This document shows, piece after piece, positions 1 to 64,000 of a stretch of DNA of 64,000 nucleotides. Source of the stretch: an uncultured Candidatus Binatia bacterium (lineage in GTDB: Bacteria; Desulfobacterota; Binatia; UBA9968; JAJDTQ01); NCBI GenBank assembly GCA_965213675.1, contig OZ243916.1, forward strand, positions 1,856,001 through 1,920,000, in the 5' to 3' direction. The position numbers and the translations under genes were made by a program. The first letter of the stretch is position 1. The number at the start of each line of letters is the position of its first letter. The notes beneath the pieces are model-generated. The model did no database searches. It saw only the letters and a program-made list of their open reading frames with translations, and had not been told where the DNA came from.

Positions 1-693
1 CGTGATGCCCACCGCGTTGTACTCGCGGCCCGCCAGTTCCACGCCGTCCTTGAGCTGCCGGAGAGTCGGATGCGGCACCAGGTTGTTCACCGGCCGGGCC
101 GCGGCCTTCTCCCGCAGCACGCCGGTGAGCTTGCCGGTGCGCGGGTCCCGGTCCATGTGGCCGCCCTCGGGCTGGGGCGTGTCGTCGTCGATGCCGGCGA
201 GCTTCAGCGCCGCGCTGTTGGCCATCCACACGTGGGACGAGCGGTAGGTCATGACCAGCGGGTTGTCCGGCGCCGCGCTGTCCAGTTCGGCGAGCGTGGG
301 CCAGCGCTTCTCCGCCACCGCGGTGTGTTCGTAGCCCTGGGCCTCGATCCACTGCCCTCTCGGCGTCACCGCCGCGCGCTCGCGGATGCGCGCGAGCACG
401 TCCTCGATGGAGTCGTTGGGCGGCGTGCGCACGTTCACCATCCCCAGACGGATGCCGAAGGACATGAAGTGCGTGTGGGGCTCGATGAAGCCGGGCAGCA
501 CGGTCTTGCCGGCGCAGTCGATGACGCGGGTGTGGCGGCCGGCGCAGTCGCGCACATGCTCGTTGCTTCCCACGTACACGATGCGATCACCCTTGAGCGC
601 CACGGCTTCGGCCGTGGGACGGGCGTCGTCCACCGTAATCACGTGGCCGTTGACCAGTATCGTGTCGGCGTAGAGACTCTCGGGCAGCGCCAT
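1..693 (-). CDS. Amidohydrolase 3 family (YtcJ-like) metal-dependent hydrolase; 3' end runs off the window
   Basis: Not in the ORF track. Hand translation from ATG at 693: MALPESLYADTILVNGHVITVDDARPTAEAVALKGDRIVYVGS...KTVLPGFIEPHTHF...WIEAQGY...ANSAALKLAGI...GKLTGVLRE, open to position 1. It follows the deacylase gene after 4 bp. Confidence 0.85.
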   Translation of the reverse strand, partial: MALPESLYADTILVNGHVITVDDARPTAEAVALKGDRIVYVGSNEHVRDCAGRHTRVIDCAGKTVLPGFIEPHTHFMSFGIRLGMVNVRTPPNDSIEDVLARIRERAAVTPRGQWIEAQGYEHTAVAEKRWPTLAELDSAAPDNPLVMTYRSSHVWMANSAALKLAGIDDDTPQPEGGHMDRDPRTGKLTGVLREKAAARPVNNLVPHPTLRQLKDGVELAGREYNAVGIT

Positions 694-697
694 TGTC

Positions 698-2290
698 TCA
701 CCCCTCCCTTTTGCCGGGTCCGTAGACCACCCGCCCGGGCCGGAGTCCGGTGTGGTCGCCGTTCTCGATGACCATCTGTCCGTTGACGAACACGTAGTCG
801 ACACCCCGGGGATACTGCTTGGGCTCCTCGAAGGTGGCCCGGTCCGTCACCGTGTCCGGGTCGAACACCACCACGTCGGCCCAGTAGCCTTCCCGCAGCA
901 GCCCGCGGTCCTTGAGCCCCAGCACCTGGGCGGGCAGCGAGGTCATCTTGCGCACCGCGTCGGGCAGGGTCAGCACCTTTTCATCGCGCGCGTAGCGGCC
1001 GAGCACGCGCACGTTGGTGCCGAAGCTGCGCGGATGCGGCCGGCCGGGGGAATCGAGGTTCAGGGCGCTGCCGTCCGAGGAGACCGAGATCCAGGGCACG
1101 CGCATGACGTCCTGCACGTCCTGCTCGCGCATGGTGTGGTGGATGCCGTGGATGAAGATGCCCTCGCCATAGATGAGGTCGAAGCAGGTGCTGGCGGGGT
1201 CCTGCTCGCGGATCGCCGCGATCTGGGCGATGGTCTTGCCCTCCCACGCGTGGTGCTCGGGCTTGTCCAGCCGCGCCGCCACGATGCCGTCCCAGCCGCC
1301 GTGCTCGCTCACGTACTGGGTGAACTCGGGATCGTCCATGACCCGCTGGCGAAACGACGGGCTCATGAACTCGCCGATGGTCTCCTGCACGGGGGCATCC
1401 TGCACCCAGCGCGGGAACAGCCGCCGCCACGGGTGCTGCATGGCGGTGTAGGGATACTGGTTGGCGGTGACGTCCAGGCCCTCGCGCCGGGCCTCCTCGA
1501 TCTGCTCCACCACCTCCATCACCCGTCCCCAGTTCTCCTTGGAACGCATCTTGAGGTGGTAGACGTGAATGGGGATGTCGGCCTCGCGTCCCACCTTGAG
1601 CGCCTTCTCCAGCTCCTCCATGATGTCGAAGCCTTCACTGCCCAAGTGCACGCCGTAGTAGCCGCCGTACTTGCGCGCCACCCGCGCCATGGACACCACC
1701 TCGTCCGGGTACTCCGGCCCCTTGGCGTGCCAGGCTGCGGTGAGCCCCAGGGCGCCCTGCTCCATGGCCTGGGCCACGTAGGCGTTCATGCGTTCCTGCT
1801 CCGCCTCGCTGGCCGGCCGTTCCTGGAACCCCACCACCACGCGCTTGACCTGCTGCGGCGACACGCCCGATGCCACGTTCATGGAGATGCCGCCCGCGGC
1901 GAGCCGGTCGAAGTACTCGCTGAAGGTGGACCAGTCGGCCTCGATGCCGCTCCGGTGCCGGTGCTCGGCCACGTATTCCTCGAAGACCGGCCCCACCAGC
2001 GGCGCCACAGTCTGGCTCTCGCCGATGATGTCCAGGGTCACGCCCTGACGGATCTTGCTCTCGCCATTGCCGTCCTTGATGAGCGGCTGGTCGCTGTGGG
2101 TGTGCATGTCGATGAAGCCGGGGGTCACCATCTTGCCGCGCACGTCGATGGAGCGCGTCCCGGAGGTCGGGTCCAGCCGCCCCATGGCCACGATGCGACC
2201 GTCCCTTATGGCCAGGTCGCCGTAGTACCAGGGGTTGCCCGCGCCGTCGATGATCGCCCCGCCGTGAAGCACGGTATCGTAGATCGCCAT
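698..2290 (-). CDS. N-acyl-D-amino-acid deacylase (D-aminoacylase) family amidohydrolase
   Basis: PGFIDMHTHSD metal motif, ANQYPYTA, SSDG...PHPRSFG and DRGLLREGYWADVVVFDP; AGGAGG RBS upstream. Confidence 0.9.
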   Translation of the reverse strand: MAIYDTVLHGGAIIDGAGNPWYYGDLAIRDGRIVAMGRLDPTSGTRSIDVRGKMVTPGFIDMHTHSDQPLIKDGNGESKIRQGVTLDIIGESQTVAPLVGPVFEEYVAEHRHRSGIEADWSTFSEYFDRLAAGGISMNVASGVSPQQVKRVVVGFQERPASEAEQERMNAYVAQAMEQGALGLTAAWHAKGPEYPDEVVSMARVARKYGGYYGVHLGSEGFDIMEELEKALKVGREADIPIHVYHLKMRSKENWGRVMEVVEQIEEARREGLDVTANQYPYTAMQHPWRRLFPRWVQDAPVQETIGEFMSPSFRQRVMDDPEFTQYVSEHGGWDGIVAARLDKPEHHAWEGKTIAQIAAIREQDPASTCFDLIYGEGIFIHGIHHTMREQDVQDVMRVPWISVSSDGSALNLDSPGRPHPRSFGTNVRVLGRYARDEKVLTLPDAVRKMTSLPAQVLGLKDRGLLREGYWADVVVFDPDTVTDRATFEEPKQYPRGVDYVFVNGQMVIENGDHTGLRPGRVVYGPGKREG

Positions 2291-2772
2291 GGTCCGATGG
2301 TCCCTCCTGGCGCGCCTTTCGTCTCACACGGTCGGCGCGCGCCTTGCCGGCAAACAGAGTTCCTGCGCATCGTGGGACACGATGGCATGGTACAGGCCCA
2401 GGAGCTTGCGCCGCAGGAATTCGCGAAAGCGACAATTCGCTATTGCCGTCTTCGCTATCGCCGTCCCTTCGGCCCCTCGATTGAGGAGAATACCATGTCA
2501 CATTTGACGAAATCGAGCGACTGAAGGGACGGATGAGATTCGATTTGCAGCCGTGAATTGCTGCGGCGCAACATCCTGGCGCCCCCGCCGCCGGGTCACA
2601 ACGTCTCGCCCTCCGGAAAGTCCTCTTCGGAAGGTTTGTTTGACTTTGTGTGGGCAATGTTGGGAGACTGTCCGTATTGTAGTCTGCCCTTGGCGGCATG
2701 GATCCGCTGATCCGAGTCCTCCACCAGGAGGCGCGGCAGGCGATCTCAGGCCCGAAACCCGGGAGGTGAAAC

Positions 2773-4431
2773 GTGAGCGACGAGCAACTTTACGGCGACA
2801 ACCCCATTGCCCAACGCAAGACCGACCAATACAAGCGGGAGTACGTCCACAGCTTCGTGCGGAAGTGGGACGAACTCATCGACTGGGACGCGCGCGCCGC
2901 CAGCGAGGGCGACTTCTTCATCAAGATGCTCAAGGAACGCGGCGTGGAACGCGTGCTGGACGTGGCCACCGGCACCGGCTTTCACTCCATCCGGCTGCTG
3001 AAGGCGGGCTTCGACGTCACCAGCGTGGACGGCAGCCCCGAGATGCTGGCCCAGGCCTTTGAGAATGCCCGGCAGCAGGGTTTCATCATGAAGACCCTTC
3101 ATGCCGACTGGCGCTGGTTGAGCCGCGACGTTCACACCCAGTACGATGCGGTCATCTGTCTGGGCAATTCGCTGACCCATCTGTTCTCGGAGCAGGATCG
3201 CCGCAAGGCCCTCGCCGAGTTCTACTCGGTTCTTCAGCACGACGGCGTCCTGGTCCTGGACCAACGCAACTACGACGACATCCTCGACGATGGGTTCACC
3301 TCCAAGCACATCTATTACTACTGCGGCGACAACGTGAGCGCCGAGCCGGAGTACGTCGACGAGGGGTTGGCACGGTTCCGCTACCAGTTTCCGGACAACT
3401 CCGTATTCCATCTGAACATGTTTCCCCTGCGCAAGGACTACGTGCGCAAGCTCATGGGCGAGGTGGGGTTCCAGCAGGTCAAGACCTATGCCGACTTCCA
3501 GGAATCCCACCGCGTGGAGGATCCCGACTTCTTCATCCACGTGGCGGAGAAGCTATACAAGAACGAGGAGCGTCCGGTCCGCAACGGCACCGCGGTGGCC
3601 ACGTCGTATTCGGGCACGGTGGAGACCGCCCGGGATTACTACAACAGCAACGACGCGGATCGCTTCTACGCCACCGTGTGGGGCGGCGAGGACATCCACA
3701 TCGGGCTGTACGAAAGCGAGGGCGACACCATCTTCGACGCCAGCCGGCGCACCGTGCAGCGGATGGCTTCCATGCTCGATCCCCTGGAGTCCGCGACCCG
3801 CGTGCTCGACATCGGCTCCGGGTACGGCGGTTCCGCCCGCTACCTGGTGGAGCAGTTCGGTTGCAACGTCGGCTGCCTCAACCTGAGCGAAGTCCAGAAC
3901 GCGCGCAATCGCGAGCTGAACGGCCGGAGAAACCTGTCCCTGGCCATCAACGTGGTGGACGGCAGCTTCGAAGACATTCCCATGCCGGATGACAGCGTGG
4001 ACGTGGTGTGGTCCCAGGACGCCATCCTGCACAGCGGCCAGCGGGAACGGGTGTTCGAGGAAGTCGCCCGGGTCCTGTCCCAGGGCGGTCAACTGATCTT
4101 CACCGACCCCATGCAGCACGAGGACTGCCCGACGGAAGTCCTGGAGCCGATCCTGGACCGCATCCATCTCGATTCCCTGGGATCGGTTCCACGTTACCGG
4201 ACGATATTGTCGCGCCTGGGGTTTGAAGAGATCGAGTTCGTCGACCTGACGCCGCACCTGGCCGCCCACTACGCCCGGGTCCTGGACGAAATCCAGGCCA
4301 ATCAGTGGGACCTGGTCAAGGTGTGCAGCGAGGAGTACATCGATCGCATGAAGACGGGCCTGCAACACTGGGTGGACGGCGGCAAGGCGGGCCACCTCCA
4401 GTGGGGCATTCTGCACTTCCGGAAGTCCTGA
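2773..4431 (+). CDS. Fused glycine/sarcosine N-methyltransferase + sarcosine/dimethylglycine N-methyltransferase (glycine betaine synthesis)
   Basis: The N-half has KWDELIDW, LDVATGTGFH, ICLGNSLTHLF and YYYCGD (GSMT). The C-half has YYNSNDADRFY..VWGGEDIHIGLY, LDIGSGYGG and WSQDAILHS (SDMT). GGAGG RBS precedes the GTG start. Confidence 0.9.
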   Translation: MSDEQLYGDNPIAQRKTDQYKREYVHSFVRKWDELIDWDARAASEGDFFIKMLKERGVERVLDVATGTGFHSIRLLKAGFDVTSVDGSPEMLAQAFENARQQGFIMKTLHADWRWLSRDVHTQYDAVICLGNSLTHLFSEQDRRKALAEFYSVLQHDGVLVLDQRNYDDILDDGFTSKHIYYYCGDNVSAEPEYVDEGLARFRYQFPDNSVFHLNMFPLRKDYVRKLMGEVGFQQVKTYADFQESHRVEDPDFFIHVAEKLYKNEERPVRNGTAVATSYSGTVETARDYYNSNDADRFYATVWGGEDIHIGLYESEGDTIFDASRRTVQRMASMLDPLESATRVLDIGSGYGGSARYLVEQFGCNVGCLNLSEVQNARNRELNGRRNLSLAINVVDGSFEDIPMPDDSVDVVWSQDAILHSGQRERVFEEVARVLSQGGQLIFTDPMQHEDCPTEVLEPILDRIHLDSLGSVPRYRTILSRLGFEEIEFVDLTPHLAAHYARVLDEIQANQWDLVKVCSEEYIDRMKTGLQHWVDGGKAGHLQWGILHFRKS

Positions 4432-4453
4432 CGGCGCCCGAAGGAGTCCCGCG

Positions 4454-4493
4454 TACCCTGGAAATTCGGCAGTGGAGCCGAATCTCCAGGGTA
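4454..4493. terminator. 17-bp inverted repeat hairpin between convergent genes
   Basis: TACCCTGGAAATTCGGC-AGTGGA-GCCGAATCTCCAGGGTA, one mismatch; no U-tract. Confidence 0.5.
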
Positions 4494-4701
4494 TTCGCCG
4501 GATCCACGTATTCCGTGACGCCGCCGAGGAATACGTGACAACCCATGACGCCGCTCTCACCTTCTGCAAGGTGGCGCACGAACAACGCCCGGGAACTCTT
4601 CCCGATGCCGCGTTCTCCGCTGACGAACCCGATGCGGAAGTTGCCTGCTGCAGCCGCCTTTGCCATGCCGCGCAGGCGCTCTATCTCGTCACCCCGTCCG
4701 C
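4494..4701 (-). pseudogene. N-terminal fragment of an AAA_16/P-loop ATPase
   Basis: Minus frame reads GRGDEIERLRGMAKAAAAGNFRIGFVSGERGIGKSS (GRxxE..L lead-in plus Walker A). There is no proper start, and similarity ends at the hairpin. Confidence 0.65.
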
Positions 4702-5772
4702 CTACCAGCCCACCGGGCTCGCCAGGCGGCCGCCGATTTCCGGGGAGTCCGCGGCGTAGCGGTAGACCCGGAACATGCTGTTGCCCGGGCCGCGGCCCTC
4801 GTAGTCGGCGAAGAACGGGCAGACGTACTCCCATACGATCTCGCCCGCCTGGGTGATCTCGAACGCCCGTCCCATCTGTCCCTCGCAGATGAGCGTGTTG
4901 CCGTTGTCGAAGCGCTGGGCGCCGCTGATGTTGGGGCTGAAGAAGGTCCAGATGGGCGAGCCCTTGTACTGCCACACGGTTTCCCCGGTCTCCGGGTCCA
5001 GTTCGATGACACGCGAGTAGGGGTTTTCAAGGCAATGAATGCCGTTGGCGAACAGCAGGATGTTGCCGTTGGGCAGCACCGTGCAGTCGTGCTGATGGCC
5101 CCAGGTGACGTCCTGGTGGGACCAGCGCACCTTGCGGGTCTCACGGTCGATCATCATGATGGCGTTCAGGCGCCGGAAGCTGAGCATCACGCCGCCGTCG
5201 GCCAGCGGGAAACACGCGTTGGCATGGGCGAACTCGTCGCGCCCGCAGCACGGACACATCGCCCAGCGGTCCAGTTCCAGGTCGCGCCACGCGTGCCATT
5301 GCCACACCGTGTCGCCGGCGGGCGACACCTCACGCACGTAGTCGCCGTAGGTGACCCCGTCGCGCTCGCTGCCCGGCCGTCCGCCCTGGATGCGCGGCTG
5401 CACGTCCGCGGGCACCGGCTCCCAGCCGATGTAGAGGGTGTTGCCATCGGGTCGCCTGCGGAAGTCGTGGTGCTGAGCCGGGTCGCAGTACTCCCACACC
5501 ACCTCGCCGTCCCACGTGTACTCCCGCAGGAGGCCGCCCTTGCCGCGCCGCAAGGGCGGTCCCTCATCCATGCGCCCGGCCCACAGCAGGTTGCCGGTGG
5601 GCAGCAGGTAGGCGTAGTTCCCCGGGCACAGGGGGAACGACCACTCGTGCAGCACCTCGCCGCGCATGCCGATGAGGTACGCCTTGCGGGAGGACTGCGG
5701 CACGATGAGCGTGTAGCCCGGCGTGGCCTTGGCCCGGTCGTGCACCAGCACGCCCAGATCACGATAGCGCAT
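4702..5772 (-). CDS. Arylsulfotransferase (ASST)-like beta-propeller protein
   Basis: QHHDF, AHANAC, HQHDC, ILLFANG, SRVIELD and ISGAQRFDNGNTLICEG motifs; no signal peptide. Confidence 0.8.
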   Translation of the reverse strand: MRYRDLGVLVHDRAKATPGYTLIVPQSSRKAYLIGMRGEVLHEWSFPLCPGNYAYLLPTGNLLWAGRMDEGPPLRRGKGGLLREYTWDGEVVWEYCDPAQHHDFRRRPDGNTLYIGWEPVPADVQPRIQGGRPGSERDGVTYGDYVREVSPAGDTVWQWHAWRDLELDRWAMCPCCGRDEFAHANACFPLADGGVMLSFRRLNAIMMIDRETRKVRWSHQDVTWGHQHDCTVLPNGNILLFANGIHCLENPYSRVIELDPETGETVWQYKGSPIWTFFSPNISGAQRFDNGNTLICEGQMGRAFEITQAGEIVWEYVCPFFADYEGRGPGNSMFRVYRYAADSPEIGGRLASPVGW

Positions 5773-5852
5773 GGGGCCTCCTTGTCGTCATGACCCGTAC
5801 GCCCGGTGTGCCTCCACTCCTGGAACTTTCCCAAGTTGTGGCGGAACGCGCC

Positions 5853-7289
5853 TCAGCCCACCGGGGGTTTCCGCGTATGCCACCCTGCGGCCTGCTCGTA
5901 GGCGTGGGCGACCTGCAACAGTAAGGGCTCTTCAAAGTGAGGCGCGGCGATTTGCAGCCCGATGGGGAGACCCTGGGCGGAGAAACCGCAGGGCACGCTG
6001 ATGGCAGGGGCGCCGGTGACGTTGAACGGAATGGTGCATAGCGTACCGCGGGTGCCGCGGGCGTCCTGCAGCGGGATCGGCCCGTTCTCCGTGTCCACGT
6101 ACCCTTGCTTGCACTCATCCATGGTTTCCGCCGGCATGCTGACGGACGGACTCACGATGACGTCCACCTGCTCGAAGGCCCGATCGAAGGCTTCGCAGAC
6201 AAGACGGCGCACCCGTTGCGCTGTGACGTAGGCGTGGGCGGGAATCGCCAGGGCGCGCACCTGCCGGTAGAGAAGTTCGGGACTGAAGTCGCGCGGCCGG
6301 GCGCGCAGGAACGGCTCGGCCGGGGACAGGTTCTCGGCCCGCGCGGTGACAAGCTGCACCATGGGGACATGTTCCACGTAGGGGACCGACAGCTCCCGCA
6401 CCACCATGCCCAGGGACTCCAGCACGCCCACCGCGTTGGCCACCGCCTCCTTTACCTCGTCCACCGCCAAGTCGTCGAAGTAGTCGCGGATGACGCCGAT
6501 CCTGAGGCCGGTGACGCCCTCGCCCACGCGCGCGCCAAAGTCCGGCACCGGGGCGTGGCTGGACAGAGGGTCCTTGGGGTCGCGGCCGGCGATGGCTTGC
6601 AGCATCAGCGCGCTGTCACGCACCGTGCGCGAAAGCACGCCGAAATGGTCGGTGGAATAGCCGCCGGTGCCGGCCACGCCGCCGTAACGGCTCACCCGGC
6701 CGTAGGTGGCCTTGAGCCCCACGACGCCGCACAGGGACGCCGGGTTGCGCACCGAGCCCGCGTTGTCGGTGCCGATGGAGCCCAAGGCCAGGCCCGCGGC
6801 CACGGACGCGGCCGAGCCGCCGCTGGACCCGCCTGGAACGCGATTACGGTCCCAGGGGTTGCGCGTGGCGCCGTACCAGGGGTTGATGGTGGTGCAGCCC
6901 GCGGCCCACTCGTGCAGGTTGGTCTTGCCGACGATCACCGCCCCGGCCTGTTTGAGCCGGGCCACCACGGTGGCGTCCTCGTCCGGCACCCAGTCCCACA
7001 GGTGTTTGGCGCCCGCGGTGGTGCGCACGCCCGCGGTGGCGAGGCTGTCCTTGATGGAGACGGGGATGCCGTGCAGCGCGCCGCGGTAGCGGCCCGCGGC
7101 GATGTCGGCGTCGGCGCGCTCGGCGTCGGCCAGGGACGGCTCGCGCATCACCGTGACGAACGTGTGGAAGTCCGGATCCAGGCGGTCGATGCGTTCCAGG
7201 TACGCCCGGGTCAACTCCACCGCCGAGACCTCGCGCGCCTCCAGACGGCGCGCGGCCTCGGCCATGGTGAGCGCATCCAGGTCTATCAC
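5853..7289 (-). CDS. Amidase signature family protein (GatA/AtzE-like)
   Basis: LHGIPVSIKD, GKTNLHE, PGGSSGGS and GTDNAGSVRNPA. The real start is GTG 7289, overlapping the upstream TGA (GTGA); the 745-aa ORF extension is spurious. Confidence 0.9.
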   Translation of the reverse strand: MIDLDALTMAEAARRLEAREVSAVELTRAYLERIDRLDPDFHTFVTVMREPSLADAERADADIAAGRYRGALHGIPVSIKDSLATAGVRTTAGAKHLWDWVPDEDATVVARLKQAGAVIVGKTNLHEWAAGCTTINPWYGATRNPWDRNRVPGGSSGGSAASVAAGLALGSIGTDNAGSVRNPASLCGVVGLKATYGRVSRYGGVAGTGGYSTDHFGVLSRTVRDSALMLQAIAGRDPKDPLSSHAPVPDFGARVGEGVTGLRIGVIRDYFDDLAVDEVKEAVANAVGVLESLGMVVRELSVPYVEHVPMVQLVTARAENLSPAEPFLRARPRDFSPELLYRQVRALAIPAHAYVTAQRVRRLVCEAFDRAFEQVDVIVSPSVSMPAETMDECKQGYVDTENGPIPLQDARGTRGTLCTIPFNVTGAPAISVPCGFSAQGLPIGLQIAAPHFEEPLLLQVAHAYEQAAGWHTRKPPVG

Positions 7290-8242
7290 AGATACCCCTG
7301 GTCCTTGCAGAACCGCTCGGCTCCGGGATGGAGCGGCACGTCCAGAGGGGTGGCGTCGGTATCCTTCCACAACTGATCGATGCCGGTGAGCGTCTCCCAG
7401 TAGATCTCGTTCTGCCGTTCCTTGAGCGCCGCGCACACCTTGTACACGTCCTCCTCCGGCAGCGAAGCGCTGGCATAGAGGGGCCAGCCGCCGTAGTCCA
7501 GGCAGGTGTGGTCCGCGGTGAGGTGCGGATAGCGGCCCGCGGGAATGCTCACCTTGCGCCAACCCAGGGCACCGAGCTTCTCGAAGGCCCAATCCTCCAG
7601 GGTCATCGGCTCCATGCCGCGGGCCAGGGACTCGTCGAACCACAGGATCAGGCCCTCGTCGAACACCGCGTCGATGGTCTCGTCCCGCAGCGCGGACAGG
7701 CGCCGTTCGTCGCCGGGACCGCCGTTGAGCTGGAGGCTGCCGCCCCATGACTCGAGGTCCGCCACCGAGAACCCGTGGAGCGCCAGGGTCTGGTCCAGCA
7801 GCACCCGGGTGGAGTGGGTCGGGTCTTCGCGGATGGACAGCCGCAACGGGTACTTCCGTTCCTTGATCTGCGACAGCGAAGTCAAACCGGTGCGCGGGTG
7901 CATCATGAACACGAAACGATCCCAGGACGGATAACAGGCCACCACGCGCAGCGGCAGCGGCTCCGCAAACAGTCCGGTGCCGCGGTACGCCTGGGTCAGA
8001 AAGGCCGACGGGTTCACCATCGCCATCTCCAGTTCGCCCCTGGCCACCGCGTGGGCGATGATGGGCGAGCCCGTGGACATGCGCAGCCACGGCCTAAAAT
8101 TCTCCGCCGACCCGCTGCCCACGGAAATGCACATGTCCCGGTTGCCGTAATACGGCGTGTCCGGATCACCGGCGACGTGCAGCCCGATCTGCCACAGCAT
8201 CAGGCCGCGTTGAAAATTGGCTCCACGGGGGAGTCGTTCCAT
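7286..8242 (-). CDS. TAXI-family solute-binding-protein-like protein without signal peptide
   Basis: TAXI C-terminal motif PLHPGAERF...GYL, plus IPAGRYP and AYRGTGLF; AAGGAG RBS; no hydrophobic N-terminal leader. Confidence 0.65.
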   Translation of the reverse strand: MERLPRGANFQRGLMLWQIGLHVAGDPDTPYYGNRDMCISVGSGSAENFRPWLRMSTGSPIIAHAVARGELEMAMVNPSAFLTQAYRGTGLFAEPLPLRVVACYPSWDRFVFMMHPRTGLTSLSQIKERKYPLRLSIREDPTHSTRVLLDQTLALHGFSVADLESWGGSLQLNGGPGDERRLSALRDETIDAVFDEGLILWFDESLARGMEPMTLEDWAFEKLGALGWRKVSIPAGRYPHLTADHTCLDYGGWPLYASASLPEEDVYKVCAALKERQNEIYWETLTGIDQLWKDTDATPLDVPLHPGAERFCKDQGYL

Positions 8243-8398
8243 GTTGCTCGCTCCTTGTTCAGTTGGGCCGGCGCATTCCGGCAGATCCTTGTGAAACCGA
8301 CTCGACCGGCAGACTGACTCTGGAACCGGTCCGTGCAGGGGCGACCGCCCGGCGATCAGCCACGACAGTCGCGCGTCTGGTCGCCGGAGAGACGGGTC

Positions 8399-10543
8399 CT
8401 ATCCCAACAGCCCGGCGCCCCGCGCCCACCGGTACTTGGCGCCCAGAATGGCCACCGGCAGCTCGGTGGTGTACGGGCACGCGACGATGCCGCGTTCATA
8501 CAGGTACTCCGAGGCTTCCTCCACCTGCACGTCGCCCACCAGCGACACCACCACCGGCTTGTCGATGCCCTTGTCGCGCCCTTCCTGCACCACCCGGGCG
8601 CACAACTCGGCGAACACCATGGGCGGGGTGATGATGGTGTGCCAGTAGCCCAGGATGAGCGCATGGATGCGGTCGTCCTCCAGGCCGTAGCGGATGGTGC
8701 GTTCATAGGTGGCGGGTGGCTCGCCGCCGGTGATGTCCACCGGATTGCCCGAGGCGCCGAAGGGCGGGATGAATTGCTTGAAGCCCTCGTCCAGATCCTG
8801 TGGGAACTGCATGAGAGAGAGGCCGTTGGCCACCACCGCGTCGGACAACAGCACGCCGGAGCCACCGGCGCCGGTGATGATGACGATCTCCTCGCCCTTG
8901 GGCGCAGGCAGCACCGACAGACCCCGGGCGAACTGAAGCATGTCGTTGAGGGAGTAGGCGCGCACCACGCCGCAGGCCTTGAGCAGGTCGTCGTAGACCT
9001 TGTCGTCCCCCGCCAGGGCGCCGGTGTGCGAGGCCGCGGCGCGGGCGCCGAGTTGGGTGCGCCCCGCCTTGAGCATAACCACGGGCTTCTTCTTCGACAC
9101 GCGCTTGGCCACCTCGTAGAAACTGCGCCCGTCCTTCAGGTCCTCGGCGTGCATGGCCACGACCTGGGTGTGGTCGTCCTGCTCGAAGTAGGTGAGCAGA
9201 TCGTCCTCGTCCAGGTCCGACTTGTTCCCCAAGCCGACGATGGCCGAGACTCCCAGCCGGGTGGAGCGGCTGAAACCGATAATCGACATGCCCACGCCGC
9301 CGCTCTGGGACGACAGCGCCACCGGCCCCTGGACGTCGTAGGGCGTGCAGAATGTGGCGCACAGGTTGGCGGGCGTGTAGTAGAAGCCGTAGATGTTGGG
9401 TCCCATGACGCGCACATTGTGCTTGCGCGCCTCCGCCAGGAGTTCTTCCTGAAGCTCCTTCTCGCCCACCTCGGCAAAGCCCGACGGAATCATCACCGCG
9501 CCGGGGATGCCCTTCTGCCCCACCTCGGTCATGGCCGCGGCGCAGAACTTCGCCGGCACCGCGAAGATGGCCACGTCCACATCCCCGGGGATGTCCTTGA
9601 CGCTCTTGTAGCACTGCTTGCCGAGGATCTCGTCGGCGCGGGGATTGATGGGGTAGAGGGCGCCGGCGTAGCCGCCGTTGATGATGTTCTTCATCACGGA
9701 GTTGCCGATCTTCCCTTCCCCGTCCGAAGCGCCGATGACCGCCACCGCCTTGGGATTCATGATGCGCCGCATGGCCGAGACGATGGCGTCCCGGGACGGC
9801 CGGTAGGGCTCGGGCCGGGGCGTGAAGTCCACGGTCATGACGCTGTCCACCGCCGTGGCGCCGCCGGCATCCGCCAGCACCGGGTTCAGGTCCACCTCGC
9901 GGATCTCGGGAAAGTCGCTTACCAGTTCCGAGACGCCCACGATGATGTTCGCAAGGGCTCCCTTGTCCACCGCGGCCGCGCCCCGGACGCCCCCGAGAAC
10001 CTCCGCCGCGGCCACCCCGTCCAGCATGGAAAGGGCGTCTTCACGGCTGGCCGGCGCCAGCCTGAAGGTCACGTCCCGCAGCACCTCCACCAGCACCCCT
10101 CCCAACCCGAAGGCCACCACCTTGCCGAAGCTCGGATCGGTCACCGCGCCGACGATGACCTCGACGCCCTTGCCCGACACCTGCTGTTGCACATGCACGC
10201 CGCTGAGCACCGCGTCGGCCTTGTAGGCCCGGGCGTTTTTCATAATGGAGAGATAGATCCGCTCCGCCTGTTCCCTGTCCGCCACCCCCACGCGCACGCC
10301 GCCGGCCTCGGTCTTGTGCAGGATATCCTCCGAAACGATCTTCATCACCACCGGGAAACCGATGTTTTCGGCCAGTTCGGCGGCGTCCGCCGCCGACTGA
10401 GCCACGCCTTCGCGCGGCAGCGGCACCCCGTAGGCACGCAGAACCGCGCTGGATTCCAGAGGCGCAAGCGCTTTCCGACCCTCGGTTCTCACGCGTTCCA
10501 GCACGGAGCGCACCTGTTCTTGCCGGTTCGGTTCTGCCTGCAT
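8399..10543 (-). CDS. NDP-forming acyl-CoA ligase (acetate-CoA ligase family), ATP-grasp domain N-terminal to CoA-binding domain
   Basis: FPVVMKIVSEDILHKTEAGGV, DPSFGKVVAFGLGG, AVIGAS, SQSGG and AASHTGALAG (phospho-His); start MQAEPN after AAGGAG RBS. Confidence 0.88.
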   Translation of the reverse strand: MQAEPNRQEQVRSVLERVRTEGRKALAPLESSAVLRAYGVPLPREGVAQSAADAAELAENIGFPVVMKIVSEDILHKTEAGGVRVGVADREQAERIYLSIMKNARAYKADAVLSGVHVQQQVSGKGVEVIVGAVTDPSFGKVVAFGLGGVLVEVLRDVTFRLAPASREDALSMLDGVAAAEVLGGVRGAAAVDKGALANIIVGVSELVSDFPEIREVDLNPVLADAGGATAVDSVMTVDFTPRPEPYRPSRDAIVSAMRRIMNPKAVAVIGASDGEGKIGNSVMKNIINGGYAGALYPINPRADEILGKQCYKSVKDIPGDVDVAIFAVPAKFCAAAMTEVGQKGIPGAVMIPSGFAEVGEKELQEELLAEARKHNVRVMGPNIYGFYYTPANLCATFCTPYDVQGPVALSSQSGGVGMSIIGFSRSTRLGVSAIVGLGNKSDLDEDDLLTYFEQDDHTQVVAMHAEDLKDGRSFYEVAKRVSKKKPVVMLKAGRTQLGARAAASHTGALAGDDKVYDDLLKACGVVRAYSLNDMLQFARGLSVLPAPKGEEIVIITGAGGSGVLLSDAVVANGLSLMQFPQDLDEGFKQFIPPFGASGNPVDITGGEPPATYERTIRYGLEDDRIHALILGYWHTIITPPMVFAELCARVVQEGRDKGIDKPVVVSLVGDVQVEEASEYLYERGIVACPYTTELPVAILGAKYRWARGAGLLG

Positions 10544-10744
10544 GGCCTGGGGTCTCCTTGTCTCGACCGGTCCCGTCCCACAAACGCCTACGTGTCCCGC
10601 GCTTTCCGGTAACTCCGTTGCCGCCCCGTTGCCGTCTCCAGGGTGAATCCTGCGTATCGGTTCCACCGGCCAAGGTCAAGCTAACTTGATCGGCTCGCCG
10701 CCGCCTCGGGAACCGCAATGATGGCTCCCTTGGAGCTGTCATGC

Positions 10745-10774
10745 TTGACAGCGCGATTTTCCCCCGCATAAGTT
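10745..10774 (+). promoter_or_regulatory. Putative sigma70 promoter for the kpsS-like gene
   Basis: TTGACA, 18-nt spacer, TAAGTT; about 20 bp before the start. Confidence 0.4.
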
Positions 10775-10793
10775 CCCACGAGGAGGTTCGCCG

Positions 10794-11930
10794 TTGCGTC
10801 GAGTCCTGCTCGTCTACAATTCACCGCGTGTCAAGAAATATTTCTCCTTCCTGAGATCGAACATCTTGTCGCCGGAGGTCGTCTGTTGCAGGGTCTCCTT
10901 CCGCTGGTCGACCTCCCGGCTGCCGAGCCGGAGCGTGGAGGAGATCGTCGACTACGGCATGCGCCGCAAGGAGGCCCGCGCGCGCTACGGTCCTGCCCGT
11001 CTCGCGTTTTTTCGGCGCGCGTACCACGCGGCGGCCGAACTCCACTACCATCAGGTGACCCACGCCATCAGACGGCTGCGCCCTGACGCGGTCGGGGTCT
11101 GGGGAGGCAACACCGTGGACGCGAAGGCCGTGGTGGTCGCGGCGCGGGACGCCATGCTCCCGTGTTTCCGTTTCGAGAATGGCTTTCTTCCCAACACGAC
11201 GCAAATGGATACACACGGCGTCAACGCCGAGTCCTCGGTGCCGCGTGACGAGGGATTCTACCTGAACCGGGCCACCATGGCGGACACCGAGGTGCCGTAC
11301 ACGCCGTCCACGAGATTGCCCCGGAGAGCCAAGCGGGACCTGCCGCCGGTGCCCCTTCCCGGGCGTTACCTGTTCGTCCCGTTCCAGGTGCGCCTCGATA
11401 GTCAAATCATTCTGCACTCTCCCTGGATCCGCGACATGCGCCAATTGTTCGACACCCTGGTCCGGTGCGCTCGCCGCGTGTCCGGCGGTCCGGTGCTGGT
11501 GTTCAAGGAGCATCCGAGTTGCCCCATGCGTTATCCCGAGTTGCACCGGGAAGCGTCTCGGCTTGAGCACGTCTCCTTCGCAAACGGCAATCCCACCGAG
11601 GCGTTGATCCGCAACGCCGTTGGCGTCATCACGATCAACTCGACCGTCGGCGCCGAGAGCCTGCTGCTGTCCAAACCGGTACTGGCGCTGGGAAACGCGG
11701 TCTACGAGGTGCCGGGAGTGGCGTCGTCGGCGCGCTCCGAGGACGCGGTGGTGCAATGGATCGAAGACGTGTGGGCCGGCCGCCCTCCGGCCGCGCCGCT
11801 GCGAAACCGCTATCTCCGATTCCTGAACGAAGAATATCTGATCCCCGAGCGGCATCAGGACCCCGGTCCCCGACACGCCGGCGCGGTCAGGGAGCGCTGG
11901 ACGGCACCCGACCGGTTCACATGGGGATAG
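10794..11930 (+). CDS. kpsS: Capsule biosynthesis protein, KpsS-like (Capsule_synth family)
   Basis: FENGFLP, GVNAESS, FVPFQVRLDSQI, FKEHP and TINSTVGAESL motifs. Confidence 0.7.
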   Translation: MRRVLLVYNSPRVKKYFSFLRSNILSPEVVCCRVSFRWSTSRLPSRSVEEIVDYGMRRKEARARYGPARLAFFRRAYHAAAELHYHQVTHAIRRLRPDAVGVWGGNTVDAKAVVVAARDAMLPCFRFENGFLPNTTQMDTHGVNAESSVPRDEGFYLNRATMADTEVPYTPSTRLPRRAKRDLPPVPLPGRYLFVPFQVRLDSQIILHSPWIRDMRQLFDTLVRCARRVSGGPVLVFKEHPSCPMRYPELHREASRLEHVSFANGNPTEALIRNAVGVITINSTVGAESLLLSKPVLALGNAVYEVPGVASSARSEDAVVQWIEDVWAGRPPAAPLRNRYLRFLNEEYLIPERHQDPGPRHAGAVRERWTAPDRFTWG

Positions 11931-12038
11931 CGGTGGTATTGGATCGTCCGCGAAAATCGGACAACGTGCAACGGCGCATTGCACAGAACACGCTGAAGAC
12001 AGCACGCCGAAGAAGAATGCCCGGTTCACCGGAGCCTG

Positions 12039-12938
12039 TCAGCGACGAGAGGCTGAATACTCCCGGCATCTCCGCATGAGCGTTCGAAGCTTTCCCGCCA
12101 CCGAACCCTCCCGATACCGGCCCTTGACGGCATGGCGAATCTGACAGACACCCGAAATATCAAGCGGCGTGCCGTCGGTGCCCAGGAGCCACCGGAACGC
12201 CCGATCCTCGTAGGTCTTGCGCCAACGCGGCGCAGGCCGTTGATAGAAACCGATGGAGGCGCAGTAACCAAGAGCCCGAGCCACGTCTCCATGCGTAATC
12301 TGGAAGGGGCCCTTCGCCTTGTGATGGATTCCGTTGTGCGGGTGAAAGGCGCTGATCGGGACTTCTCTCACGGCGGGGGCCGCGCGGCCCTGCACCAATA
12401 TCTCGTGGTCCTCGGGCAGCAACGACGTACCCAGAATCGTCCTGGGATGCACCAAAGGGTCATCTCTTCCCTGCAACACCTCCGCCAGCGTGCTGAGACA
12501 GTCCTCATGGAAGAGAATGTCGGCGTCGGTGAACCAGATCCAATCGGCCTTTGTCGCCCGCGCGGCGAGATTCCGTCCGATGCTGCGGCGGAAAAGCTCC
12601 TGTGGCGGCAGCGGCCGCCAGCGCCAGGAGACGCCGGGCACGTCGATATCGTCGAAATAGCGTAGCACCCGCAAGACTGATTCGTCCTGGGGGGCGTGAT
12701 ACACGGTCATGGTCACATCGAGTTCGTCACAGCGGTGGTTGACGAGGGAACTGAGCTGATAGGTGAGAAAATGGCCATACCGCCAGCAATGCGTCACGAT
12801 CTCGAGAGACAATCTTCCTTTGCGTCTGGCTTTCACCACGCTGGCCGGATTGGTGTCGCGAAACCACGAAGCGGGAAGCACTCCGCTCGCGGCCAGATGA
12901 TACAACAACGTGGAGGCGCTATGGATGAACTCTGACAC
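12039..12938 (-). CDS. Glycosyltransferase family 2 (GT-A fold)
   Basis: RSIGRNLAARATKADWIWFTDAD (DxD) and YEDRAF; likely GTG start overlapping the upstream TAG. Confidence 0.75.
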   Translation of the reverse strand: MSEFIHSASTLLYHLAASGVLPASWFRDTNPASVVKARRKGRLSLEIVTHCWRYGHFLTYQLSSLVNHRCDELDVTMTVYHAPQDESVLRVLRYFDDIDVPGVSWRWRPLPPQELFRRSIGRNLAARATKADWIWFTDADILFHEDCLSTLAEVLQGRDDPLVHPRTILGTSLLPEDHEILVQGRAAPAVREVPISAFHPHNGIHHKAKGPFQITHGDVARALGYCASIGFYQRPAPRWRKTYEDRAFRWLLGTDGTPLDISGVCQIRHAVKGRYREGSVAGKLRTLMRRCREYSASRR

Positions 12939-14224
12939 TAAGCGCCTTCTCCCGCCCGACCCACATCCGCGCAATCCCACGGCGTTGATCGGTTCACACC
13001 ACCGGATGCAACGGCCTGGATGAGTCGTTCGTAGGCGGTGACCGCCGCGTTCACGGAAAAGTCCTCCGCCCTGCGCCGCAAGACCTCCTTGTCCGGTGGC
13101 TTGTCGAGGACCTGCTCCATGGCCTTGGCCAACCCGGCATCATCTCCCACCGCCACCAAAGGACCGAGCTTGCCGTCCAGAAGTATCTCCGCAGGACCAG
13201 ACGGACAATTCGTGCTGACGCTCGGACACCCGCACGCCAACGCCTCCACCAGCACCATGGACAGCCCTTCGTAGATGGACGAAACGACAAACAGCGAGGC
13301 ATTGGCCATATACACAAACGGGTCATCCACCCATCCGGCGAGGGAGACGCGATCCGCAAGTCCCAGCCGGCGCACAAGCGCTTGGAGCTTCTTCCTTTGC
13401 CTTCCCTCGCCCAGAATAATCAGACGGCATGGGCGGCGCGCCGCAAGTCGAGCGAATGCCTTGACAAGGGTCGGAAAATCCTTGGCCCTTTGAAGCCGTC
13501 CCGCGGCAAGCACGGTCGGCACACCCTCGTCTTGCAGCCACGGATGACTCGGAGACGCCGCCACTCCGCCAACCAGCGCTCCGGTAACCACCGGATTGTT
13601 GATCGCAGTGACATCCCTGGAAGACACTCCCACAAGACGCCTGAGTGCGTCGCAGGCACCGTGTGACACACCGACGAAATGCGCTGCCTGGCCGGCCATA
13701 TGCCGCAATCGGCACAGGTCCCTTGTCCCCCGATACTCATAATTGTTGTGAATGATCGGGATGATCGGTGGATGCGTCCCGAGGAACCGACCCGCCATGA
13801 GAGTGGCGATCTTTGCAAGAGGGAGGCTCGGCAACACACAGTCGGGACGTTCGCGGGCGATGTAGGACGCGATGGCGCGGGTGAAATTCAGCAGTCTCAG
13901 GTCGGGCCGACAACGCAAGAGGTCCCATTTGAAGGCGCGCCCGACATCAAGCCAGTTGGCTCTTCCGAATCCCCCGGGTAGCTGTCGCAGCCGAGCACCC
14001 CTCGGCGACGTGTCCTTGTTCGGAAGCCGGCCGCGGAGTTTGTCCACAAAGAACAGCCGGGCGTCCGCGGGAACCTTCAGCGAATCGTGAAGCACCGGGA
14101 GACGGAGTACGATATCGACCTGGTGACCGCGGTCGGCGAAACCCTGAGCCAGATTGAGCACCACCCGTTCCGCGCCTCCGCCCTTGAGACTGGGAATGAC
14201 CAAGGCGATATGCATAGGCGTCAC
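12938..14224 (-). CDS. Glycosyltransferase family 4 (GT-B, WabH-like)
   Basis: GGGAERV, AGRLQRAKDFPTL and SIYEGLSMVLVEALACG (Ex7E motif). Confidence 0.9.
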   Translation of the reverse strand: MTPMHIALVIPSLKGGGAERVVLNLAQGFADRGHQVDIVLRLPVLHDSLKVPADARLFFVDKLRGRLPNKDTSPRGARLRQLPGGFGRANWLDVGRAFKWDLLRCRPDLRLLNFTRAIASYIARERPDCVLPSLPLAKIATLMAGRFLGTHPPIIPIIHNNYEYRGTRDLCRLRHMAGQAAHFVGVSHGACDALRRLVGVSSRDVTAINNPVVTGALVGGVAASPSHPWLQDEGVPTVLAAGRLQRAKDFPTLVKAFARLAARRPCRLIILGEGRQRKKLQALVRRLGLADRVSLAGWVDDPFVYMANASLFVVSSIYEGLSMVLVEALACGCPSVSTNCPSGPAEILLDGKLGPLVAVGDDAGLAKAMEQVLDKPPDKEVLRRRAEDFSVNAAVTAYERLIQAVASGGVNRSTPWDCADVGRAGEGA

Positions 14225-14348
14225 TACGATGGGTCCCCGGAACCGGGGCTATGGAACAGTCTCGCCGGCAGAGGCGCGGGGTCGCCTCGGTCACCCCATG
14301 CCTGCCGGCATGCAGACACCTCACAACGCGCGCCGGCAATGGCGCGCT

Positions 14349-15140
14349 TCACGCGCGCTTGGCCAGAGGCAGGGCGGCATCGCGCCGGTCTGCGCGCACC
14401 TGCTGCCTGAAGGAAAGGTATTTGCTCACGCCCCGCGCAACCCCCGTGACAGTACGCCGCCACGGGCCAATCGTGTAGTTGGCCGCGGGCTCGTTGCGGC
14501 TCGACACCGAACGACTCGTGCCGATGAACGTCCCCTCGTATCCACCGTGATGGACCACCGGCGGATCCACGTAGAATACGTTGAGGCCGTTGGTCCAATG
14601 GCGCAACATGGCATGATCCGATGACAGAACCATCTTCGGCGTGGTCTCCAGAAAATGCCTTGCAGCCCTCCGTGTAATCACAAGTCCCTCGGTCCCACTA
14701 TCGGAGTAGCGTACTCTCCCGGCGGTATGTTGACTTGTCAAGCGGGCGCAAGGATAATAACGCCGTCGAGGATGTCGTCTATGCAACGCGACGACGTCAA
14801 ACCCGAACGTCTCTTCATCGAGGGCCTCCAGAACGCCGGGCAGTGAAGACTCAAGACGTGCATCATCTTCGAACAGCCCCAACCGTTCGGGCCCGTGCTC
14901 CACGAGTTCCGCCAGGACCTCCCGTCGGGTCAACCAGTTGGCGATGGCGCCATCGGCCGGCGGACCCATCCCCGATCGCCGCCGGCTCTCCCAGTCGACC
15001 TGCGAGAGTTGGGCCTGGGTCAGGGCCCGACCGTCGATGGCTTCCTTGATCTCGAATGTGAGCCCCACCGCAGCGAATTCCCGTGCCATCCGCTGACGCC
15101 GCTCGGCGGCGCGCTTGAGATTGATGACGATAATGCGCAT
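14349..15140 (-). CDS. Glycosyltransferase family 25 (LOS/LPS biosynthesis-like)
   Basis: VINLKRAAERR, AIDG, LFEDDA and GTEGLVITRRAA. Confidence 0.85.
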   Translation of the reverse strand: MRIIVINLKRAAERRQRMAREFAAVGLTFEIKEAIDGRALTQAQLSQVDWESRRRSGMGPPADGAIANWLTRREVLAELVEHGPERLGLFEDDARLESSLPGVLEALDEETFGFDVVALHRRHPRRRYYPCARLTSQHTAGRVRYSDSGTEGLVITRRAARHFLETTPKMVLSSDHAMLRHWTNGLNVFYVDPPVVHHGGYEGTFIGTSRSVSSRNEPAANYTIGPWRRTVTGVARGVSKYLSFRQQVRADRRDAALPLAKRA

Positions 15141-15173
15141 GCGTACATTCCGTGTTCACAATCGCCGGGGCGG

Positions 15174-16412
15174 TCACCGGGTGAACGCCCCGGCGCTCCG
15201 GAGCGCCGCGATCTCGCCGGCGTCGTAGCCAAGGACCTCGTGCAGGACCTCGTCGGTGTGCTCGCCCAGGAGCGGCGAACGTTTCACTTCCACGGGCGAG
15301 TCCGAGAGCTTGATGGGGCAGCCGACGTTGTGCCACTTGCCACGCTCGGGATGGTCCACCTCGACCATCATCTCGCGTAGCTGGACGTGCTCGTCGTGGG
15401 ACAGGTCCTGGGTGCTCATGATCGGGCCGCAGGGAACGTCGAGGTCGTTCAAAATCTCCATCAGTTCCCATTTGGTGTAGTCGCGCGCGAACTCCGTGAG
15501 CAGGCGCCACATCTCGGCCTGATTGGCGCGGCGGACGTCGATATCGACGAAGCGCGGGTCGCGGCTGAGGGCTTCGCCGCCGATGCGTGTGGCGAGAGCG
15601 GTCCACACATGTTCCTGCACCACCACGTAGAGCCAGTCGTTGGCGCCGCCGGGCTTGCACGGAATGGCGTTGCCGAGTTGGCCGCCGCCCGAGTCGTTGC
15701 CCGCCCGGGGGGTGAAGTCCTCGAATTCCTGCACCGAGTACTCCGCCAGCGGGCCATGCTCGATGCGCTGGTGGTCGCGGAACTTGACCCGGCAGAGATT
15801 CATGACGCAGTCCATCATGGCGCACTCGACGTACTGGCCGCGGCCGGTGCGTTCGCGCTGAAGCAAGGCCGCGAGGATTCCGGCCAGCAGATGCACGCCC
15901 GTGCCGGAGTCGCCGATCTGAGCGCCGGTGACCACCGGCGGGCCGTCGAACATGCCGCTGGTGCTCATGGCCCCGCCCATGGCCTGGGCCACGTTCTCAT
16001 AGGCCTTGAAGGCGGCGTACGGCCCCGCGCTGCCGAACCCCTTGATGGAGCCCATGATCATCCGCGGGTTCAACGCGCGCACCGTCTCCCAGCCGAACCC
16101 GAGACGCTCCAGCACGCCCGGGCCGAAGTTTTCCAGCAACACGTCGCACGCCTTCACCAGCCGGGTGAAAACTTCCTTGCCCTGGGGGTGCTTCAGGTTC
16201 ACCGTGATGGAGCGCTTGTTGCAGTTCAGCATGGTGAAGTAGAGGCTGTCGGCGTCGGGGATGTCCCGGAGCTGCTTGCGCGTGGCGTCGCCCGCGGGCG
16301 ACTCGAGCTTGATCACATCGGCGCCGAGGAAAGCCATGAGCTGACTCGAGGTGGGACCTGCCTGGACATGGGTCATGTCCAGGATGCGAATGCCGGAGAG
16401 TGCCTTGTCCAT
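15174..16412 (-). CDS. frc: Formyl-CoA:oxalate CoA-transferase (family III)
   Basis: DMTHVQAGP, DSLYFTMLNCNKRS, KAYENVAQ, GDSGTG (catalytic Asp) and RAGNDSGGGQ glycine loop. Confidence 0.92.
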   Translation of the reverse strand: MDKALSGIRILDMTHVQAGPTSSQLMAFLGADVIKLESPAGDATRKQLRDIPDADSLYFTMLNCNKRSITVNLKHPQGKEVFTRLVKACDVLLENFGPGVLERLGFGWETVRALNPRMIMGSIKGFGSAGPYAAFKAYENVAQAMGGAMSTSGMFDGPPVVTGAQIGDSGTGVHLLAGILAALLQRERTGRGQYVECAMMDCVMNLCRVKFRDHQRIEHGPLAEYSVQEFEDFTPRAGNDSGGGQLGNAIPCKPGGANDWLYVVVQEHVWTALATRIGGEALSRDPRFVDIDVRRANQAEMWRLLTEFARDYTKWELMEILNDLDVPCGPIMSTQDLSHDEHVQLREMMVEVDHPERGKWHNVGCPIKLSDSPVEVKRSPLLGEHTDEVLHEVLGYDAGEIAALRSAGAFTR

Positions 16413-16445
16413 GAAGTTTCCTGATTGCCTGTCGAAAGTGTTGCG

Positions 16446-18212
16446 CTACTTGTACATGGTCTGACGCCTGGTGCCGGGCGCCCACTCGCCTGCGTCCACC
16501 CAGATATTGACCACCGCCGATCTGCCGGTGGCGCGCACGGACTCCCGCGCCCGGCCCAGCGCCGGCGCGATCTCGCGGCAGTCGGTGACTTCCTCGCCGT
16601 AACCGCCGAGCATTTCGGCAAACCGGGAGAACGGCACGTCGCCCAGCAGGTTGCCGACGTTGCCGCGCTCTTGGCCGTACTTGGAAAGCTGGCCGTAGCG
16701 GATCTGGTTCATGGCCGAATTGTTGCCGATGACCGCGATGTAAGGGGCGTCGAAGCGGTTGGCGGTCTCCATGTCGAAGGCGGTCATGCCGAAGGAGCCG
16801 TCGCCGTAGTAGCACAGCACTTCCTTCCGGGGGTTTACGAGCTTGGACGCCAGCGCGAAACCCGTGCCTACGCCCAAGGCGCCCAGGGCGCCCGGATCCA
16901 TCCAGTTGCCCGGAGCCCGCGGCTCCACCGCCTGAGCGCTGATGGTCACCACGTCGCCGCCGTCGCCGATGTAGATGGTGTCCTCGGTGAGGAACTCGTT
17001 GAGTTCCCAGGCCACCCGGTAGGGATGGATGGGGTTGGCCTCGGACTGGAACAACGGCATGAGCCTGGCCGCCCGCTCCCCCTCGAGCCCGCGGAGGTGC
17101 GCCAGCCAGCGCGCGCGGCCCTCGGCGCCGTTGTCCGGCCGTTCGCCCACCGCCGCGTGCACCGCCTTGAGGATCGCGCCGGGATCGCCCACGAGCCCCA
17201 GGGAGACGTCGCGGTTTTTGGCCACCGTGCGGTAGTCCATGTCGATGTGGACGACCTGGGCGTCGGCGCGCAGCCGGCGGCCGTAGCCCATGCGGAAATC
17301 AAAGGGCGTGCCCACGATGACGATGACGTCGGCCTCGTTGAAGGCGTCGGCGCGGGTGCGGTTGAAGCCATGCGGGTCGCCCGGCGGCAGCACCCCGCGC
17401 GCCGCCCCGTTCATGTAGCACGGCACGTTGAGCGCCTTGAACAGCGCCGTGGCGGCCTCGTGGCCGCGACAGGTCCACACTTGCGTGCCCAGCAACACCG
17501 CCGGTCGCTCGGAACGCACCAGCAACTCCGCCAGCTTCTCCACGGCGGCTGGATCACCGATGGACCGGGTGGAGGCGCGGGAGCGCCCGGCCTCGGGCAC
17601 GACGGCCTTGTCCGCCGGCACCTCGCGGTCGAGCACGTCCCGGGGAATCTCCAGGTAGCTCGGTCCCGGAGCCCCGGCAAAGCACTCGCGCGCGGCCATG
17701 GCGACCATGTCGGCGATGCGCTCGGTGGAGCGCACGCTCGCCGAAAACTTGGTGATGGGCGCGGCGATGTCCACGTGCGGGAGATCCTGAAGCGAGCCCA
17801 TCTTGTGCTGAGTGAGCGCTCCTTGCCCGCCGATGTGCAGCACCGGGCTCTCGGACCGGAACGCCGTGGCGATGCCCGTGAGCGCGTTGGTGAAGCCTGG
17901 CCCCGCGGTCGTCACCACGCAGCCCAACCGGCCCGTCTGCCGGGCGTAGCCGTCCGCCGCGTGAGCCGCCACCTGCTCGTGGCGCACGTCCACCACGCGG
18001 ATGCCGTGGTCGATGCAACCGTCGTAGATGTCGATGATGTGGCCGCCGCACAGGGTGAAGATCGTGTCCACCCCCTCGTTCCTGAGGGCCGCCGCCACCA
18101 AATGGCCGCCGGAGACGACGTTCTCGTCCCGACTCTTCCGCGCCAGCGTGTCCTCCGCGGTGCTGGACATTCCCGATTGGGATGCCCTCTTGTCGTCTCC
18201 AGCCTTTTCCAT
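16446..18212 (-). CDS. oxc: ThDP-dependent enzyme, oxalyl-CoA decarboxylase / 2-hydroxyacyl-CoA lyase family
   Basis: DVRHEQVAAHAADGYAR, TAGPGFTNA, MDPGALGALGVG and the GDG..N ThDP motif; directly upstream of frc. Start is 18212 or 18170. Confidence 0.65.
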   Translation of the reverse strand: MEKAGDDKRASQSGMSSTAEDTLARKSRDENVVSGGHLVAAALRNEGVDTIFTLCGGHIIDIYDGCIDHGIRVVDVRHEQVAAHAADGYARQTGRLGCVVTTAGPGFTNALTGIATAFRSESPVLHIGGQGALTQHKMGSLQDLPHVDIAAPITKFSASVRSTERIADMVAMAARECFAGAPGPSYLEIPRDVLDREVPADKAVVPEAGRSRASTRSIGDPAAVEKLAELLVRSERPAVLLGTQVWTCRGHEAATALFKALNVPCYMNGAARGVLPPGDPHGFNRTRADAFNEADVIVIVGTPFDFRMGYGRRLRADAQVVHIDMDYRTVAKNRDVSLGLVGDPGAILKAVHAAVGERPDNGAEGRARWLAHLRGLEGERAARLMPLFQSEANPIHPYRVAWELNEFLTEDTIYIGDGGDVVTISAQAVEPRAPGNWMDPGALGALGVGTGFALASKLVNPRKEVLCYYGDGSFGMTAFDMETANRFDAPYIAVIGNNSAMNQIRYGQLSKYGQERGNVGNLLGDVPFSRFAEMLGGYGEEVTDCREIAPALGRARESVRATGRSAVVNIWVDAGEWAPGTRRQTMYK

Positions 18213-18617
18213 GGTTCCGTGTCCTCGCCGATGCGCAGGCGGCCGACTCACTCCGGTGCGGCGACTCGCAATCAGACCGAATTTAGTTAACTTTTGTGCG
18301 TTGCATCTGTCAATCAGACTTGGCGGCATGACCATTGCCGCGACAGGGCGACATGCGGCGCAGGGAGGGCGGCAAATGGAGTGGCGCCGCATGGGTGGAC
18401 AGCACAAGACGGTCGCCAGCAGCGTTGCAGGGTGTGCCGTCCCGCGTTGCCATTGAAACTACCGCGTTCCTCCCAGGCCTCTCCTTGCTTCCAGCTCATG
18501 CCACATTGGGGTAGAGTACGAATCGTACGGGCCGCGGTCCAGGAGCTTGCGGCGCAGGCTCCTGGACCGGGCCTGGAGGGGCGAACCCGCAAACGCCACA
18601 CACTTGCAGGACAGTCC

Positions 18618-19013
18618 ATGAGCCATGAAGGGAATTCGACGACACCGACCAAGGGCAAACGCGGCATGACCCGGATCTGGCGCGCGCTGGGTTACTCGAT
18701 GGCAGGACTCGGGAGCGCCTTCCGCAACGAGGCGGCGTTCCGCCAGGAGCTCGGCCTCACAGCAGTGCTGTTCGTGATTGCGATGGCGCTGCCCGCATCG
18801 CTTGTGCAGAAGGCGCTGCTCATGCACACCGTGCTGTTCGTCCTCGTAGCCGAACTGCTCAACTCCGCGGTGGAAGCGGCCGTCGACCGCATCTCGCTCG
18901 ACAAGGACGCCTTGGCGAAGCAGGCCAAGGACATCGCCAGCGCGGCGGTATTCGTGAGCCTGATGGGCTGCGTGCTGGTGTGGACGCTGGTGCTGTATGA
19001 CATCTTCGGTTGA
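18618..19013 (+). CDS. dgkA: Diacylglycerol kinase (prokaryotic membrane type)
   Basis: YSMAGL..AFRNEAAFRQE, ELLNSAVEAAVDRIS and AKDIASAAV. Confidence 0.92.
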   Translation: MSHEGNSTTPTKGKRGMTRIWRALGYSMAGLGSAFRNEAAFRQELGLTAVLFVIAMALPASLVQKALLMHTVLFVLVAELLNSAVEAAVDRISLDKDALAKQAKDIASAAVFVSLMGCVLVWTLVLYDIFG

Positions 19014-19037
19014 ACGCGCCGCCCGGAGTCGTCGAAG

Positions 19038-19883
19038 ATGCCCCTGACCCTCACCCAGGTCGATGCCTTCACCCACGAGCCATTCGCCGGGAACCCAGCC
19101 GCGGTGTGCCTGTTGCCCGCTCCCGCCGGCAGCGCGTGGATGCAGCGCGTGGCGCGCGAGATGAATCTGTCCGAGACCGCGTTCCTGGTTCGGCGGGCTG
19201 ACGGCGAGTTCGACCTGCGATGGTTCACACCGGCCGTCGAGGTCGATCTTTGCGGTCATGCCACGCTGGCCAGTGCCCACGCGTTGTGGGAGGAGGGGCG
19301 CCTGCCGCGGGAAACACCGGCCGTCTTCCACACCCGTTCCGGTCGCTTGTCCGCGGTGTTGCGCGACGGCTGGATCGAAATGGATTTCCCCGCGGAACCG
19401 GCGAAACCCGCGCCCGCGCCCCAAGGGTTGGCCGAAGCCCTCGGGGCAGAACCGGCCTGCGTCGGGCGGAACCGCCTCGACTACCTCATCGAGGTCGATA
19501 CACAAGCCACCGTCGAGGGGCTTGCACCGGACTTTGCGAGGCTCAGGAAGCTGAAAACCCGCGGAATCATCGTCACCGCGCGGGCGGACAGCGAAGACCT
19601 CGACTTCGTGTCGCGCTTCTTCGCACCCGGCACCGGCATCGACGAAGACCCGGTCACCGGGTCGGCCCATTGCTGCCTCGGACCCTACTGGCGCGACCGG
19701 CTCGGCCGGGACGCGCTCACGGCCCGGCAAGTGTCCGAACGAGGCGGTCTTGTCAAGGTCGTCGTCCGCGGCCACCGCGTCCTGCTCCTGGGCCAAGCCG
19801 TCACAGTGCTTCGCGGCGAACTGCTGGCCCAGCCGGCTCACTGGGACTCCCGGTCATTCACGTCATCAAATCCCGTTGGGTGA
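19038..19883 (+). CDS. PhzF family isomerase
   Basis: QVDAFT..PFAGNPAAV, NLSETAF, EVDLCGHATLA and EDPVTGSAH. Confidence 0.92.
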   Translation: MPLTLTQVDAFTHEPFAGNPAAVCLLPAPAGSAWMQRVAREMNLSETAFLVRRADGEFDLRWFTPAVEVDLCGHATLASAHALWEEGRLPRETPAVFHTRSGRLSAVLRDGWIEMDFPAEPAKPAPAPQGLAEALGAEPACVGRNRLDYLIEVDTQATVEGLAPDFARLRKLKTRGIIVTARADSEDLDFVSRFFAPGTGIDEDPVTGSAHCCLGPYWRDRLGRDALTARQVSERGGLVKVVVRGHRVLLLGQAVTVLRGELLAQPAHWDSRSFTSSNPVG

Positions 19884-20110
19884 ACGCGGCGGCTTTGCCG
19901 CGTCCGTCTGCTCTCTGAGCGGCCGGCAGGTCGTGAAACCGTGGCGCATCACGTCAACCGCGACAGGCAGGTTGCTTTCGTGAAACAGCGTCCACTGGTG
20001 ATTGATGGTTCTCGCATCGAGTTGGCCGGGAATGACCAGATCCATGTCCGAGTCCGGGCGGCAGGCGCCGATGGCGCGCCGGCCGCCTTCTTTGTCCGGC
20101 ATCCAGCGAC

Positions 20111-21553
20111 TCAGGCGAGGCTGCCCACGGCGGCCTGGATGGCGCTCAGCAGTGGCGCGGGGTAGATGCCGAACCAGATGAGCAACACGGTCAGGCCGGC
20201 GAGCACGAGGCCCTCGGGTAATGAGAAGCGGCGGGTGGCGGGCAGGCGCGAGGACGGGTGCTCCGGGGCGGACAGGTACAGGGTGATGATAACGCGCAGG
20301 TAGTAGTAGAGGCCGATGACGCTGCTCACCACCAGCAGCAGGACCAGGGCCCAGAGGTCGGAGAACACACCGGCGGTGAGCACGTAGAACTTGCCCACGA
20401 ACCCGGCCGTCAGCGGAATCCCGGCCAGCGAGAACAGCATCAGCGTAAGCGCGCCGCTCACCCAGGGGCGGCGCCAGAACAGGCCGCGGTAATCGCCGAT
20501 CTCGTCGGCCTCCTTGTGTTCGTCCGAGAGCGCGGTGATGATGCCGAAGATGCCCAGGGAGGTGACGAAGTAGGCCACCAGGTAGAACGTCACCGCCTGC
20601 GACCCTTCCCGGGAGGCGGCGATCACGGCCACCAGCAGGTAGCCCATATGCGCGATGGACGAATAGGCCAGCAGGCGCTTGAGATTGTCCTGCAAGAGCG
20701 CCAGCAGGTTGCCGAGGAACATCGAGAGCACCGCGATGACCGCCAGCACCGTGGCCACCGAATCGTAGTCCAGGAGCCCGCTGTACTGCCCGTAGCGCAG
20801 CAGCAGCGCCACCATCGCGCCCTTGGAAACCGTGGTGAGGTAAGCCGTGACGGGCGTGGGCGCCCCTTGGTAGACGTCCGGCGCCCACATGTGGAACGGC
20901 GCCACCGCGAGCTTGAAGCCGGCGCCGACGATCAGCATGGCGAAGCCGCCGAGAAGCAGCACCGAAGGCTCACGGGTCTGGGCCGACAGCACCGAGGTCA
21001 TGGCGGTGAAGTCCATGGTGCCGAGGTCCGCGTAAATAAGCGCCATGCCGAAGAGCAGGAAGGCTGCCGAAGCGGCCGCCAGAATCAGGTATTTGATGCC
21101 GGATTCCAGCGCCGTGCGCGTGGTGCGCAGATAGGCGACGAGTCCGTAAAGGGAAACGCTGAGTATCTCCAGCCCCACGAAAAACGAAATGAAGTGGTTG
21201 CTGGCCGTCAATACGGCACAGCCGAAGGTGGCCAGCGTGAGCAGGAGATAGAACTCCTCGCGGTTTCCCGACACGCGCTCGAGGTAGCTGTACGACAGCA
21301 CGATGACGACCAGGGTCGCGGCCGACACCAAGCCGATGTAGAAGAGCGCGTATCCGTCGATGATCAGCAGCGGCGCCAGCGGCGGCGCGGCGCTGGTGGC
21401 GGTGCCGCTCAGCAGGGCCAGCGGCAGGGCCATGCCCACGAGCGAGATGAGCGCGGCGAGCCAGTGGCTCCGGCGGAACGAGATCACCAGCATGAGCACC
21501 AGTGGCGTCAAGCCCAACAGGACGATGGGGGTCAGTGCGCTGAAGGGGTTCAA
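20111..21553 (-). CDS. nuoN: NADH-quinone oxidoreductase subunit N
   Basis: ESGIKY, FKLAVAPFHMWAPDVYQGAP and KRLLAYSSIAHMGY; last gene of the operon. Confidence 0.95.
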   Translation of the reverse strand: MNPFSALTPIVLLGLTPLVLMLVISFRRSHWLAALISLVGMALPLALLSGTATSAAPPLAPLLIIDGYALFYIGLVSAATLVVIVLSYSYLERVSGNREEFYLLLTLATFGCAVLTASNHFISFFVGLEILSVSLYGLVAYLRTTRTALESGIKYLILAAASAAFLLFGMALIYADLGTMDFTAMTSVLSAQTREPSVLLLGGFAMLIVGAGFKLAVAPFHMWAPDVYQGAPTPVTAYLTTVSKGAMVALLLRYGQYSGLLDYDSVATVLAVIAVLSMFLGNLLALLQDNLKRLLAYSSIAHMGYLLVAVIAASREGSQAVTFYLVAYFVTSLGIFGIITALSDEHKEADEIGDYRGLFWRRPWVSGALTLMLFSLAGIPLTAGFVGKFYVLTAGVFSDLWALVLLLVVSSVIGLYYYLRVIITLYLSAPEHPSSRLPATRRFSLPEGLVLAGLTVLLIWFGIYPAPLLSAIQAAVGSLA

Positions 21554-23118
21554 GGCCGCTCACCTCCAACCAGCGATGTGGACGCGACCGCGCCGCGCGC
21601 CGCGCTGTCCGTGTCCACCGGGCGCGCAGCCGTGGCGCGGGTATGGGCGGCGAACTTCCGCATCTCGGCGAGGGCGTGTCCGGAAGTGGTCAACACCGGC
21701 TGCGGGTAGAGCCCGAGCCACAGCGTCGCGCCGATGAGCGAACCCATGATCGCCATCTCCCGGCCGCTCGTGTCATGGATCTGCCAGTCTCCCGCGTTGG
21801 CGCCGTAGTAGACCTTCTGCATCATCCAAAGCGAGTAAATCGTCGCGGCCACGAGACCCAGCGACGCCAGCACCGTCAGCGGCGCGTTCACCTGGAATGC
21901 GCCCAGCAGCACCAGAAACTCGCCCACGAAGCTCGCCAGTCCCGGCAATCCCAGCGACGCCATGGCAAAGAACAGGCCCACGCCGCCCATGCGTGGCATC
22001 ACCGCCCATAGACCGCCGAAACGTCCCAGCTCGCGGGTGTGCGTACGGTGCTGCAGGTCCCCCACCATGATGAACAGCGCGGCGGCGCTGAATCCGTGGG
22101 ACAGCATGATGATGATCGCCCCCTGAAGCGCCAGCTCGTTCCCCGCGAATATTCCCAGCAGCACGAAGCCCATGTGGCTGATGCTGGTGTACGCCACCAT
22201 GCGCTTCAGGTCAGTCTGGCCCAGGGCCAGGACCGCGCCGTAGAGGATGCCGGCCACGGCCAGGATCATGGCGAACACGGTGAAGTCCGCCACCGCCTGC
22301 GGAAACATCGGCACCACGAAACGGAGCATGCCGTAAGCGCCGATCTTGAGCACCAGGCCCGCCAGCGCCACGCTGCCCGCGGTGGGCGCCTGGGTATGGG
22401 CGTCGGGCAGCCAGGTGTGGAACGGCACCACCGGGAGCTTCACGGCAAAGGCGATGAAGAAGCCCAGCATGAGCCAGAACGCCTTGGTCTCCGACATGAC
22501 CGTGCCCAACAGATCCAGGTAGTCGAAGGTGATGACGCCTGTGGACTGCCAGTGCACGACCACCAGCCCCAGGATGGCCAGAAGCATCAACAGGCCACTC
22601 CCCTGGGTGACGATGAAAAACTTGGTGGTGGCGTAGACGCGGTTCTCGTAGCCCCAGATGCCGATGAGGAAATACAACGGCAAGAGCGAGATTTCCCAGA
22701 AGGCGAAGAAGAGGAACAGGTCGAAGGCGATGAATACCCCGGAAAGGGCCGTGAGAATGAAGAGCAGGTTGAAGTGGTAGAGGCCCACAGAACGGGTGAT
22801 GGAGTTCCAGGAGGCGAGCACCGCCAACACCGTGAGGAAGCTCGCCAGCAACAGCATCAACAGGCTGATGCCGTCCACGGCCAAGTGGAAGCTGATCCCC
22901 AACTGCGGGATCCACGGGTGCTTGGAGGCTATGAGCCACCCGTCCGGTGCGGGTGCGACGCGGGTGAAGAAGACGCTCCACGTCACGAGCAGCAGAAGCA
23001 GGTGGAGCAGCGCCGTTGCCAGCGCGATCCAGCGCGCCCACAGGTCGCTCCACCGCCCCGCGATCCACGCCGCGAGGCCGCCCGCGAAAGGCAAAAGCAG
23101 GATCCAGGCAAGGCTCAT
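21550..23118 (-). CDS. nuoM: NADH-quinone oxidoreductase subunit M
   Basis: FWE, KLPVVPFHTWLPDAHTQAPTAGS and KRMVAYTSISHMG; ATG 23118 overlaps the nuoL stop. Confidence 0.95.
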   Translation of the reverse strand: MSLAWILLLPFAGGLAAWIAGRWSDLWARWIALATALLHLLLLLVTWSVFFTRVAPAPDGWLIASKHPWIPQLGISFHLAVDGISLLMLLLASFLTVLAVLASWNSITRSVGLYHFNLLFILTALSGVFIAFDLFLFFAFWEISLLPLYFLIGIWGYENRVYATTKFFIVTQGSGLLMLLAILGLVVVHWQSTGVITFDYLDLLGTVMSETKAFWLMLGFFIAFAVKLPVVPFHTWLPDAHTQAPTAGSVALAGLVLKIGAYGMLRFVVPMFPQAVADFTVFAMILAVAGILYGAVLALGQTDLKRMVAYTSISHMGFVLLGIFAGNELALQGAIIIMLSHGFSAAALFIMVGDLQHRTHTRELGRFGGLWAVMPRMGGVGLFFAMASLGLPGLASFVGEFLVLLGAFQVNAPLTVLASLGLVAATIYSLWMMQKVYYGANAGDWQIHDTSGREMAIMGSLIGATLWLGLYPQPVLTTSGHALAEMRKFAAHTRATAARPVDTDSAARGAVASTSLVGGERP

Positions 23119-25022
23119 AGGATGATCACCAGTCCCACGGTCAACACCGCGCCCACCGCGATGCCGGTGGCGTACCAGCGCACCGCGCCCGTCTGGGTGA
23201 TGCTCACGACGACATGGAGCGTCTCGGTGACGAAGGCGACGGCGCGATAGAAGCCGTCGATGAAGTCGTCCTTGTTGACCTTCGCGCACCACAGCCAAGG
23301 CTGGACAAAGAGCGCGTCATAGAGCGTGTCGAAGCCCCAGCCGCTGAACCACAGACGCTCCAGGCCACGCGCCCACGGCTGCTCCCCGAGGCGCTTCATG
23401 GCCTCGGGCGGCGCCATCACCAGTGTCCAGACGAGCCAGATGCCCCCCAGCGACGCGGCCGCCGCCATCATCTCGAACAGAAGCTCGGCGCCGTAGCTCG
23501 CGTGCATGCCGTGATACTCCGGCAACGTCGTGTTCAGGAAGCCGGAGAACAGGGTGAGCGTGCCCATGGTATGGGGCAACTCGATCACCCCGGCCGCCAC
23601 CGAAAGCACCGCCAGGATCCCCAGCGGAATGCGTACGCACGGGCCGGGTTCACGGATGGGCATGAGCTGCCGCACCCACTCGGTGGCCTCGCGGTAGAAG
23701 GTCAGGAACACCATGCGGAACGTGTAGACGGAAGTCAGCAGCGCCCCGGCCAGCGCCCCGGCCCACAGCCAGACGCCGCCGATCTCGGAATTGTACGCGT
23801 TCCAGATGATCAGGTCCTTGCTGTAGAAGCCCGCGGTCACCACCGGCACCGCCGCCAGCGCCGCGGAACCGATGAGAAAACACCGGAACGTGAACGGCAT
23901 CTGCCGTCGCAGTCCGCCCATGCGGTACATGTCCTGCTCGTGGTGCAGGGCCATGATGACCGCGCCCGCCCCCAGGAACAGGAGCGCCTTGAAAAAGGCG
24001 TGGATCATGAAGTGGAACAGCGCCGCCGACCACGCGCCCACCCCCAGAGCCAGGAACATGTAGCCGATCTGGCTGATGGTGGAGTAGGCGAGCACGCGCT
24101 TGATGTCGGATTGCACCAAGGCGGCGAAGCCGGCCATCAAGAGCGTCAGCGTGCCGATGACCGCCACCAGCGTCAGCACCGCCGGCGCCAGGGTGAAGAG
24201 CACGTGGGTGCGGGCGATGAGGTAGACGCCCGCGGTGACCATGGTGGCCGCGTGGATGAGGGCGCTCACCGGCGTGGGTCCGGCCATGGCGTCCGGCAGC
24301 CAGGTCTGGAGCGGAAGCTGCGCCGACTTGCCCACGGCGCCGCCGAGAAGCAGCAGCGCCACCACGGTGGCCATGCCCGAACCGGGCTGGAACTGCTGCC
24401 CCGCGCGCTCCAGGAGCGCCTGGATGTCCAGGGTGCCCAGCTCGGCGAAGAGCAGGAACAGCGCCATGAGCATGGCCGTGTCCCCCACCCGGGTGACGAT
24501 GAAGGCCTTGCTCGCGGCCCGGCTGTTGGCCTCGTCCTTGTAGAAGAAGCCGATGAGCAGGTAGCTGCACAGGCCCACGCCCTCCCAGCCCAGCAGCAGC
24601 AGCATGAGGTTGTCGGCCAGGAGCAGGATCAGCATGGCGCACACGAACAGGTTCATGTACGCGAAGAAGCGGCTGTAACCCTCTTCCTCCATCATGTATT
24701 CGACGGAATAGAGGTGGATCAGAAAGCCCACGAAGGTCACGACGAAGATCATCGTCAGCGACAGGGCGTCGAGATGGAAGGCGAAGGCGGGACGGAAGCC
24801 GGCCACGTCCACCCACACCCACAGAGTCTGAACAAAGCTGCCCCCGGCGGGGGGTGCGGCCATGAAGCTCAGTCCCACGAGCAGCGTGACCACCGCCGAC
24901 AGGCCCACGGAGCCCGCGCCCACGTACGCCACCTCGGTGCGCGTCAGGCGCGACCCCACCAGCGTGAGGGCGACAAAGCCGGCGAGGGGAAAGGCGGGTA
25001 TCAGCCACAGCAACTCGAGCAT
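23115..25022 (-). CDS. nuoL: NADH-quinone oxidoreductase subunit L
   Basis: GWEGVGLCSYLLIGF and GKSAQLPLQTWLPDAMAGPTPVSALIHAATMV. Confidence 0.96.
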   Translation of the reverse strand: MLELLWLIPAFPLAGFVALTLVGSRLTRTEVAYVGAGSVGLSAVVTLLVGLSFMAAPPAGGSFVQTLWVWVDVAGFRPAFAFHLDALSLTMIFVVTFVGFLIHLYSVEYMMEEEGYSRFFAYMNLFVCAMLILLLADNLMLLLLGWEGVGLCSYLLIGFFYKDEANSRAASKAFIVTRVGDTAMLMALFLLFAELGTLDIQALLERAGQQFQPGSGMATVVALLLLGGAVGKSAQLPLQTWLPDAMAGPTPVSALIHAATMVTAGVYLIARTHVLFTLAPAVLTLVAVIGTLTLLMAGFAALVQSDIKRVLAYSTISQIGYMFLALGVGAWSAALFHFMIHAFFKALLFLGAGAVIMALHHEQDMYRMGGLRRQMPFTFRCFLIGSAALAAVPVVTAGFYSKDLIIWNAYNSEIGGVWLWAGALAGALLTSVYTFRMVFLTFYREATEWVRQLMPIREPGPCVRIPLGILAVLSVAAGVIELPHTMGTLTLFSGFLNTTLPEYHGMHASYGAELLFEMMAAAASLGGIWLVWTLVMAPPEAMKRLGEQPWARGLERLWFSGWGFDTLYDALFVQPWLWCAKVNKDDFIDGFYRAVAFVTETLHVVVSITQTGAVRWYATGIAVGAVLTVGLVIIL

Positions 25023-25023
25023 G

Positions 25024-25332
25024 TCAGCCTCTCAGGTCGCTCACCGTGTCGACGTCCAGGGTATTGAAGCGATAGTAGAGCTGCACCACCAGGGCGAGAC
25101 CCACCGCCGCTTCGGCCGCGGCCATGGCCAGGATGAAAAAGAACATGACCTGTCCGTCGGCCTGACCCCAGTGCGCCCCCGCCACCACGAAGGCCAGGGC
25201 GGCGGCGTTGAGCATGATCTCCAGGGACAGCAGCACGAAGATGATGTTGCGGCGCACCAACACGCCCGTGAGCCCGAGGGTGAACAATACCGCCGCCAGC
25301 GCGAGTCCGTGCTCCATGGGAACCGCGGCCAT
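25024..25332 (-). CDS. nuoK: NADH-quinone oxidoreductase subunit K
   Basis: [16 protein letters not shown] and [11 protein letters not shown]. Confidence 0.95.
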
Positions 25333-25847
25333 CAGGACTCATCCTCCTCGCCGCCGGCAGGCGCCCGCCGAGCCAGATGGAACGTGCCCACGAGACCAGC
25401 CAGCAGCAACATGGCCGCCAACTCCACCCCGAGCACGTAGCGGCCGAAGAGGGCGGCGCCCACACGCTTGGCATCCACGCCCGCGGGAGCACCCGCCGCC
25501 ACGGGCTCGGTGGCCACCACCACCAGGAACTCGGCAAACAGGATCGCCGTGAGAAGCGCGGGGCCGATCCATGCCCTGGGTTGCAGCCACCGGCGCTCCC
25601 GGGCCGTGGCCTCGGCGCCGAGATTGAGCATCATCACAACGAACACGAACAGCACCACGATGGCGCCGGCGTAGACGATCACCTCCAGGGCCGCCACGAA
25701 CGGCGCGCCGAGAGTGAAGAAGATCAGCGCCAGCGACAGCAGCGACACGATCATGTACAGTAGCGCGTGCACCGCGTTGGAGCGCGTGATGACCATGGCC
25801 GTCGAGACGACGGCAACGGCAGCCGCCAGGTAATAGATAAGCGTCAT
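25332..25847 (-). CDS. nuoJ: NADH-quinone oxidoreductase subunit J
   Basis: NAVHALLY and [19 protein letters not shown]. Confidence 0.95.
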
Positions 25848-25894
25848 GGCGTTGTGAATGCTCGGTTACGGCCTGTTCCGGGCCGTGGCGCCGG

Positions 25895-26410
25895 TCACGG
25901 CAACAGACTCTTCACGTCCACGGGCTTGTCCTCGTTCTCGGACGCCCCCTTTTCCTTTCCGTCGATGGCCAGGCCGGCGACCCGGTAGAAGTTGTAGCCG
26001 GGATACTTGCCGGGGCCGTTGATCAGGAGATCCTCCTTCTCGTACACGAGGTTCTGCCGGTTGTACTCGCACAACTCGAAGTCCGGCGTCAGTTGAATCG
26101 CGTACGTCGGACACGCCTCCTCGCACAGGCCGCAGAAGATGCAGCGCGAGAAGTTGATGCGGAAGAACTCGGGGTAGCGCCGTCCGTCCGCCCGCTCCCC
26201 GGCCTGGAGCGCGATGCAGTCCACCGGACAGGCGGCGGAACAGAGGTAGCAGCCGACGCAGCGCTCGTCGCCGTCCGGATCGCGCGAGAGGATGATCCGT
26301 CCGCGGTAACGCGGCGGCAGATACGGCTTCTCCTCCGGGTACTGGACCGTGATGGGACGCCGGAACAGATGCATCAGCACCGTCCAGATGGTCCGCAGCA
26401 TGCTTAGCAT
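25895..26410 (-). CDS. nuoI: NADH-quinone oxidoreductase subunit I
   Basis: TVQYPEE and two CxxCxxCxxxCP ferredoxin motifs; start MLSML after GGAG. Confidence 0.95.
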
Positions 26411-26472
26411 CGATGGCTCCTCGCAGCTTTCGGGCACGACGACATCGGCAAGTGTCCCGCGTCACAAACCTC

Positions 26473-27465
26473 TCAAGCCTTCCACAGCAGCAGCGCCCCG
26501 GCCGTCACCACCAGGTTGAGCAGCGACAACGGCAGCAGCACCTTCCAACCAAAGGCCATCAATTGATCGAAGCGCGGTCGTGGCAGCGCCGCCCGCAACA
26601 GAATGAATATCAGGATGAAGAACAGCAGTTTCAACACGAACCAGACGATGCCCGGCAGCACCGGTCCCATCCAGCCGCCGAAGAACAGCGTCACCATCAT
26701 CGCCGAGATCACGGTGACGCCGACGTACTCACCAACGAAGAACATGCCGAACTTCATCCCGGAGTACTCGGAGTGGAACCCTGCCACCAGCTCGGCTTCG
26801 GCCTCGGGCAGGTCGAAGGGCAGCCGATGGGTCTCCGCCAGCCCCGCGATGAAGAAGATGACGAAACCCAGGAACTGCGGCACGATGAACCAGACGTCCT
26901 GCTGTGCGGCGACGATGTCGCGCAGGCTGAAGGAGCCCGCCATGAGCACCACGCCCATGAGCGACAGGCCCATGAACACTTCGTAGCTCACCATCTGCGC
27001 CGAGGCCCGAAGTCCCCCAAGGAGCGCGTACTTGTTGTTGGAGGCCCAGCCCGCCAGCACCACGCTGTAAACGCCCATGGACGACATGGCGAGGAAGAAC
27101 AGCAGTCCGATGTTGAGGTCGGTGACGCCGATGGTGGCGGTGATGGGGATCACCGCCACCGACATCAGCCCGGTGACGACGATGACCGCGGGCGCGAGTA
27201 TGAAAACGGTTCGGTCCGCGAACGGCGGGACCCAGTCCTCCTTGGTGAAGATCTTGATCATGTCGGCCAGCACGATGCCGAGTCCGAACGGACCCACCCG
27301 GTTGGGGCCATGACGGTCCTGCAGCAGGGCAAGGAAGCGCCGCTCCAGCCAGATGAGCAGCGCGGCCAGGATCAGAGGCGCGTTCAGCACCCCCAGGATC
27401 ACCGCTATCTGTAGCAACACGTCCGTCACGTCAAACCCTGCGGCAGCGGCTCCAGGCGGGGACAT
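26473..27465 (-). CDS. nuoH: NADH-quinone oxidoreductase subunit H
   Basis: [14 protein letters not shown] and [14 protein letters not shown]; the start may instead be GTG 27429. Confidence 0.95.
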
Positions 27466-30130
27466 CGACGCCCCGGAGGCTGCCGATTCCCACCGGCACG
27501 CCCACCAGACCCTCGGTCAGGCTCGGCAAAAGGCGGGCCGGCAACTGGAACACCGCGCCGCCCAAGTTGATCTCCACGAACTCTCCGTCCTGCACTCCCA
27601 GCGTCCGCGCATCCTCCGGATTGAGCGCCGCGTACGGCCCGGGACTCCGCTGCGCCACTGGCGGCGCGGCCGCGCTCTGCTCCTCCGAGCCGAAGATATG
27701 GTGCAATGGCACCACCAGAAACATGCTGACGCGGCGCTTGAACGCCGGCGGAATCTCGTCGGTGTAGGCCGCGGCGCCGTTGGCCACGGGCTCAATGAGG
27801 CGAACGCCCGGATCGCCGCCCGCGAGCGGGCCGCCCACCTCGGCCTGGAACTTGTGGAGCGACTGGGCAGAGTTCCATCGTGGCGCCCAGAAACGCGTGA
27901 TCAGCGGCGCCGGGGGCTGCTGCGGATAGCCCTCCATGGTGAACGCCAACGGCGACTCCGGGTCTTCCGGCGGTTTGGGCTCATGCACGCTCACGTCGGC
28001 CCCCATGGCGGTGCGGCCGCTGGCGCGCGGGGACAAACGCGGCACCTTCGCGCCGTTCACCCGGAACGAAGCGCCGGCCACATGTTCCGGCAATCCCTCG
28101 AACGCCGCCACCGAGCGCCCCAGCGCGGCCAGGAGGTCATCCGGCGAGCGCAACCCCGTCAACTCGCTGCGTCCGGCCGCCTGGGCCAGTTCCCCCAGCC
28201 ACCGCCACGCCGGCTTCACCTCTCCCTGGGGCACGAAAACCTGGTAGAAGCGCTGCGCGCGGCCCTCATTGTTCACCACCGTGCCCTCGGTCTCGGCGAA
28301 CGTGCCCGAGGGAAACGCCACCTCGGCGCCGGCTACCGTGTCCGTAGCGCTGTGGTCGATGGCCACCACGTGGGCGGACCCCAGCATGGCGTCCACGGAG
28401 GCGCGGCCCACCCGGCGGTAAAGGTCGTTCTCCAGCACCACCACCGTGTCGACCAGATTGTCGGCCACTCGCTGAAAGGCTTCGGCCGTGCCCATGGCGT
28501 TGAGCAGTCCCAAGCCGAAACTGTTGCATTCCGACGCCGTGAAACAGAGGTTGGCGGTGCCGGCCCCGCCGAGCGCGCGCGCCACCTGCGCCGCGGCATC
28601 CACCACCGGCTCGCTGGCGCAACCCGATCCGGACACGACCAGCGGCCGCTCCGCTGCCCGGAGGGCCGTGGCAATCGCCTGGACCGCGGCGCGCTCTTCC
28701 CGCGACAGCCCCTTCACCGCGGGCGCGCTCGCATCCAGCGCCCGCGCCACCGCGAACCCCAAGCGCGCTACGTCGTGGGGCGCGCCCCGGAAGCACTGGG
28801 TGGCCACGTCGTCGAGCCGGGTGCCCGCCGGGGTGGCGATGAAGAGCGGCCCTCCTTGTTGCTGTATCACCTCGCGCAGGGCCGCGTCGTCCCACCGCGG
28901 AATGCGCAACTGCATGGCGTCCCTGCGCGGCGCCTGCTTCACAGCTTGCCGTATCGCGAGCGCAAGCAACGGCGCCGTCTGGGTGACGTCCTCCCCCAAC
29001 ACCAGCACCGCGTCGGCGGACTCCACCTCGCGCAGCGACGGCGTGCGAACGCCAGCGCCCCGGAGCACATGCAGCATGCGCGCCACCAGGTGTTCTTCGC
29101 CCGGGGCCATGCCGCTGAAGTAGTTCCGCGGACCCACGAGCTGCCGCAGCGCGAAGTTCGCCTCCATGGACGCCCGCGGCGAACCGATGCCGATGACGCG
29201 GGACTGCCGGCCCAGGAGGAGCGCGGTCCGCTTCAGCGCATCGGCGCCGCTGACCGGACGGCTCTCGCCATCGTGGTGCAGGCGCGGCTGGCGCAGGCGC
29301 CGGTCGCCGTTCACGAAGCCGTAGCCAAAGCGCCCGCGGTCGCACAGGAAGTAGCCGTTCACCTGGGAGTTGTAGCGATTGAGGATGCGCCGGACCTCGC
29401 CGTAGCGCTCGCCGGCAATGGTGTTGCAGCCGAGGCTGCAATGGGCGCACACCGACGGCGCGGTCTGCAGATCCCACTTGCGGGTGTAGTGCTGCTTCAG
29501 GGTCTTGTCGGTGAAGACGCCGGTGGGACACACCTCCACGAGGTTGCCGCTGAATTCGTTCTCCAGCACGCCGTCCTCGTGGCGCCCGAAGTAGACGTGG
29601 TTATGGGAAGCGAAGGCGTCCAGATCCTTGCCGCCCGCGTAGTCCCGGTAGTAGCGAACGCAGCGGTAACAGGTGATGCAGCGGTTCATCTCGTGGTTGA
29701 TGAACGGCCCCAGTTCCTGGTTGGCGAATGTGCGCTTGCCGAAGCGGTAGCCGCGGTAGTTGTGCCCGGTCATGACCGTCATGTCCTGGAGGTGGCATTC
29801 GCCGCCCTCGTCGCACACCGGGCAGTCATGCGGGTGGTTGCTCATCAGCAGCTCGACGATGCCCGCGCGGAACCGCGCCGCGTCCTTGTCGAGGATGGAG
29901 ATGCGCGCGCCGTCCATGGCGGGCGTCATGCACGCCATGACGATGCGCCCGCGCTGGTCGTTCTCGTCCCGGTACTGCTTGACCGCGCACTGCCGGCAGG
30001 CGCCCACCGAACCCAGGGCAGGATGCCAGCAGAAGTACGGCAGGTCGAGCCCCTTGGAGAGGCATTCCTCCAGCAGATTCCGGGCGGGGTCGACCTCATA
30101 GGGCCGGTCGTCGACGTAGATGGTGGCCAT
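27431..30130 (-). CDS. nuoG: NADH-quinone oxidoreductase subunit G (long, E. coli-like)
   Basis: [36 protein letters not shown] and CAHCSLGC (N7 cluster). The real start is MATIYVDD at 30130. Confidence 0.95.
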
Positions 30131-30135
30131 GATCG

Positions 30136-31443
30136 TTACGCTGTGTCGCTTCTGCCGTCGTGTCCCGGGACACTGGGAATCAGCTTCTCGAAGTCCTCCC
30201 GGAAATACTTGAGGGCGCTCTGCAATGGCTCCATGGCGCCCGGCGCCAGCGCGCAGAAGGTGTTGCCCGGCCCCATCATGCGTATCTGCATCTCCAGCCG
30301 CTCCAGGTCGCCGGGACGCCCGCGCCCTTCGAGCAGTCCCTGGAGGATGCGCGCGGTCCAGGGTAGCCCGTCGCGGCACGGCGTGCACCAGCCACAGGAC
30401 TCCTGGGCGAAGAAGCGCTCGAGGTTGAGCACCATGCCCACCACCGAGGTCTGATCGTCGAGGACGATCATCAGGCCGGTGCCCAGCCGGCTGCCCGCCG
30501 CCTGCACCGAGCCGTAGTCCATCTTCACGTCCAAGTGGTCTTCCACGAGGAAGTCGGTGGAAGCGCCGCCCGGCAGCAGCCCGCGGAACTTGTAGCCCTC
30601 GCGCATGCCGCGGGCGCGCCGCTCGAGAATCTCGCGGATGGTGGTGCCCAAGGGCAGCTCCCACACCCCGGGCCGCCGCACCTTGCCGCTCGCGCCATAG
30701 AGCTTGGTGCCGCCGTCCTCGCTGCGGCTCAGGCCCAGGTACCACTGGGCGCCGTTGCGCAGGATCGGCGCCACGTTGCACAGGGTCTCGACGTTCTGGA
30801 CGATGGTGGGCTTGCCCCACAGGCCGCTCACCTGAGGGAACGGCGGCTTGGCGCGGGGATTGGCGCGCTTGCCCTCCAGCGCGTTCAGGAGCCCGGTCTC
30901 CTCGCCGCACATGTAGCGCCCGGCGCTGGTGTGCAGGCGCAGCTCGAAGCTGTGACCCGAGCCCAGGATGTTCTCGCCCAGGTAGCCCTTGTCGTAGGCT
31001 TCCGCCAGCGCGCGGGTGATGCGCTCCGCCGCGAGCTTGTAGGCCCAGCGCAGGAAGATGTAGCCTTGGGTCGACTGGATGGTGTAGGCCGCGAGGATCA
31101 TCCCCTCGATGAGCAGGTGCGGATTCCCTTCCAGGATCAGGCGGTCCTTGAAGGTCCCCGGCTCCATCTCGTCGGCGTTGGCGACGAGATACTTGGTGGT
31201 GGGCGCGTTCTCGCCCATGGGCACAAAGCTCCACTTCTGGCCGGTGGGGAAGCCCGCGCCGCCGCGCCCCCGCAGCCTGGAGTCGGTCACCTCCTTGAGG
31301 ACGTCCGCCGGAGCCATCTCCTTGAACACCCTGCGCAACGCCTCGTAACCGCCCGCCTTTTCATAGGCGGGCAGGTCGAGGACCGCGCCGTCCGGCCGCA
31401 AGTCGCCCGTCAGGGGCTTGTCCATGGATGATGCGTTCGCCAT
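30136..31443 (-). CDS. nuoF: NADH-quinone oxidoreductase subunit F
   Basis: LRGRGGAGFPTG, ADEMEPGTFKD, YMCGEETGLL and ESCGWCTPCRDG. Confidence 0.96.
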   Translation of the reverse strand: MANASSMDKPLTGDLRPDGAVLDLPAYEKAGGYEALRRVFKEMAPADVLKEVTDSRLRGRGGAGFPTGQKWSFVPMGENAPTTKYLVANADEMEPGTFKDRLILEGNPHLLIEGMILAAYTIQSTQGYIFLRWAYKLAAERITRALAEAYDKGYLGENILGSGHSFELRLHTSAGRYMCGEETGLLNALEGKRANPRAKPPFPQVSGLWGKPTIVQNVETLCNVAPILRNGAQWYLGLSRSEDGGTKLYGASGKVRRPGVWELPLGTTIREILERRARGMREGYKFRGLLPGGASTDFLVEDHLDVKMDYGSVQAAGSRLGTGLMIVLDDQTSVVGMVLNLERFFAQESCGWCTPCRDGLPWTARILQGLLEGRGRPGDLERLEMQIRMMGPGNTFCALAPGAMEPLQSALKYFREDFEKLIPSVPGHDGRSDTA

Positions 31444-31457
31444 GTCGTCCAGTCCGC

Positions 31458-31964
31458 TCAGGCGCCCGACGAGTGCCGGTAGCGGGCGAGAATCTCGTCC
31501 ACCTTGTCGTTGTCGAGATTACGGTAAAGCTCGTTACCCACCATCATCGCCGGCCCCCGGTCACAGGTGCCCAGACAGGCCATGGGAAGAAGCGTGAACT
31601 TGCCGTCCGTGGTGGTCTCTCCCGACTCCACGCCGAGGCGCTCCTTGAGATGGGTACGGATGCCGTCGTAGCCCAGAATCCAGCAACTCACGCTGTCGCA
31701 TAAAAGGATGACGTTCTCGCCCACGGGCCTGCGGAAGATCAGATTGTAGAACGTGGCGACACTATCCAGCGCCTCCGGACTCATGTCGAGGAGCGCGGCC
31801 ACTTCCTTCAGATGCTCGTCCGACACCCAGCGGTGGTGCTCCTGGACGATCTTCAGCGCCTCCACGCACGCGGCCTGTGGATGGTCGTAGTGGGCGGCCT
31901 CCTCCCGGATCTTCCTGCGCTCGTCTTCGGTCAGCATCGCGTCCCTGTCCTTCGACTTCGCCAT
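31458..31964 (-). CDS. nuoE: NADH-quinone oxidoreductase subunit E
   Basis: VATFYNLI, CDSVSC and CLGTC [2Fe-2S] ligands. Confidence 0.95.
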   Translation of the reverse strand: MAKSKDRDAMLTEDERRKIREEAAHYDHPQAACVEALKIVQEHHRWVSDEHLKEVAALLDMSPEALDSVATFYNLIFRRPVGENVILLCDSVSCWILGYDGIRTHLKERLGVESGETTTDGKFTLLPMACLGTCDRGPAMMVGNELYRNLDNDKVDEILARYRHSSGA

Positions 31965-31989
31965 GTCCCGTGCCCCCGGACTTCGCTGT

Positions 31990-33732
31990 TCATCGGTCTA
32001 TGTCCGCCAGCACGAAGTCGATGCTCCCCAGAATCGCCAGCAGATCGGGCACCATGACGCCGCGGCTCATGAGCGGGACCATCTGCATGTGGGCGAAGGA
32101 CGGCGTGCGGATGCGCACCCGGTACGGGATCGTGCCGCCGTCGCTCACCAGGCGGTAGCCGTTGTTGCCCTTGGTCGCCTCGATGCCCACGAAGGATTCG
32201 CCGGCCGGGATCACCGGGCCCCAGCTCACGCTGAGGAAGTGATTGATGAGCGTCTCGATGTCGTGCATCGTGCGCTCCTTGCGCGGCGGCGTGGCCAGGG
32301 GATGATCCGACTTGTAGTGCCCGGCGGGCATGTTCTTGAGACACTGATCGATGATGCGCAGGCTCTGGCGCATCTCCTCGATGCGCACCAGCGCGCGGTC
32401 ATAGCAGTCGCCCTTCCAGGCAACGGGAACGTCGAAGTCGAACTGGTCGTAGCCCGAGTAGGGCCGTTTCTTGCGGAAGTCCCACTCGAAGCCGCAGGCG
32501 CGGAGACCCGGGCCGGTGACGCCCCAGTCGATGGCTTCCGCCGCCGAATACGCGCCAATGCCCTGGGTGCGCGCCTTGAAGATGCGGTTCTGCATCACGA
32601 GCCTGTCGTATTCCGCAAGCCGGTCCGGCATGTAGTCGACGAAGTCCCTCACCATGGCCTGCCAGCCCTTGGGCAGGTCGTGGGCGACGCCGCCGATGCG
32701 GAACCAGCTCGGGTGCATGCGCCCGCCGCACACCGCCTGTACGATGTCGAAGATGCGCTCGCGGTCGTTGAACATGTAGAAGACCGCGGAAAGAGAACCC
32801 ACGTCCTGGGCGAAGGTGCCGTACCACACCAAGTGACTGGCAATGCGGAACAGCTCGCACATCATCACGCGAATCACCTGGGCGCGATGCGGCACGTCGA
32901 TGCCGGCCAACTGCTCCACCGACAGCACGTACGCGAGGTTGTTCATCACCCCGCCAAGGTAATCGATGCGATCGGTGTAGGGGATGAACGAATGCCACGA
33001 CTGGCGCTCGCCCATCTTCTCCGCGCCACGGTGATGAAAGCCGATCTCCGGCAAGCAGTCGACGATCTCCTCGCCGTCGAGCTGCAGGACGATGCGGATG
33101 ACCCCGTGAGTGCCGGGATGCTGCGGACCGACGTTCAGAAACATGAAGTCCGAGCCCTCGCGGGTGCGCTTCATGCCCCAGTCCTCGGGGCGGAAACGCA
33201 GCGCCTCCTGTTCCCGGTCCTGACGCTCGTCGGAAAGCTGGAATGGCCCCATTTCGGTGGCCCGGGCCGGGTGCTCCTTGCGCAGCGGATGGCCCTGCCA
33301 AGTGAGCGGCATGAGGATACGGCGCAACGCCGGGTGTCCGTCGAAGCGCACGCCGAACATGTCCCAGACCTCGCGCTCGTACCAGTTGGCCGAGGGCCAC
33401 AGGCCGGTGGCCGTGGGCAACGCGGCGTCACCGTCCGGCAGCGGCACCTTGATGCACAGATCCTCGTTACGGTCGTAGGAGAGGAGATGGTAAAGGACCG
33501 TGAAGTCGCTCTCGGGCTGGCCGTCGCGGTGTTTGCGGAAGCGTTCGTCGATGGCCGTAAGGTCGTACAACGTGCCGAAGGGACGCGGCACCTCGGTCTT
33601 GAGAAACTTCAGGAATGCCGGGAGGTTGTCCCGCGACGTCCACAGGGTGGGCAGACCGGAAGCGGTCTCCTGCACCGTGAAGGCTTCGGCGCCGAAACGG
33701 TCTTCGAGCTCGGCGACCGCGGCGTCACTCAT
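31990..33732 (-). CDS. nuoCD: NADH-quinone oxidoreductase fused subunit C/D
   Basis: NuoC part ([20 protein letters not shown]) is fused to the NuoD part ([28 protein letters not shown]). Confidence 0.96.
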
Positions 33733-33846
33733 CGTCCGGACCCGCTCGCCTTTCCCCGCCAGGCAGGCGTCGCGCCGATCATTCGGTCATTCCTGCTGGA
33801 AGTCGAATACACCGTGTTCATCGGCCTCAATGCGATACCGGAAGAC

Positions 33847-34479
33847 TCAGACTTCGTTCGGCGTACGCAGGCTGGTGGCTCGAACCCGGTCGGGCCGCTT
33901 CACGTCGCGCATGGCGGGCAGTTCCGCCTTCTCCACACCCTGGGGGCCCACCATCCAGCTCAGGGGCCGGCGCTCGTTGCCCACGGCCTTCTGCAAGAGC
34001 GTCAGCGCCTCCAGAAACGCCCACGGCGCGGGCGGGCACCCCGGCACGTACACGTCCACGGGAAGGATCTTGTCCACTCCCTGGACCACGCTGTAGATGT
34101 CGTACATGCCGCCGGAGTTGGCGCAGGCGCCCATGGAGATCACCCAGCGGGGCTCCATCATCTGCTCGTAGAGTCGCCGCACCACCGGCGCCATCTTGAT
34201 GAAGGGGGTGCCGGCGATCACGATGACGTCGGCCTCCCGGGGCGTACCGCGAATGACCTCGGCGCCGAAGCGGGCCACGTCGAACTTGCTGGTGAGGCTC
34301 GTGGCCATTTCCACGAAGCAGCAGGAGAGCCCGAAGTGGAAGGGCCACATCGAATTCTTGCGCCCCCAGCGCACCAGGTCGTCCAGGCGCGCCATCACCA
34401 GGAGCCGCTGCATGGCGTCGTCGAAGGCGCCCTTCCCCGGTTCCTGCGCGGCCTGGGGTTTGGACAGCGACCACTTCAT
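33847..34479 (-). CDS. nuoB: NADH-quinone oxidoreductase subunit B
   Basis: [19 protein letters not shown] and VYVPGCPP. Confidence 0.96.
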
Positions 34480-34886
34480 GAAATACCGATCCTTTCCCGA
34501 CCGGCCCTGGCCCGTCTCAGACGGAGGGGCTCCCAGTCGAGCGCGCCCATGCGGTACTCATAGATCAGCCCCACCACCAGCACCGCCACGAATATCACCA
34601 TGCCGACATAGCCCGACCAACCCACCTCTTCGTGAGCCACGGCGTAAGCGAAGATGAAAACCGCTTCCAGGTCGAAGATCACGAAGAGCATCGCGACGAT
34701 GTAGAACTTCACGGAAAGGCGCACACGCGCCGAGCCGGTGGAGAGGATGCCGGACTCGTAGGGCTGCCCGGTGGCGCGATCCGAGTGCCGCTCGCCGAGG
34801 ACGAACGACAGCCCGATCATGCTTCCCGCCACAACGAGAGCCATCAGAAAGTAAAGGCCCAGCGGCCAGAGTGTCTCGCTACCCAT
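34476..34886 (-). CDS. nuoA: NADH-quinone oxidoreductase subunit A
   Basis: [20 protein letters not shown] and GALDW; start MGSETL. Confidence 0.94.
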
Positions 34887-35049
34887 GAAGCATCGCCGCG
34901 TACAATGTCGTCCGGAAAGCCATGCCGAGGCTGGAAGCAGAGCGTAGTATATGGGCGGAGGGGATGTCAACTAACGCACCCGTGCACCCCGGCATATTCC
35001 AGTGCACCCAAGCATGTTCGAGGGTCATCTCCATCCGTCTCCATCCCTT

Positions 35050-35166
35050 CGTCATTCCCGCACCCCTCTTCCGTCATTTCCGCGAAAGCGGGAATCCAGG
35101 GGCGGGGTTCATCGGTCTGGCTGCCCCACCACCGCCCCCGGATTCCCGCTTTCGCGGGAATGACGG
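35050..35166. repeat. REP-like palindromic element pair (GTCATTCCCGCGAAAGCGGGAATCC family)
   Basis: CCGTCATTTCCGCGAAAGCGGGAATCC (35071-35097) is inverted with GGATTCCCGCTTTCGCGGGAATGACGG (35140-35166); partial copy at 35050. Confidence 0.85.
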
Positions 35167-35636
35167 AATCGCGTTCGCGCCAGGCGGGCGTGCTCGCACG
35201 CCAATGCGAGATGCGATTCGGAGAAGACCGACTCGTGGTCGTAGTCCGCCAAATGCCGCTGCTCTTGCATCTGATTGAACAACCGCAGACTCTCAACCAG
35301 ATCGTCGTCCTTCGCTGCGACGTCGAATAGTGGACCGAGCTTCTCGGAGCGCCTCGCCAGCGAGGCATCGGGGGCGCGGTGCAGGGCAAAGGACCGGTCG
35401 ATTACGTGGTTGGCAAGCTGCGAGATCTCACCATGTGACCAGGAACGACGAATTTCGTTCTGAATCTCCTGGGGACATGATGCGACCCAATGACGCGCAG
35501 CATGTCCGGTGACCTCATGGAAGACCGCGTAGTAAGCCGCGCTGATGCCGCGCCTGAGATCTGCATCGGTCGGAAGGCCGCTGGCGGTGTCCGCCAAGCG
35601 CTCTGCATGATCGAGAAGCCCGCCGGGATCAATCAT
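35109..35636 (-). CDS. HEPN-domain protein (UPF0332-like); 3' end formed by a REP element
   Basis: LRRGISAAYYAVFH and QRHLADYD motifs. The last residues (RHSRESGNP...) are the translated REP. Confidence 0.7.
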   Translation of the reverse strand: MIDPGGLLDHAERLADTASGLPTDADLRRGISAAYYAVFHEVTGHAARHWVASCPQEIQNEIRRSWSHGEISQLANHVIDRSFALHRAPDASLARRSEKLGPLFDVAAKDDDLVESLRLFNQMQEQRHLADYDHESVFSESHLALACEHARLARTRFRHSRESGNPGAVVGQPDR

Positions 35637-35982
35637 CGGACGATGGCTTGGGTCGCAGGGCGATGGTGACCACCCATACACCCCAAGCATCGACCCTCGT
35701 ACCGACGAGTCGCCCGCGCAGGTCGGCGATGACTTGGTTCACCGCTTCACGAGGGTAGTCTCGCATACGGAGTTTCTCGTCAAGATCAAGCACCACAGAG
35801 AAAATGAAGATCAAGCGATCCTCGCTGCCGTACCGGGTCGTCCATTCCGCGTCGTACGCGAGGGAGTCTGCCGGCAAACCATCGACAAACTCTGTCCTGA
35901 CTCTCTCGGCGTCTTCTCTTGCCGCCTGCAGCGCAGCCTCGATTTCAACCGCACCTCGGTCTTCCCGTGAAGCGTATGCCAT
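35629..35982 (-). CDS. Hypothetical protein overlapping the HEPN gene start (possible antitoxin partner)
   Basis: Acidic ORF MAYASREDRG...SSDD of about 117 aa whose end overlaps the HEPN start by 8 bp; start uncertain. Confidence 0.55.
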   Translation of the reverse strand: MAYASREDRGAVEIEAALQAAREDAERVRTEFVDGLPADSLAYDAEWTTRYGSEDRLIFIFSVVLDLDEKLRMRDYPREAVNQVIADLRGRLVGTRVDAWGVWVVTIALRPKPSSDD

Positions 35983-35999
35983 CGGGTGATTGATGGTGT

Positions 36000-36335
36000 T
36001 CAGTGTATGGGACCAACCATCCTTGTCAATCTCGTCTCGGTTGAGGAGTCCGGCTTCATGGCCGTCCAAGTCGCCGGGTCTTGGCATGGCGAAGTCGAAC
36101 AGGTTCCCAGGACTGCCTTTTTGACCATCCAAGTGGATTTCTTGCGGAAGACGAACGCGTCGAAATCAACCGCTGTCGCCGGACCGGATTGCTCGCCTTC
36201 GATGAGAGCTTCCCGCAGAGCTTCAACCTTGGCTTCGTGCGCCTCCAATAGCCGCAGCCCGGCGCACACCACATCACTGGCGGAGTTGTAACGACCGGAC
36301 TCAACACGCTCGTTGATGAAACCCATGAAGTGGTC
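36000..36335 (-). pseudogene. parD: ParD-family (RHH) antitoxin relic
   Basis: DHFMGFINERVESGRYNSASDVVCAGLRLLEAHEAKVEALREALIEGEQSG...DFDAF. An in-frame TAA just upstream of DHF removes the N-terminal strand, the C-terminus runs on, and there is no ParE. Confidence 0.75.
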
Positions 36336-36357
36336 TTACCCGGGTATCCGGGACGTT

Positions 36358-36945
36358 CTAACAGTCTTCAGTGTCTTGCGCCCAAAGTCGCTCAACCGTC
36401 CTGCGATGCCGCGCGAGCGAGATGGCGAACGCCTCAATGGTCTTGCCGAGGCCGGTATCGTCCGCGATGAACAGGTTGACCCGCGGCAGTCGAAGCGCCT
36501 TGCGGAGCGGCTCCATCTGGTAGGCGTCGATCTTGATGCCGGCCCGGAACCGCGACTGGAAGAGATTCGGGTCGGTGGCGGTGACGCAGTTCCAGCGCAG
36601 CGTGTGGAGGAACGCGCTGAAGTGGCGGGGCGCGTCGAACCCGTTGGCGCCGATGGCGTTCCACGCCTCCACTTCAAGGATGCGCCGGTCGATCTCGAAT
36701 TCCCAGTAGACCTCCAGGGTCTGCCCTTGGGCGTCGTCGTCTGCGCAGGCAAGGCTGACGCGGCCCGATTCCGACTCCACCGCCTCCACCAGCCAGCGGC
36801 GTGAACGCACTTCGACGAGTTCCCCGACGTCGGGGAAACGTTCGGGTAATAGTCGGGCGGCGTCTTCCAAGGGCGTTCTCTCAAGCGGTGCGGGCAAGTC
36901 TGTAGTTGCTTTATCATATTCGCTGAAGTTGCGAGAATTGGCCAA
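36358..36945 (-). pseudogene. drmD: DISARM SNF2-like helicase DrmD, N-terminal fragment
   Basis: GELVEVRSRRWLVE, DDDAQG..LEVYWE, FLHTLRWNCVTATDPNLFQS.FRAGIKIDAYQMEPLRKALRLPRVNLFIADDTGLGKTIEA, then truncated just after Walker A. Confidence 0.8.
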
Positions 36946-36947
36946 AC

Positions 36948-36993
36948 TTGCCGATTATTATGTTGTCAAACATAATGTTCTTCTACATAATAA
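36948..36993 (+). promoter_or_regulatory. sigma70-like promoter overlapped by palindromic operator-like sites
   Basis: TTGCCG, 17-nt spacer, CATAAT. The palindrome ATTATGTT-GTCA-AACATAAT and the inverted repeat TTATTATGT...ACATAATAA overlap it. Confidence 0.6.
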
Positions 36994-36997
36994 GGAA

Positions 36998-38383
36998 ATG
37001 CAGTTCCTCGATCGCAGCCGCGAGATGGAGCGGTTGGACAATGTGCTGACACGGACTGGAGCCTTCGCCGTCATCTGGGGACGCCGCAGGATCGGCAAGT
37101 CGCGCCTTCTCATTGAATGGTCGCGGCGCCACCGGGGCCTGTACACGGTCGCGGATCAGTCCGTCCCGCCGGTGCAGCGGCGCTACCTGGCGGAAGCAGT
37201 CGCTGAACGATTCCCCGGCTTTGCAGACGTCGAGTACCCGGACTGGCGCTCGTTTCTGACGCGGCTTTCCGCCGACGCCGACCGCGCCGGCTGGCAAGGT
37301 CCGTGGGTGCTGGACGAGCTTCCCTACCTCGTCGAAGCGGACCCCACTCTAACCGGGGTCTTGCAGAACTGGCTGGACCGCCCGGAGCGGCGGTTGCGCC
37401 TGGTCGTGTGCGGATCGAGTCAGCGCATGATGCACAGCTTGATACTCGATGCTGCCGCTCCGCTCTACGGCCGGGCTGCCGAAGCCTTTGGCGTCCGCCC
37501 CCTGCCGGCGGGGCATCTCGCCGAGGCTTTCCCCTTCGACAAGCATCACGACCTGGTGACCGTCTATGCGCTGTGGGGAGGCATACCTCGTTACTGGGAG
37601 CTTGCCGAACCTTTCGGAAACGACATCGAAGCCGCGGTGGACACTCTCGTTCTCGACGCCGCGGGCCCCCTGCATGCAGAACCTGATCGGCTGTTGCGGG
37701 AGGAGACCCCTCCAGCTACGGCGTTGCGCCCCTTGCTGGACGTCATCGGCAACGGGGCGCACCGGGTCACCGAGATCGCGGGCCGTCTTGGCAAGCCCGC
37801 CTCCAGCCTGTCGAGACCGCTGGCATCGCTCACGGAGATGGGGCTGGTGCGCCGCGAAACGCCGTTCGGAACCGACCCGAAGTCCGGCAAACGGAGTCTC
37901 TACCGGATAGACGATCCCTTTCTGCGCCTGTGGTTTCGGGTGGTCGCACCCCATCGAGCGGCGCTGGCCGCTACGCCCCCGGAGACGCGGCTCGCATACT
38001 GGCGGCGGCACCGGCGCGGCCTTGAGGCTCTTGCCTGGGAGGAATTGTGCCGCCGGGCGGTGCCCCTCCTTCACCGTTCCGACACGACCCTGGGCCGGCT
38101 GGGTCCGTGGGAGCCCGCGCAACGATACTGGCGGGGCAATGCGCCGGAACTCGACATCGTCGCGCGTTCGGTTGACGGGAAACGATTGCTGGTGGGCGAG
38201 GCCAAGTCGACGACGCGCCCGGTTACGGCCTCCGCCGCCGCGCGCGTTCACTCGGGCGACCTGGCCGGCACTGAAGGCGCCGATGTTTGCCAAGCGCTGT
38301 TCGTTCCGGAGAGCGTGGCTGCGGACGCCCGGACCGGCATTCACATCGTCGATGCGCGAACAGTCATGAGCGTGCTGACATAG
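36998..38383 (+). CDS. Archaeal-type ATPase (ATPase_2) with winged HTH and DUF234/PD-(D/E)xK-like C-terminus
   Basis: FLDRSREMERL, WGRRRIGKS (Walker A), LDELPYL (Walker B), GGIPRY, YRIDDPFLRLWF and ELDIVA...LVGEAK; TAAGGA RBS. Confidence 0.85.
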   Translation: MQFLDRSREMERLDNVLTRTGAFAVIWGRRRIGKSRLLIEWSRRHRGLYTVADQSVPPVQRRYLAEAVAERFPGFADVEYPDWRSFLTRLSADADRAGWQGPWVLDELPYLVEADPTLTGVLQNWLDRPERRLRLVVCGSSQRMMHSLILDAAAPLYGRAAEAFGVRPLPAGHLAEAFPFDKHHDLVTVYALWGGIPRYWELAEPFGNDIEAAVDTLVLDAAGPLHAEPDRLLREETPPATALRPLLDVIGNGAHRVTEIAGRLGKPASSLSRPLASLTEMGLVRRETPFGTDPKSGKRSLYRIDDPFLRLWFRVVAPHRAALAATPPETRLAYWRRHRRGLEALAWEELCRRAVPLLHRSDTTLGRLGPWEPAQRYWRGNAPELDIVARSVDGKRLLVGEAKSTTRPVTASAAARVHSGDLAGTEGADVCQALFVPESVAADARTGIHIVDARTVMSVLT

Positions 38384-38511
38384 GCAACGAGCACAACGTC
38401 GTCTGGCCCTCCGGGGCAAAGTGGAGTATACGGTGAAGGGGCGTACGGGAGACGGGCTGGAGGCCACCCGATCAGCGGAACAGCACGTCCCACGCCGAGG
38501 GAGGAATTCGA

Positions 38512-38760
38512 ATGGGCTTGGCATACGATGATCTGATCGAGCCGGTGATCGTCCGGCAGGAATCCAAGAGCCGCTTCTACTGCATGTGCGGGCGGACCCG
38601 GAACTTTCCGTTCTGCGACGGGTCGCACAAGGTGACGTCCATCACGCCCCGGGAAATCACGGTGGACGAGCCCCGGACCATGGCCATTTGCGCGTGCTGG
38701 CGGTCGAAGACGCGGCCGTACTGCGACGGCACCCACGGCAAGCTGGTGGCGCCGAAATAG
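38512..38760 (+). CDS. Tandem CDGSH [2Fe-2S] (NEET, MiNT-like) protein
   Basis: CMCGRTRNFPFCDGSH and CACWRSKTRPYCDGTH; GGAGG RBS. Confidence 0.9.
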   Translation: MGLAYDDLIEPVIVRQESKSRFYCMCGRTRNFPFCDGSHKVTSITPREITVDEPRTMAICACWRSKTRPYCDGTHGKLVAPK

Positions 38761-38796
38761 CGGCTATTCGACTCGAGACAGAGGGAGGACACGCGC

Positions 38797-39183
38797 ATGT
38801 ACGAAGTGAAAAACCCCATCACGGAGGCCAAGGCCAACCCGGACATCCGCCATCTTTCGTTGTGGCGCACGGACCTGACCTATTTCTGGACCATCAACTG
38901 CGAAGCGAACATGCAGGACGACATGCACTACCACGAGAACGACGACCATGTCTTCATGGTCCTCGAGGGCCAGTGCACGGTGCGGACGCCGGAGGACGAG
39001 TTCGTCCTGAACCCCCACGACACCATCCTGCTGAGGTCGGGCCAACCGTACCAACTCTGCAACACGGGTGGGGACCGTCTGCTGCTGTTCGGCGCGGGCA
39101 ACTCCCAGGTGGACGGCAAGCCGCGCACGCGGGTGCCGCGGCGGCCCAGCCACATTCCGGTGAAGCAGCCCATCATCGCGTAG
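38797..39183 (+). CDS. Cupin domain protein
   Basis: MHYHENDDHVFMVLEGQC cupin motif 1; GGAGG RBS. Confidence 0.8.
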   Translation: MYEVKNPITEAKANPDIRHLSLWRTDLTYFWTINCEANMQDDMHYHENDDHVFMVLEGQCTVRTPEDEFVLNPHDTILLRSGQPYQLCNTGGDRLLLFGAGNSQVDGKPRTRVPRRPSHIPVKQPIIA

Positions 39184-39232
39184 AAGTCTTTTCCGCGCCC
39201 ACGTGGAAGCGCAAACTTCGAAGGAGGAAGAC

Positions 39233-39796
39233 ATGTTGCGACTACTGTCCTACGGTCCTTGACCGTATGCCCACAGGACAAGGCTTGTCCTGGCAGAGAA
39301 AGACATCCCTTACGAACTGGTCGAGTGCGACCTGAGGAACAAGTCGGAAGAGCTGGTCACCCTGAACCCCTACGGCAAGGTGCCGGTGCTGGTGGACGGG
39401 GACGCGGTGATCTACGAATCCGCGGTCGTCAACGAGTACCTGGACGAGAAGTTTCCCGACGTGCCGTTGATGCCGAAGGATCTGGCCAAGCGCGCCGAGG
39501 TACGCATCTGGATCGACTTCTGCAACACCCGGCTTCAGACCGCGGCCGGCAACATCCGCCACGACCACGAGGTGGAGAAGAACAAGAAGCGGCTGCGGCA
39601 GCACCTGGAGACGCTGGAAGAGCGCATGGCCGGGCGCGACTACATCGTCGACGACTACTCGCTGGCGGACATCACGTATGTGCCGTTCTTCACCCGGCAG
39701 GACGCCTACCGGACGTCCATCACCGAGGACCTGCCCAACGTGAGACGCTGGTGCAACACGCTGCTGGAGCGGCCGAAGGTGAAGTCCACTCCGTAA
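39233..39796 (+). CDS. Glutathione S-transferase family protein with in-frame UGA at codon 10 (probable selenocysteine)
   Basis: AAGGAGG RBS, ATG 39233: MLRLLSYGP-U-PYAHRTRLVLAEKDIPYELVECDLRNKSEELVTLNPYGKVPVLVDGDAVIYESAVVNEYLDEKFP. TGA is at 39260-39262, the CPY position; the ORF track captures only 39380-39796. Confidence 0.85.
39268..39295 (+). promoter_or_regulatory. Putative bacterial SECIS element
   Basis: Perfect 8-bp stem CAGGACAA-[GGC]-TTGTCCTG (39274-39292) with a G-initiated apical loop starting 20 nt after the UGA; can extend by TGC/GCA pairing. Confidence 0.7.
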
Positions 39797-39822
39797 GAGC
39801 GCTGACATCGGTCACGACGTCG

Positions 39823-40782
39823 ATGAAGGGCTCCCCCACACTACCCCGCCTGGATTCCCGCCTTCGCGGGAACGACGGTGGGGTGCGGGTGAATGACGGT
39901 GGTGTGCGCGGGGTACACGGAGCGGGGCCAGGGAATGACCCTTTTGAGGACGCCGAACTGGCGCGAAAGGTGGCCGAACTTCAGGCGCTGCTGAGAGAGA
40001 TGGGACAGGCCGTGGTCTGCTTCTCGGGCGGGGTCGACTCCGGCTACCTGCTCGCCGAGGCCGTGGATGCTCTCGGCGACAACGCTCTGGCGCTCACCGC
40101 AGTCTCTCCCAGCCTCGCGCCCGAGGAGGGGGCCGACGCCCGCGGCTTGGCCGAGAGCATCGGCGCCCGCCACCTGCTCATCGACACCTACGAACTGGAC
40201 GACCCGCGCTACGCCGCCAACCCCGTCAACCGCTGCTATTTCTGCAAGACCGAGCTTTACGGCAAGGCCATCGACGAGGCCGCGACCTTGGGCATGCCGC
40301 ACGTGCTGGACGGCTTCAACCTGGATGACCGCGGCGACCACCGCCCCGGCCGGAAGGCCGCGCGCGAGCGGGGCGTGCGCTCGCCCCTGGACGAGTTGGG
40401 TTTCACCAAGGCCGACATCCGCGAGGCCGCCCGGCGCATGGGGCTCCCGGTATGGGACAAGCCCGCACTGGCGTGCCTGTCCAGCCGTTTTCCCTACGGC
40501 ACCGCCATCACCCCGGAAAAGCTCACCCAGGTGAACCGCTGCGAGCGCGTGCTGCGCGAACTGGGTTTCCGGGTGTACCGGGTGCGCTACCATGACGCGC
40601 TGGCGCGCATCGAGGTGGCGCCGGACGAGTTCGACAAGCTGCTGCTGCCGGACGTGCGAGAAGGGATCGTCCAGCGTTTCAAGGACGCCGGGTTCACCTA
40701 CGTCAGCATCGACCTTCAGGGCTACCGCACGGGTTCCCTCAACGAGACCGTCCACAACAAGAGCGACAACCACAGCGTGTAG
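39823..40782 (+). CDS. larE: LarE-family ATP-dependent sulfur transferase
   Basis: FSGGVDS PP-loop, NRCYFCK, DGFNLDDRGDHRPG, WDKPALACLSSRFPYG and GYRTGSLN. Start is uncertain (ATG 39823 or GTG 39970). Confidence 0.9.
   Translation: MKGSPTLPRLDSRLRGNDGGVRVNDGGVRGVHGAGPGNDPFEDAELARKVAELQALLREMGQAVVCFSGGVDSGYLLAEAVDALGDNALALTAVSPSLAPEEGADARGLAESIGARHLLIDTYELDDPRYAANPVNRCYFCKTELYGKAIDEAATLGMPHVLDGFNLDDRGDHRPGRKAARERGVRSPLDELGFTKADIREAARRMGLPVWDKPALACLSSRFPYGTAITPEKLTQVNRCERVLRELGFRVYRVRYHDALARIEVAPDEFDKLLLPDVREGIVQRFKDAGFTYVSIDLQGYRTGSLNETVHNKSDNHSV
39851..39939. repeat. REP-like palindromic element with degenerate tandem copies
   Basis: TGGATTCCCGCCTTCGCGGGAACGACGG followed by GAATGACGG and GGGAATGAC copies. 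Confidence 0.75.
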
Positions 40783-40929
40783 GGGCCGCCGCCGGTCGCC
40801 CCTACACGGATAGTCTCCTGACAACGACCAACCACAGGGGCGTACGCCGAACAGAGGCGACCGCCGACGAAGCTTGTATCGTCACGTCCGGTGTCACGTC
40901 CGGTTGCAGACCGAGCCGGTGAGCTCGCG

Positions 40930-41739
40930 TCAGCGCGCCTCAAGTACCGCCGCGAGGAACTGCTGGGTGCGCTCGTTGCGCGGGTTTTCGAAAATCTCGC
41001 CGGGGGTCCCCTGCTCGGCGATCTTGCCCTCGTACAGGAAGCAGACCCGGTCGGAGATCTCGCGGGCGAAGCCCATCTGGTGGGTCACCATGAGCATGGT
41101 GAGACTATGCTCGCTGTTGAGTTGGCGGATGACGTTCAACACCTCGCCGATGACCTCGGGGTCCAGGGCGGAGGTGACTTCGTCCAGCAGCATGACCTTG
41201 GGACGCATGGCCAAGGCCCGGGCGATGGCCACGCGCTGTTGCTGGCCGCCGGAAAGGCGCGACGGGTGCTGGTCCTTCTTGTCCTCCAACCCCACCATGC
41301 CCAGCAATTCCACCGCCCTCGCTTCCGCCTCGTCCCGGCTGAGCCCCAGCACCTGGACCGGCGCCTCCATGCAGTTCGCCAGCGCGGTCATGTGCGGGAA
41401 CAGATTGAAATGCTGAAAAACCATGCCGATGTTCATGCGCTGCTTGCGCAGGTGCGCCGTGTTGGCCTTCACCAGAACGCCGTCCCGCTCCATATGCGTC
41501 AGCGGCTGGCCTTCCACGTAGATGACGCCGTCGTCGATTTCCTCCAGGGTCATGAGCATGCGCAACACGCTGGTCTTGCCCGCGCCGGAAGGCCCGATGA
41601 TGCACACCATCTCGTTGGCGGCGACGTCGAGGTCCAAGGCATCCAGAACGGTGAGGGACCCATACCGTTTCGTGACCTTGCTGAAGCGCACCATGGGGCC
41701 GCCGGCGCCGAGGCTCGTGGGATGGACGGAATCAGTCAC
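40930..41739 (-). CDS. ehuA: Ectoine/hydroxyectoine ABC transporter ATP-binding protein
   Basis: GPSGAGKT, LMTLEEIDDG, LSGGQQQRVAIARALAMRP and DEVTSALDPE; GTG after GGAGG. Confidence 0.85.
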   Translation of the reverse strand: MTDSVHPTSLGAGGPMVRFSKVTKRYGSLTVLDALDLDVAANEMVCIIGPSGAGKTSVLRMLMTLEEIDDGVIYVEGQPLTHMERDGVLVKANTAHLRKQRMNIGMVFQHFNLFPHMTALANCMEAPVQVLGLSRDEAEARAVELLGMVGLEDKKDQHPSRLSGGQQQRVAIARALAMRPKVMLLDEVTSALDPEVIGEVLNVIRQLNSEHSLTMLMVTHQMGFAREISDRVCFLYEGKIAEQGTPGEIFENPRNERTQQFLAAVLEAR

Positions 41740-41946
41740 GGGACCCTCCAGGGACAATCGCGGGAACCGGCAACAGCCGGCAATGGGCTGACAACGCGGA
41801 CCGGCCCGAGGGGATCCTGTGCGGCTGCCGTGGGTCCGGACGCAGACGGCCGGCAGCAGCCGATGACGCGGGGCCGCCCGAAACGCGCCCCTTCCGTGCC
41901 GGTTCGCGAGGCGCCGGCGCCCGGCTGCCCCTGCTCGGAATGCGCT

Positions 41947-42618
41947 TCATCGACTCATCCCCAGCGCGCGCCCCACCCAGGCCTCGAACGCGCGAAGTCC
42001 GGCCGCCGCGGGCAACGAGATCGCCAGAAAGATCACCCCGACCATGGTGTAGGGTTCCAGGAAACGATAGGTCTCCGAGCCGATGGCGTTGGCGGCCTGC
42101 AAGAGTTCGGTGACGGCGATGACCGACAGCATGGGGGTGTCCTTGAATATCCCCACGAGATAGTTGCCCATGCCGGGCAGGGCGGCCGGTAGCGCCTGCG
42201 GGATGATGATCCGGAAATAGGTTCGCGTCGTGCTCAGATGGAGCGCGTGGCACGCCTCCCACTGCCCCTTGGGCACGGCGTCGAGCCCGCCCCGGTAGAC
42301 TTCCGACAGGTAGGCGGCGTAGTGGAGCCCGATGGCGATCATGCCCGAAGTCCACGGCGACAACCGAACGCCGAACTGCGGACCGACATAGAACACGAAG
42401 AAGATCTGCAACACCAGTGGGGTCGAGCGGATGAACTCCACGGCCTCGCGCACGACCCGGGTCAAGGCGCGCCACGGCGTGCGTTGCGCCAGGCAGAACA
42501 CCAGCCCCAGCACCAAGGCGATGCCGTAGCCGATGCCCGCGGCCATCAACGTGTTGAGCGTCGCCCACAGGAGCTGCGGCAGAATCTCGAACGTGAAGTC
42601 CCAGCGCCAGTCGAACAT
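41947..42618 (-). CDS. ehuD: Ectoine/hydroxyectoine ABC transporter permease
   Basis: WDFTFEILP, EFIRSTPL, GLHYAAYLSEVYRGG and FKDTPMLS. Confidence 0.85.
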   Translation of the reverse strand: MFDWRWDFTFEILPQLLWATLNTLMAAGIGYGIALVLGLVFCLAQRTPWRALTRVVREAVEFIRSTPLVLQIFFVFYVGPQFGVRLSPWTSGMIAIGLHYAAYLSEVYRGGLDAVPKGQWEACHALHLSTTRTYFRIIIPQALPAALPGMGNYLVGIFKDTPMLSVIAVTELLQAANAIGSETYRFLEPYTMVGVIFLAISLPAAAGLRAFEAWVGRALGMSR

Positions 42619-42629
42619 CCCCGCCTCGA

Positions 42630-43295
42630 TCAGGCCCGGCCCATCTTGCGCGCCATCATGCCCTCCAGCCAGCGCATGGAAGGCGAGATCAAGAGCCGCG
42701 CCATGACGTAGTAGATCACCAGCGCAGTGCCGAAAGCCTCGGCCGACAGAAACGTGTAACCGTTGATCTGCTTGGCCTGAAACATCAGGTCGGTCACCGA
42801 AATCAGGGCCACCAGCGCGGTGGCCTTGAGGAGCTCGATCAGGAGGTTGCCCCAGGGCGGGAGCATGATCAGGAAGGCCTGGGGCAGGATAATGCGTTGC
42901 ATCCGCGTCCAGGGCGACAGGTTGAGCGCCAGCGCGGCCTCATATTGACCCCGGGGCACGGCCTGGATGGCGCCCCGCACCACCTCCGCCCCATAGGCGC
43001 CCAGGTTCATCCCCACCGCCACGAAACCCGCGACGAACTTCTCAAGGGTGAGCCCGAACAGGGGCAACACGAAGAATATCCAGTAGAGCTGGATGAGGAG
43101 CGAGGTGCCGCGGAAGACCTCGATGTAGCATGTGGCCGTGCCGCGCACCGCGGCGTTGGGCGAAAGCCGCATCAGCCCCATCACCAATGCGATGACCACC
43201 GCCAGCGCCGCCGCCAGCACGGTCTGCTGCGCCGTCACCACGACACCTTCGGCCAAGCGCCAACCGTGTGTCGCGAGGAAGTCGAAGTAGGACAT
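42630..43295 (-). CDS. ehuC: Ectoine/hydroxyectoine ABC transporter permease
   Basis: YIEVFRGTSLL, NLGAYGAEVVRGAI and GNLLIELLKATAL. Confidence 0.85.
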   Translation of the reverse strand: MSYFDFLATHGWRLAEGVVVTAQQTVLAAALAVVIALVMGLMRLSPNAAVRGTATCYIEVFRGTSLLIQLYWIFFVLPLFGLTLEKFVAGFVAVGMNLGAYGAEVVRGAIQAVPRGQYEAALALNLSPWTRMQRIILPQAFLIMLPPWGNLLIELLKATALVALISVTDLMFQAKQINGYTFLSAEAFGTALVIYYVMARLLISPSMRWLEGMMARKMGRA

Positions 43296-43500
43296 CGGGT
43301 TCCCCGCCCGCGCGAGCAGGAGCGGTCACGCGTCCGGATCAACAGCGGTCGCGGTCACGCACGGTCGCACACCGGGTTCAAGCAGCGGGGACCGGGCCCG
43401 GGCCGCTCCGCCCATCGCGGCCCGGCGGCCGGTGCGTGTTTGAACCGCGTGGGCCGCCGGGCTGCTGCCGCCTGACCCCGTGGGCGGGGCCGCGGCGGGC

Positions 43501-44382
43501 TCAGCGGTTGGCGCAGGCGAATGCCGTGCTGCCGTCACCGGGAAGCTGCGCCTTGGTGTAGCTGTACTCCTTGACCGCGGCCATCATCTTGTCCGAGCCC
43601 AGGTGCTTGGCCAAGGCTTCGTTGAACGCCTTCAGGAAGGCCGTGTCCGACTTGCGGAAGCCGATGCCGACCCAGTTGTAGGTCCACTCCGGCTGTTTCG
43701 AAGGATCGCTGACATCCACCGCGCCGCCACTCTTCTTCACCAGCGCGTTCGCCGTGAAAAACGTCACGCCGCCGGCGTCCGCGCGTCCGGCCCGGACCGC
43801 CGCCAGGATCTCCGTGGGACCCGGCACCTGCATGACCTGGGCGGTGGGCACGCCCTCCTTCTTCGCCGCCTCCACGATATTGTAGCCGGCGCCGGTCACC
43901 AGGACGGCGTTCTGCTTCTTGATGTCCTGGTAGTTGTGCAGGTTCTTGGGATTGCCCTTGGCAACGATGAACGCGTCACCGAAGATCCCGATGGGATCCG
44001 AGAAGTTGATGTTCTGACAACGGCTCTTGAGAATGTACATGCCGCCGGTAATGACATCGAACCGGTTGGCCTTGAGACCGGGAATCAGTCCGCCCCAATC
44101 CGTGACCACGGGTTGGATCTTGGTGATCCCCATCTCGTTGAGCACGCCGATGGCAATGGCGTTCACGAAGCCCTTGGGCACGTTATTGTCTCCCGGATAG
44201 GCCCAGGGAATCTCGTTGGCGAAACCGATCCGGACGGTCTCCCCGGCCTTGGCCTTTTCCAGAAGGGATGCGGCGCCGGCACTGCCAAGCAACAGGCTGA
44301 CACCCGTCACCGCTACTCCAAGGACCACGATTGCCTTCGAAACGAACCGTCCTGCAAACCGCCCTGTCGTTCGAATGCGCAT
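43501..44382 (-). CDS. ehuB: Ectoine/hydroxyectoine ABC transporter substrate-binding protein
   Basis: Signal peptide, RIGFANEIPWAY, WGGLIPGLKANRFD and GNPKNLHNY; first gene of the ehuBCDA unit. Confidence 0.8.
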   Translation of the reverse strand: MRIRTTGRFAGRFVSKAIVVLGVAVTGVSLLLGSAGAASLLEKAKAGETVRIGFANEIPWAYPGDNNVPKGFVNAIAIGVLNEMGITKIQPVVTDWGGLIPGLKANRFDVITGGMYILKSRCQNINFSDPIGIFGDAFIVAKGNPKNLHNYQDIKKQNAVLVTGAGYNIVEAAKKEGVPTAQVMQVPGPTEILAAVRAGRADAGGVTFFTANALVKKSGGAVDVSDPSKQPEWTYNWVGIGFRKSDTAFLKAFNEALAKHLGSDKMMAAVKEYSYTKAQLPGDGSTAFACANR

Positions 44383-44730
44383 CCTTCCGTTCTCCTTTCC
44401 AGCTGGCCGCGTCCCTGCCAGCCTCACCGCATCGAGGATCCCCGTTCGAGGATCCGTGCACCCGGCGCCGAAGCACCGCCAATGGCTGGCAACCTAACAA
44501 GCCGTTGCGAGGCGTGCAAATTGGGTCGGTTCGAAAGCGGATGACCGTGGTTCGGCGCGAAATCCATCTGGATAGCCATCCAATCGGTGGGTCTGTGAAG
44601 CAGGTGCGGCACACGAGGAGTGCCAGGCTTCGCTGGACCGCCTCGCCAGTGTTGACACTCCCATGGCGTGTTGTTACGGGTAGCCGGTTCTGTCCGACCG
44701 AAGACCCCAAACACTTCAAGGAGGTTACCG

Positions 44731-45768
44731 ATGTCTCGCATGATCAAGTCACTGGCCGTGGTGCTGGCGCTCGTACTGGGATCTGCCGCGGCAGGAGCGG
44801 AGGAATTCTACAAGGGCAAGAACCTGCGCATGCTGGTGGGGTTCACCCCCGGGGGCGGCTATGACACCTATACCCGCTACATTGCCCGCCACATCGGCCA
44901 GTATATCCCAGGCAACCCCACGCCGATTGTGCAGAATCTGCCCGGGGCCGGAAGCCTGATCACGGCCAACTTCGTCTTCAGAAAGGCCAAGCCCGACGGA
45001 GCGACCCTCGGCGTCTGGAGCCCCGCACTGATCTTCGCCCACGCCATGGGCGACAAAAAGGTGCAGATCGAGCCCAAGGAGTTCGAGTACATCGGCACAC
45101 CCACGTCGGACTCGGTCACGTGCGGCCTGATGGCGCGGTCGGGGCTCAAGACCCTGGATGACGTCGTCAAGTCAGGGAGAGAGGTCACCATGGGCGGCAC
45201 GCGCGCGCCCGGCAACACCACCGACCCGTTTCTGTTCCTGAACCGGCAACTGGGCACCAAGTTCAAGAGCATTCCGGGCTACGGCGGCACTTCCAAGATA
45301 CGCCTCGCCATGGAGTCCGGCGAAGTGGACGGCGCGTGCTGGACGTGGGAGTCCATGAGGGTCACCGCGCGGGGCATGCTGGACGCCACCGGCGACAACA
45401 AGTTCGTTCCCTTCATCATCACCAAGCGTCATCAGGACCCTGAGGTGAAGGACGTCCCGCTGTTCTCCGACGTGCTCAAGGGCCAGCATGCGAAGGCCTT
45501 CAAGGCGTGGGACCGGCAGAACACCATCACCCGCGTCTACACGCTGCCACCGGGCACGCCCAAGGAACGGGTCGCGATCCTGCAGAAGGCCTTCCAAGCG
45601 GTGATGGAGAACCCCGAATTCCTCAAGGAGACCCGAAAGGCGCGCCTCAACATCGCCTATGTGTCGCCCACGGCCATCCGAGAGGCCCTGACCGGGCTGA
45701 ACAACATGCCTCCGGACATCAAGGAGTACCTGCAAATCCTGACCGGCTTCAAGAAGCCGCAGTCCTGA
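44731..45768 (+). CDS. Tripartite tricarboxylate transporter substrate-binding protein (TctC/Bug family)
   Basis: Signal peptide, FYKGK..VGFTPGGGYD, QNLPGAGS and LAMESGEVDG; AGGAGG RBS; TTGACA upstream at 44652. Confidence 0.85.
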   Translation: MSRMIKSLAVVLALVLGSAAAGAEEFYKGKNLRMLVGFTPGGGYDTYTRYIARHIGQYIPGNPTPIVQNLPGAGSLITANFVFRKAKPDGATLGVWSPALIFAHAMGDKKVQIEPKEFEYIGTPTSDSVTCGLMARSGLKTLDDVVKSGREVTMGGTRAPGNTTDPFLFLNRQLGTKFKSIPGYGGTSKIRLAMESGEVDGACWTWESMRVTARGMLDATGDNKFVPFIITKRHQDPEVKDVPLFSDVLKGQHAKAFKAWDRQNTITRVYTLPPGTPKERVAILQKAFQAVMENPEFLKETRKARLNIAYVSPTAIREALTGLNNMPPDIKEYLQILTGFKKPQS

Positions 45769-45791
45769 GCGAACGCAGGGCGGCGCCGGCC

Positions 45792-46247
45792 TCAGTCCGG
45801 CGCCATGCCCTTCTTTGCAAGTTCCGCAGCGGCCGATGACGTCTTCTTCAATGCGCCGAGGCCCATGCCACTGAGCACGTGGGGCGCCTTGGAGAACTGA
45901 ATCTCATTATAGGGCACCACCTCAATGCGGTTGCCCCACGGGTCGCGGAAGTTGAGGCGCTGGTCCAGGGGCGGCACCCCGAGGCGGTCGAGGGCGGCGC
46001 GCACCGGCTCGCGGTCGTCCACGACAAAGCCGAAGTGGCGTTTCCCGTCCGCCTCCTGGGTCTTTCCCAGGCTCAACTGGATGAACTGGTCGCCCAGGTC
46101 GATGAAGGCGTTGCGGTCGCTCCGGCCGCGCAGGCTGAAGTCGAAGATGGCGCCGTAGAACTCCAGCGCCTCGTCCAGATCCCCTACCTCCAGCACCACG
46201 TGGTTGATGCCCATGGCCCGGGCTCTCCTGGGCGTGCCTTCGCTCAT
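45792..46247 (-). CDS. VOC/glyoxalase family protein
   Basis: GINHVVLEV.DL.EALEFY, HFGFVV and FRDPWGNRIE. Confidence 0.88.
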   Translation of the reverse strand: MSEGTPRRARAMGINHVVLEVGDLDEALEFYGAIFDFSLRGRSDRNAFIDLGDQFIQLSLGKTQEADGKRHFGFVVDDREPVRAALDRLGVPPLDQRLNFRDPWGNRIEVVPYNEIQFSKAPHVLSGMGLGALKKTSSAAAELAKKGMAPD

Positions 46248-46392
46248 GACGGCTCCTTTCGCATTTGACGGGTCTGGCCCGCGCCGGCGCACCGGCGGCG
46301 TCACCGGTAGGACACATGCGTCATGGTGGAGGACACGGCGCGCGACATCGTTGCGGCACGCGCCGCGCCGGCCATGCGGTCACACGCGCGGG

Positions 46393-47448
46393 TCACATCT
46401 GCGCCGTGACGCCGTTGCGCGCGCACTCGTCCTGGTACATTTGCCGCAACGCCCGGTCCTCGTCCTCGAACTCGATCTGCTCGACGCCACGCTCCTCGCC
46501 CTGGACCGCGGTGGAGGCGTGCAGCGCCACGAACCGACAGGGCTCCGGGCCGGTGTTGTAGTGCTGGTGCCAGCTCCCGGCCGGCGGCGACATCACCGTG
46601 CCTTCCTGCCAGTCGAAGCGCTGGGGCTTCTCGCCCTCCTGCCACATGAGCGAGTAGCCGGTGGAGTCGAGCATGTAGATGTGAGCGCCGGGGCCGTGGC
46701 GGTGCGCCTTCTTGTAGGTTCCCACCGGGAACTGGGAGACATGCGCGAGCATGGTGCTGCCGGCCATGTGGATGTACATGTTGCGGTTGCCCTTGCCGCG
46801 CTTCTCCCGCGGGACCAGCTTGATGTCGCGGATATTGCTGATGAAATTGTTCTCCAGGATGCCGCCGTAGTAGTCGGTGTTGTACCTTCCTTCACGACTG
46901 AAGAAGTCCTCCTGGGCCGGATCGAAGCGGTCCCTGAAGACATGGTCGGTGTTGAAGATGAAATCCGGGTCCCGGTAGAGCTCGAACACCACCGGGGCGC
47001 TCGTAAGGGCGAAGTAGCGCGCCGATTCCTGTCCGCTGGCGTTGAAGTGCTGGTGCCAGGCATTGAGCGGAATGGCGAAGAGACTACCGGTCTCCCACTC
47101 GAAGGCGCGCTTGCGCGCCTCGTCGTACCATACCGTGGTGGCGCCGCGCCCCTGGGTGATGAGCACGATCTCCTCGAAGAGGTGCCGTTGGGGCTCGAGG
47201 CTCGATCCCGGCGCGATCTCGCACACGTAGCCGTCGGCCACGCGCTGGTCGGAGAACGACAGGTAAGCGCCCTTGCCGCCCCGGCGCAGCCACGCGCCCA
47301 GTTCCATGCGGCGCACGTCCTGGACATGGGAGCCGCTCACCACGGGCAACCCCTCGGACTCGATCCAGCGGTCATACGCACCGAACCGGTCGCTCATGAA
47401 CTGCACGTAGGGATGGACCTCGAACTCCTTGACCGCCCTGGTCGCCAT
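46393..47448 (-). CDS. Bicupin protein (two cupin domains)
   Basis: QRHLFEE..GRG...PLNAWHQHFN and KAHRHGPGAH...WHQHYN; AAGGAGG RBS. Confidence 0.8.
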   Translation of the reverse strand: MATRAVKEFEVHPYVQFMSDRFGAYDRWIESEGLPVVSGSHVQDVRRMELGAWLRRGGKGAYLSFSDQRVADGYVCEIAPGSSLEPQRHLFEEIVLITQGRGATTVWYDEARKRAFEWETGSLFAIPLNAWHQHFNASGQESARYFALTSAPVVFELYRDPDFIFNTDHVFRDRFDPAQEDFFSREGRYNTDYYGGILENNFISNIRDIKLVPREKRGKGNRNMYIHMAGSTMLAHVSQFPVGTYKKAHRHGPGAHIYMLDSTGYSLMWQEGEKPQRFDWQEGTVMSPPAGSWHQHYNTGPEPCRFVALHASTAVQGEERGVEQIEFEDEDRALRQMYQDECARNGVTAQM

Positions 47449-47610
47449 GATGCCCTCCTTGCCCGGGAACCCTCGTGTCCTTGTCGAACGCGTCCCCTTC
47501 GTACCCCTTTTCGTACCCCTTCGTTCGCGCACAGGCTATAGCGTTCGGCAACGGAATGCGAGTCCGGGCCGCGTTCGTGAGCGCGCCTGATTCTCTGCTA
47601 AGGTGGTGGC

Positions 47611-49665
47611 ATGGAACGCTTCCTCAATCCACCCACGGCCAAGATTTCTCCCAAAAGGCTCGAGCATCACGGTCACGTGCGCATCGATGACTATTACTGG
47701 CTGAGGGAACGCGAGAACCCCGACACGGTGGCCTACCTGGAAGCGGAAAACGCCCACACCGCGGCGGCCATGGCCCACGTTCAGGAGCTCGAGGAGGCGC
47801 TGTTCGAAGAGATCAAGGGGCGCATCAAGCAGACGGACATGTCGGTGCCCTACCGGCGGGACGACTACTATTACTACACCCGTTTCCAGGAGGGCCAGGA
47901 GTATCCGCTGTATGCGCGCAAGCGCGAGTCCCTGGACAATCCGGAAGAGATGATGCTCGACGTGAATGTCCTCGCCGAGGGCCACGAGTTCTACTCGGTG
48001 GGGAGGATCGCGGTGAGCTTCGGCCAGGGTCTGCTGGCGTACACCGAGGACACCCAGGGGCGGCGCATCTACACCGTCCGATTCAAGGATCTCGCCACCG
48101 GCGCGACCCTTTCCGACGTCATTCCCGAGGTGACCAGCAACATCACCTGGGCAAACGACGACCGAACCCTGTTCTACGCCAAGCAGGACCCCGAGACCCT
48201 GCGCTCCTGCCGCATCTACCGCCACGCGCTGGGAACCGACCCGGATGACGACGTGCTCGTTTACGAAGAAACCGACGACACCTTCTCGGCCCACGTGTTC
48301 AAGACCAAGTCCAAGCGCTACCTGATGATCGTATCCGCGCAGACCCTGAGCAACGAGTACCGCTACCTCGACGCCAGCGACCCCACCGGCGCGTTCACCG
48401 TATTCCTGCCGCGGGAGCGGGGACACGAACACGCCGTGGACCATTTCGAGGACCGCTTCTTCATCCACACCAATCACGAAGCCCGCAATTTCCGGCTCGT
48501 GTCCACGCCCTTGGACCACACCGGCAAGGACCATTGGAAGGAAGTCATTCCGCACCGGCCCGACGTGTTGCTGGAGGGCTTCGAGGTGTTCCAGGACCAC
48601 TTGGTGCTGGAGGAACGCCACGACGGGCTCATGCGCATCCGCATCATCCCGTGGGACGGCTCGGAGGAGCACTACCTGGAGTTCGGCGAGCCCGCCTATG
48701 CCGCGGGCACAAGCGTCAACCCGGAGTTCGACACCACGGTACTGCGCTACGGCTACACCTCCATGACTACGCCCAGTTCCATCTACGACTACGACATGGT
48801 GACGCGGGAGAAGACCCTGCTCAAGCAAGAGGAGGTCCTGGGCGGTTTCGACAGCGGGCAATACCGCACCGAGCGGCTTCACGCCGCCGCCGCGGACGGC
48901 GCCCGGGTGCCCATTTCGCTGGTGTACCGGAAGGGGACGGCGCGCGACGGCCGCGCGCCGCTGCTGCTCTACGGCTACGGCTCCTACGGCCACAGCATGG
49001 ACGCCGGCTTCGGCTCGGCGCGCCTGAGCCTGCTCGACCGTGGCTTCGTCTTCGCCATCGCGCACATCCGCGGCGGCGAAGAGATGGGGCGGGCGTGGTA
49101 CGAGGACGGCAGGCTGCTCCGGAAGAAGAACACCTTCACGGACTTCGTCGCGTGCGCCGAGCATCTGATCGCGGAGGGCTATACCTCGCGGGAGCGGCTG
49201 TTCGCCATGGGTGGAAGCGCCGGCGGCCTGCTGATGGGGGCGGTGGTGAACCTGCGGCCGGACCTGTTCCAGGGCGTGGTGGCGCAGGTGCCGTTCGTGG
49301 ATGTGGTCACCACCATGCTGGACCCCGACATTCCTCTCACCACCGGCGAGTACGACGAGTGGGGCAACCCCAACGACAAGGAATTCTACAACTACATACT
49401 GTCGTACTCACCCTACGACAACGTCGCGGCCCGGGACTACCCCCACATGCTCGTGACCACCGGACTGCACGACTCTCAGGTGCAGTACTGGGAGCCTGCC
49501 AAATGGGTGGCCAAGCTGCGCGCGGTCAAGACCGACCCCAACCGCCTGTTGCTCAAAACCAACATGGAAGCCGGGCACGGCGGTGCGTCCGGGCGCTTCA
49601 AGCGCTATCGCGAGATCGCCCTGGAATACGCATTTCTGCTGGACTTGGCGGGAATCCGCGAATAA
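47611..49665 (+). CDS. ptrB: Oligopeptidase B (S9A peptidase)
   Basis: RIDDYYWLR, YGYGSYG, GGSAGG nucleophile, DSQVQYWEPAKW and AGHGG. Confidence 0.93.
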   Translation: MERFLNPPTAKISPKRLEHHGHVRIDDYYWLRERENPDTVAYLEAENAHTAAAMAHVQELEEALFEEIKGRIKQTDMSVPYRRDDYYYYTRFQEGQEYPLYARKRESLDNPEEMMLDVNVLAEGHEFYSVGRIAVSFGQGLLAYTEDTQGRRIYTVRFKDLATGATLSDVIPEVTSNITWANDDRTLFYAKQDPETLRSCRIYRHALGTDPDDDVLVYEETDDTFSAHVFKTKSKRYLMIVSAQTLSNEYRYLDASDPTGAFTVFLPRERGHEHAVDHFEDRFFIHTNHEARNFRLVSTPLDHTGKDHWKEVIPHRPDVLLEGFEVFQDHLVLEERHDGLMRIRIIPWDGSEEHYLEFGEPAYAAGTSVNPEFDTTVLRYGYTSMTTPSSIYDYDMVTREKTLLKQEEVLGGFDSGQYRTERLHAAAADGARVPISLVYRKGTARDGRAPLLLYGYGSYGHSMDAGFGSARLSLLDRGFVFAIAHIRGGEEMGRAWYEDGRLLRKKNTFTDFVACAEHLIAEGYTSRERLFAMGGSAGGLLMGAVVNLRPDLFQGVVAQVPFVDVVTTMLDPDIPLTTGEYDEWGNPNDKEFYNYILSYSPYDNVAARDYPHMLVTTGLHDSQVQYWEPAKWVAKLRAVKTDPNRLLLKTNMEAGHGGASGRFKRYREIALEYAFLLDLAGIRE

Positions 49666-49789
49666 GGGTTGGCGCGCGCGCTCGTCCTGTCCAGGCAGCG
49701 GACAGATACCGTCCGCTGCCGTCACGTCGCCCTGTTCGTCATCCTGCGCCCACCGGACCCGCGCCCGCCACGGAGAGAATCCTTCCGGG

Positions 49790-50737
49790 CTACTTGTCCT
49801 CGTCGTCCTCGTCCATGGACATGGCGCGCAGGTGCTTGTCGATGGTGGTGTAGCCCTTCCACTGATCCACCAGCCAGTAGCGGATGCCGAACTCGAAGCG
49901 GAGCTCACGGGTCTCGCCATCGCTGGGGTTGAAGTGCTGGTGGTGCATCATGCCGGGCGGCACGTGCACGGCGTCGCCCTGCTCCCAGTTGTACTGCTTG
50001 CCGCCGATCTCCGAGTAGCCCGCCCCTTTGAGCGCGTAGAGGTATGCCTCGGGGTGCGCGTGGCTGTGGCTCTTGGAGCGCGGCAACTCAACGAAGATGG
50101 AACTGATGGCCGCGGCCGTGGCCTTGAAACCATTGCGGCTGCCGCTGCGGCCCATGAGGAAGTAGGTGGCGCCGTGCTTGGACTCGGCCGAAAGCTCGTG
50201 CTGGTCCTGGTGCATGGAGATACGCCGGCCGTCTTCCGGCCAGTCCTGCGACTCTTCCGGTCCGATGGCGGTCAGCGCCTCCGGATCGTTGGCGCCGCAG
50301 TCCTCGAACTGATCCATGCGGCCCATGTACATCGAGGCCTCCAGGTGCCAGGCCAGCCCGGAGATGTAGCCCACCGGCACGTCGCCGGTGTTGAACAACT
50401 GGTGCTCGGACCGATAGGGCACGTGCAGGACCGTGCCCGGCCCGAAGTCGTAGCGCTTGCCGTCCAGCACCATGAAGCCCGTGCCGCTTTCCACGTAGAT
50501 GGCTTCCTCGCCGTGGCTGTGACGCCCGGTGTGCCAACCCACGGGAATCTCCGCCCGCATCATCATGCTCCCGCCGGTGGGAAAGCCTCGCTCGGGCGCG
50601 ATCATCAACGCCGCCCTGGCGTCCTGTCGCGTCTGGACCCAATCCAGTTCGGTGTGGCGCGCCACCCGCGGCGCGTTTTCGACAAACTGCTCGTTCCGAT
50701 CCGTGGTGTTCAGCCATTCGCTGTAAAAGTCGCTCAT
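49790..50737 (-). CDS. Bicupin protein (two cupin domains)
   Basis: HTGRHSHGEEA...EHQLFN and SHSHAHPEA...HHQHFN; GGGAGG RBS. Confidence 0.8.
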   Translation of the reverse strand: MSDFYSEWLNTTDRNEQFVENAPRVARHTELDWVQTRQDARAALMIAPERGFPTGGSMMMRAEIPVGWHTGRHSHGEEAIYVESGTGFMVLDGKRYDFGPGTVLHVPYRSEHQLFNTGDVPVGYISGLAWHLEASMYMGRMDQFEDCGANDPEALTAIGPEESQDWPEDGRRISMHQDQHELSAESKHGATYFLMGRSGSRNGFKATAAAISSIFVELPRSKSHSHAHPEAYLYALKGAGYSEIGGKQYNWEQGDAVHVPPGMMHHQHFNPSDGETRELRFEFGIRYWLVDQWKGYTTIDKHLRAMSMDEDDEDK

Positions 50738-50797
50738 GAATTCCTCCCTGGGCCACGCTGGGCTGACGGCCCGCGCAAAGCCATGTTTCAGCATTTC

Positions 50798-50861
50798 CTG
50801 GTGTCGTATCCCGTAAACATACCGGCAAATTATCGCAGTAATTTGCGGGACACGACACTAG
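50798..50861. mobile_element. Internally deleted MITE (family A)
   Basis: GTGTCGTATCCCGTAAA...TTTGCGGGACACGACACTAG; right end nearly identical to the 54898-55061 element. Confidence 0.7.
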
Positions 50862-51024
50862 GGGCCTGTCGGGTTTATCAAGAATCTGCTGCGAGGCAGG
50901 GGAATGGGTCCATTGCCGGTTGGATTTTCGTCCAATATTACCAATCTTGTCCTCAAATCCGCCCGAAACTGGCCTCCATCCCTCTGCCTCTCGCTACGAT
51001 TCGACAAACCCGACAGGCTCCTAG
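50858..51024. mobile_element. MITE (family B) with CTAG-bounded terminal inverted repeats
   Basis: CTAGGGGCCTGTCGGGTTT ... AAACCCGACAGGCTCCTAG (19 bp, one mismatch); non-coding interior with further self-complementarity. Confidence 0.8.
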
Positions 51025-51368
51025 ACTCAGACACTTAGACAAAATCCCGGCACGCCACAAGAACGCACAGCGCGGGAATGACAGAAGGGGGCATCCGGGA
51101 CTGACGCAAAGGACACCGGACTTCCGCATGCACCTGCAAGAACGCACCCGCGGAATGATCCGGGTTTCAGCGCCGGAGCCATCCTGGAGGGGCGGCCGTG
51201 TCGCAAACACCAGACCGTTGACGCGGCGCGTTGACATGGCGGAGGATACCAAATACGTCTGTATCAATCGGTCGTCCTGTTTCAAACGGCCTGCGTCGGG
51301 CCTCATGCCGGGGAGCGCATCCCTGGCCACGGCGGAGGTCAAAGCGGGCGTAAGGGTGTGCCGACGCC

Positions 51369-52403
51369 ATGGACAACTCCGGGACTATTTCTTCACCAAT
51401 TGAGGACAATCGCCTCACCGATGCGGGCGGACCGTCAAGGCAGTACGCGTATCGCGAGGCGTTGCGTCCTTGGCTGCTGGGGCGGGTCGCCATCATGATG
51501 ACCGTCTATCTCGGGGCTTACCTGACCCTCTGTCCCGTGGGGGCCCGTGAGGCCCCTTGGGTCCAGCGCTTGGCGTTTACCGGCTTCGGCGCCGCGCTGT
51601 GCGTGTTCATGTGCCACGCCGAGTACGTGGTGACACTCTATCTCACGCGCAGGCGATCCCCGCTGCACGTGGCGCTGGCGGTCGCTGGAGCCGCCCTCCT
51701 GACCACCCCAGCCTCCACCGCCATCATCTATGGCGTGGACACGGTTTCGTTCAGGCAGCTTTCCGAATTCCACCTGACCACGGTTTACGCTTCCGTGTTG
51801 TTCTCGACCCTGTTGTGCAGCGCCATGGTCCACTGCCTGTTGACCCGACGCCTCAAGCGTGTGCCCGTGAAGCCCAACGGCCTGGAGCAAATCGAGACGG
51901 CGACTGCGGAGGCCGCGGGAGATTCGGAAGCCGCGGCAGAGGCGAAGGTCCAGGAAACGGCGGCGGGATCGTTGGATGACTCCCCGGCCCGCGGCGCCCT
52001 CGAAACCGAACGGACTAAGCCCCAACCCGCACCGGCGCACTCCGCCACCGCCCCTGCCGGCGCCGCATCGGCCCTGGCTGATCGCTTGCCCGCCGAGATC
52101 GGCCAGGACGTCATCCACCTCACGATGAACGACCACTACGTGACCGTCGTCACCACCTCGGGTCGCTGCGAGCTTCTCATGCGTTTCACGGACGCCGTCG
52201 AAGAGCTCGGGAGCCGGGGCATGCGCGTGCATCGTTCGCACTGGATCGCCTTTGACCACGTGGAGGGCTGGGGCAAACGCGATCAGCGCCCCGTCCTGCG
52301 CCTCACCGGCGGCCACACGATCCCGGTAAGCCGAAGCTACCTCGCCCAAGCCCGCGCCGCGGTGGCCGCACACCAGATCTCGAGTGCGGACGACAAGTGC
52401 TAG
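51369..52403 (+). CDS. Membrane-anchored LytTR-family transcriptional regulator
   Basis: About four N-terminal hydrophobic segments, an Ala/Pro-rich linker and C-terminal LytTR (DHYVTV..GMRVHRSHW..IPVSRSY). Confidence 0.8.
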   Translation: MDNSGTISSPIEDNRLTDAGGPSRQYAYREALRPWLLGRVAIMMTVYLGAYLTLCPVGAREAPWVQRLAFTGFGAALCVFMCHAEYVVTLYLTRRRSPLHVALAVAGAALLTTPASTAIIYGVDTVSFRQLSEFHLTTVYASVLFSTLLCSAMVHCLLTRRLKRVPVKPNGLEQIETATAEAAGDSEAAAEAKVQETAAGSLDDSPARGALETERTKPQPAPAHSATAPAGAASALADRLPAEIGQDVIHLTMNDHYVTVVTTSGRCELLMRFTDAVEELGSRGMRVHRSHWIAFDHVEGWGKRDQRPVLRLTGGHTIPVSRSYLAQARAAVAAHQISSADDKC

Positions 52404-52517
52404 TGTGGTGTCTGCGCCACGTGGGCGAACGCCGGTCGGCCCTGCCAGTTTCTGTTGGTGCTTGGCGCAGCGGTTTCTGTTCGTGCTTGACCGTGACGCC
52501 AGCCCGGCTCCGCGCGC

Positions 52518-52550
52518 TTGACAGACTTCGTTACCGCCGACTATCTATAT
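52518..52550 (+). promoter_or_regulatory. Putative sigma70 promoter of the LLM operon
   Basis: TTGACA followed 17-18 nt later by AT-rich CTATCTATAT. Confidence 0.35.
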
Positions 52551-52680
52551 CAGGCTGTATCAAGCCTTGAACGACGCTCGGGAAACCCCGCGACTCGACG
52601 GATCATGGAACGGTCCCGCGGTGCCGCCCCGGCTGCTGCCAAGTCATCTTACCATCAGTGACCGCAAGGAGGTTTTGCGC

Positions 52681-53670
52681 ATGGCGACCCAATTGAAGTT
52701 CGGACTGCTGTTGCCCCATTTCGGAGATCAAGGATCTGTGGAGAAGTGCATCGAGGGATCGAAACTGGCCGAGTCGCTGGGTTTCGACTCCGTCTGGGTC
52801 CGCGACCACCTGGTCTTCGAGCCCCACGGCATGGAGGGCACGGACAACACGCACATCGAGTGCGTCGCCATCCTGTCGGCGATCTCGTCGGTGTGCAAGA
52901 AACTCACCCTGGGCACGGGCACGATGATCTCGCACAGACATCCGATTCACCTGGCCCAGTGCATGGCGGCCCTGAGCGTCCTGTCTGAAGGCAAGGTCAT
53001 CATGGGCATCGGCGCGGGTACGTTCCAGCACGAATTTGCCGCGGCCGGGCTGAAGAACACTCGGGAGGACCGTTTCAACCTCGCCAAGGTCAACTCCAAC
53101 CTCGTGCGGCGCCTGTGGAGCGGTGAGACGGTCGACTATGAGGACGACTACTTCTCCTTCAAGGATGTCCAACTCAAGCCCACGCCCTTGGCGCCCATTC
53201 CCATCTGGTATGGCGGCGGTACCCCGGCATCGTGCCGGCGCGCGGTGGACTACTGCGACGGCTGGATGCCCGGACGCATCCCGCTGCGCACTTTCCACAA
53301 GTGCATCAAGTACCTGCACGACCTGTGCGACAAGGCCGGCAAGCCCATGGTCACCACCGGCGCCATCCCCATCACCAGCATCGCCAGGGACAAGGACACC
53401 GCCGTGAGCAAGGTCAACGCGCCAGGTCTCATCAACGAGGGCAACAAGAAGCCGACCTGGGTGAAGCCCGAGTCCGGCACCTTCTCGAAGCTCGAAGACA
53501 TCGAGGGACTCTTGCTGGCGGGCACACCGGAAGACATCGTCCGGGACACCCAGCGCTACGAAGAGGGCGGCCTCAACCACATCGTCTATGACCTCCGGTT
53601 CCGTTACGCGGACTGGTACGAGCAAATCGAACTGCTGGGCAAAGAAGTCCTGCCGGCGGTGCGCGCCTAG
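52681..53670 (+). CDS. LLM-class (luciferase-like) flavin-dependent oxidoreductase
   Basis: KFGLLLP, AESLGFDSVWVRDH, PIWYGG and DGWMP; AAGGAGG RBS. Confidence 0.9.
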   Translation: MATQLKFGLLLPHFGDQGSVEKCIEGSKLAESLGFDSVWVRDHLVFEPHGMEGTDNTHIECVAILSAISSVCKKLTLGTGTMISHRHPIHLAQCMAALSVLSEGKVIMGIGAGTFQHEFAAAGLKNTREDRFNLAKVNSNLVRRLWSGETVDYEDDYFSFKDVQLKPTPLAPIPIWYGGGTPASCRRAVDYCDGWMPGRIPLRTFHKCIKYLHDLCDKAGKPMVTTGAIPITSIARDKDTAVSKVNAPGLINEGNKKPTWVKPESGTFSKLEDIEGLLLAGTPEDIVRDTQRYEEGGLNHIVYDLRFRYADWYEQIELLGKEVLPAVRA

Positions 53671-53763
53671 GAGCCTGCGGCGCGGGCGGGTTGGAACACC
53701 GCCCACGCAAGCGCCACCCTGCGCAATAGGGTGGCCGGAGGCCGGGCAACAACACCGGCGGCA

Positions 53764-53822
53764 AGTGTCGTGTCCCGTAGATTCCTGCGCAACTTGTCGC
53801 GGGAACTCGCAGCACGCGACAC
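53764..53822. mobile_element. Degenerate MITE (family A) remnant
   Basis: AGTGTCGTGTCCCGTAG...CACGCGACAC; its interior matches the reverse complement of 54918-54939. Confidence 0.6.
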
Positions 53823-53856
53823 GGTCTTCTTGGGACTGGTTTTGGGGGAGAGCCAC

Positions 53857-54771
53857 ATGCGAACAGAGGACATCACTTTCTTCAGCGAAGGCTACAAGGT
53901 CCACGGCACCATCTACCTGCCGGACGACGATCAGGGACAGCCCTGGCCGGGCATCGTCCAAGGCCCCGGGTTCCTGGGCCTCAAGGACGCCAAGCACTAC
54001 ATCCTGATGTTCGAGCGGTTGTGCGCGGCGGGTTACGCGTGCCTGTGCTTCGACTATCGTGGCTGGGGGCAGAGCGAAGGTCCGCAGAAGGGCTGGGTCA
54101 TGCCCACCTGGCAAGCGGAGGACATCCGCAATGCCATTACCTACATGGAGACCCGCGACGACGTGGACTCCGACCGCATCGCCACCTACGGTTCGGGCGG
54201 CACCGGCGGCGGCAACGCCGTTCTGGTGGGCGCCACCGACAGCCGGGTCAAATGCGTGGTCTGCTACCTCGGCGTGTGCAGCGGCCGCGACTGGCTTCAT
54301 TCCATGCGCCGGGAATACGAGTGGATCGACTACCTCAAGCGCATCGAGGAGGATCGCCGGGTGCGGGTGCGCAACGGCGCCGGCGAACTGGTGGCGGCGC
54401 GCGAGGAGATCATGGTCCAGACCCCGGAGCGCAAGACCACCAACATCAAGAAGGAAGTCGCGTCCAAGATTCCCAACCAGATGCCGCTCCAGTGCGCCGA
54501 TGCCATCCTGGACTACTGCCCGGAGGACGTCGTGCACAAGATCTCGCCGCGGGGCGTGCTGTTCATCGCCGTGGAGAACGACGCCACCACGCCCGAAGAA
54601 CATTCCATCCGCATGTACGAGAAAGCGGGCGAGCCCAAAAAGCTCGTCATGCTGAAAAAGACTACCCACTACGGCGTCTACAACGACTATTTCGACCAGA
54701 TCGCCGGCGAGGTGGTGGACTGGTACAACCGCCACTTGAAATACGACCGCATCGGCATTACCGAGCCCTAG
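53857..54771 (+). CDS. Alpha/beta-hydrolase fold protein with atypical nucleophile elbow
   Basis: FDYRGWGQSEG, DIRNAITY..DSDRIATYGSGGTGGG, ENDATT and THYGVY. Confidence 0.8.
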   Translation: MRTEDITFFSEGYKVHGTIYLPDDDQGQPWPGIVQGPGFLGLKDAKHYILMFERLCAAGYACLCFDYRGWGQSEGPQKGWVMPTWQAEDIRNAITYMETRDDVDSDRIATYGSGGTGGGNAVLVGATDSRVKCVVCYLGVCSGRDWLHSMRREYEWIDYLKRIEEDRRVRVRNGAGELVAAREEIMVQTPERKTTNIKKEVASKIPNQMPLQCADAILDYCPEDVVHKISPRGVLFIAVENDATTPEEHSIRMYEKAGEPKKLVMLKKTTHYGVYNDYFDQIAGEVVDWYNRHLKYDRIGITEP

Positions 54772-54795
54772 CGTCGCGGGCATGGAAGAGCGTTC

Positions 54796-54889
54796 CATTC
54801 CCGCGAAAGCTTGCCCTCGACCCCGATCGGGGGCGGGAATCCAGGCGGGGTGGGGCAGAGAATCACACCCGCTTGAGCGTGAATGACGG
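54796..54889. repeat. REP-like composite palindrome
   Basis: CATTCCCGCGAAAGC-TTGCCCTCGACCCCGATCGGGG-GCGGGAATCC ... GAATGACGG. Confidence 0.7.
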
Positions 54890-54897
54890 AGGCGGCC

Positions 54898-55061
54898 AGT
54901 GTCGCGTCCCGCAAATACCTGCGATAAGTTGCGCAGGATTTTTTGCTGTCGGCAAGGCGCGATGACGAGCAGTGGCGGACACCACGCGAGGAAGAGCAAC
55001 GCAGCCGACGGCAACAAAAGACCAGCAAATTATCGCAGGTATTTGCGGGACGCGACACTAG
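54898..55061. mobile_element. MITE (family A), apparently full length, with 30-bp perfect terminal inverted repeats
   Basis: AGTGTCGCGTCCCGCAAATACCTGCGATAA (54898-54927) and TTATCGCAGGTATTTGCGGGACGCGACACT (55030-55059), ending in CTAG; no transposase. Confidence 0.88.
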
Positions 55062-55100
55062 GGAACAGCATCACGGTCACGTTGGTTTGAGGAGCTAACC

Positions 55101-56123
55101 ATGGGTAAATTCGAATTCGGCATCCGGGTGCCCAACTCGGGGCCGCTCTCCAGCAAGGAGAACATCGTCAAGGCCGCGCAGAACTCGGAGGAGTTGGGCT
55201 TCGACACCATCTGGCTCCACGACCACGTGGTGTGGAGCTCGGAGATGCACCGGCACCACATCTCGTCCGGGGCCGCAGAGGCCCTCACGGACGCCCAGGA
55301 GGCCAACTTCTTCGAATGCATGACCACCATGTCCTACTTGGCGGCCAAGACGAAGAACATCCAGATCGGCGTGGCCTGTCTGGTAATGCCCCTGCGCAAC
55401 CCCATCTACGCGGCCAAGCAGTGCGCCACCCTGGACCACCTGTGCGACGGGAGGCTCCTGGTGGGCGTCGGCTTGGGTTCCAAGGCCACCCGCGACTCCA
55501 GCGAGTTCGATGTGTTCGAGGTGCCCATCAAGGGGCGGGGCAACCGCACCGACGAGTACATCGAAGCCATGAAGGCGATCTGGACCCAACCCATGGCCTC
55601 GTACGAGGGCAAGTACCTCAAGTTCGAGAACGCCGAGATCCATCCCAAGCCGCTCCAGAAGCCGTTTCCGCCGGTGTGGGTGGGCGGCTGGATGGATCAG
55701 GCCGCGGTGCGGGCCGGGCGCTACGGTGAGGGCTGGATCCCTGGATGGTTGTCGCCCAAAGAGATGGCGCGAGGCTGCGACATTCTCAACAAGGCGGCCG
55801 AGGACGCCGGCCGGGACCCTGCGGGGATCAAGATCGCGGTGGAGAAACTGGCCTGCATCGCGCGCACCCGGGACGAGGCCATGACCTTGGCCCTGCCCAC
55901 CATCCGCGAAAGCTCCCACACCTACGAGCGCGATGTGGACAACATTCAGTTCGCCCTGGACCGGCACATCATCGGTTCGGTGGACGATGTGCGCCGGCGT
56001 ATCGACGAGTTCATCGAGGCCGGCGTGCAGCACTTCGAGTTGAAGCTCATCTACCCGGACATGGATACCATGTACAAGGAAATGCTGCTCTGGTCCGAGG
56101 AGATCATCCCGCATTATGTCTAG
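55101..56123 (+). CDS. LLM-class flavin-dependent oxidoreductase
   Basis: FGIRVPN, LGFDTIWLHDH, RNPIYAAKQCATLD and PKPLQKPFPPVWVGG. Confidence 0.9.
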   Translation: MGKFEFGIRVPNSGPLSSKENIVKAAQNSEELGFDTIWLHDHVVWSSEMHRHHISSGAAEALTDAQEANFFECMTTMSYLAAKTKNIQIGVACLVMPLRNPIYAAKQCATLDHLCDGRLLVGVGLGSKATRDSSEFDVFEVPIKGRGNRTDEYIEAMKAIWTQPMASYEGKYLKFENAEIHPKPLQKPFPPVWVGGWMDQAAVRAGRYGEGWIPGWLSPKEMARGCDILNKAAEDAGRDPAGIKIAVEKLACIARTRDEAMTLALPTIRESSHTYERDVDNIQFALDRHIIGSVDDVRRRIDEFIEAGVQHFELKLIYPDMDTMYKEMLLWSEEIIPHYV

Positions 56124-56616
56124 GAACAGATCCGCCCTGGTGGAGTTGCGGTTCGAACTCAACGGCAAGGACGTGGCCGTGGAGTGCGAGCCGCAGCAGA
56201 CCCTTTCGGAGGTGTTGCGGAACCGCCTGAATCTCACCGGCGCCAAGATCTCGTGCGAGGTGCAGGTGTGCGGCGCCTGCACGGTGCTGGTGGACGGCCT
56301 GCCGGTGAGCTCCTGCACCTACCTGGCTTACGAGGCCCAAGGGCGTGCCGTCACCACCATCGAGGGGCTCGAGGACCGTGACCGCACGCTGCATCCCATC
56401 CAGCAGTGCTTCATCGACGAGTTCGCGTTCCAATGCGGCTTTTGCACGCCGGGCATGATCCTGTCCGCCAAGGCGCTGCTGGACGACAACCCCGATCCCA
56501 CCGACGACGAGATCATTCACCACATGGACGGCAACCTCTGCCGCTGCACCGGATACGTGCCCATCGTGAAGGCCATCCGCAAGGCGGCGGCGGTGATGAA
56601 GGAGGCGCGCGGATGA
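56116..56616 (+). CDS. Molybdenum hydroxylase small (2Fe-2S) subunit, CoxS/CutS-like
   Basis: SCEVQVCGACTV, QCGFCTPG and GNLCRCTGY. Confidence 0.92.
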   Translation: MSRNRSALVELRFELNGKDVAVECEPQQTLSEVLRNRLNLTGAKISCEVQVCGACTVLVDGLPVSSCTYLAYEAQGRAVTTIEGLEDRDRTLHPIQQCFIDEFAFQCGFCTPGMILSAKALLDDNPDPTDDEIIHHMDGNLCRCTGYVPIVKAIRKAAAVMKEARG

Positions 56617-58913
56617 GCGAGGACAATAGCCGCGACTTCAAAGTGGTCAACCACTCGGTGCCGCGCCGGGACGGCCGCGCCAAGGTATCGGGCCGGGCGC
56701 TCTACGTGAGCGACGTCAAACTCGCGGGCATGGCCTACGCCAAGGTGCTGCGGAGCCCCTACGCCCACGCGACCATCGTCTCCATGGACACATCCCGGGC
56801 CGAGGCCCATCCCGGCGTGTACAACGTGCTGCGGGGCGACGATTTGGAGGGGCTGAATCCCTATTTCGGACACGCCGTCAAGGACCACCCCCTGGTGGCC
56901 ATCGACAAGGTGCGCTACGCGGGCGAACCCGTAGCCGCGGTCATCGCCGAAGACGAACTCACCGCCTACGAGGCGCTGGAATTGATCCACGTCGAGTACG
57001 AGGAGTTGCCGGCGGTGATGGAGCCCCAGGAATCGCTGGCGCCGGAGGCGCCGCTGCTCCACCAGCGCCAGTTCGAAGCCGGGGCGCTGCGCGGGTTCGA
57101 AGGAGAGGTCACCGCGGGCCGGGGCAGCAACCTGTGCCAGGAACACCACATCAAGTGGGGGGACGTGGACGAGGCGTTCGCCACGGCCGCGGCCGTGGCG
57201 GAGGGCGAGTACTACTTTCCCATGGCCTATGCCTACGCCATGGAGCCCTACGTGGCCATCGCCGAGGTGGGCGACGACAGCGTCACCATATACTCCTCGG
57301 CACAGCACCCCTTCATGGTGCGCCACGATCTGAAGACCATCTTCGACATGCCGGTGAGCCAGATCCGCCTGATCGTGCCGTTCGTGGGCGGCGGCTACGG
57401 CAGCAAATCCTATACGAAGATCGAGCCGCTGGTTTCGGCGTGCGCATGGAAAGCGCGCCGCCCGGTGAAGCTCCAGCTCAGCGTGGAAGAGGCCATGCTC
57501 ACCACCCGGGGCGACGACGCCCTCACCTGGATGCGCACCGCGGTGGACGCCGACGGCAAGATCATCGCGCGCCAAGCCAAGATCTACATGAACACCGGCG
57601 CCTACGCCGAGAACAGCCCTCTGGTGTGCGAAAAGTCGTCCAACCGCTGCGTCGGACCCTACGCCATCCCCAACGTCCAGATCGACAACCACATGGTCTA
57701 CACCAACACGGTGCCGGCCAGCTCCTTCCGGGGCTTCGGCTGCGCCCAGGTGACCATGGCCGGCGAGTCCCAGATCGACGAACTCGCGGCCAAGATCGGT
57801 ATGGACCCCTACGAGTTCCGCATGCACAACGCGGCGCGGCCCAAGCAGGAGTTCTTTCCCGGCATGCGCCCCTTCGACGGCACCCTGACCGAGGACCTCA
57901 AGATCGTCGCCGACAACATCGGCTGGAAGGAACCGCTGCCGAGCGGCCACGGGCGCAGCATCGGCTGCTCTGCCAGCGACGCCGGCGCCTACCCCCTCAC
58001 ATCCACGGCCGTGCGCGTGCACGCCGACGGCTCGGCTTCGCTGATGATCGGCAGCACGGAGCTTGGCCAGGGAAGCCACACGGTTCTGCCGCAGATTGCC
58101 GCTGAGGAATTGGGCATTCCCTTCGACCTGGTGCGGGTGGTGTCCTCCGATACCGCCATCACTCCCTACGACCGTTCCACCGGAGCCAGCCGCACCACCA
58201 CCCTCATGGGCCGGGCGGTGCAGGAGGCCAGCCAGGAGGCCATCGAGCAGATGGTGCGCATGGCCGCGGATGTGCTGGGCGTCCAGGAATCGGAAATCCA
58301 GACCGTTCGCGGCGGCGTCACCTGCGGCGAGGCGCGCCTCACCTGGTCCGAGGTGCTCACGCGCTACTACCGCCTGCCCGACGGGGAGGTCATCGGCCGC
58401 GCCTACATCCGCAAGGACAAGGATTTCGCGCAGTTGCCGGTTTTCTGGGAAGCCGCCTCCACGGGCATCGAGGTGTCCGTGGACGAGGAGACCGGCAAGG
58501 TGACCATGGAGAAGCTCGGCACTTGCGGCGACGTGGGCCTGGCCATCAACCCGGCCCTGGCCGAGGGCCAGGACATCGGCGCCGCCACCACCGGCATGGG
58601 CATCGGCATGTTCGAGGAGCTCGAGTTCGACCGCAACCAGCTCCTCAACGGCAACCTGCTGGAGTACCGCCTGCCGCGGTTCTCCGACATGCCGCGAACC
58701 GTGAAGCTGGAACTGGTGCAGAACCGCGACGGGGTGGGACCCTACGGCGCCAAGGGCGGTGGCGAAGCGTCGCTCAACTCGCTGCCCGCCAACATCGCCA
58801 ACGCCGTCTACAACGCCACCGGCGCGCGCATTCGCCGGGCGCCGCTCACGCCGGAGAAGGTCTGGCGCGCGATCCGCGAAACGCGCGCCAGCCGTGGAGA
58901 CAACCAGAAATGA
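56613..58913 (+). CDS. Xanthine dehydrogenase family molybdopterin-binding large subunit
   Basis: RSPYAHA, VGGGYGSK, SFRGFG, ELGQG, TGASRTT and GAKGGGE (catalytic Glu); ATG 56613 overlaps the small-subunit stop. Confidence 0.92.
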   Translation: MSEDNSRDFKVVNHSVPRRDGRAKVSGRALYVSDVKLAGMAYAKVLRSPYAHATIVSMDTSRAEAHPGVYNVLRGDDLEGLNPYFGHAVKDHPLVAIDKVRYAGEPVAAVIAEDELTAYEALELIHVEYEELPAVMEPQESLAPEAPLLHQRQFEAGALRGFEGEVTAGRGSNLCQEHHIKWGDVDEAFATAAAVAEGEYYFPMAYAYAMEPYVAIAEVGDDSVTIYSSAQHPFMVRHDLKTIFDMPVSQIRLIVPFVGGGYGSKSYTKIEPLVSACAWKARRPVKLQLSVEEAMLTTRGDDALTWMRTAVDADGKIIARQAKIYMNTGAYAENSPLVCEKSSNRCVGPYAIPNVQIDNHMVYTNTVPASSFRGFGCAQVTMAGESQIDELAAKIGMDPYEFRMHNAARPKQEFFPGMRPFDGTLTEDLKIVADNIGWKEPLPSGHGRSIGCSASDAGAYPLTSTAVRVHADGSASLMIGSTELGQGSHTVLPQIAAEELGIPFDLVRVVSSDTAITPYDRSTGASRTTTLMGRAVQEASQEAIEQMVRMAADVLGVQESEIQTVRGGVTCGEARLTWSEVLTRYYRLPDGEVIGRAYIRKDKDFAQLPVFWEAASTGIEVSVDEETGKVTMEKLGTCGDVGLAINPALAEGQDIGAATTGMGIGMFEELEFDRNQLLNGNLLEYRLPRFSDMPRTVKLELVQNRDGVGPYGAKGGGEASLNSLPANIANAVYNATGARIRRAPLTPEKVWRAIRETRASRGDNQK

Positions 58914-59025
58914 TGCCGGCCGCGCCTGAACGAACCGCGCGCGGTCAACGCAGTTTCGTGCCGCCCGTCCCTGGACACCCGACACGGGATGGTCTCCGTC
59001 ACGCGACCCGTGGAGAGTACCCGTC

Positions 59026-59895
59026 ATGATGCCGCTCAGACGTTTCAACATCCACCGGCCCGCCGACCTGGGCGAGGCCGCGGCCATGCTCGACCACTAC
59101 GGCGACGCCGGCGCCCTGTACGCCGGCGGCACCGAACTGCTGCTGGCCATGCGCCACGACCTGCTGCGCTATGAGCACCTGATCGACATCAAGGCCGTGG
59201 CCGGCCTGGACCGCATCGAGCGCCGGGACGGACATATCCACATCGGCGCCGGCGCCACCCACCGGACCATCGAGCGCTCCACCGTGATCCAGGAATCGCT
59301 GCCCGTGATGGCCGGGATGGCCGCCAACGTCGCCAACGTGCGCGTGCGCGCCAGCGGCACCCTGGGCGGCAACCTCGCTTTCGCCGAACCCCACTCCGAT
59401 CCCGCAACCCTGCTGCTGGCCCTGAATGCCACCGTGCGGGCACAAGGCAAGGGCGGGGAACGCACCGTCGCGATGAACGAGCTTCTGTCCGGCGCCTACG
59501 AAAACTCCCTGGCCCAGGACGAGGTCCTGACCGGCGTGGACGTGCCGCTGCCCGCTCCCACACAGCGCGCCGCCTACCTCAAGTTCCAGGTCCACGAGCG
59601 CCCGCTCCTGGGCTTGGCCCTGGTGCTCGACCTGAACGACGATGGCCGCGAAATTCGCGCCGCCCGCTGCGCCGTCGGCTGCGTGAGCCCCACCCCCTGC
59701 CGCTCCACCGCCGCCGATGACCTCATCGCCGGCGCCACCGAGTCGGCGGAACAGCGGCTACTCGCAGCCGCCGAAGCCCTCGCCGACGAAGCCACCCTGA
59801 CCGACGACCGCGAAGGCAGCGCCGAGTACAAGCGCCACCTCATCAGCGTACTGCTGCGCCGCGCCGCCAAGCAGTGCCTCGACGGCACTCACTAA
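59026..59895 (+). CDS. Molybdenum hydroxylase FAD-binding medium subunit, CoxM/CutM-like
   Basis: YAGGTEL, VRASGTLGGNL and SAEYKRHL. Confidence 0.9.
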   Translation: MMPLRRFNIHRPADLGEAAAMLDHYGDAGALYAGGTELLLAMRHDLLRYEHLIDIKAVAGLDRIERRDGHIHIGAGATHRTIERSTVIQESLPVMAGMAANVANVRVRASGTLGGNLAFAEPHSDPATLLLALNATVRAQGKGGERTVAMNELLSGAYENSLAQDEVLTGVDVPLPAPTQRAAYLKFQVHERPLLGLALVLDLNDDGREIRAARCAVGCVSPTPCRSTAADDLIAGATESAEQRLLAAAEALADEATLTDDREGSAEYKRHLISVLLRRAAKQCLDGTH

Positions 59896-60092
59896 ACGCT
59901 CCACGGGCAGAACCTGGAGTCCGTCAGGCTTGATGAGGCGATGCAAATCCGTTTTCTCGACCCTGCCAAGACGAACTGCTGGAGTCGGCTCAATTCTGGG
60001 AGAGTCCATACCCTGTCAAACATAGTGGCCCGATTGGCAACGAATCCATGCAACCCTGGATCAAGTCCGGGGTGAGGTTCCATTTTCCGGCC

Positions 60093-60800
60093 ATGCGTTT
60101 TCCTTCTCCCTTGATCTCCGGCGTCCTCGTCGAGCGCTACAAGCGGTTCCTCGCTGATGTTCGTCTTGAGGACGGCACGGTGGTGACAGCGCACTGCACG
60201 AACACGGGCAGCATGATGGGCTGCAACGCGCCGGGCAGCAGGGTCTACCTGTCGGATCAGAGCGGCAGGGGCCGGAAACTGAACTACACCTGGGAGATCA
60301 TCCGGGTGGGCCGGACGCTGGTGGGGATCAACACGCTGGCGGCCAACCGGCTGGCGCGGGAAGGCATTGAGACAGGACGAATCGATGAGTTGCGGGGGTA
60401 TGAGAAGCTTCGTCCCGAGTTCGCCACGCGACCCGGCACGCGCCTCGACTTTCTGCTCGAAGGGCATCCGCAACGGCCGAGCGAAAGGTGCTTCGTCGAG
60501 GTGAAGAATGTCACCCTGGCGGTGGATCGGGTCGCCGCGTTTCCGGATGCCGTGAGCCTGCGTGGCGCCAAACACCTTCAAGAACTCATGCGACTGCGGC
60601 AGGACGGCCACCGCGCCGTGCTGTTGTTCGTGATTCAGCGCGGAGACTGTCGCGCAATCCGCCCCGCGGACGAAATCGATTCCGAGTACGGCCGCGTGCT
60701 GCGCCAATCCGTGAGGACCGGCGTCGAGGTGCTCACCTACCTGGCCAAGGTCACCGAGCGTGCCATTGCTCTCGGCAAGGCCGTGCCCTTGCAGCTCTGA
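60093..60800 (+). CDS. sfsA: Sugar fermentation stimulation protein SfsA (PD-(D/E)xK DNA/RNA nuclease fold)
   Basis: RYKRFLADV, AHCTNTGSM, EVKNVTL, FPDAVSLRGAKHL and IDSEY. Confidence 0.93.
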   Translation: MRFPSPLISGVLVERYKRFLADVRLEDGTVVTAHCTNTGSMMGCNAPGSRVYLSDQSGRGRKLNYTWEIIRVGRTLVGINTLAANRLAREGIETGRIDELRGYEKLRPEFATRPGTRLDFLLEGHPQRPSERCFVEVKNVTLAVDRVAAFPDAVSLRGAKHLQELMRLRQDGHRAVLLFVIQRGDCRAIRPADEIDSEYGRVLRQSVRTGVEVLTYLAKVTERAIALGKAVPLQL

Positions 60801-60960
60801 AACAGGCCGTCCGGCATCGTGATCCGGTTTCTGGCGGTGGCGGGTAACGCCACTTCCAACCCTACCGCCGACAACCTGCGGCCCAAGGCGAGCAGGTCGT
60901 GCCCTGCAAAAGCGCACACGGTCGTGCCCCATTTTCTCGGTGCGCTACGCCCACCGGTGC

Positions 60961-61839
60961 TCAAAGGCTCTTGATGAACCCCGTCACGGCCTGGTTGAAC
61001 TGCTCGGGCTGTTCCCGGTAACAGAAGTGTCCGGCCTTGTTGATGACGTGGAGTTGCGCGTTCTCGGTGCTGTTGGCGACGTAATCGAAGAGCGTCAAAC
61101 CCCGCTGATACCGGGCCGTGGGGTCGTTGTAGCCCCAAACCACCAGGGTCGGGGTCGTAAGCCGCCCTTCCATCATCCACGCGAGGCACTCCTCCTTGTC
61201 GAGGACTAGATTCGGCATGAAGAGCTTGTCCTTCAGGCCCTCGCCGCTCATCTTGCGCACGGAGTCCTGGTACTTGGGCAGGCTGGCGATCTCCACGGCG
61301 GCGTCGATCCAACCGCCGGTGATGTGCGACGTGCCGTGGGAATAGTGTTCCACCACCCAGCGCTGGCTCTCGCGGCTGAGGTAGGGTTTGGGGCGCCCGG
61401 CCATCACCAGTTCGGTGAGCGACGGACCCGGCGACAGGGTGCCGCTGTCCACGATGATGCAGGACTTGACGATCCCGGGGTGCAGCAGCGTGAGCCGCGC
61501 CACCAGGTATCCGCCACGGGAATGGCCGCAGAGGTGAACGTCCTGGAGGTCCATGGTCTTGAGGAACCCGTGGGCGTGCTCGACTACCGCCGCGGGGGTA
61601 TAGCCATCGTCGGTCTTGGGGTTGCCGGTGTGTCCCTGGCCGAGCTTGTCGACAGCGATCACCCGAAACGACTCGGCCAAGGCGTCGAAGTTGAGTTCCC
61701 AGTCCAGCGCACTGTCGCAGGCATCGGTGGTGCCGAAGTGACTGCCGTGCCACAGCACCAACGGCTCACCCGTGCCCTGTTCGAAGTAGCGTGTGCGCAC
61801 CCCGTCCACGTCGATGAACCTGGCCTCGGTCATTGGCAT
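60961..61839 (-). CDS. Alpha/beta hydrolase (C-C hydrolase/BphD-MhpC-like)
   Basis: GHSRGG nucleophile, WGYNDP and AGHFCYRE. Confidence 0.85.
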   Translation of the reverse strand: MPMTEARFIDVDGVRTRYFEQGTGEPLVLWHGSHFGTTDACDSALDWELNFDALAESFRVIAVDKLGQGHTGNPKTDDGYTPAAVVEHAHGFLKTMDLQDVHLCGHSRGGYLVARLTLLHPGIVKSCIIVDSGTLSPGPSLTELVMAGRPKPYLSRESQRWVVEHYSHGTSHITGGWIDAAVEIASLPKYQDSVRKMSGEGLKDKLFMPNLVLDKEECLAWMMEGRLTTPTLVVWGYNDPTARYQRGLTLFDYVANSTENAQLHVINKAGHFCYREQPEQFNQAVTGFIKSL

Positions 61840-61928
61840 GATGGCGCCTCCTGGAGATTGCCTGAAACCGTTTCAATACCTTGCATGCATTCCGCCCGGC
61901 ACTGCCCTTGCGCCATTCCCCGCCGCAC

Positions 61929-62020
61929 CTGGTTTCCCGCGTTCGCGGGAATGACGATTCGGGGGGCCGTTGCTTCTCTCGGATGGTGTTTCGACACAGC
62001 CTGTCTCGCGGGAATGACGG
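61929..62020. repeat. REP-like palindromic copies
   Basis: CTGGTTTCCCGCGTTCGCGGGAATGACG and CTCGCGGGAATGACGG. Confidence 0.7.
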
Positions 62021-62035
62021 TTCCGAGCATTGACG

Positions 62036-63226
62036 TCAGCGCTGCAGCGCCATGAACAGGAATACCTTGACGGCCTCGATGACACTCTTGAGCGGAACCA
62101 GGTCGTTGTCCGTGTGCTGGAAGCGGACGGCGCGGGAGCCGTAGTTGACAGTCTCGATGCCGCGGACATTGAGCAGGCCGGTGTCGTTCGCCGCGGTGGA
62201 AAAGCTGTATTCCGGCTCCCGTCCCAACATGGTCCGGATGGCGCCGGCCAAGGCCACCACCACGCCGGCATCCTTGCTCACCTCGCACGGGTACATGAAT
62301 TCTTCCTTTTCCAGCGAGATCTCGTAGGGCTCGATGTCGCCGATGGCATCCGCGACTTGCTGTACGGCGCGGTCGGCGTCGTCGCCGGGCAGCAGCCGCC
62401 GGTCCATGCGAATGCGGCACTCGCCGGGAATGGTATGCGTCGATTTCGGGAAGCTCTCGATATCCGTGGGGGTGAGCGACACCCGGCCCAATTCCGGGTG
62501 GCTCTTGTCCTCGGGATGGGGCATCAACGGCGCGAGCTTCTCAAGCACCTTGACGGCGCCGTCCACGGCGTTGATGCCGTCCCACGGGCGGCTGCTGTGA
62601 GCTTGCCGGCCGCGCACCACGATGCGCACGTCAATGCGCCCCTTGTTGCCCAACTGGATCTCCGGCGGTCCGTCGATGAGGCCCCAGCGCGCATCGATGG
62701 CGCCGCTGGACAGCACGTAATCGAGGGACTCGTGCTTGCCGCTTTCCCCCGCGGTGCTGGTGACGAAGTAGAGATCGCCGGGCAACTCCCAGCCGCTGCG
62801 GGCGATGAGCTTCACCGCGCTCAGCATGGCCGCCAAACTGCCCTTCTGCTCGCACGCGCCGCGACCCCAGCCGCACGGCCCTTCGAGCCCGTAGGGCGCG
62901 CCGTCTACCATTTCCCCGGAATACGGATTCGGCATGGTGCTGGGAGCGGCGTTCATCGCATAGGAGACGAGCACCAGCCCGGAGGCCGAGCCTGAGCCGG
63001 GCAAGCGGGCGATGAGGTTGCCCATGTCGTCGATGGTGGTGTCGACCCCCTCCGCCGCGAGTTCCGGGCGCACCACGTCCCGGATCAACGCGAGCACCTG
63101 CGGCTCCCGCTCCAGCAACTCGGTTTGCGGGCTTGGAGTCTGTAGCAGCGTGACCAGCAGGCGCCGGACCTCGTCTAGGTCGAGCCCTTCCTCGATGCGT
63201 TGTCTGGCTTCGTTGGGGTCCATCAT
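62036..63226 (-). CDS. M20/ArgE-DapE fold protein with altered metal-binding residues
   Basis: DDMGNLIARL, GRGACEQKG, GNKGR, GRQAHSS.P.DGINAV and DRRLLPG; the canonical HxD, D and EE ligands are substituted. Confidence 0.8.
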   Translation of the reverse strand: MMDPNEARQRIEEGLDLDEVRRLLVTLLQTPSPQTELLEREPQVLALIRDVVRPELAAEGVDTTIDDMGNLIARLPGSGSASGLVLVSYAMNAAPSTMPNPYSGEMVDGAPYGLEGPCGWGRGACEQKGSLAAMLSAVKLIARSGWELPGDLYFVTSTAGESGKHESLDYVLSSGAIDARWGLIDGPPEIQLGNKGRIDVRIVVRGRQAHSSRPWDGINAVDGAVKVLEKLAPLMPHPEDKSHPELGRVSLTPTDIESFPKSTHTIPGECRIRMDRRLLPGDDADRAVQQVADAIGDIEPYEISLEKEEFMYPCEVSKDAGVVVALAGAIRTMLGREPEYSFSTAANDTGLLNVRGIETVNYGSRAVRFQHTDNDLVPLKSVIEAVKVFLFMALQR

Positions 63227-63243
63227 GTGTGTTCCGGAACGGG

Positions 63244-63330
63244 CATCCTTCGACTTCGCTTCGCTCAGGACGAACGGTTGCGGGATTCCTTCCCGTTCGT
63301 CCTGCGCATAGCGGAGCGAAATTGAAGGAC
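63244..63330. repeat. Second REP-like family, inverted pair (CTTCGAC..GCTCAGGACGAACGG)
   Basis: TCCTTCGACTTCGCTTCGCTCAGGACGAACGG ... CCGTTCGTCCTGCGCATAGCGGAGCGAAATTGAAGGA. Confidence 0.65.
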
Positions 63331-63363
63331 GCCGTGTTCAAAAGCGCAATCGATCGGAGCTCC

Positions 63364-64000
63364 CTACATCTCCACCTCGGTGCCCACGCCCCGCTCGACA
63401 GCGCGCCGGTGGACAAGGCTCGCCGCGGCCACGTCCTGGACCGCGATGCCCACCGATTTGTACATCGTGATCTCATCCTCACTCGTGCGGCCGGGCTTGG
63501 CGCCGGCGAGCACCTCGCCGATCTCGCCGCGCACGTGATTCGGCGCGATGGCGCCTTCCTTGATCGCCAGCAGGATGTCGCCGCACTCGGTATTGATGGC
63601 GTCCACGGAGTCCACGAACACCGTGGACATTTGAACCGTGTCGCCGCCCATCTCCCGGGCCCCGGGCCGGTGCGAACCGACGGCGTTGATGTGGGCGCCG
63701 GGCTTGAGCCAGCCGGCGTTCAGGATGGGCTCGGCCGAGTCGGTCACCGCGGTGAGGATGTCCGCCCCGCGCACCACCGCCTCGGCGGATTCCTGCGGCT
63801 CGATGGGGAGGCCCAACTCGTCCTGCAATTCTTCCTTCACGTAGATGGCATTGACGCGGGACGGGCTCCAGATGAGGACCCGTTCGATGGAACGCACCCG
63901 GCTCAGCGCCCGGATGTGGGTGCGCGCCTGGGTGCCGGCGCCGAGGATCCCCAGCACCGGCGTGTCCACGCGCGCCAGCGCCTTCGTGGCCATGGCGGAA
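63364..64000 (-). CDS. Ornithine cyclodeaminase / mu-crystallin family protein; 5' end outside the window
   Basis: ILGAGTQARTH, HINAVGS and YKSVGIAVQDVAAA. Confidence 0.9.
   Translation of the reverse strand, partial: SAMATKALARVDTPVLGILGAGTQARTHIRALSRVRSIERVLIWSPSRVNAIYVKEELQDELGLPIEPQESAEAVVRGADILTAVTDSAEPILNAGWLKPGAHINAVGSHRPGAREMGGDTVQMSTVFVDSVDAINTECGDILLAIKEGAIAPNHVRGEIGEVLAGAKPGRTSEDEITMYKSVGIAVQDVAAASLVHRRAVERGVGTEVEM

Follow-up and report, generated by a model that had tools for sequence, protein, structure and literature searches.

Selenoproteins of a glutathione S-transferase (GST)-like kind have been listed since 2005, when Zhang, Fomenko & Gladyshev reported them from the Sargasso Sea, their function being uncharacterised in the available part of that paper (PMC1088965). 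The family recurs in the accessible text of later listings (GOS 2008, and reviews of 2022 and 2026; PMC2398784, PMC9312934, PMC13188914). The members described in these four sources, as far as their available parts extend, come from marine surface metagenomes: four sequences at the outset, and in a later count 12 together with 1,036 Cys homologues; PPR62222.1 and MEK9676863.1 are representatives. The other systems that invite comparison are semisynthetic and engineered seleno-GSTs, in which Sec replaces the catalytic Ser of tau, theta or zeta enzymes by chemical means or auxotrophic incorporation, and which have been assayed as peroxidases. According to the accessible portions of the sources, chemical conversion of Ser13 of GmGSTU4-4 to Sec increased kcat with cumene hydroperoxide 177-fold and kcat/Km 2746-fold relative to wild type and also conferred H2O2 reduction (PMC10812501), and further semisynthetic seleno-GSTs show like behaviour (PMC9944854).

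We analysed a 64,000-nucleotide stretch of DNA from an uncultured Candidatus Binatia bacterium (the whole stretch is referred to as the window) and found that positions 39233-39796 very probably encode a genuine Sec-decoded redox enzyme with a GST fold. Like the family listed in 2005, the locus has a GST domain (COG0625 / PF13409), an in-frame UGA with a stem-loop 3' of it, and homologues with Cys, a likeness that is drawn from the available descriptions of the family. As the published family is listed, in the text available, without a CxxU-type motif, it fits the single-Sec U-P-Y of the window protein. Whereas the published members are known from marine metagenomes, the Binatia gene is nearly universal across one order, often as two paralogues, and in the public records examined it appears in truncated forms only. 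Beyond the family listings, our literature search found no description of a Binatia or omega-type Sec-GST; GST-like selenoproteins are a known kind, and the Candidatus Binatia lineage of them is new and unannotated. In the engineered seleno-GSTs Sec occupies the same catalytic Ser/Cys column, but those enzymes are man-made, whereas the Binatia one would be encoded through UGA and a SECIS element. The features of the locus are as follows.

38797-39183, + strand: upstream cupin-domain gene, 128 aa (Pfam Cupin_2, 4.9e-08)
39221-39227, + strand: Shine-Dalgarno sequence AAGGAGG, read from the sequence, 5 nt 5' of the ATG
39233-39796, + strand: probable selenoprotein coding sequence, 187 codons plus TAA, with GST N-terminal thioredoxin-like and GST C-terminal helical domains
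39233-39235, + strand: start codon ATG
39260-39262, + strand: UGA, probable selenocysteine codon 10, in the catalytic Cys/Ser column of GSTs
39274-39292, + strand: bacterial SECIS hairpin, 8-bp stem and GGC loop, inside codons 14-20 (H R T R L V L)
39274-39281, + strand: 5' arm of the hairpin, CAGGACAA
39282-39284, + strand: loop of the hairpin, GGC
39285-39292, + strand: 3' arm of the hairpin, TTGTCCTG
39794-39796, + strand: stop codon TAA

When the TGA at 39260-39262, its sole interruption, is read through, the frame encodes a 187-residue GST in which Pfam recognises both domains intact: GST_N_2 (PF13409) over residues 10-72 (2.4e-21; 76.5 bits vs a cut-off of 25) and GST_C (6.5e-11). An initial annotation of this DNA had placed the ribosome-binding site, ATG, TGA and hairpin exactly where we find them, and its description of an intact GST domain interrupted by the TGA alone is borne out by the frame check and by Pfam. 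Its statement that gene callers truncate the protein to 138 aa holds in part: a 138-aa ORF opening with GTG (39380-39796) is listed, but the product in the protein database has 136 aa (P0016). The corresponding entries of relatives have 158 aa and begin MECDL, and the public protein-set entries examined are either fragments of 136 to 177 residues, under the name 'glutathione S-transferase family protein', or sequences with W at the TGA. In the genus-level loci compared, the aaggagg ahead of the ATG is retained. In all probability this is a small GST-type enzyme whose catalytic residue is a selenocysteine from a recoded TGA, and which gene callers shorten order-wide.

The TGA is widely shared among relatives. 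It occupies the same column in all 40 fetched loci, and an orthologue with a single in-frame TGA was found in 38 of 40 relatives. A scan of the genome collection yielded 80 loci, 54 with TGA and 26 with Cys in the U10 column, and an order-wide search gave matches in 115 of 123 genomes, with one TGA in 147 of the 150 matches listed. Orthologues with one in-frame TGA span about 51-91% identity. All 77 unique Sec coding sequences have the TGA and 27 homologues have Cys; P0039 and P0046, both with Cys, share 58% and 54% identity with the window protein. The initial annotation expected Cys or TGA in this column and regarded Ser or Trp as evidence against a selenoprotein. We found only TGA or Cys there in relatives, and Ser and Trp never occur among the loci and homologues examined. 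The Cys replacements arose within the Sec clade. In a phylum-wide search (E <= 1e-40), two of 301 genomes matched, both from the window's own order, and the gene was not found at this threshold in the remaining genomes.

The protein is conserved on either side of the UGA, and homologues have Cys opposite it, both of which are criteria for a selenoprotein. Leu4, 5' of the TGA, is invariant in the 77 unique coding sequences yet is specified by six different codons, which indicates protein-coding selection on the first nine codons. P11, A13, E22 and K23 are invariant in the same set with their synonymous sites free, and PYAHRTR..EK, downstream of the UGA, is invariant as well.

[quoted passage not shown] The window hairpin satisfies these constraints, with a 3-nt GGC loop, an 8-bp stem, a spacing of 19 nt (the loop begins at +20, and the hairpin spans 12-30 nt past the UGA) and -9.2 kcal/mol by itself, and the SECIS element proposed in the initial annotation is thereby supported. 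Folding energy was discarded as evidence for the hairpin. Over the 45 nt after the UGA, MFE <= -7.5 kcal/mol is reached by 77 of 77 Sec sequences and also by 15 of 27 Cys forms, so that energy does not discriminate; moreover, a 56-nt fold (MFE -13.9 kcal/mol) has z = -0.86, with 38 of 200 shuffles equally stable. The single-sequence energy is thus within chance, and the reality of the hairpin rests on comparative evidence. In an Rfam scan of 39150-39400 (E <= 10) the hairpin was unmatched, the single hit being a chance miRNA match of 14.5 bits.

The comparative evidence is of two kinds. First, there is selection on synonymous sites in the hairpin, which is nearly invariant. All 77 sequences keep five of the eight stem pairs and have GGA or GGC as the loop; because the stem barely varies, covariation is thin, with one compensatory pair change (C-G to U-A) among the 77. 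We calculated codon entropy for 40 conserved columns with at least 4-fold degeneracy in the 77 unique Sec coding sequences, and residues 15, 16, 17, 19 and 20 have the five lowest values. Within the hairpin, codons AGG and GTC are each used in 77 of 77 sequences, whereas AGG accounts for just 68 of the 1019 Arg codons elsewhere in the gene. Second, none of the 27 Cys forms has the hairpin, and one of them is a paralogue from the window's own order. Sixteen of these forms share the peptide PYAHRTR[LI]VL and encode it by 12 different nucleotide sequences, none of which folds into the hairpin, and in genome G349 it is lost in the Cys paralogue (TGT) and retained in the Sec copy. In the distant Sec form L138 (45% identity), the same place is taken by another hairpin.

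The machinery for Sec decoding, whose presence the initial annotation had asked for, is complete in this genome: we found tRNA-Sec (selC; 75.2 bits, anticodon tca), selA (592.7 bits), selB (378.6 bits) and selD (377.3 bits), all above curated cut-offs. Within the order, selA occurs in 110 of 123 genomes. Gene, recoding signal and machinery are all in place, and Sec would be inserted at codon 10. As a separate observation, the selD of this genome carries a TGA as well.

Alignment to known structures places U10 opposite Cys in 4qq7 and 3q18 and opposite Ser in 7dwf and 2vo4, the last being Ser13 of soybean GmGSTU4-4. Residues 2-30 align without gaps to residues 24-52 of human GSTO2 (3q18), with UPYAHRTRLVL opposite CPYSHRTRLVL; this puts U10 on the Cys of the GSTO2 C-P-Y motif, which we take to be the catalytic residue, and agrees with the omega-type CP[YF] assignment of the initial annotation. 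The two active-site motifs are almost identical and both sites have a single nucleophile (monothiol-type), and full-length comparison with the window protein gives E-values of 8e-24 for GSTO2 and 8e-22 for GSTO1 (1eem). However, these omega enzymes have Cys in place of Sec and 239-241 residues rather than 187, and the overall similarity of the omega class to the window protein is no higher than that of SspA-like or tau-class proteins. Omega-class GSTs, of about 240 residues overall, have an N-terminal extension before strand 1; GSTO2 has 31 residues before the nucleophile and the window protein nine, and as the long extension is missing, the window protein is not a strict omega-class member. 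The best whole-length matches are the Burkholderia SspA-like proteins 4qq7 and 6v91 (E ~5e-30; 207-211 residues), Cys forms with Cys in the same column (TTCPFSQRCRLVL) and with VP and ES conserved. In GST structures, V/I-P (cis-Pro) and E-S hold glutathione, and V50-P51 and E62-S63 are presumably the GSH-site residues of the window protein. P51, E62 and S63 are invariant in the family alignment and V50 is conserved in at least 90%, and all are identical in the alignments with 4qq7 and 2vo4. The residues of the GST G-site are thus conserved, and glutathione binding is predicted.

The upstream cupin gene ends 49 nt before the GST start and is a possible operon partner. Among 71 loci of relatives it adjoins the GST in 29, which all belong to those most similar to the window's (L023-L041, L062-L070, L084). 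Synteny was not used as a functional clue, as the cupin gene and the downstream gene are conserved just among those most similar loci. The downstream gene has no recognised family. An ORF of 507 aa at 39259-40782 (+ strand) overlaps the GST in another frame and is conserved only after about residue 181; we rejected it as one gene, reading the conserved part as a separate downstream gene and the overlap as a high-G+C artefact.

The most likely mechanism would be a one-selenol, glutathione-dependent redox cycle. SelD and SelA would make Sec-tRNA(Sec), and SelB, recruited by the SECIS hairpin at 39274-39292, would deliver it. Sec10, in U-P-Y-A-H-R-T-R-L-V-L, would occupy the place of the omega catalytic Cys or the tau catalytic Ser. 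Its selenolate may attack a glutathionylated protein, a small disulfide, a dehydroascorbate-type acceptor or a hydroperoxide; an enzyme Se-SG selenenylsulfide would arise, and a second thiol would then regenerate the selenol. The thiol co-substrate is not certain, as glutathione synthetase (gshB) was not found: neither TIGR01380 nor PF02955 gave a match in the 97.7%-complete genome. A search with PF03917 was likewise without a match and is uninformative, as its control was silent too. Two GCS2 glutamate-cysteine ligase genes are present in the genome, and no ATP-grasp partner was found among the neighbours of either. Substrate and activity, whether thioltransferase/deglutathionylase or peroxidase, we infer rather than observe; given a Sec-decoded redox enzyme with a GST fold, there is about an even chance that its chemistry is of the omega-type thioltransferase/reductase sort, and peroxidase chemistry is possible at lower probability.

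The same selenoprotein might thus serve physiologically in hydroperoxide reduction, acting like a glutathione peroxidase on a GST scaffold with a cycle from selenol through selenenic acid and Se-SG back to selenol, instead of as an omega-type thioltransferase/reductase. We hold this to be a tentative alternative with clearly less than an even chance. Sec rather than Cys is typical of enzymes that reduce peroxides, and its use here agrees with this. In addition, U10 lies opposite the GmGSTU4-4 Ser13 whose conversion to Sec raised peroxidase activity, and other semisynthetic seleno-GSTs act likewise, in the accessible parts of the reports (PMC10812501, PMC9944854). However, GSTO2, a Cys-type thioltransferase/reductase, has nearly the same active-site motif, and Cys replacements inside the Sec clade are easier to square with thiol-disulfide chemistry. 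There is also no peroxide-related neighbour, the adjacent genes being the cupin gene and the gene without a family.

It is improbable that the product acts in an SspA-like manner, binding RNA polymerase or some other partner without any catalysis. The top sequence matches in the PDB are indeed the two Burkholderia proteins, annotated as 'stringent starvation protein A', and SspA (NF007016) is the best NCBIfam model; nevertheless, the score of 101.9 bits falls far below the cut-off of 314, and NCBIfam offers no equivalog for the window protein. The invariant V-P and E-S of the GSH site speak against this view, and the cost of placing Sec at the catalytic column, together with a SECIS element frozen order-wide, argues for chemistry at that position.

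We consider it very unlikely that the TGA is a true stop, closing a 9-codon leader that begins at ATG 39233, with an N-truncated GST starting downstream (at GTG 39380 or at the callers' 'MECDL') and the hairpin acting as a translational regulator. Gene callers do output such products, of 136 aa in the window and 158 aa in relatives, but protein conservation in the family peaks in PYAHRTRLVLAEKDIPYEL, the stretch that separates the TGA from those starts, where synonymous sites are free outside the hairpin. The first strand and the first helix of the N-terminal GST domain both fall within this stretch, and the Pfam match begins at residue 10. Furthermore, Cys homologues translate straight across the column, and the hairpin vanishes exactly where TGA turns TGT. 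A pseudogene with a fresh nonsense mutation, or a sequencing error at 39260-39262, is the least credible reading of all: one in-frame stop in an otherwise intact gene resembles such a mutation, but the same TGA recurs, even where identity is as low as 51%, in those 147 of the 150 matches listed and in well over 100 independent genomes, which excludes the error or recent nonsense mutation that the initial annotation had asked to be checked, and the whole stretch is matched without a difference by a contig from DNA run X1, although the window itself may derive from that run. RNA libraries of sponge metatranscriptomes from two studies yielded contigs, about 91% alike, that run across ATG, TGA and hairpin, with none of the listed differences at the TGA site; they are a weak hint, as presence in such a library is no proof of transcription and the list leaves out 70 further differences.

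Reading the locus as a Sec-decoded GST-type redox enzyme corrects a systematic annotation error, by which the active site is missing from every examined record of the lineage. It also provides a tractable example of the GST-like selenoproteins, which have stood in listings for twenty years with no function assigned. The lineage supplies dozens of orthologues as well as natural Sec-to-Cys replacements accompanied by SECIS decay, and a SECIS element frozen at the nucleotide level throughout an order is a convenient model of SelB-SECIS specificity in an uncultured phylum.

A natural seleno-GST can, in addition, be compared directly with the engineered ones. As a more speculative proposal, which we regard as rather unlikely, the enzyme may be a thiol peroxidase, a convergent glutathione peroxidase on a GST scaffold that would have been retained as a core redox enzyme, often in duplicate, across the order in both sponge- and soil-associated Binatia. 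Because glutathione synthetase was undetected while two GCS2 ligases were found, it may use gamma-glutamylcysteine or another thiol. If this proposal is true, nature had already made the 'seleno-GST' of the engineers.

The reading frame that opens with an ATG at 39233 is as the initial annotation had described it, with a Shine-Dalgarno sequence before the start codon and a single in-frame TGA interrupting an otherwise open frame.

Features of the GST locus
36929-38383, + strand: 484-aa protein (matches to ATPase_2, an IclR/MarR-type helix-turn-helix and DUF234)
39221-27, + strand: Shine-Dalgarno AAGGAGG (sequence reading)
39233, + strand: GST start codon ATG (sequence reading)
39260-62, + strand: in-frame TGA, codon 10 of GST (sequence reading)
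39274-92, + strand: hairpin CAGGACAA / GGC / TTGTCCTG, loop starting 20 nt after the UGA
39794-96, + strand: GST stop codon TAA (frame otherwise open from ATG 39233)
39799-40782, + strand: downstream gene, no Pfam family above threshold

Read through the TGA, the 187 residues constitute a complete GST in Pfam: GST_N_2 matches from residue 10 (2.4e-21), GST_N_3 and GST_N match likewise, and GST_C matches at 6.5e-11. Gene callers do shorten the gene, as had been predicted; apart from two full-length Cys homologues from metagenomes (P0039 and P0046, reading ...G/S-C-P-Y-A-H-R-T-R), public protein sets contain the gene only in N-truncated form, at 136-177 aa, or, in a single JGI call (P0026), with W at the TGA.

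Homologues were expected to have either Cys or TGA at this column. When one genome per species was scanned, 54 of the 80 loci obtained had TGA and 26 had TGT or TGC, with no other residue. An orthologue carrying a single in-frame TGA is present in 38 of 40 relatives, at 52-91% identity; the best matches in the other two (G017 and G040) are paralogues at 36-39% without a stop. All 40 fetched loci share the same TGA column, M-x-x-L-x-x-x-x-x-TGA-P-[YF]-A-H-R-T-R-[LI]-V-L, with an ATG 8-9 codons upstream. Across the order, 115 of 123 genomes match the Sec-GST at E up to 1e-40. Among the 150 matches listed (11 more exist), 147 have one TGA, two start past the column at contig ends, and the third without TGA (G349:C222) is a Cys form. 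These order counts take in four unpublished genomes (5 rows), on which nothing rests. Beyond the order, a 301-genome sample of the phylum yielded no match at E up to 1e-40, its only two hits being from the order itself.

Judged by codon variation among 77 unique Sec-form CDS (from 88 complete before duplicate removal), the regions before and after the TGA are both translated. Upstream, Leu4 is invariant with all six Leu codons in use; downstream, P11, A13, E22 and K23 are invariant while their third positions vary freely. One orthologue among the 77 stops after 105 codons and is possibly a frameshifted or broken copy; a candidate for it is locus L113, whose 562-nt match is not divisible by three.

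The hairpin was found with the 8-bp stem, GGC loop and 20-nt distance first described, and its reading as a bacterial SECIS agrees with the four constraints of the published bSECIS model as given in the Fig. 2 legend of PMC13188914: a 3-nt loop, G at both loop-leading positions, an 8-bp stem and 19-nt spacing. By energy alone the window's hairpin is not special (56-nt MFE -13.9 kcal/mol, z = -0.86; an equally good fold arises in 38 of 200 shuffles). Codon entropy was compared over 40 columns with ≥90% one residue and at least 4-fold degeneracy, and the five lowest values belong to residues 17, 19, 15, 16 and 20, the next lowest being 1.10 bits. Residue 17 is AGG and residue 19 GTC in all 77 Sec-form CDS, residue 15 is AGG in 72 and CGG in 5, residue 16 is ACA in 70 and ACT in 7, and residue 20 is CTG in 68; elsewhere in the GST gene AGG is rare (68 of 1019 Arg codons). 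All 77 sequences keep five of the eight stem pairs, and the apical loop is GGA in 40 of them and GGC in 37. At the outermost position 67 have C-G, one has U-G and one has U-A, the last being a compensatory pair of synonymous changes. Folded in isolation, the hairpin has -9.2 kcal/mol in 56 of the 77 (range -9.2 to -6.2), and the 45 nt downstream of the UGA reach -7.5 kcal/mol or lower in every Sec form.

The Cys forms are the decisive controls. None of 27 makes all eight pairs (2-7 are made), their isolated-hairpin energies run from 0 to -5.5 kcal/mol, and 16 have the very same peptide, PYAHRTR[LI]VL, encoded by 12 distinct nucleotide sequences. In G349, a genome with both forms, the hairpin is gone from the Cys paralogue (CAC AGA ACA CGA ATC GTC CTG) and kept in the Sec copy (CAC AGG ACA AGG CTT GTC CTG). 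Energy alone does not discriminate, because over 45 nt the generic -7.5 cut-off is reached by 15 of the 27 Cys forms as well. The comparative evidence indicates that selection maintains the hairpin as an RNA element linked to the TGA.

The sel genes that the initial annotation proposed to look for are all present in the window's own genome, G000, of which the window is C1:1856001-1920000. The tRNA-Sec reaches 75.2 bits, with the gathering score at 47, and is called tRNA-SeC, anticodon tca, by ARAGORN; selA, selB and selD cluster at C1:2713784-2718389, each above its curated cut-off. Since selD (L018, G000:C1:2717463-2718389), adjoining selA/selB, itself has one in-frame TGA, it is a second selenoprotein of this genome. 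Every one of the order's 27 genera has selA, which occurs in 110 of its 123 genomes. The tRNA-Sec gene and the Sec-GST locus each occur again with identical score on small contigs (G000:C4:3174-3264 and G000:C19:41884-42444, - strand); these are probably duplicated assembly contigs (contamination estimate 8%), not true paralogues.

In a tree of 91 rows, made by a quick method after masking of the Sec/Cys column, 76 Sec and three Cys Binatia-lineage forms share one long, well-supported branch (99*), outside which the cyanobacterial and gammaproteobacterial Cys homologues fall. The three Cys forms nest in a 24-row subclade (99*), and at least three changes of Sec/Cys state are required. Rooted on the outgroup, the tree reads as a single Sec gain with two or more reversions to Cys, a direction that depends on the root. 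The Binatia-lineage clade comprises two groups. Many genomes of one family (f3) have one gene in each, hence two matches per genome, as represented by G034 (L045, L055) and G037 (L043, L056); the two f3 types, 'MKLFSYGP-U' and 'MKLYSCHT-U', have the same frozen SECIS. The window's genus has a single Sec-GST gene. A distant Sec form at 45% identity (L138, from 2997 of DATFMP010000054.1, an unclassified MAG) reads ...NKQA-TGA-PYAQRTRIVLSEK; its placement is unsure because it lies on a long branch. Because the 7-bp hairpin in the same place after its UGA is different, L138 may have gained Sec separately at this column.

Several elements around the gene were also noted. Loci that most resemble the window have the downstream gene at 80-92% identity; a 507-aa ORF overlapping the GST was rejected as a spurious upstream continuation of that gene's frame. 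Only 12 of 71 related loci have the upstream 484-aa ATPase_2 protein. The window has four copies of a REP-like palindrome, TTCCCGC-NTTC-GCGGGAA, where 0.02 would be expected: one at 39855-39872, 59 nt past the GST stop codon, and the others at 35077-35094, 35143-35160 and 61934-61951. Genome-wide there are 59 at up to 1 mismatch (reversed control, 0), often in inverted pairs with a separation of 60-75 nt, and in contigs from metagenomes and RNA libraries the palindrome produces a large spike in depth.

Over the whole length, the nearest solved structures (E about 5e-30) are 4qq7 and 6v91, SspA-like proteins from Burkholderia, which have Cys where the Binatia protein has U10; tau-class plant GSTs follow, then GSTO2 and GSTO1. 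In NCBIfam the protein has no equivalog, its SspA score being 101.9 bits against 314. For residues 1-30 alone, human GSTO2 is the best PDB hit, its residues 24-52 aligning without gaps to 2-30 (CPYSHRTRLVL against UPYAHRTRLVL). In the family alignment P51, E62 and S63 are invariant and V50 nearly so; in GSTs these positions supply the cis-Pro and the gamma-glutamyl contacts at the glutathione site. Because no second Cys is conserved in that alignment (C32 and C97 vary), the chemistry should be that of a single nucleophile, via an enzyme Se-S-thiol intermediate. The main alternative for the activity is a peroxidase: in tau GSTs U10 falls on their Ser, in GmGSTU4-4 (2vo4) on Ser13 (query 4 = chain residue 7, gapless), and chemical conversion of this Ser13 to Sec is described in PMC10812501 as giving a large gain in hydroperoxidase activity. 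We infer, and favour, an omega-type thioltransferase/reductase. Of the initial omega-type reading the shared active site stands, but the class's N-terminal extension and length are absent, and we do not file the protein as an omega GST. Its thiol partner is assumed, since profiles TIGR01380 and PF02955 found no glutathione synthetase in the 97.7%-complete G000. This genome has two GCS2-family glutamate-cysteine ligase genes (L142, 1324-2667; L143, 1354-2625). It also has about 15 GST-like matches.

The locus shows every sequence-level property of a bacterial selenoprotein gene, and the identity first proposed, a hidden selenoprotein with UGA at the catalytic Cys position, is very well supported as that of a real, order-wide, unannotated gene. 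It shares a GST domain and Sec/Cys pairing with the published 'GST-like' selenoproteins, a likeness at the level of the published descriptions; these report four sequences (PMC1088965) and 12 Sec sequences with 1,036 Cys homologues (PMC2398784), and the family is also covered in PMC9312934 and PMC13188914. The Binatia gene represents a new lineage of this already known kind of selenoprotein.
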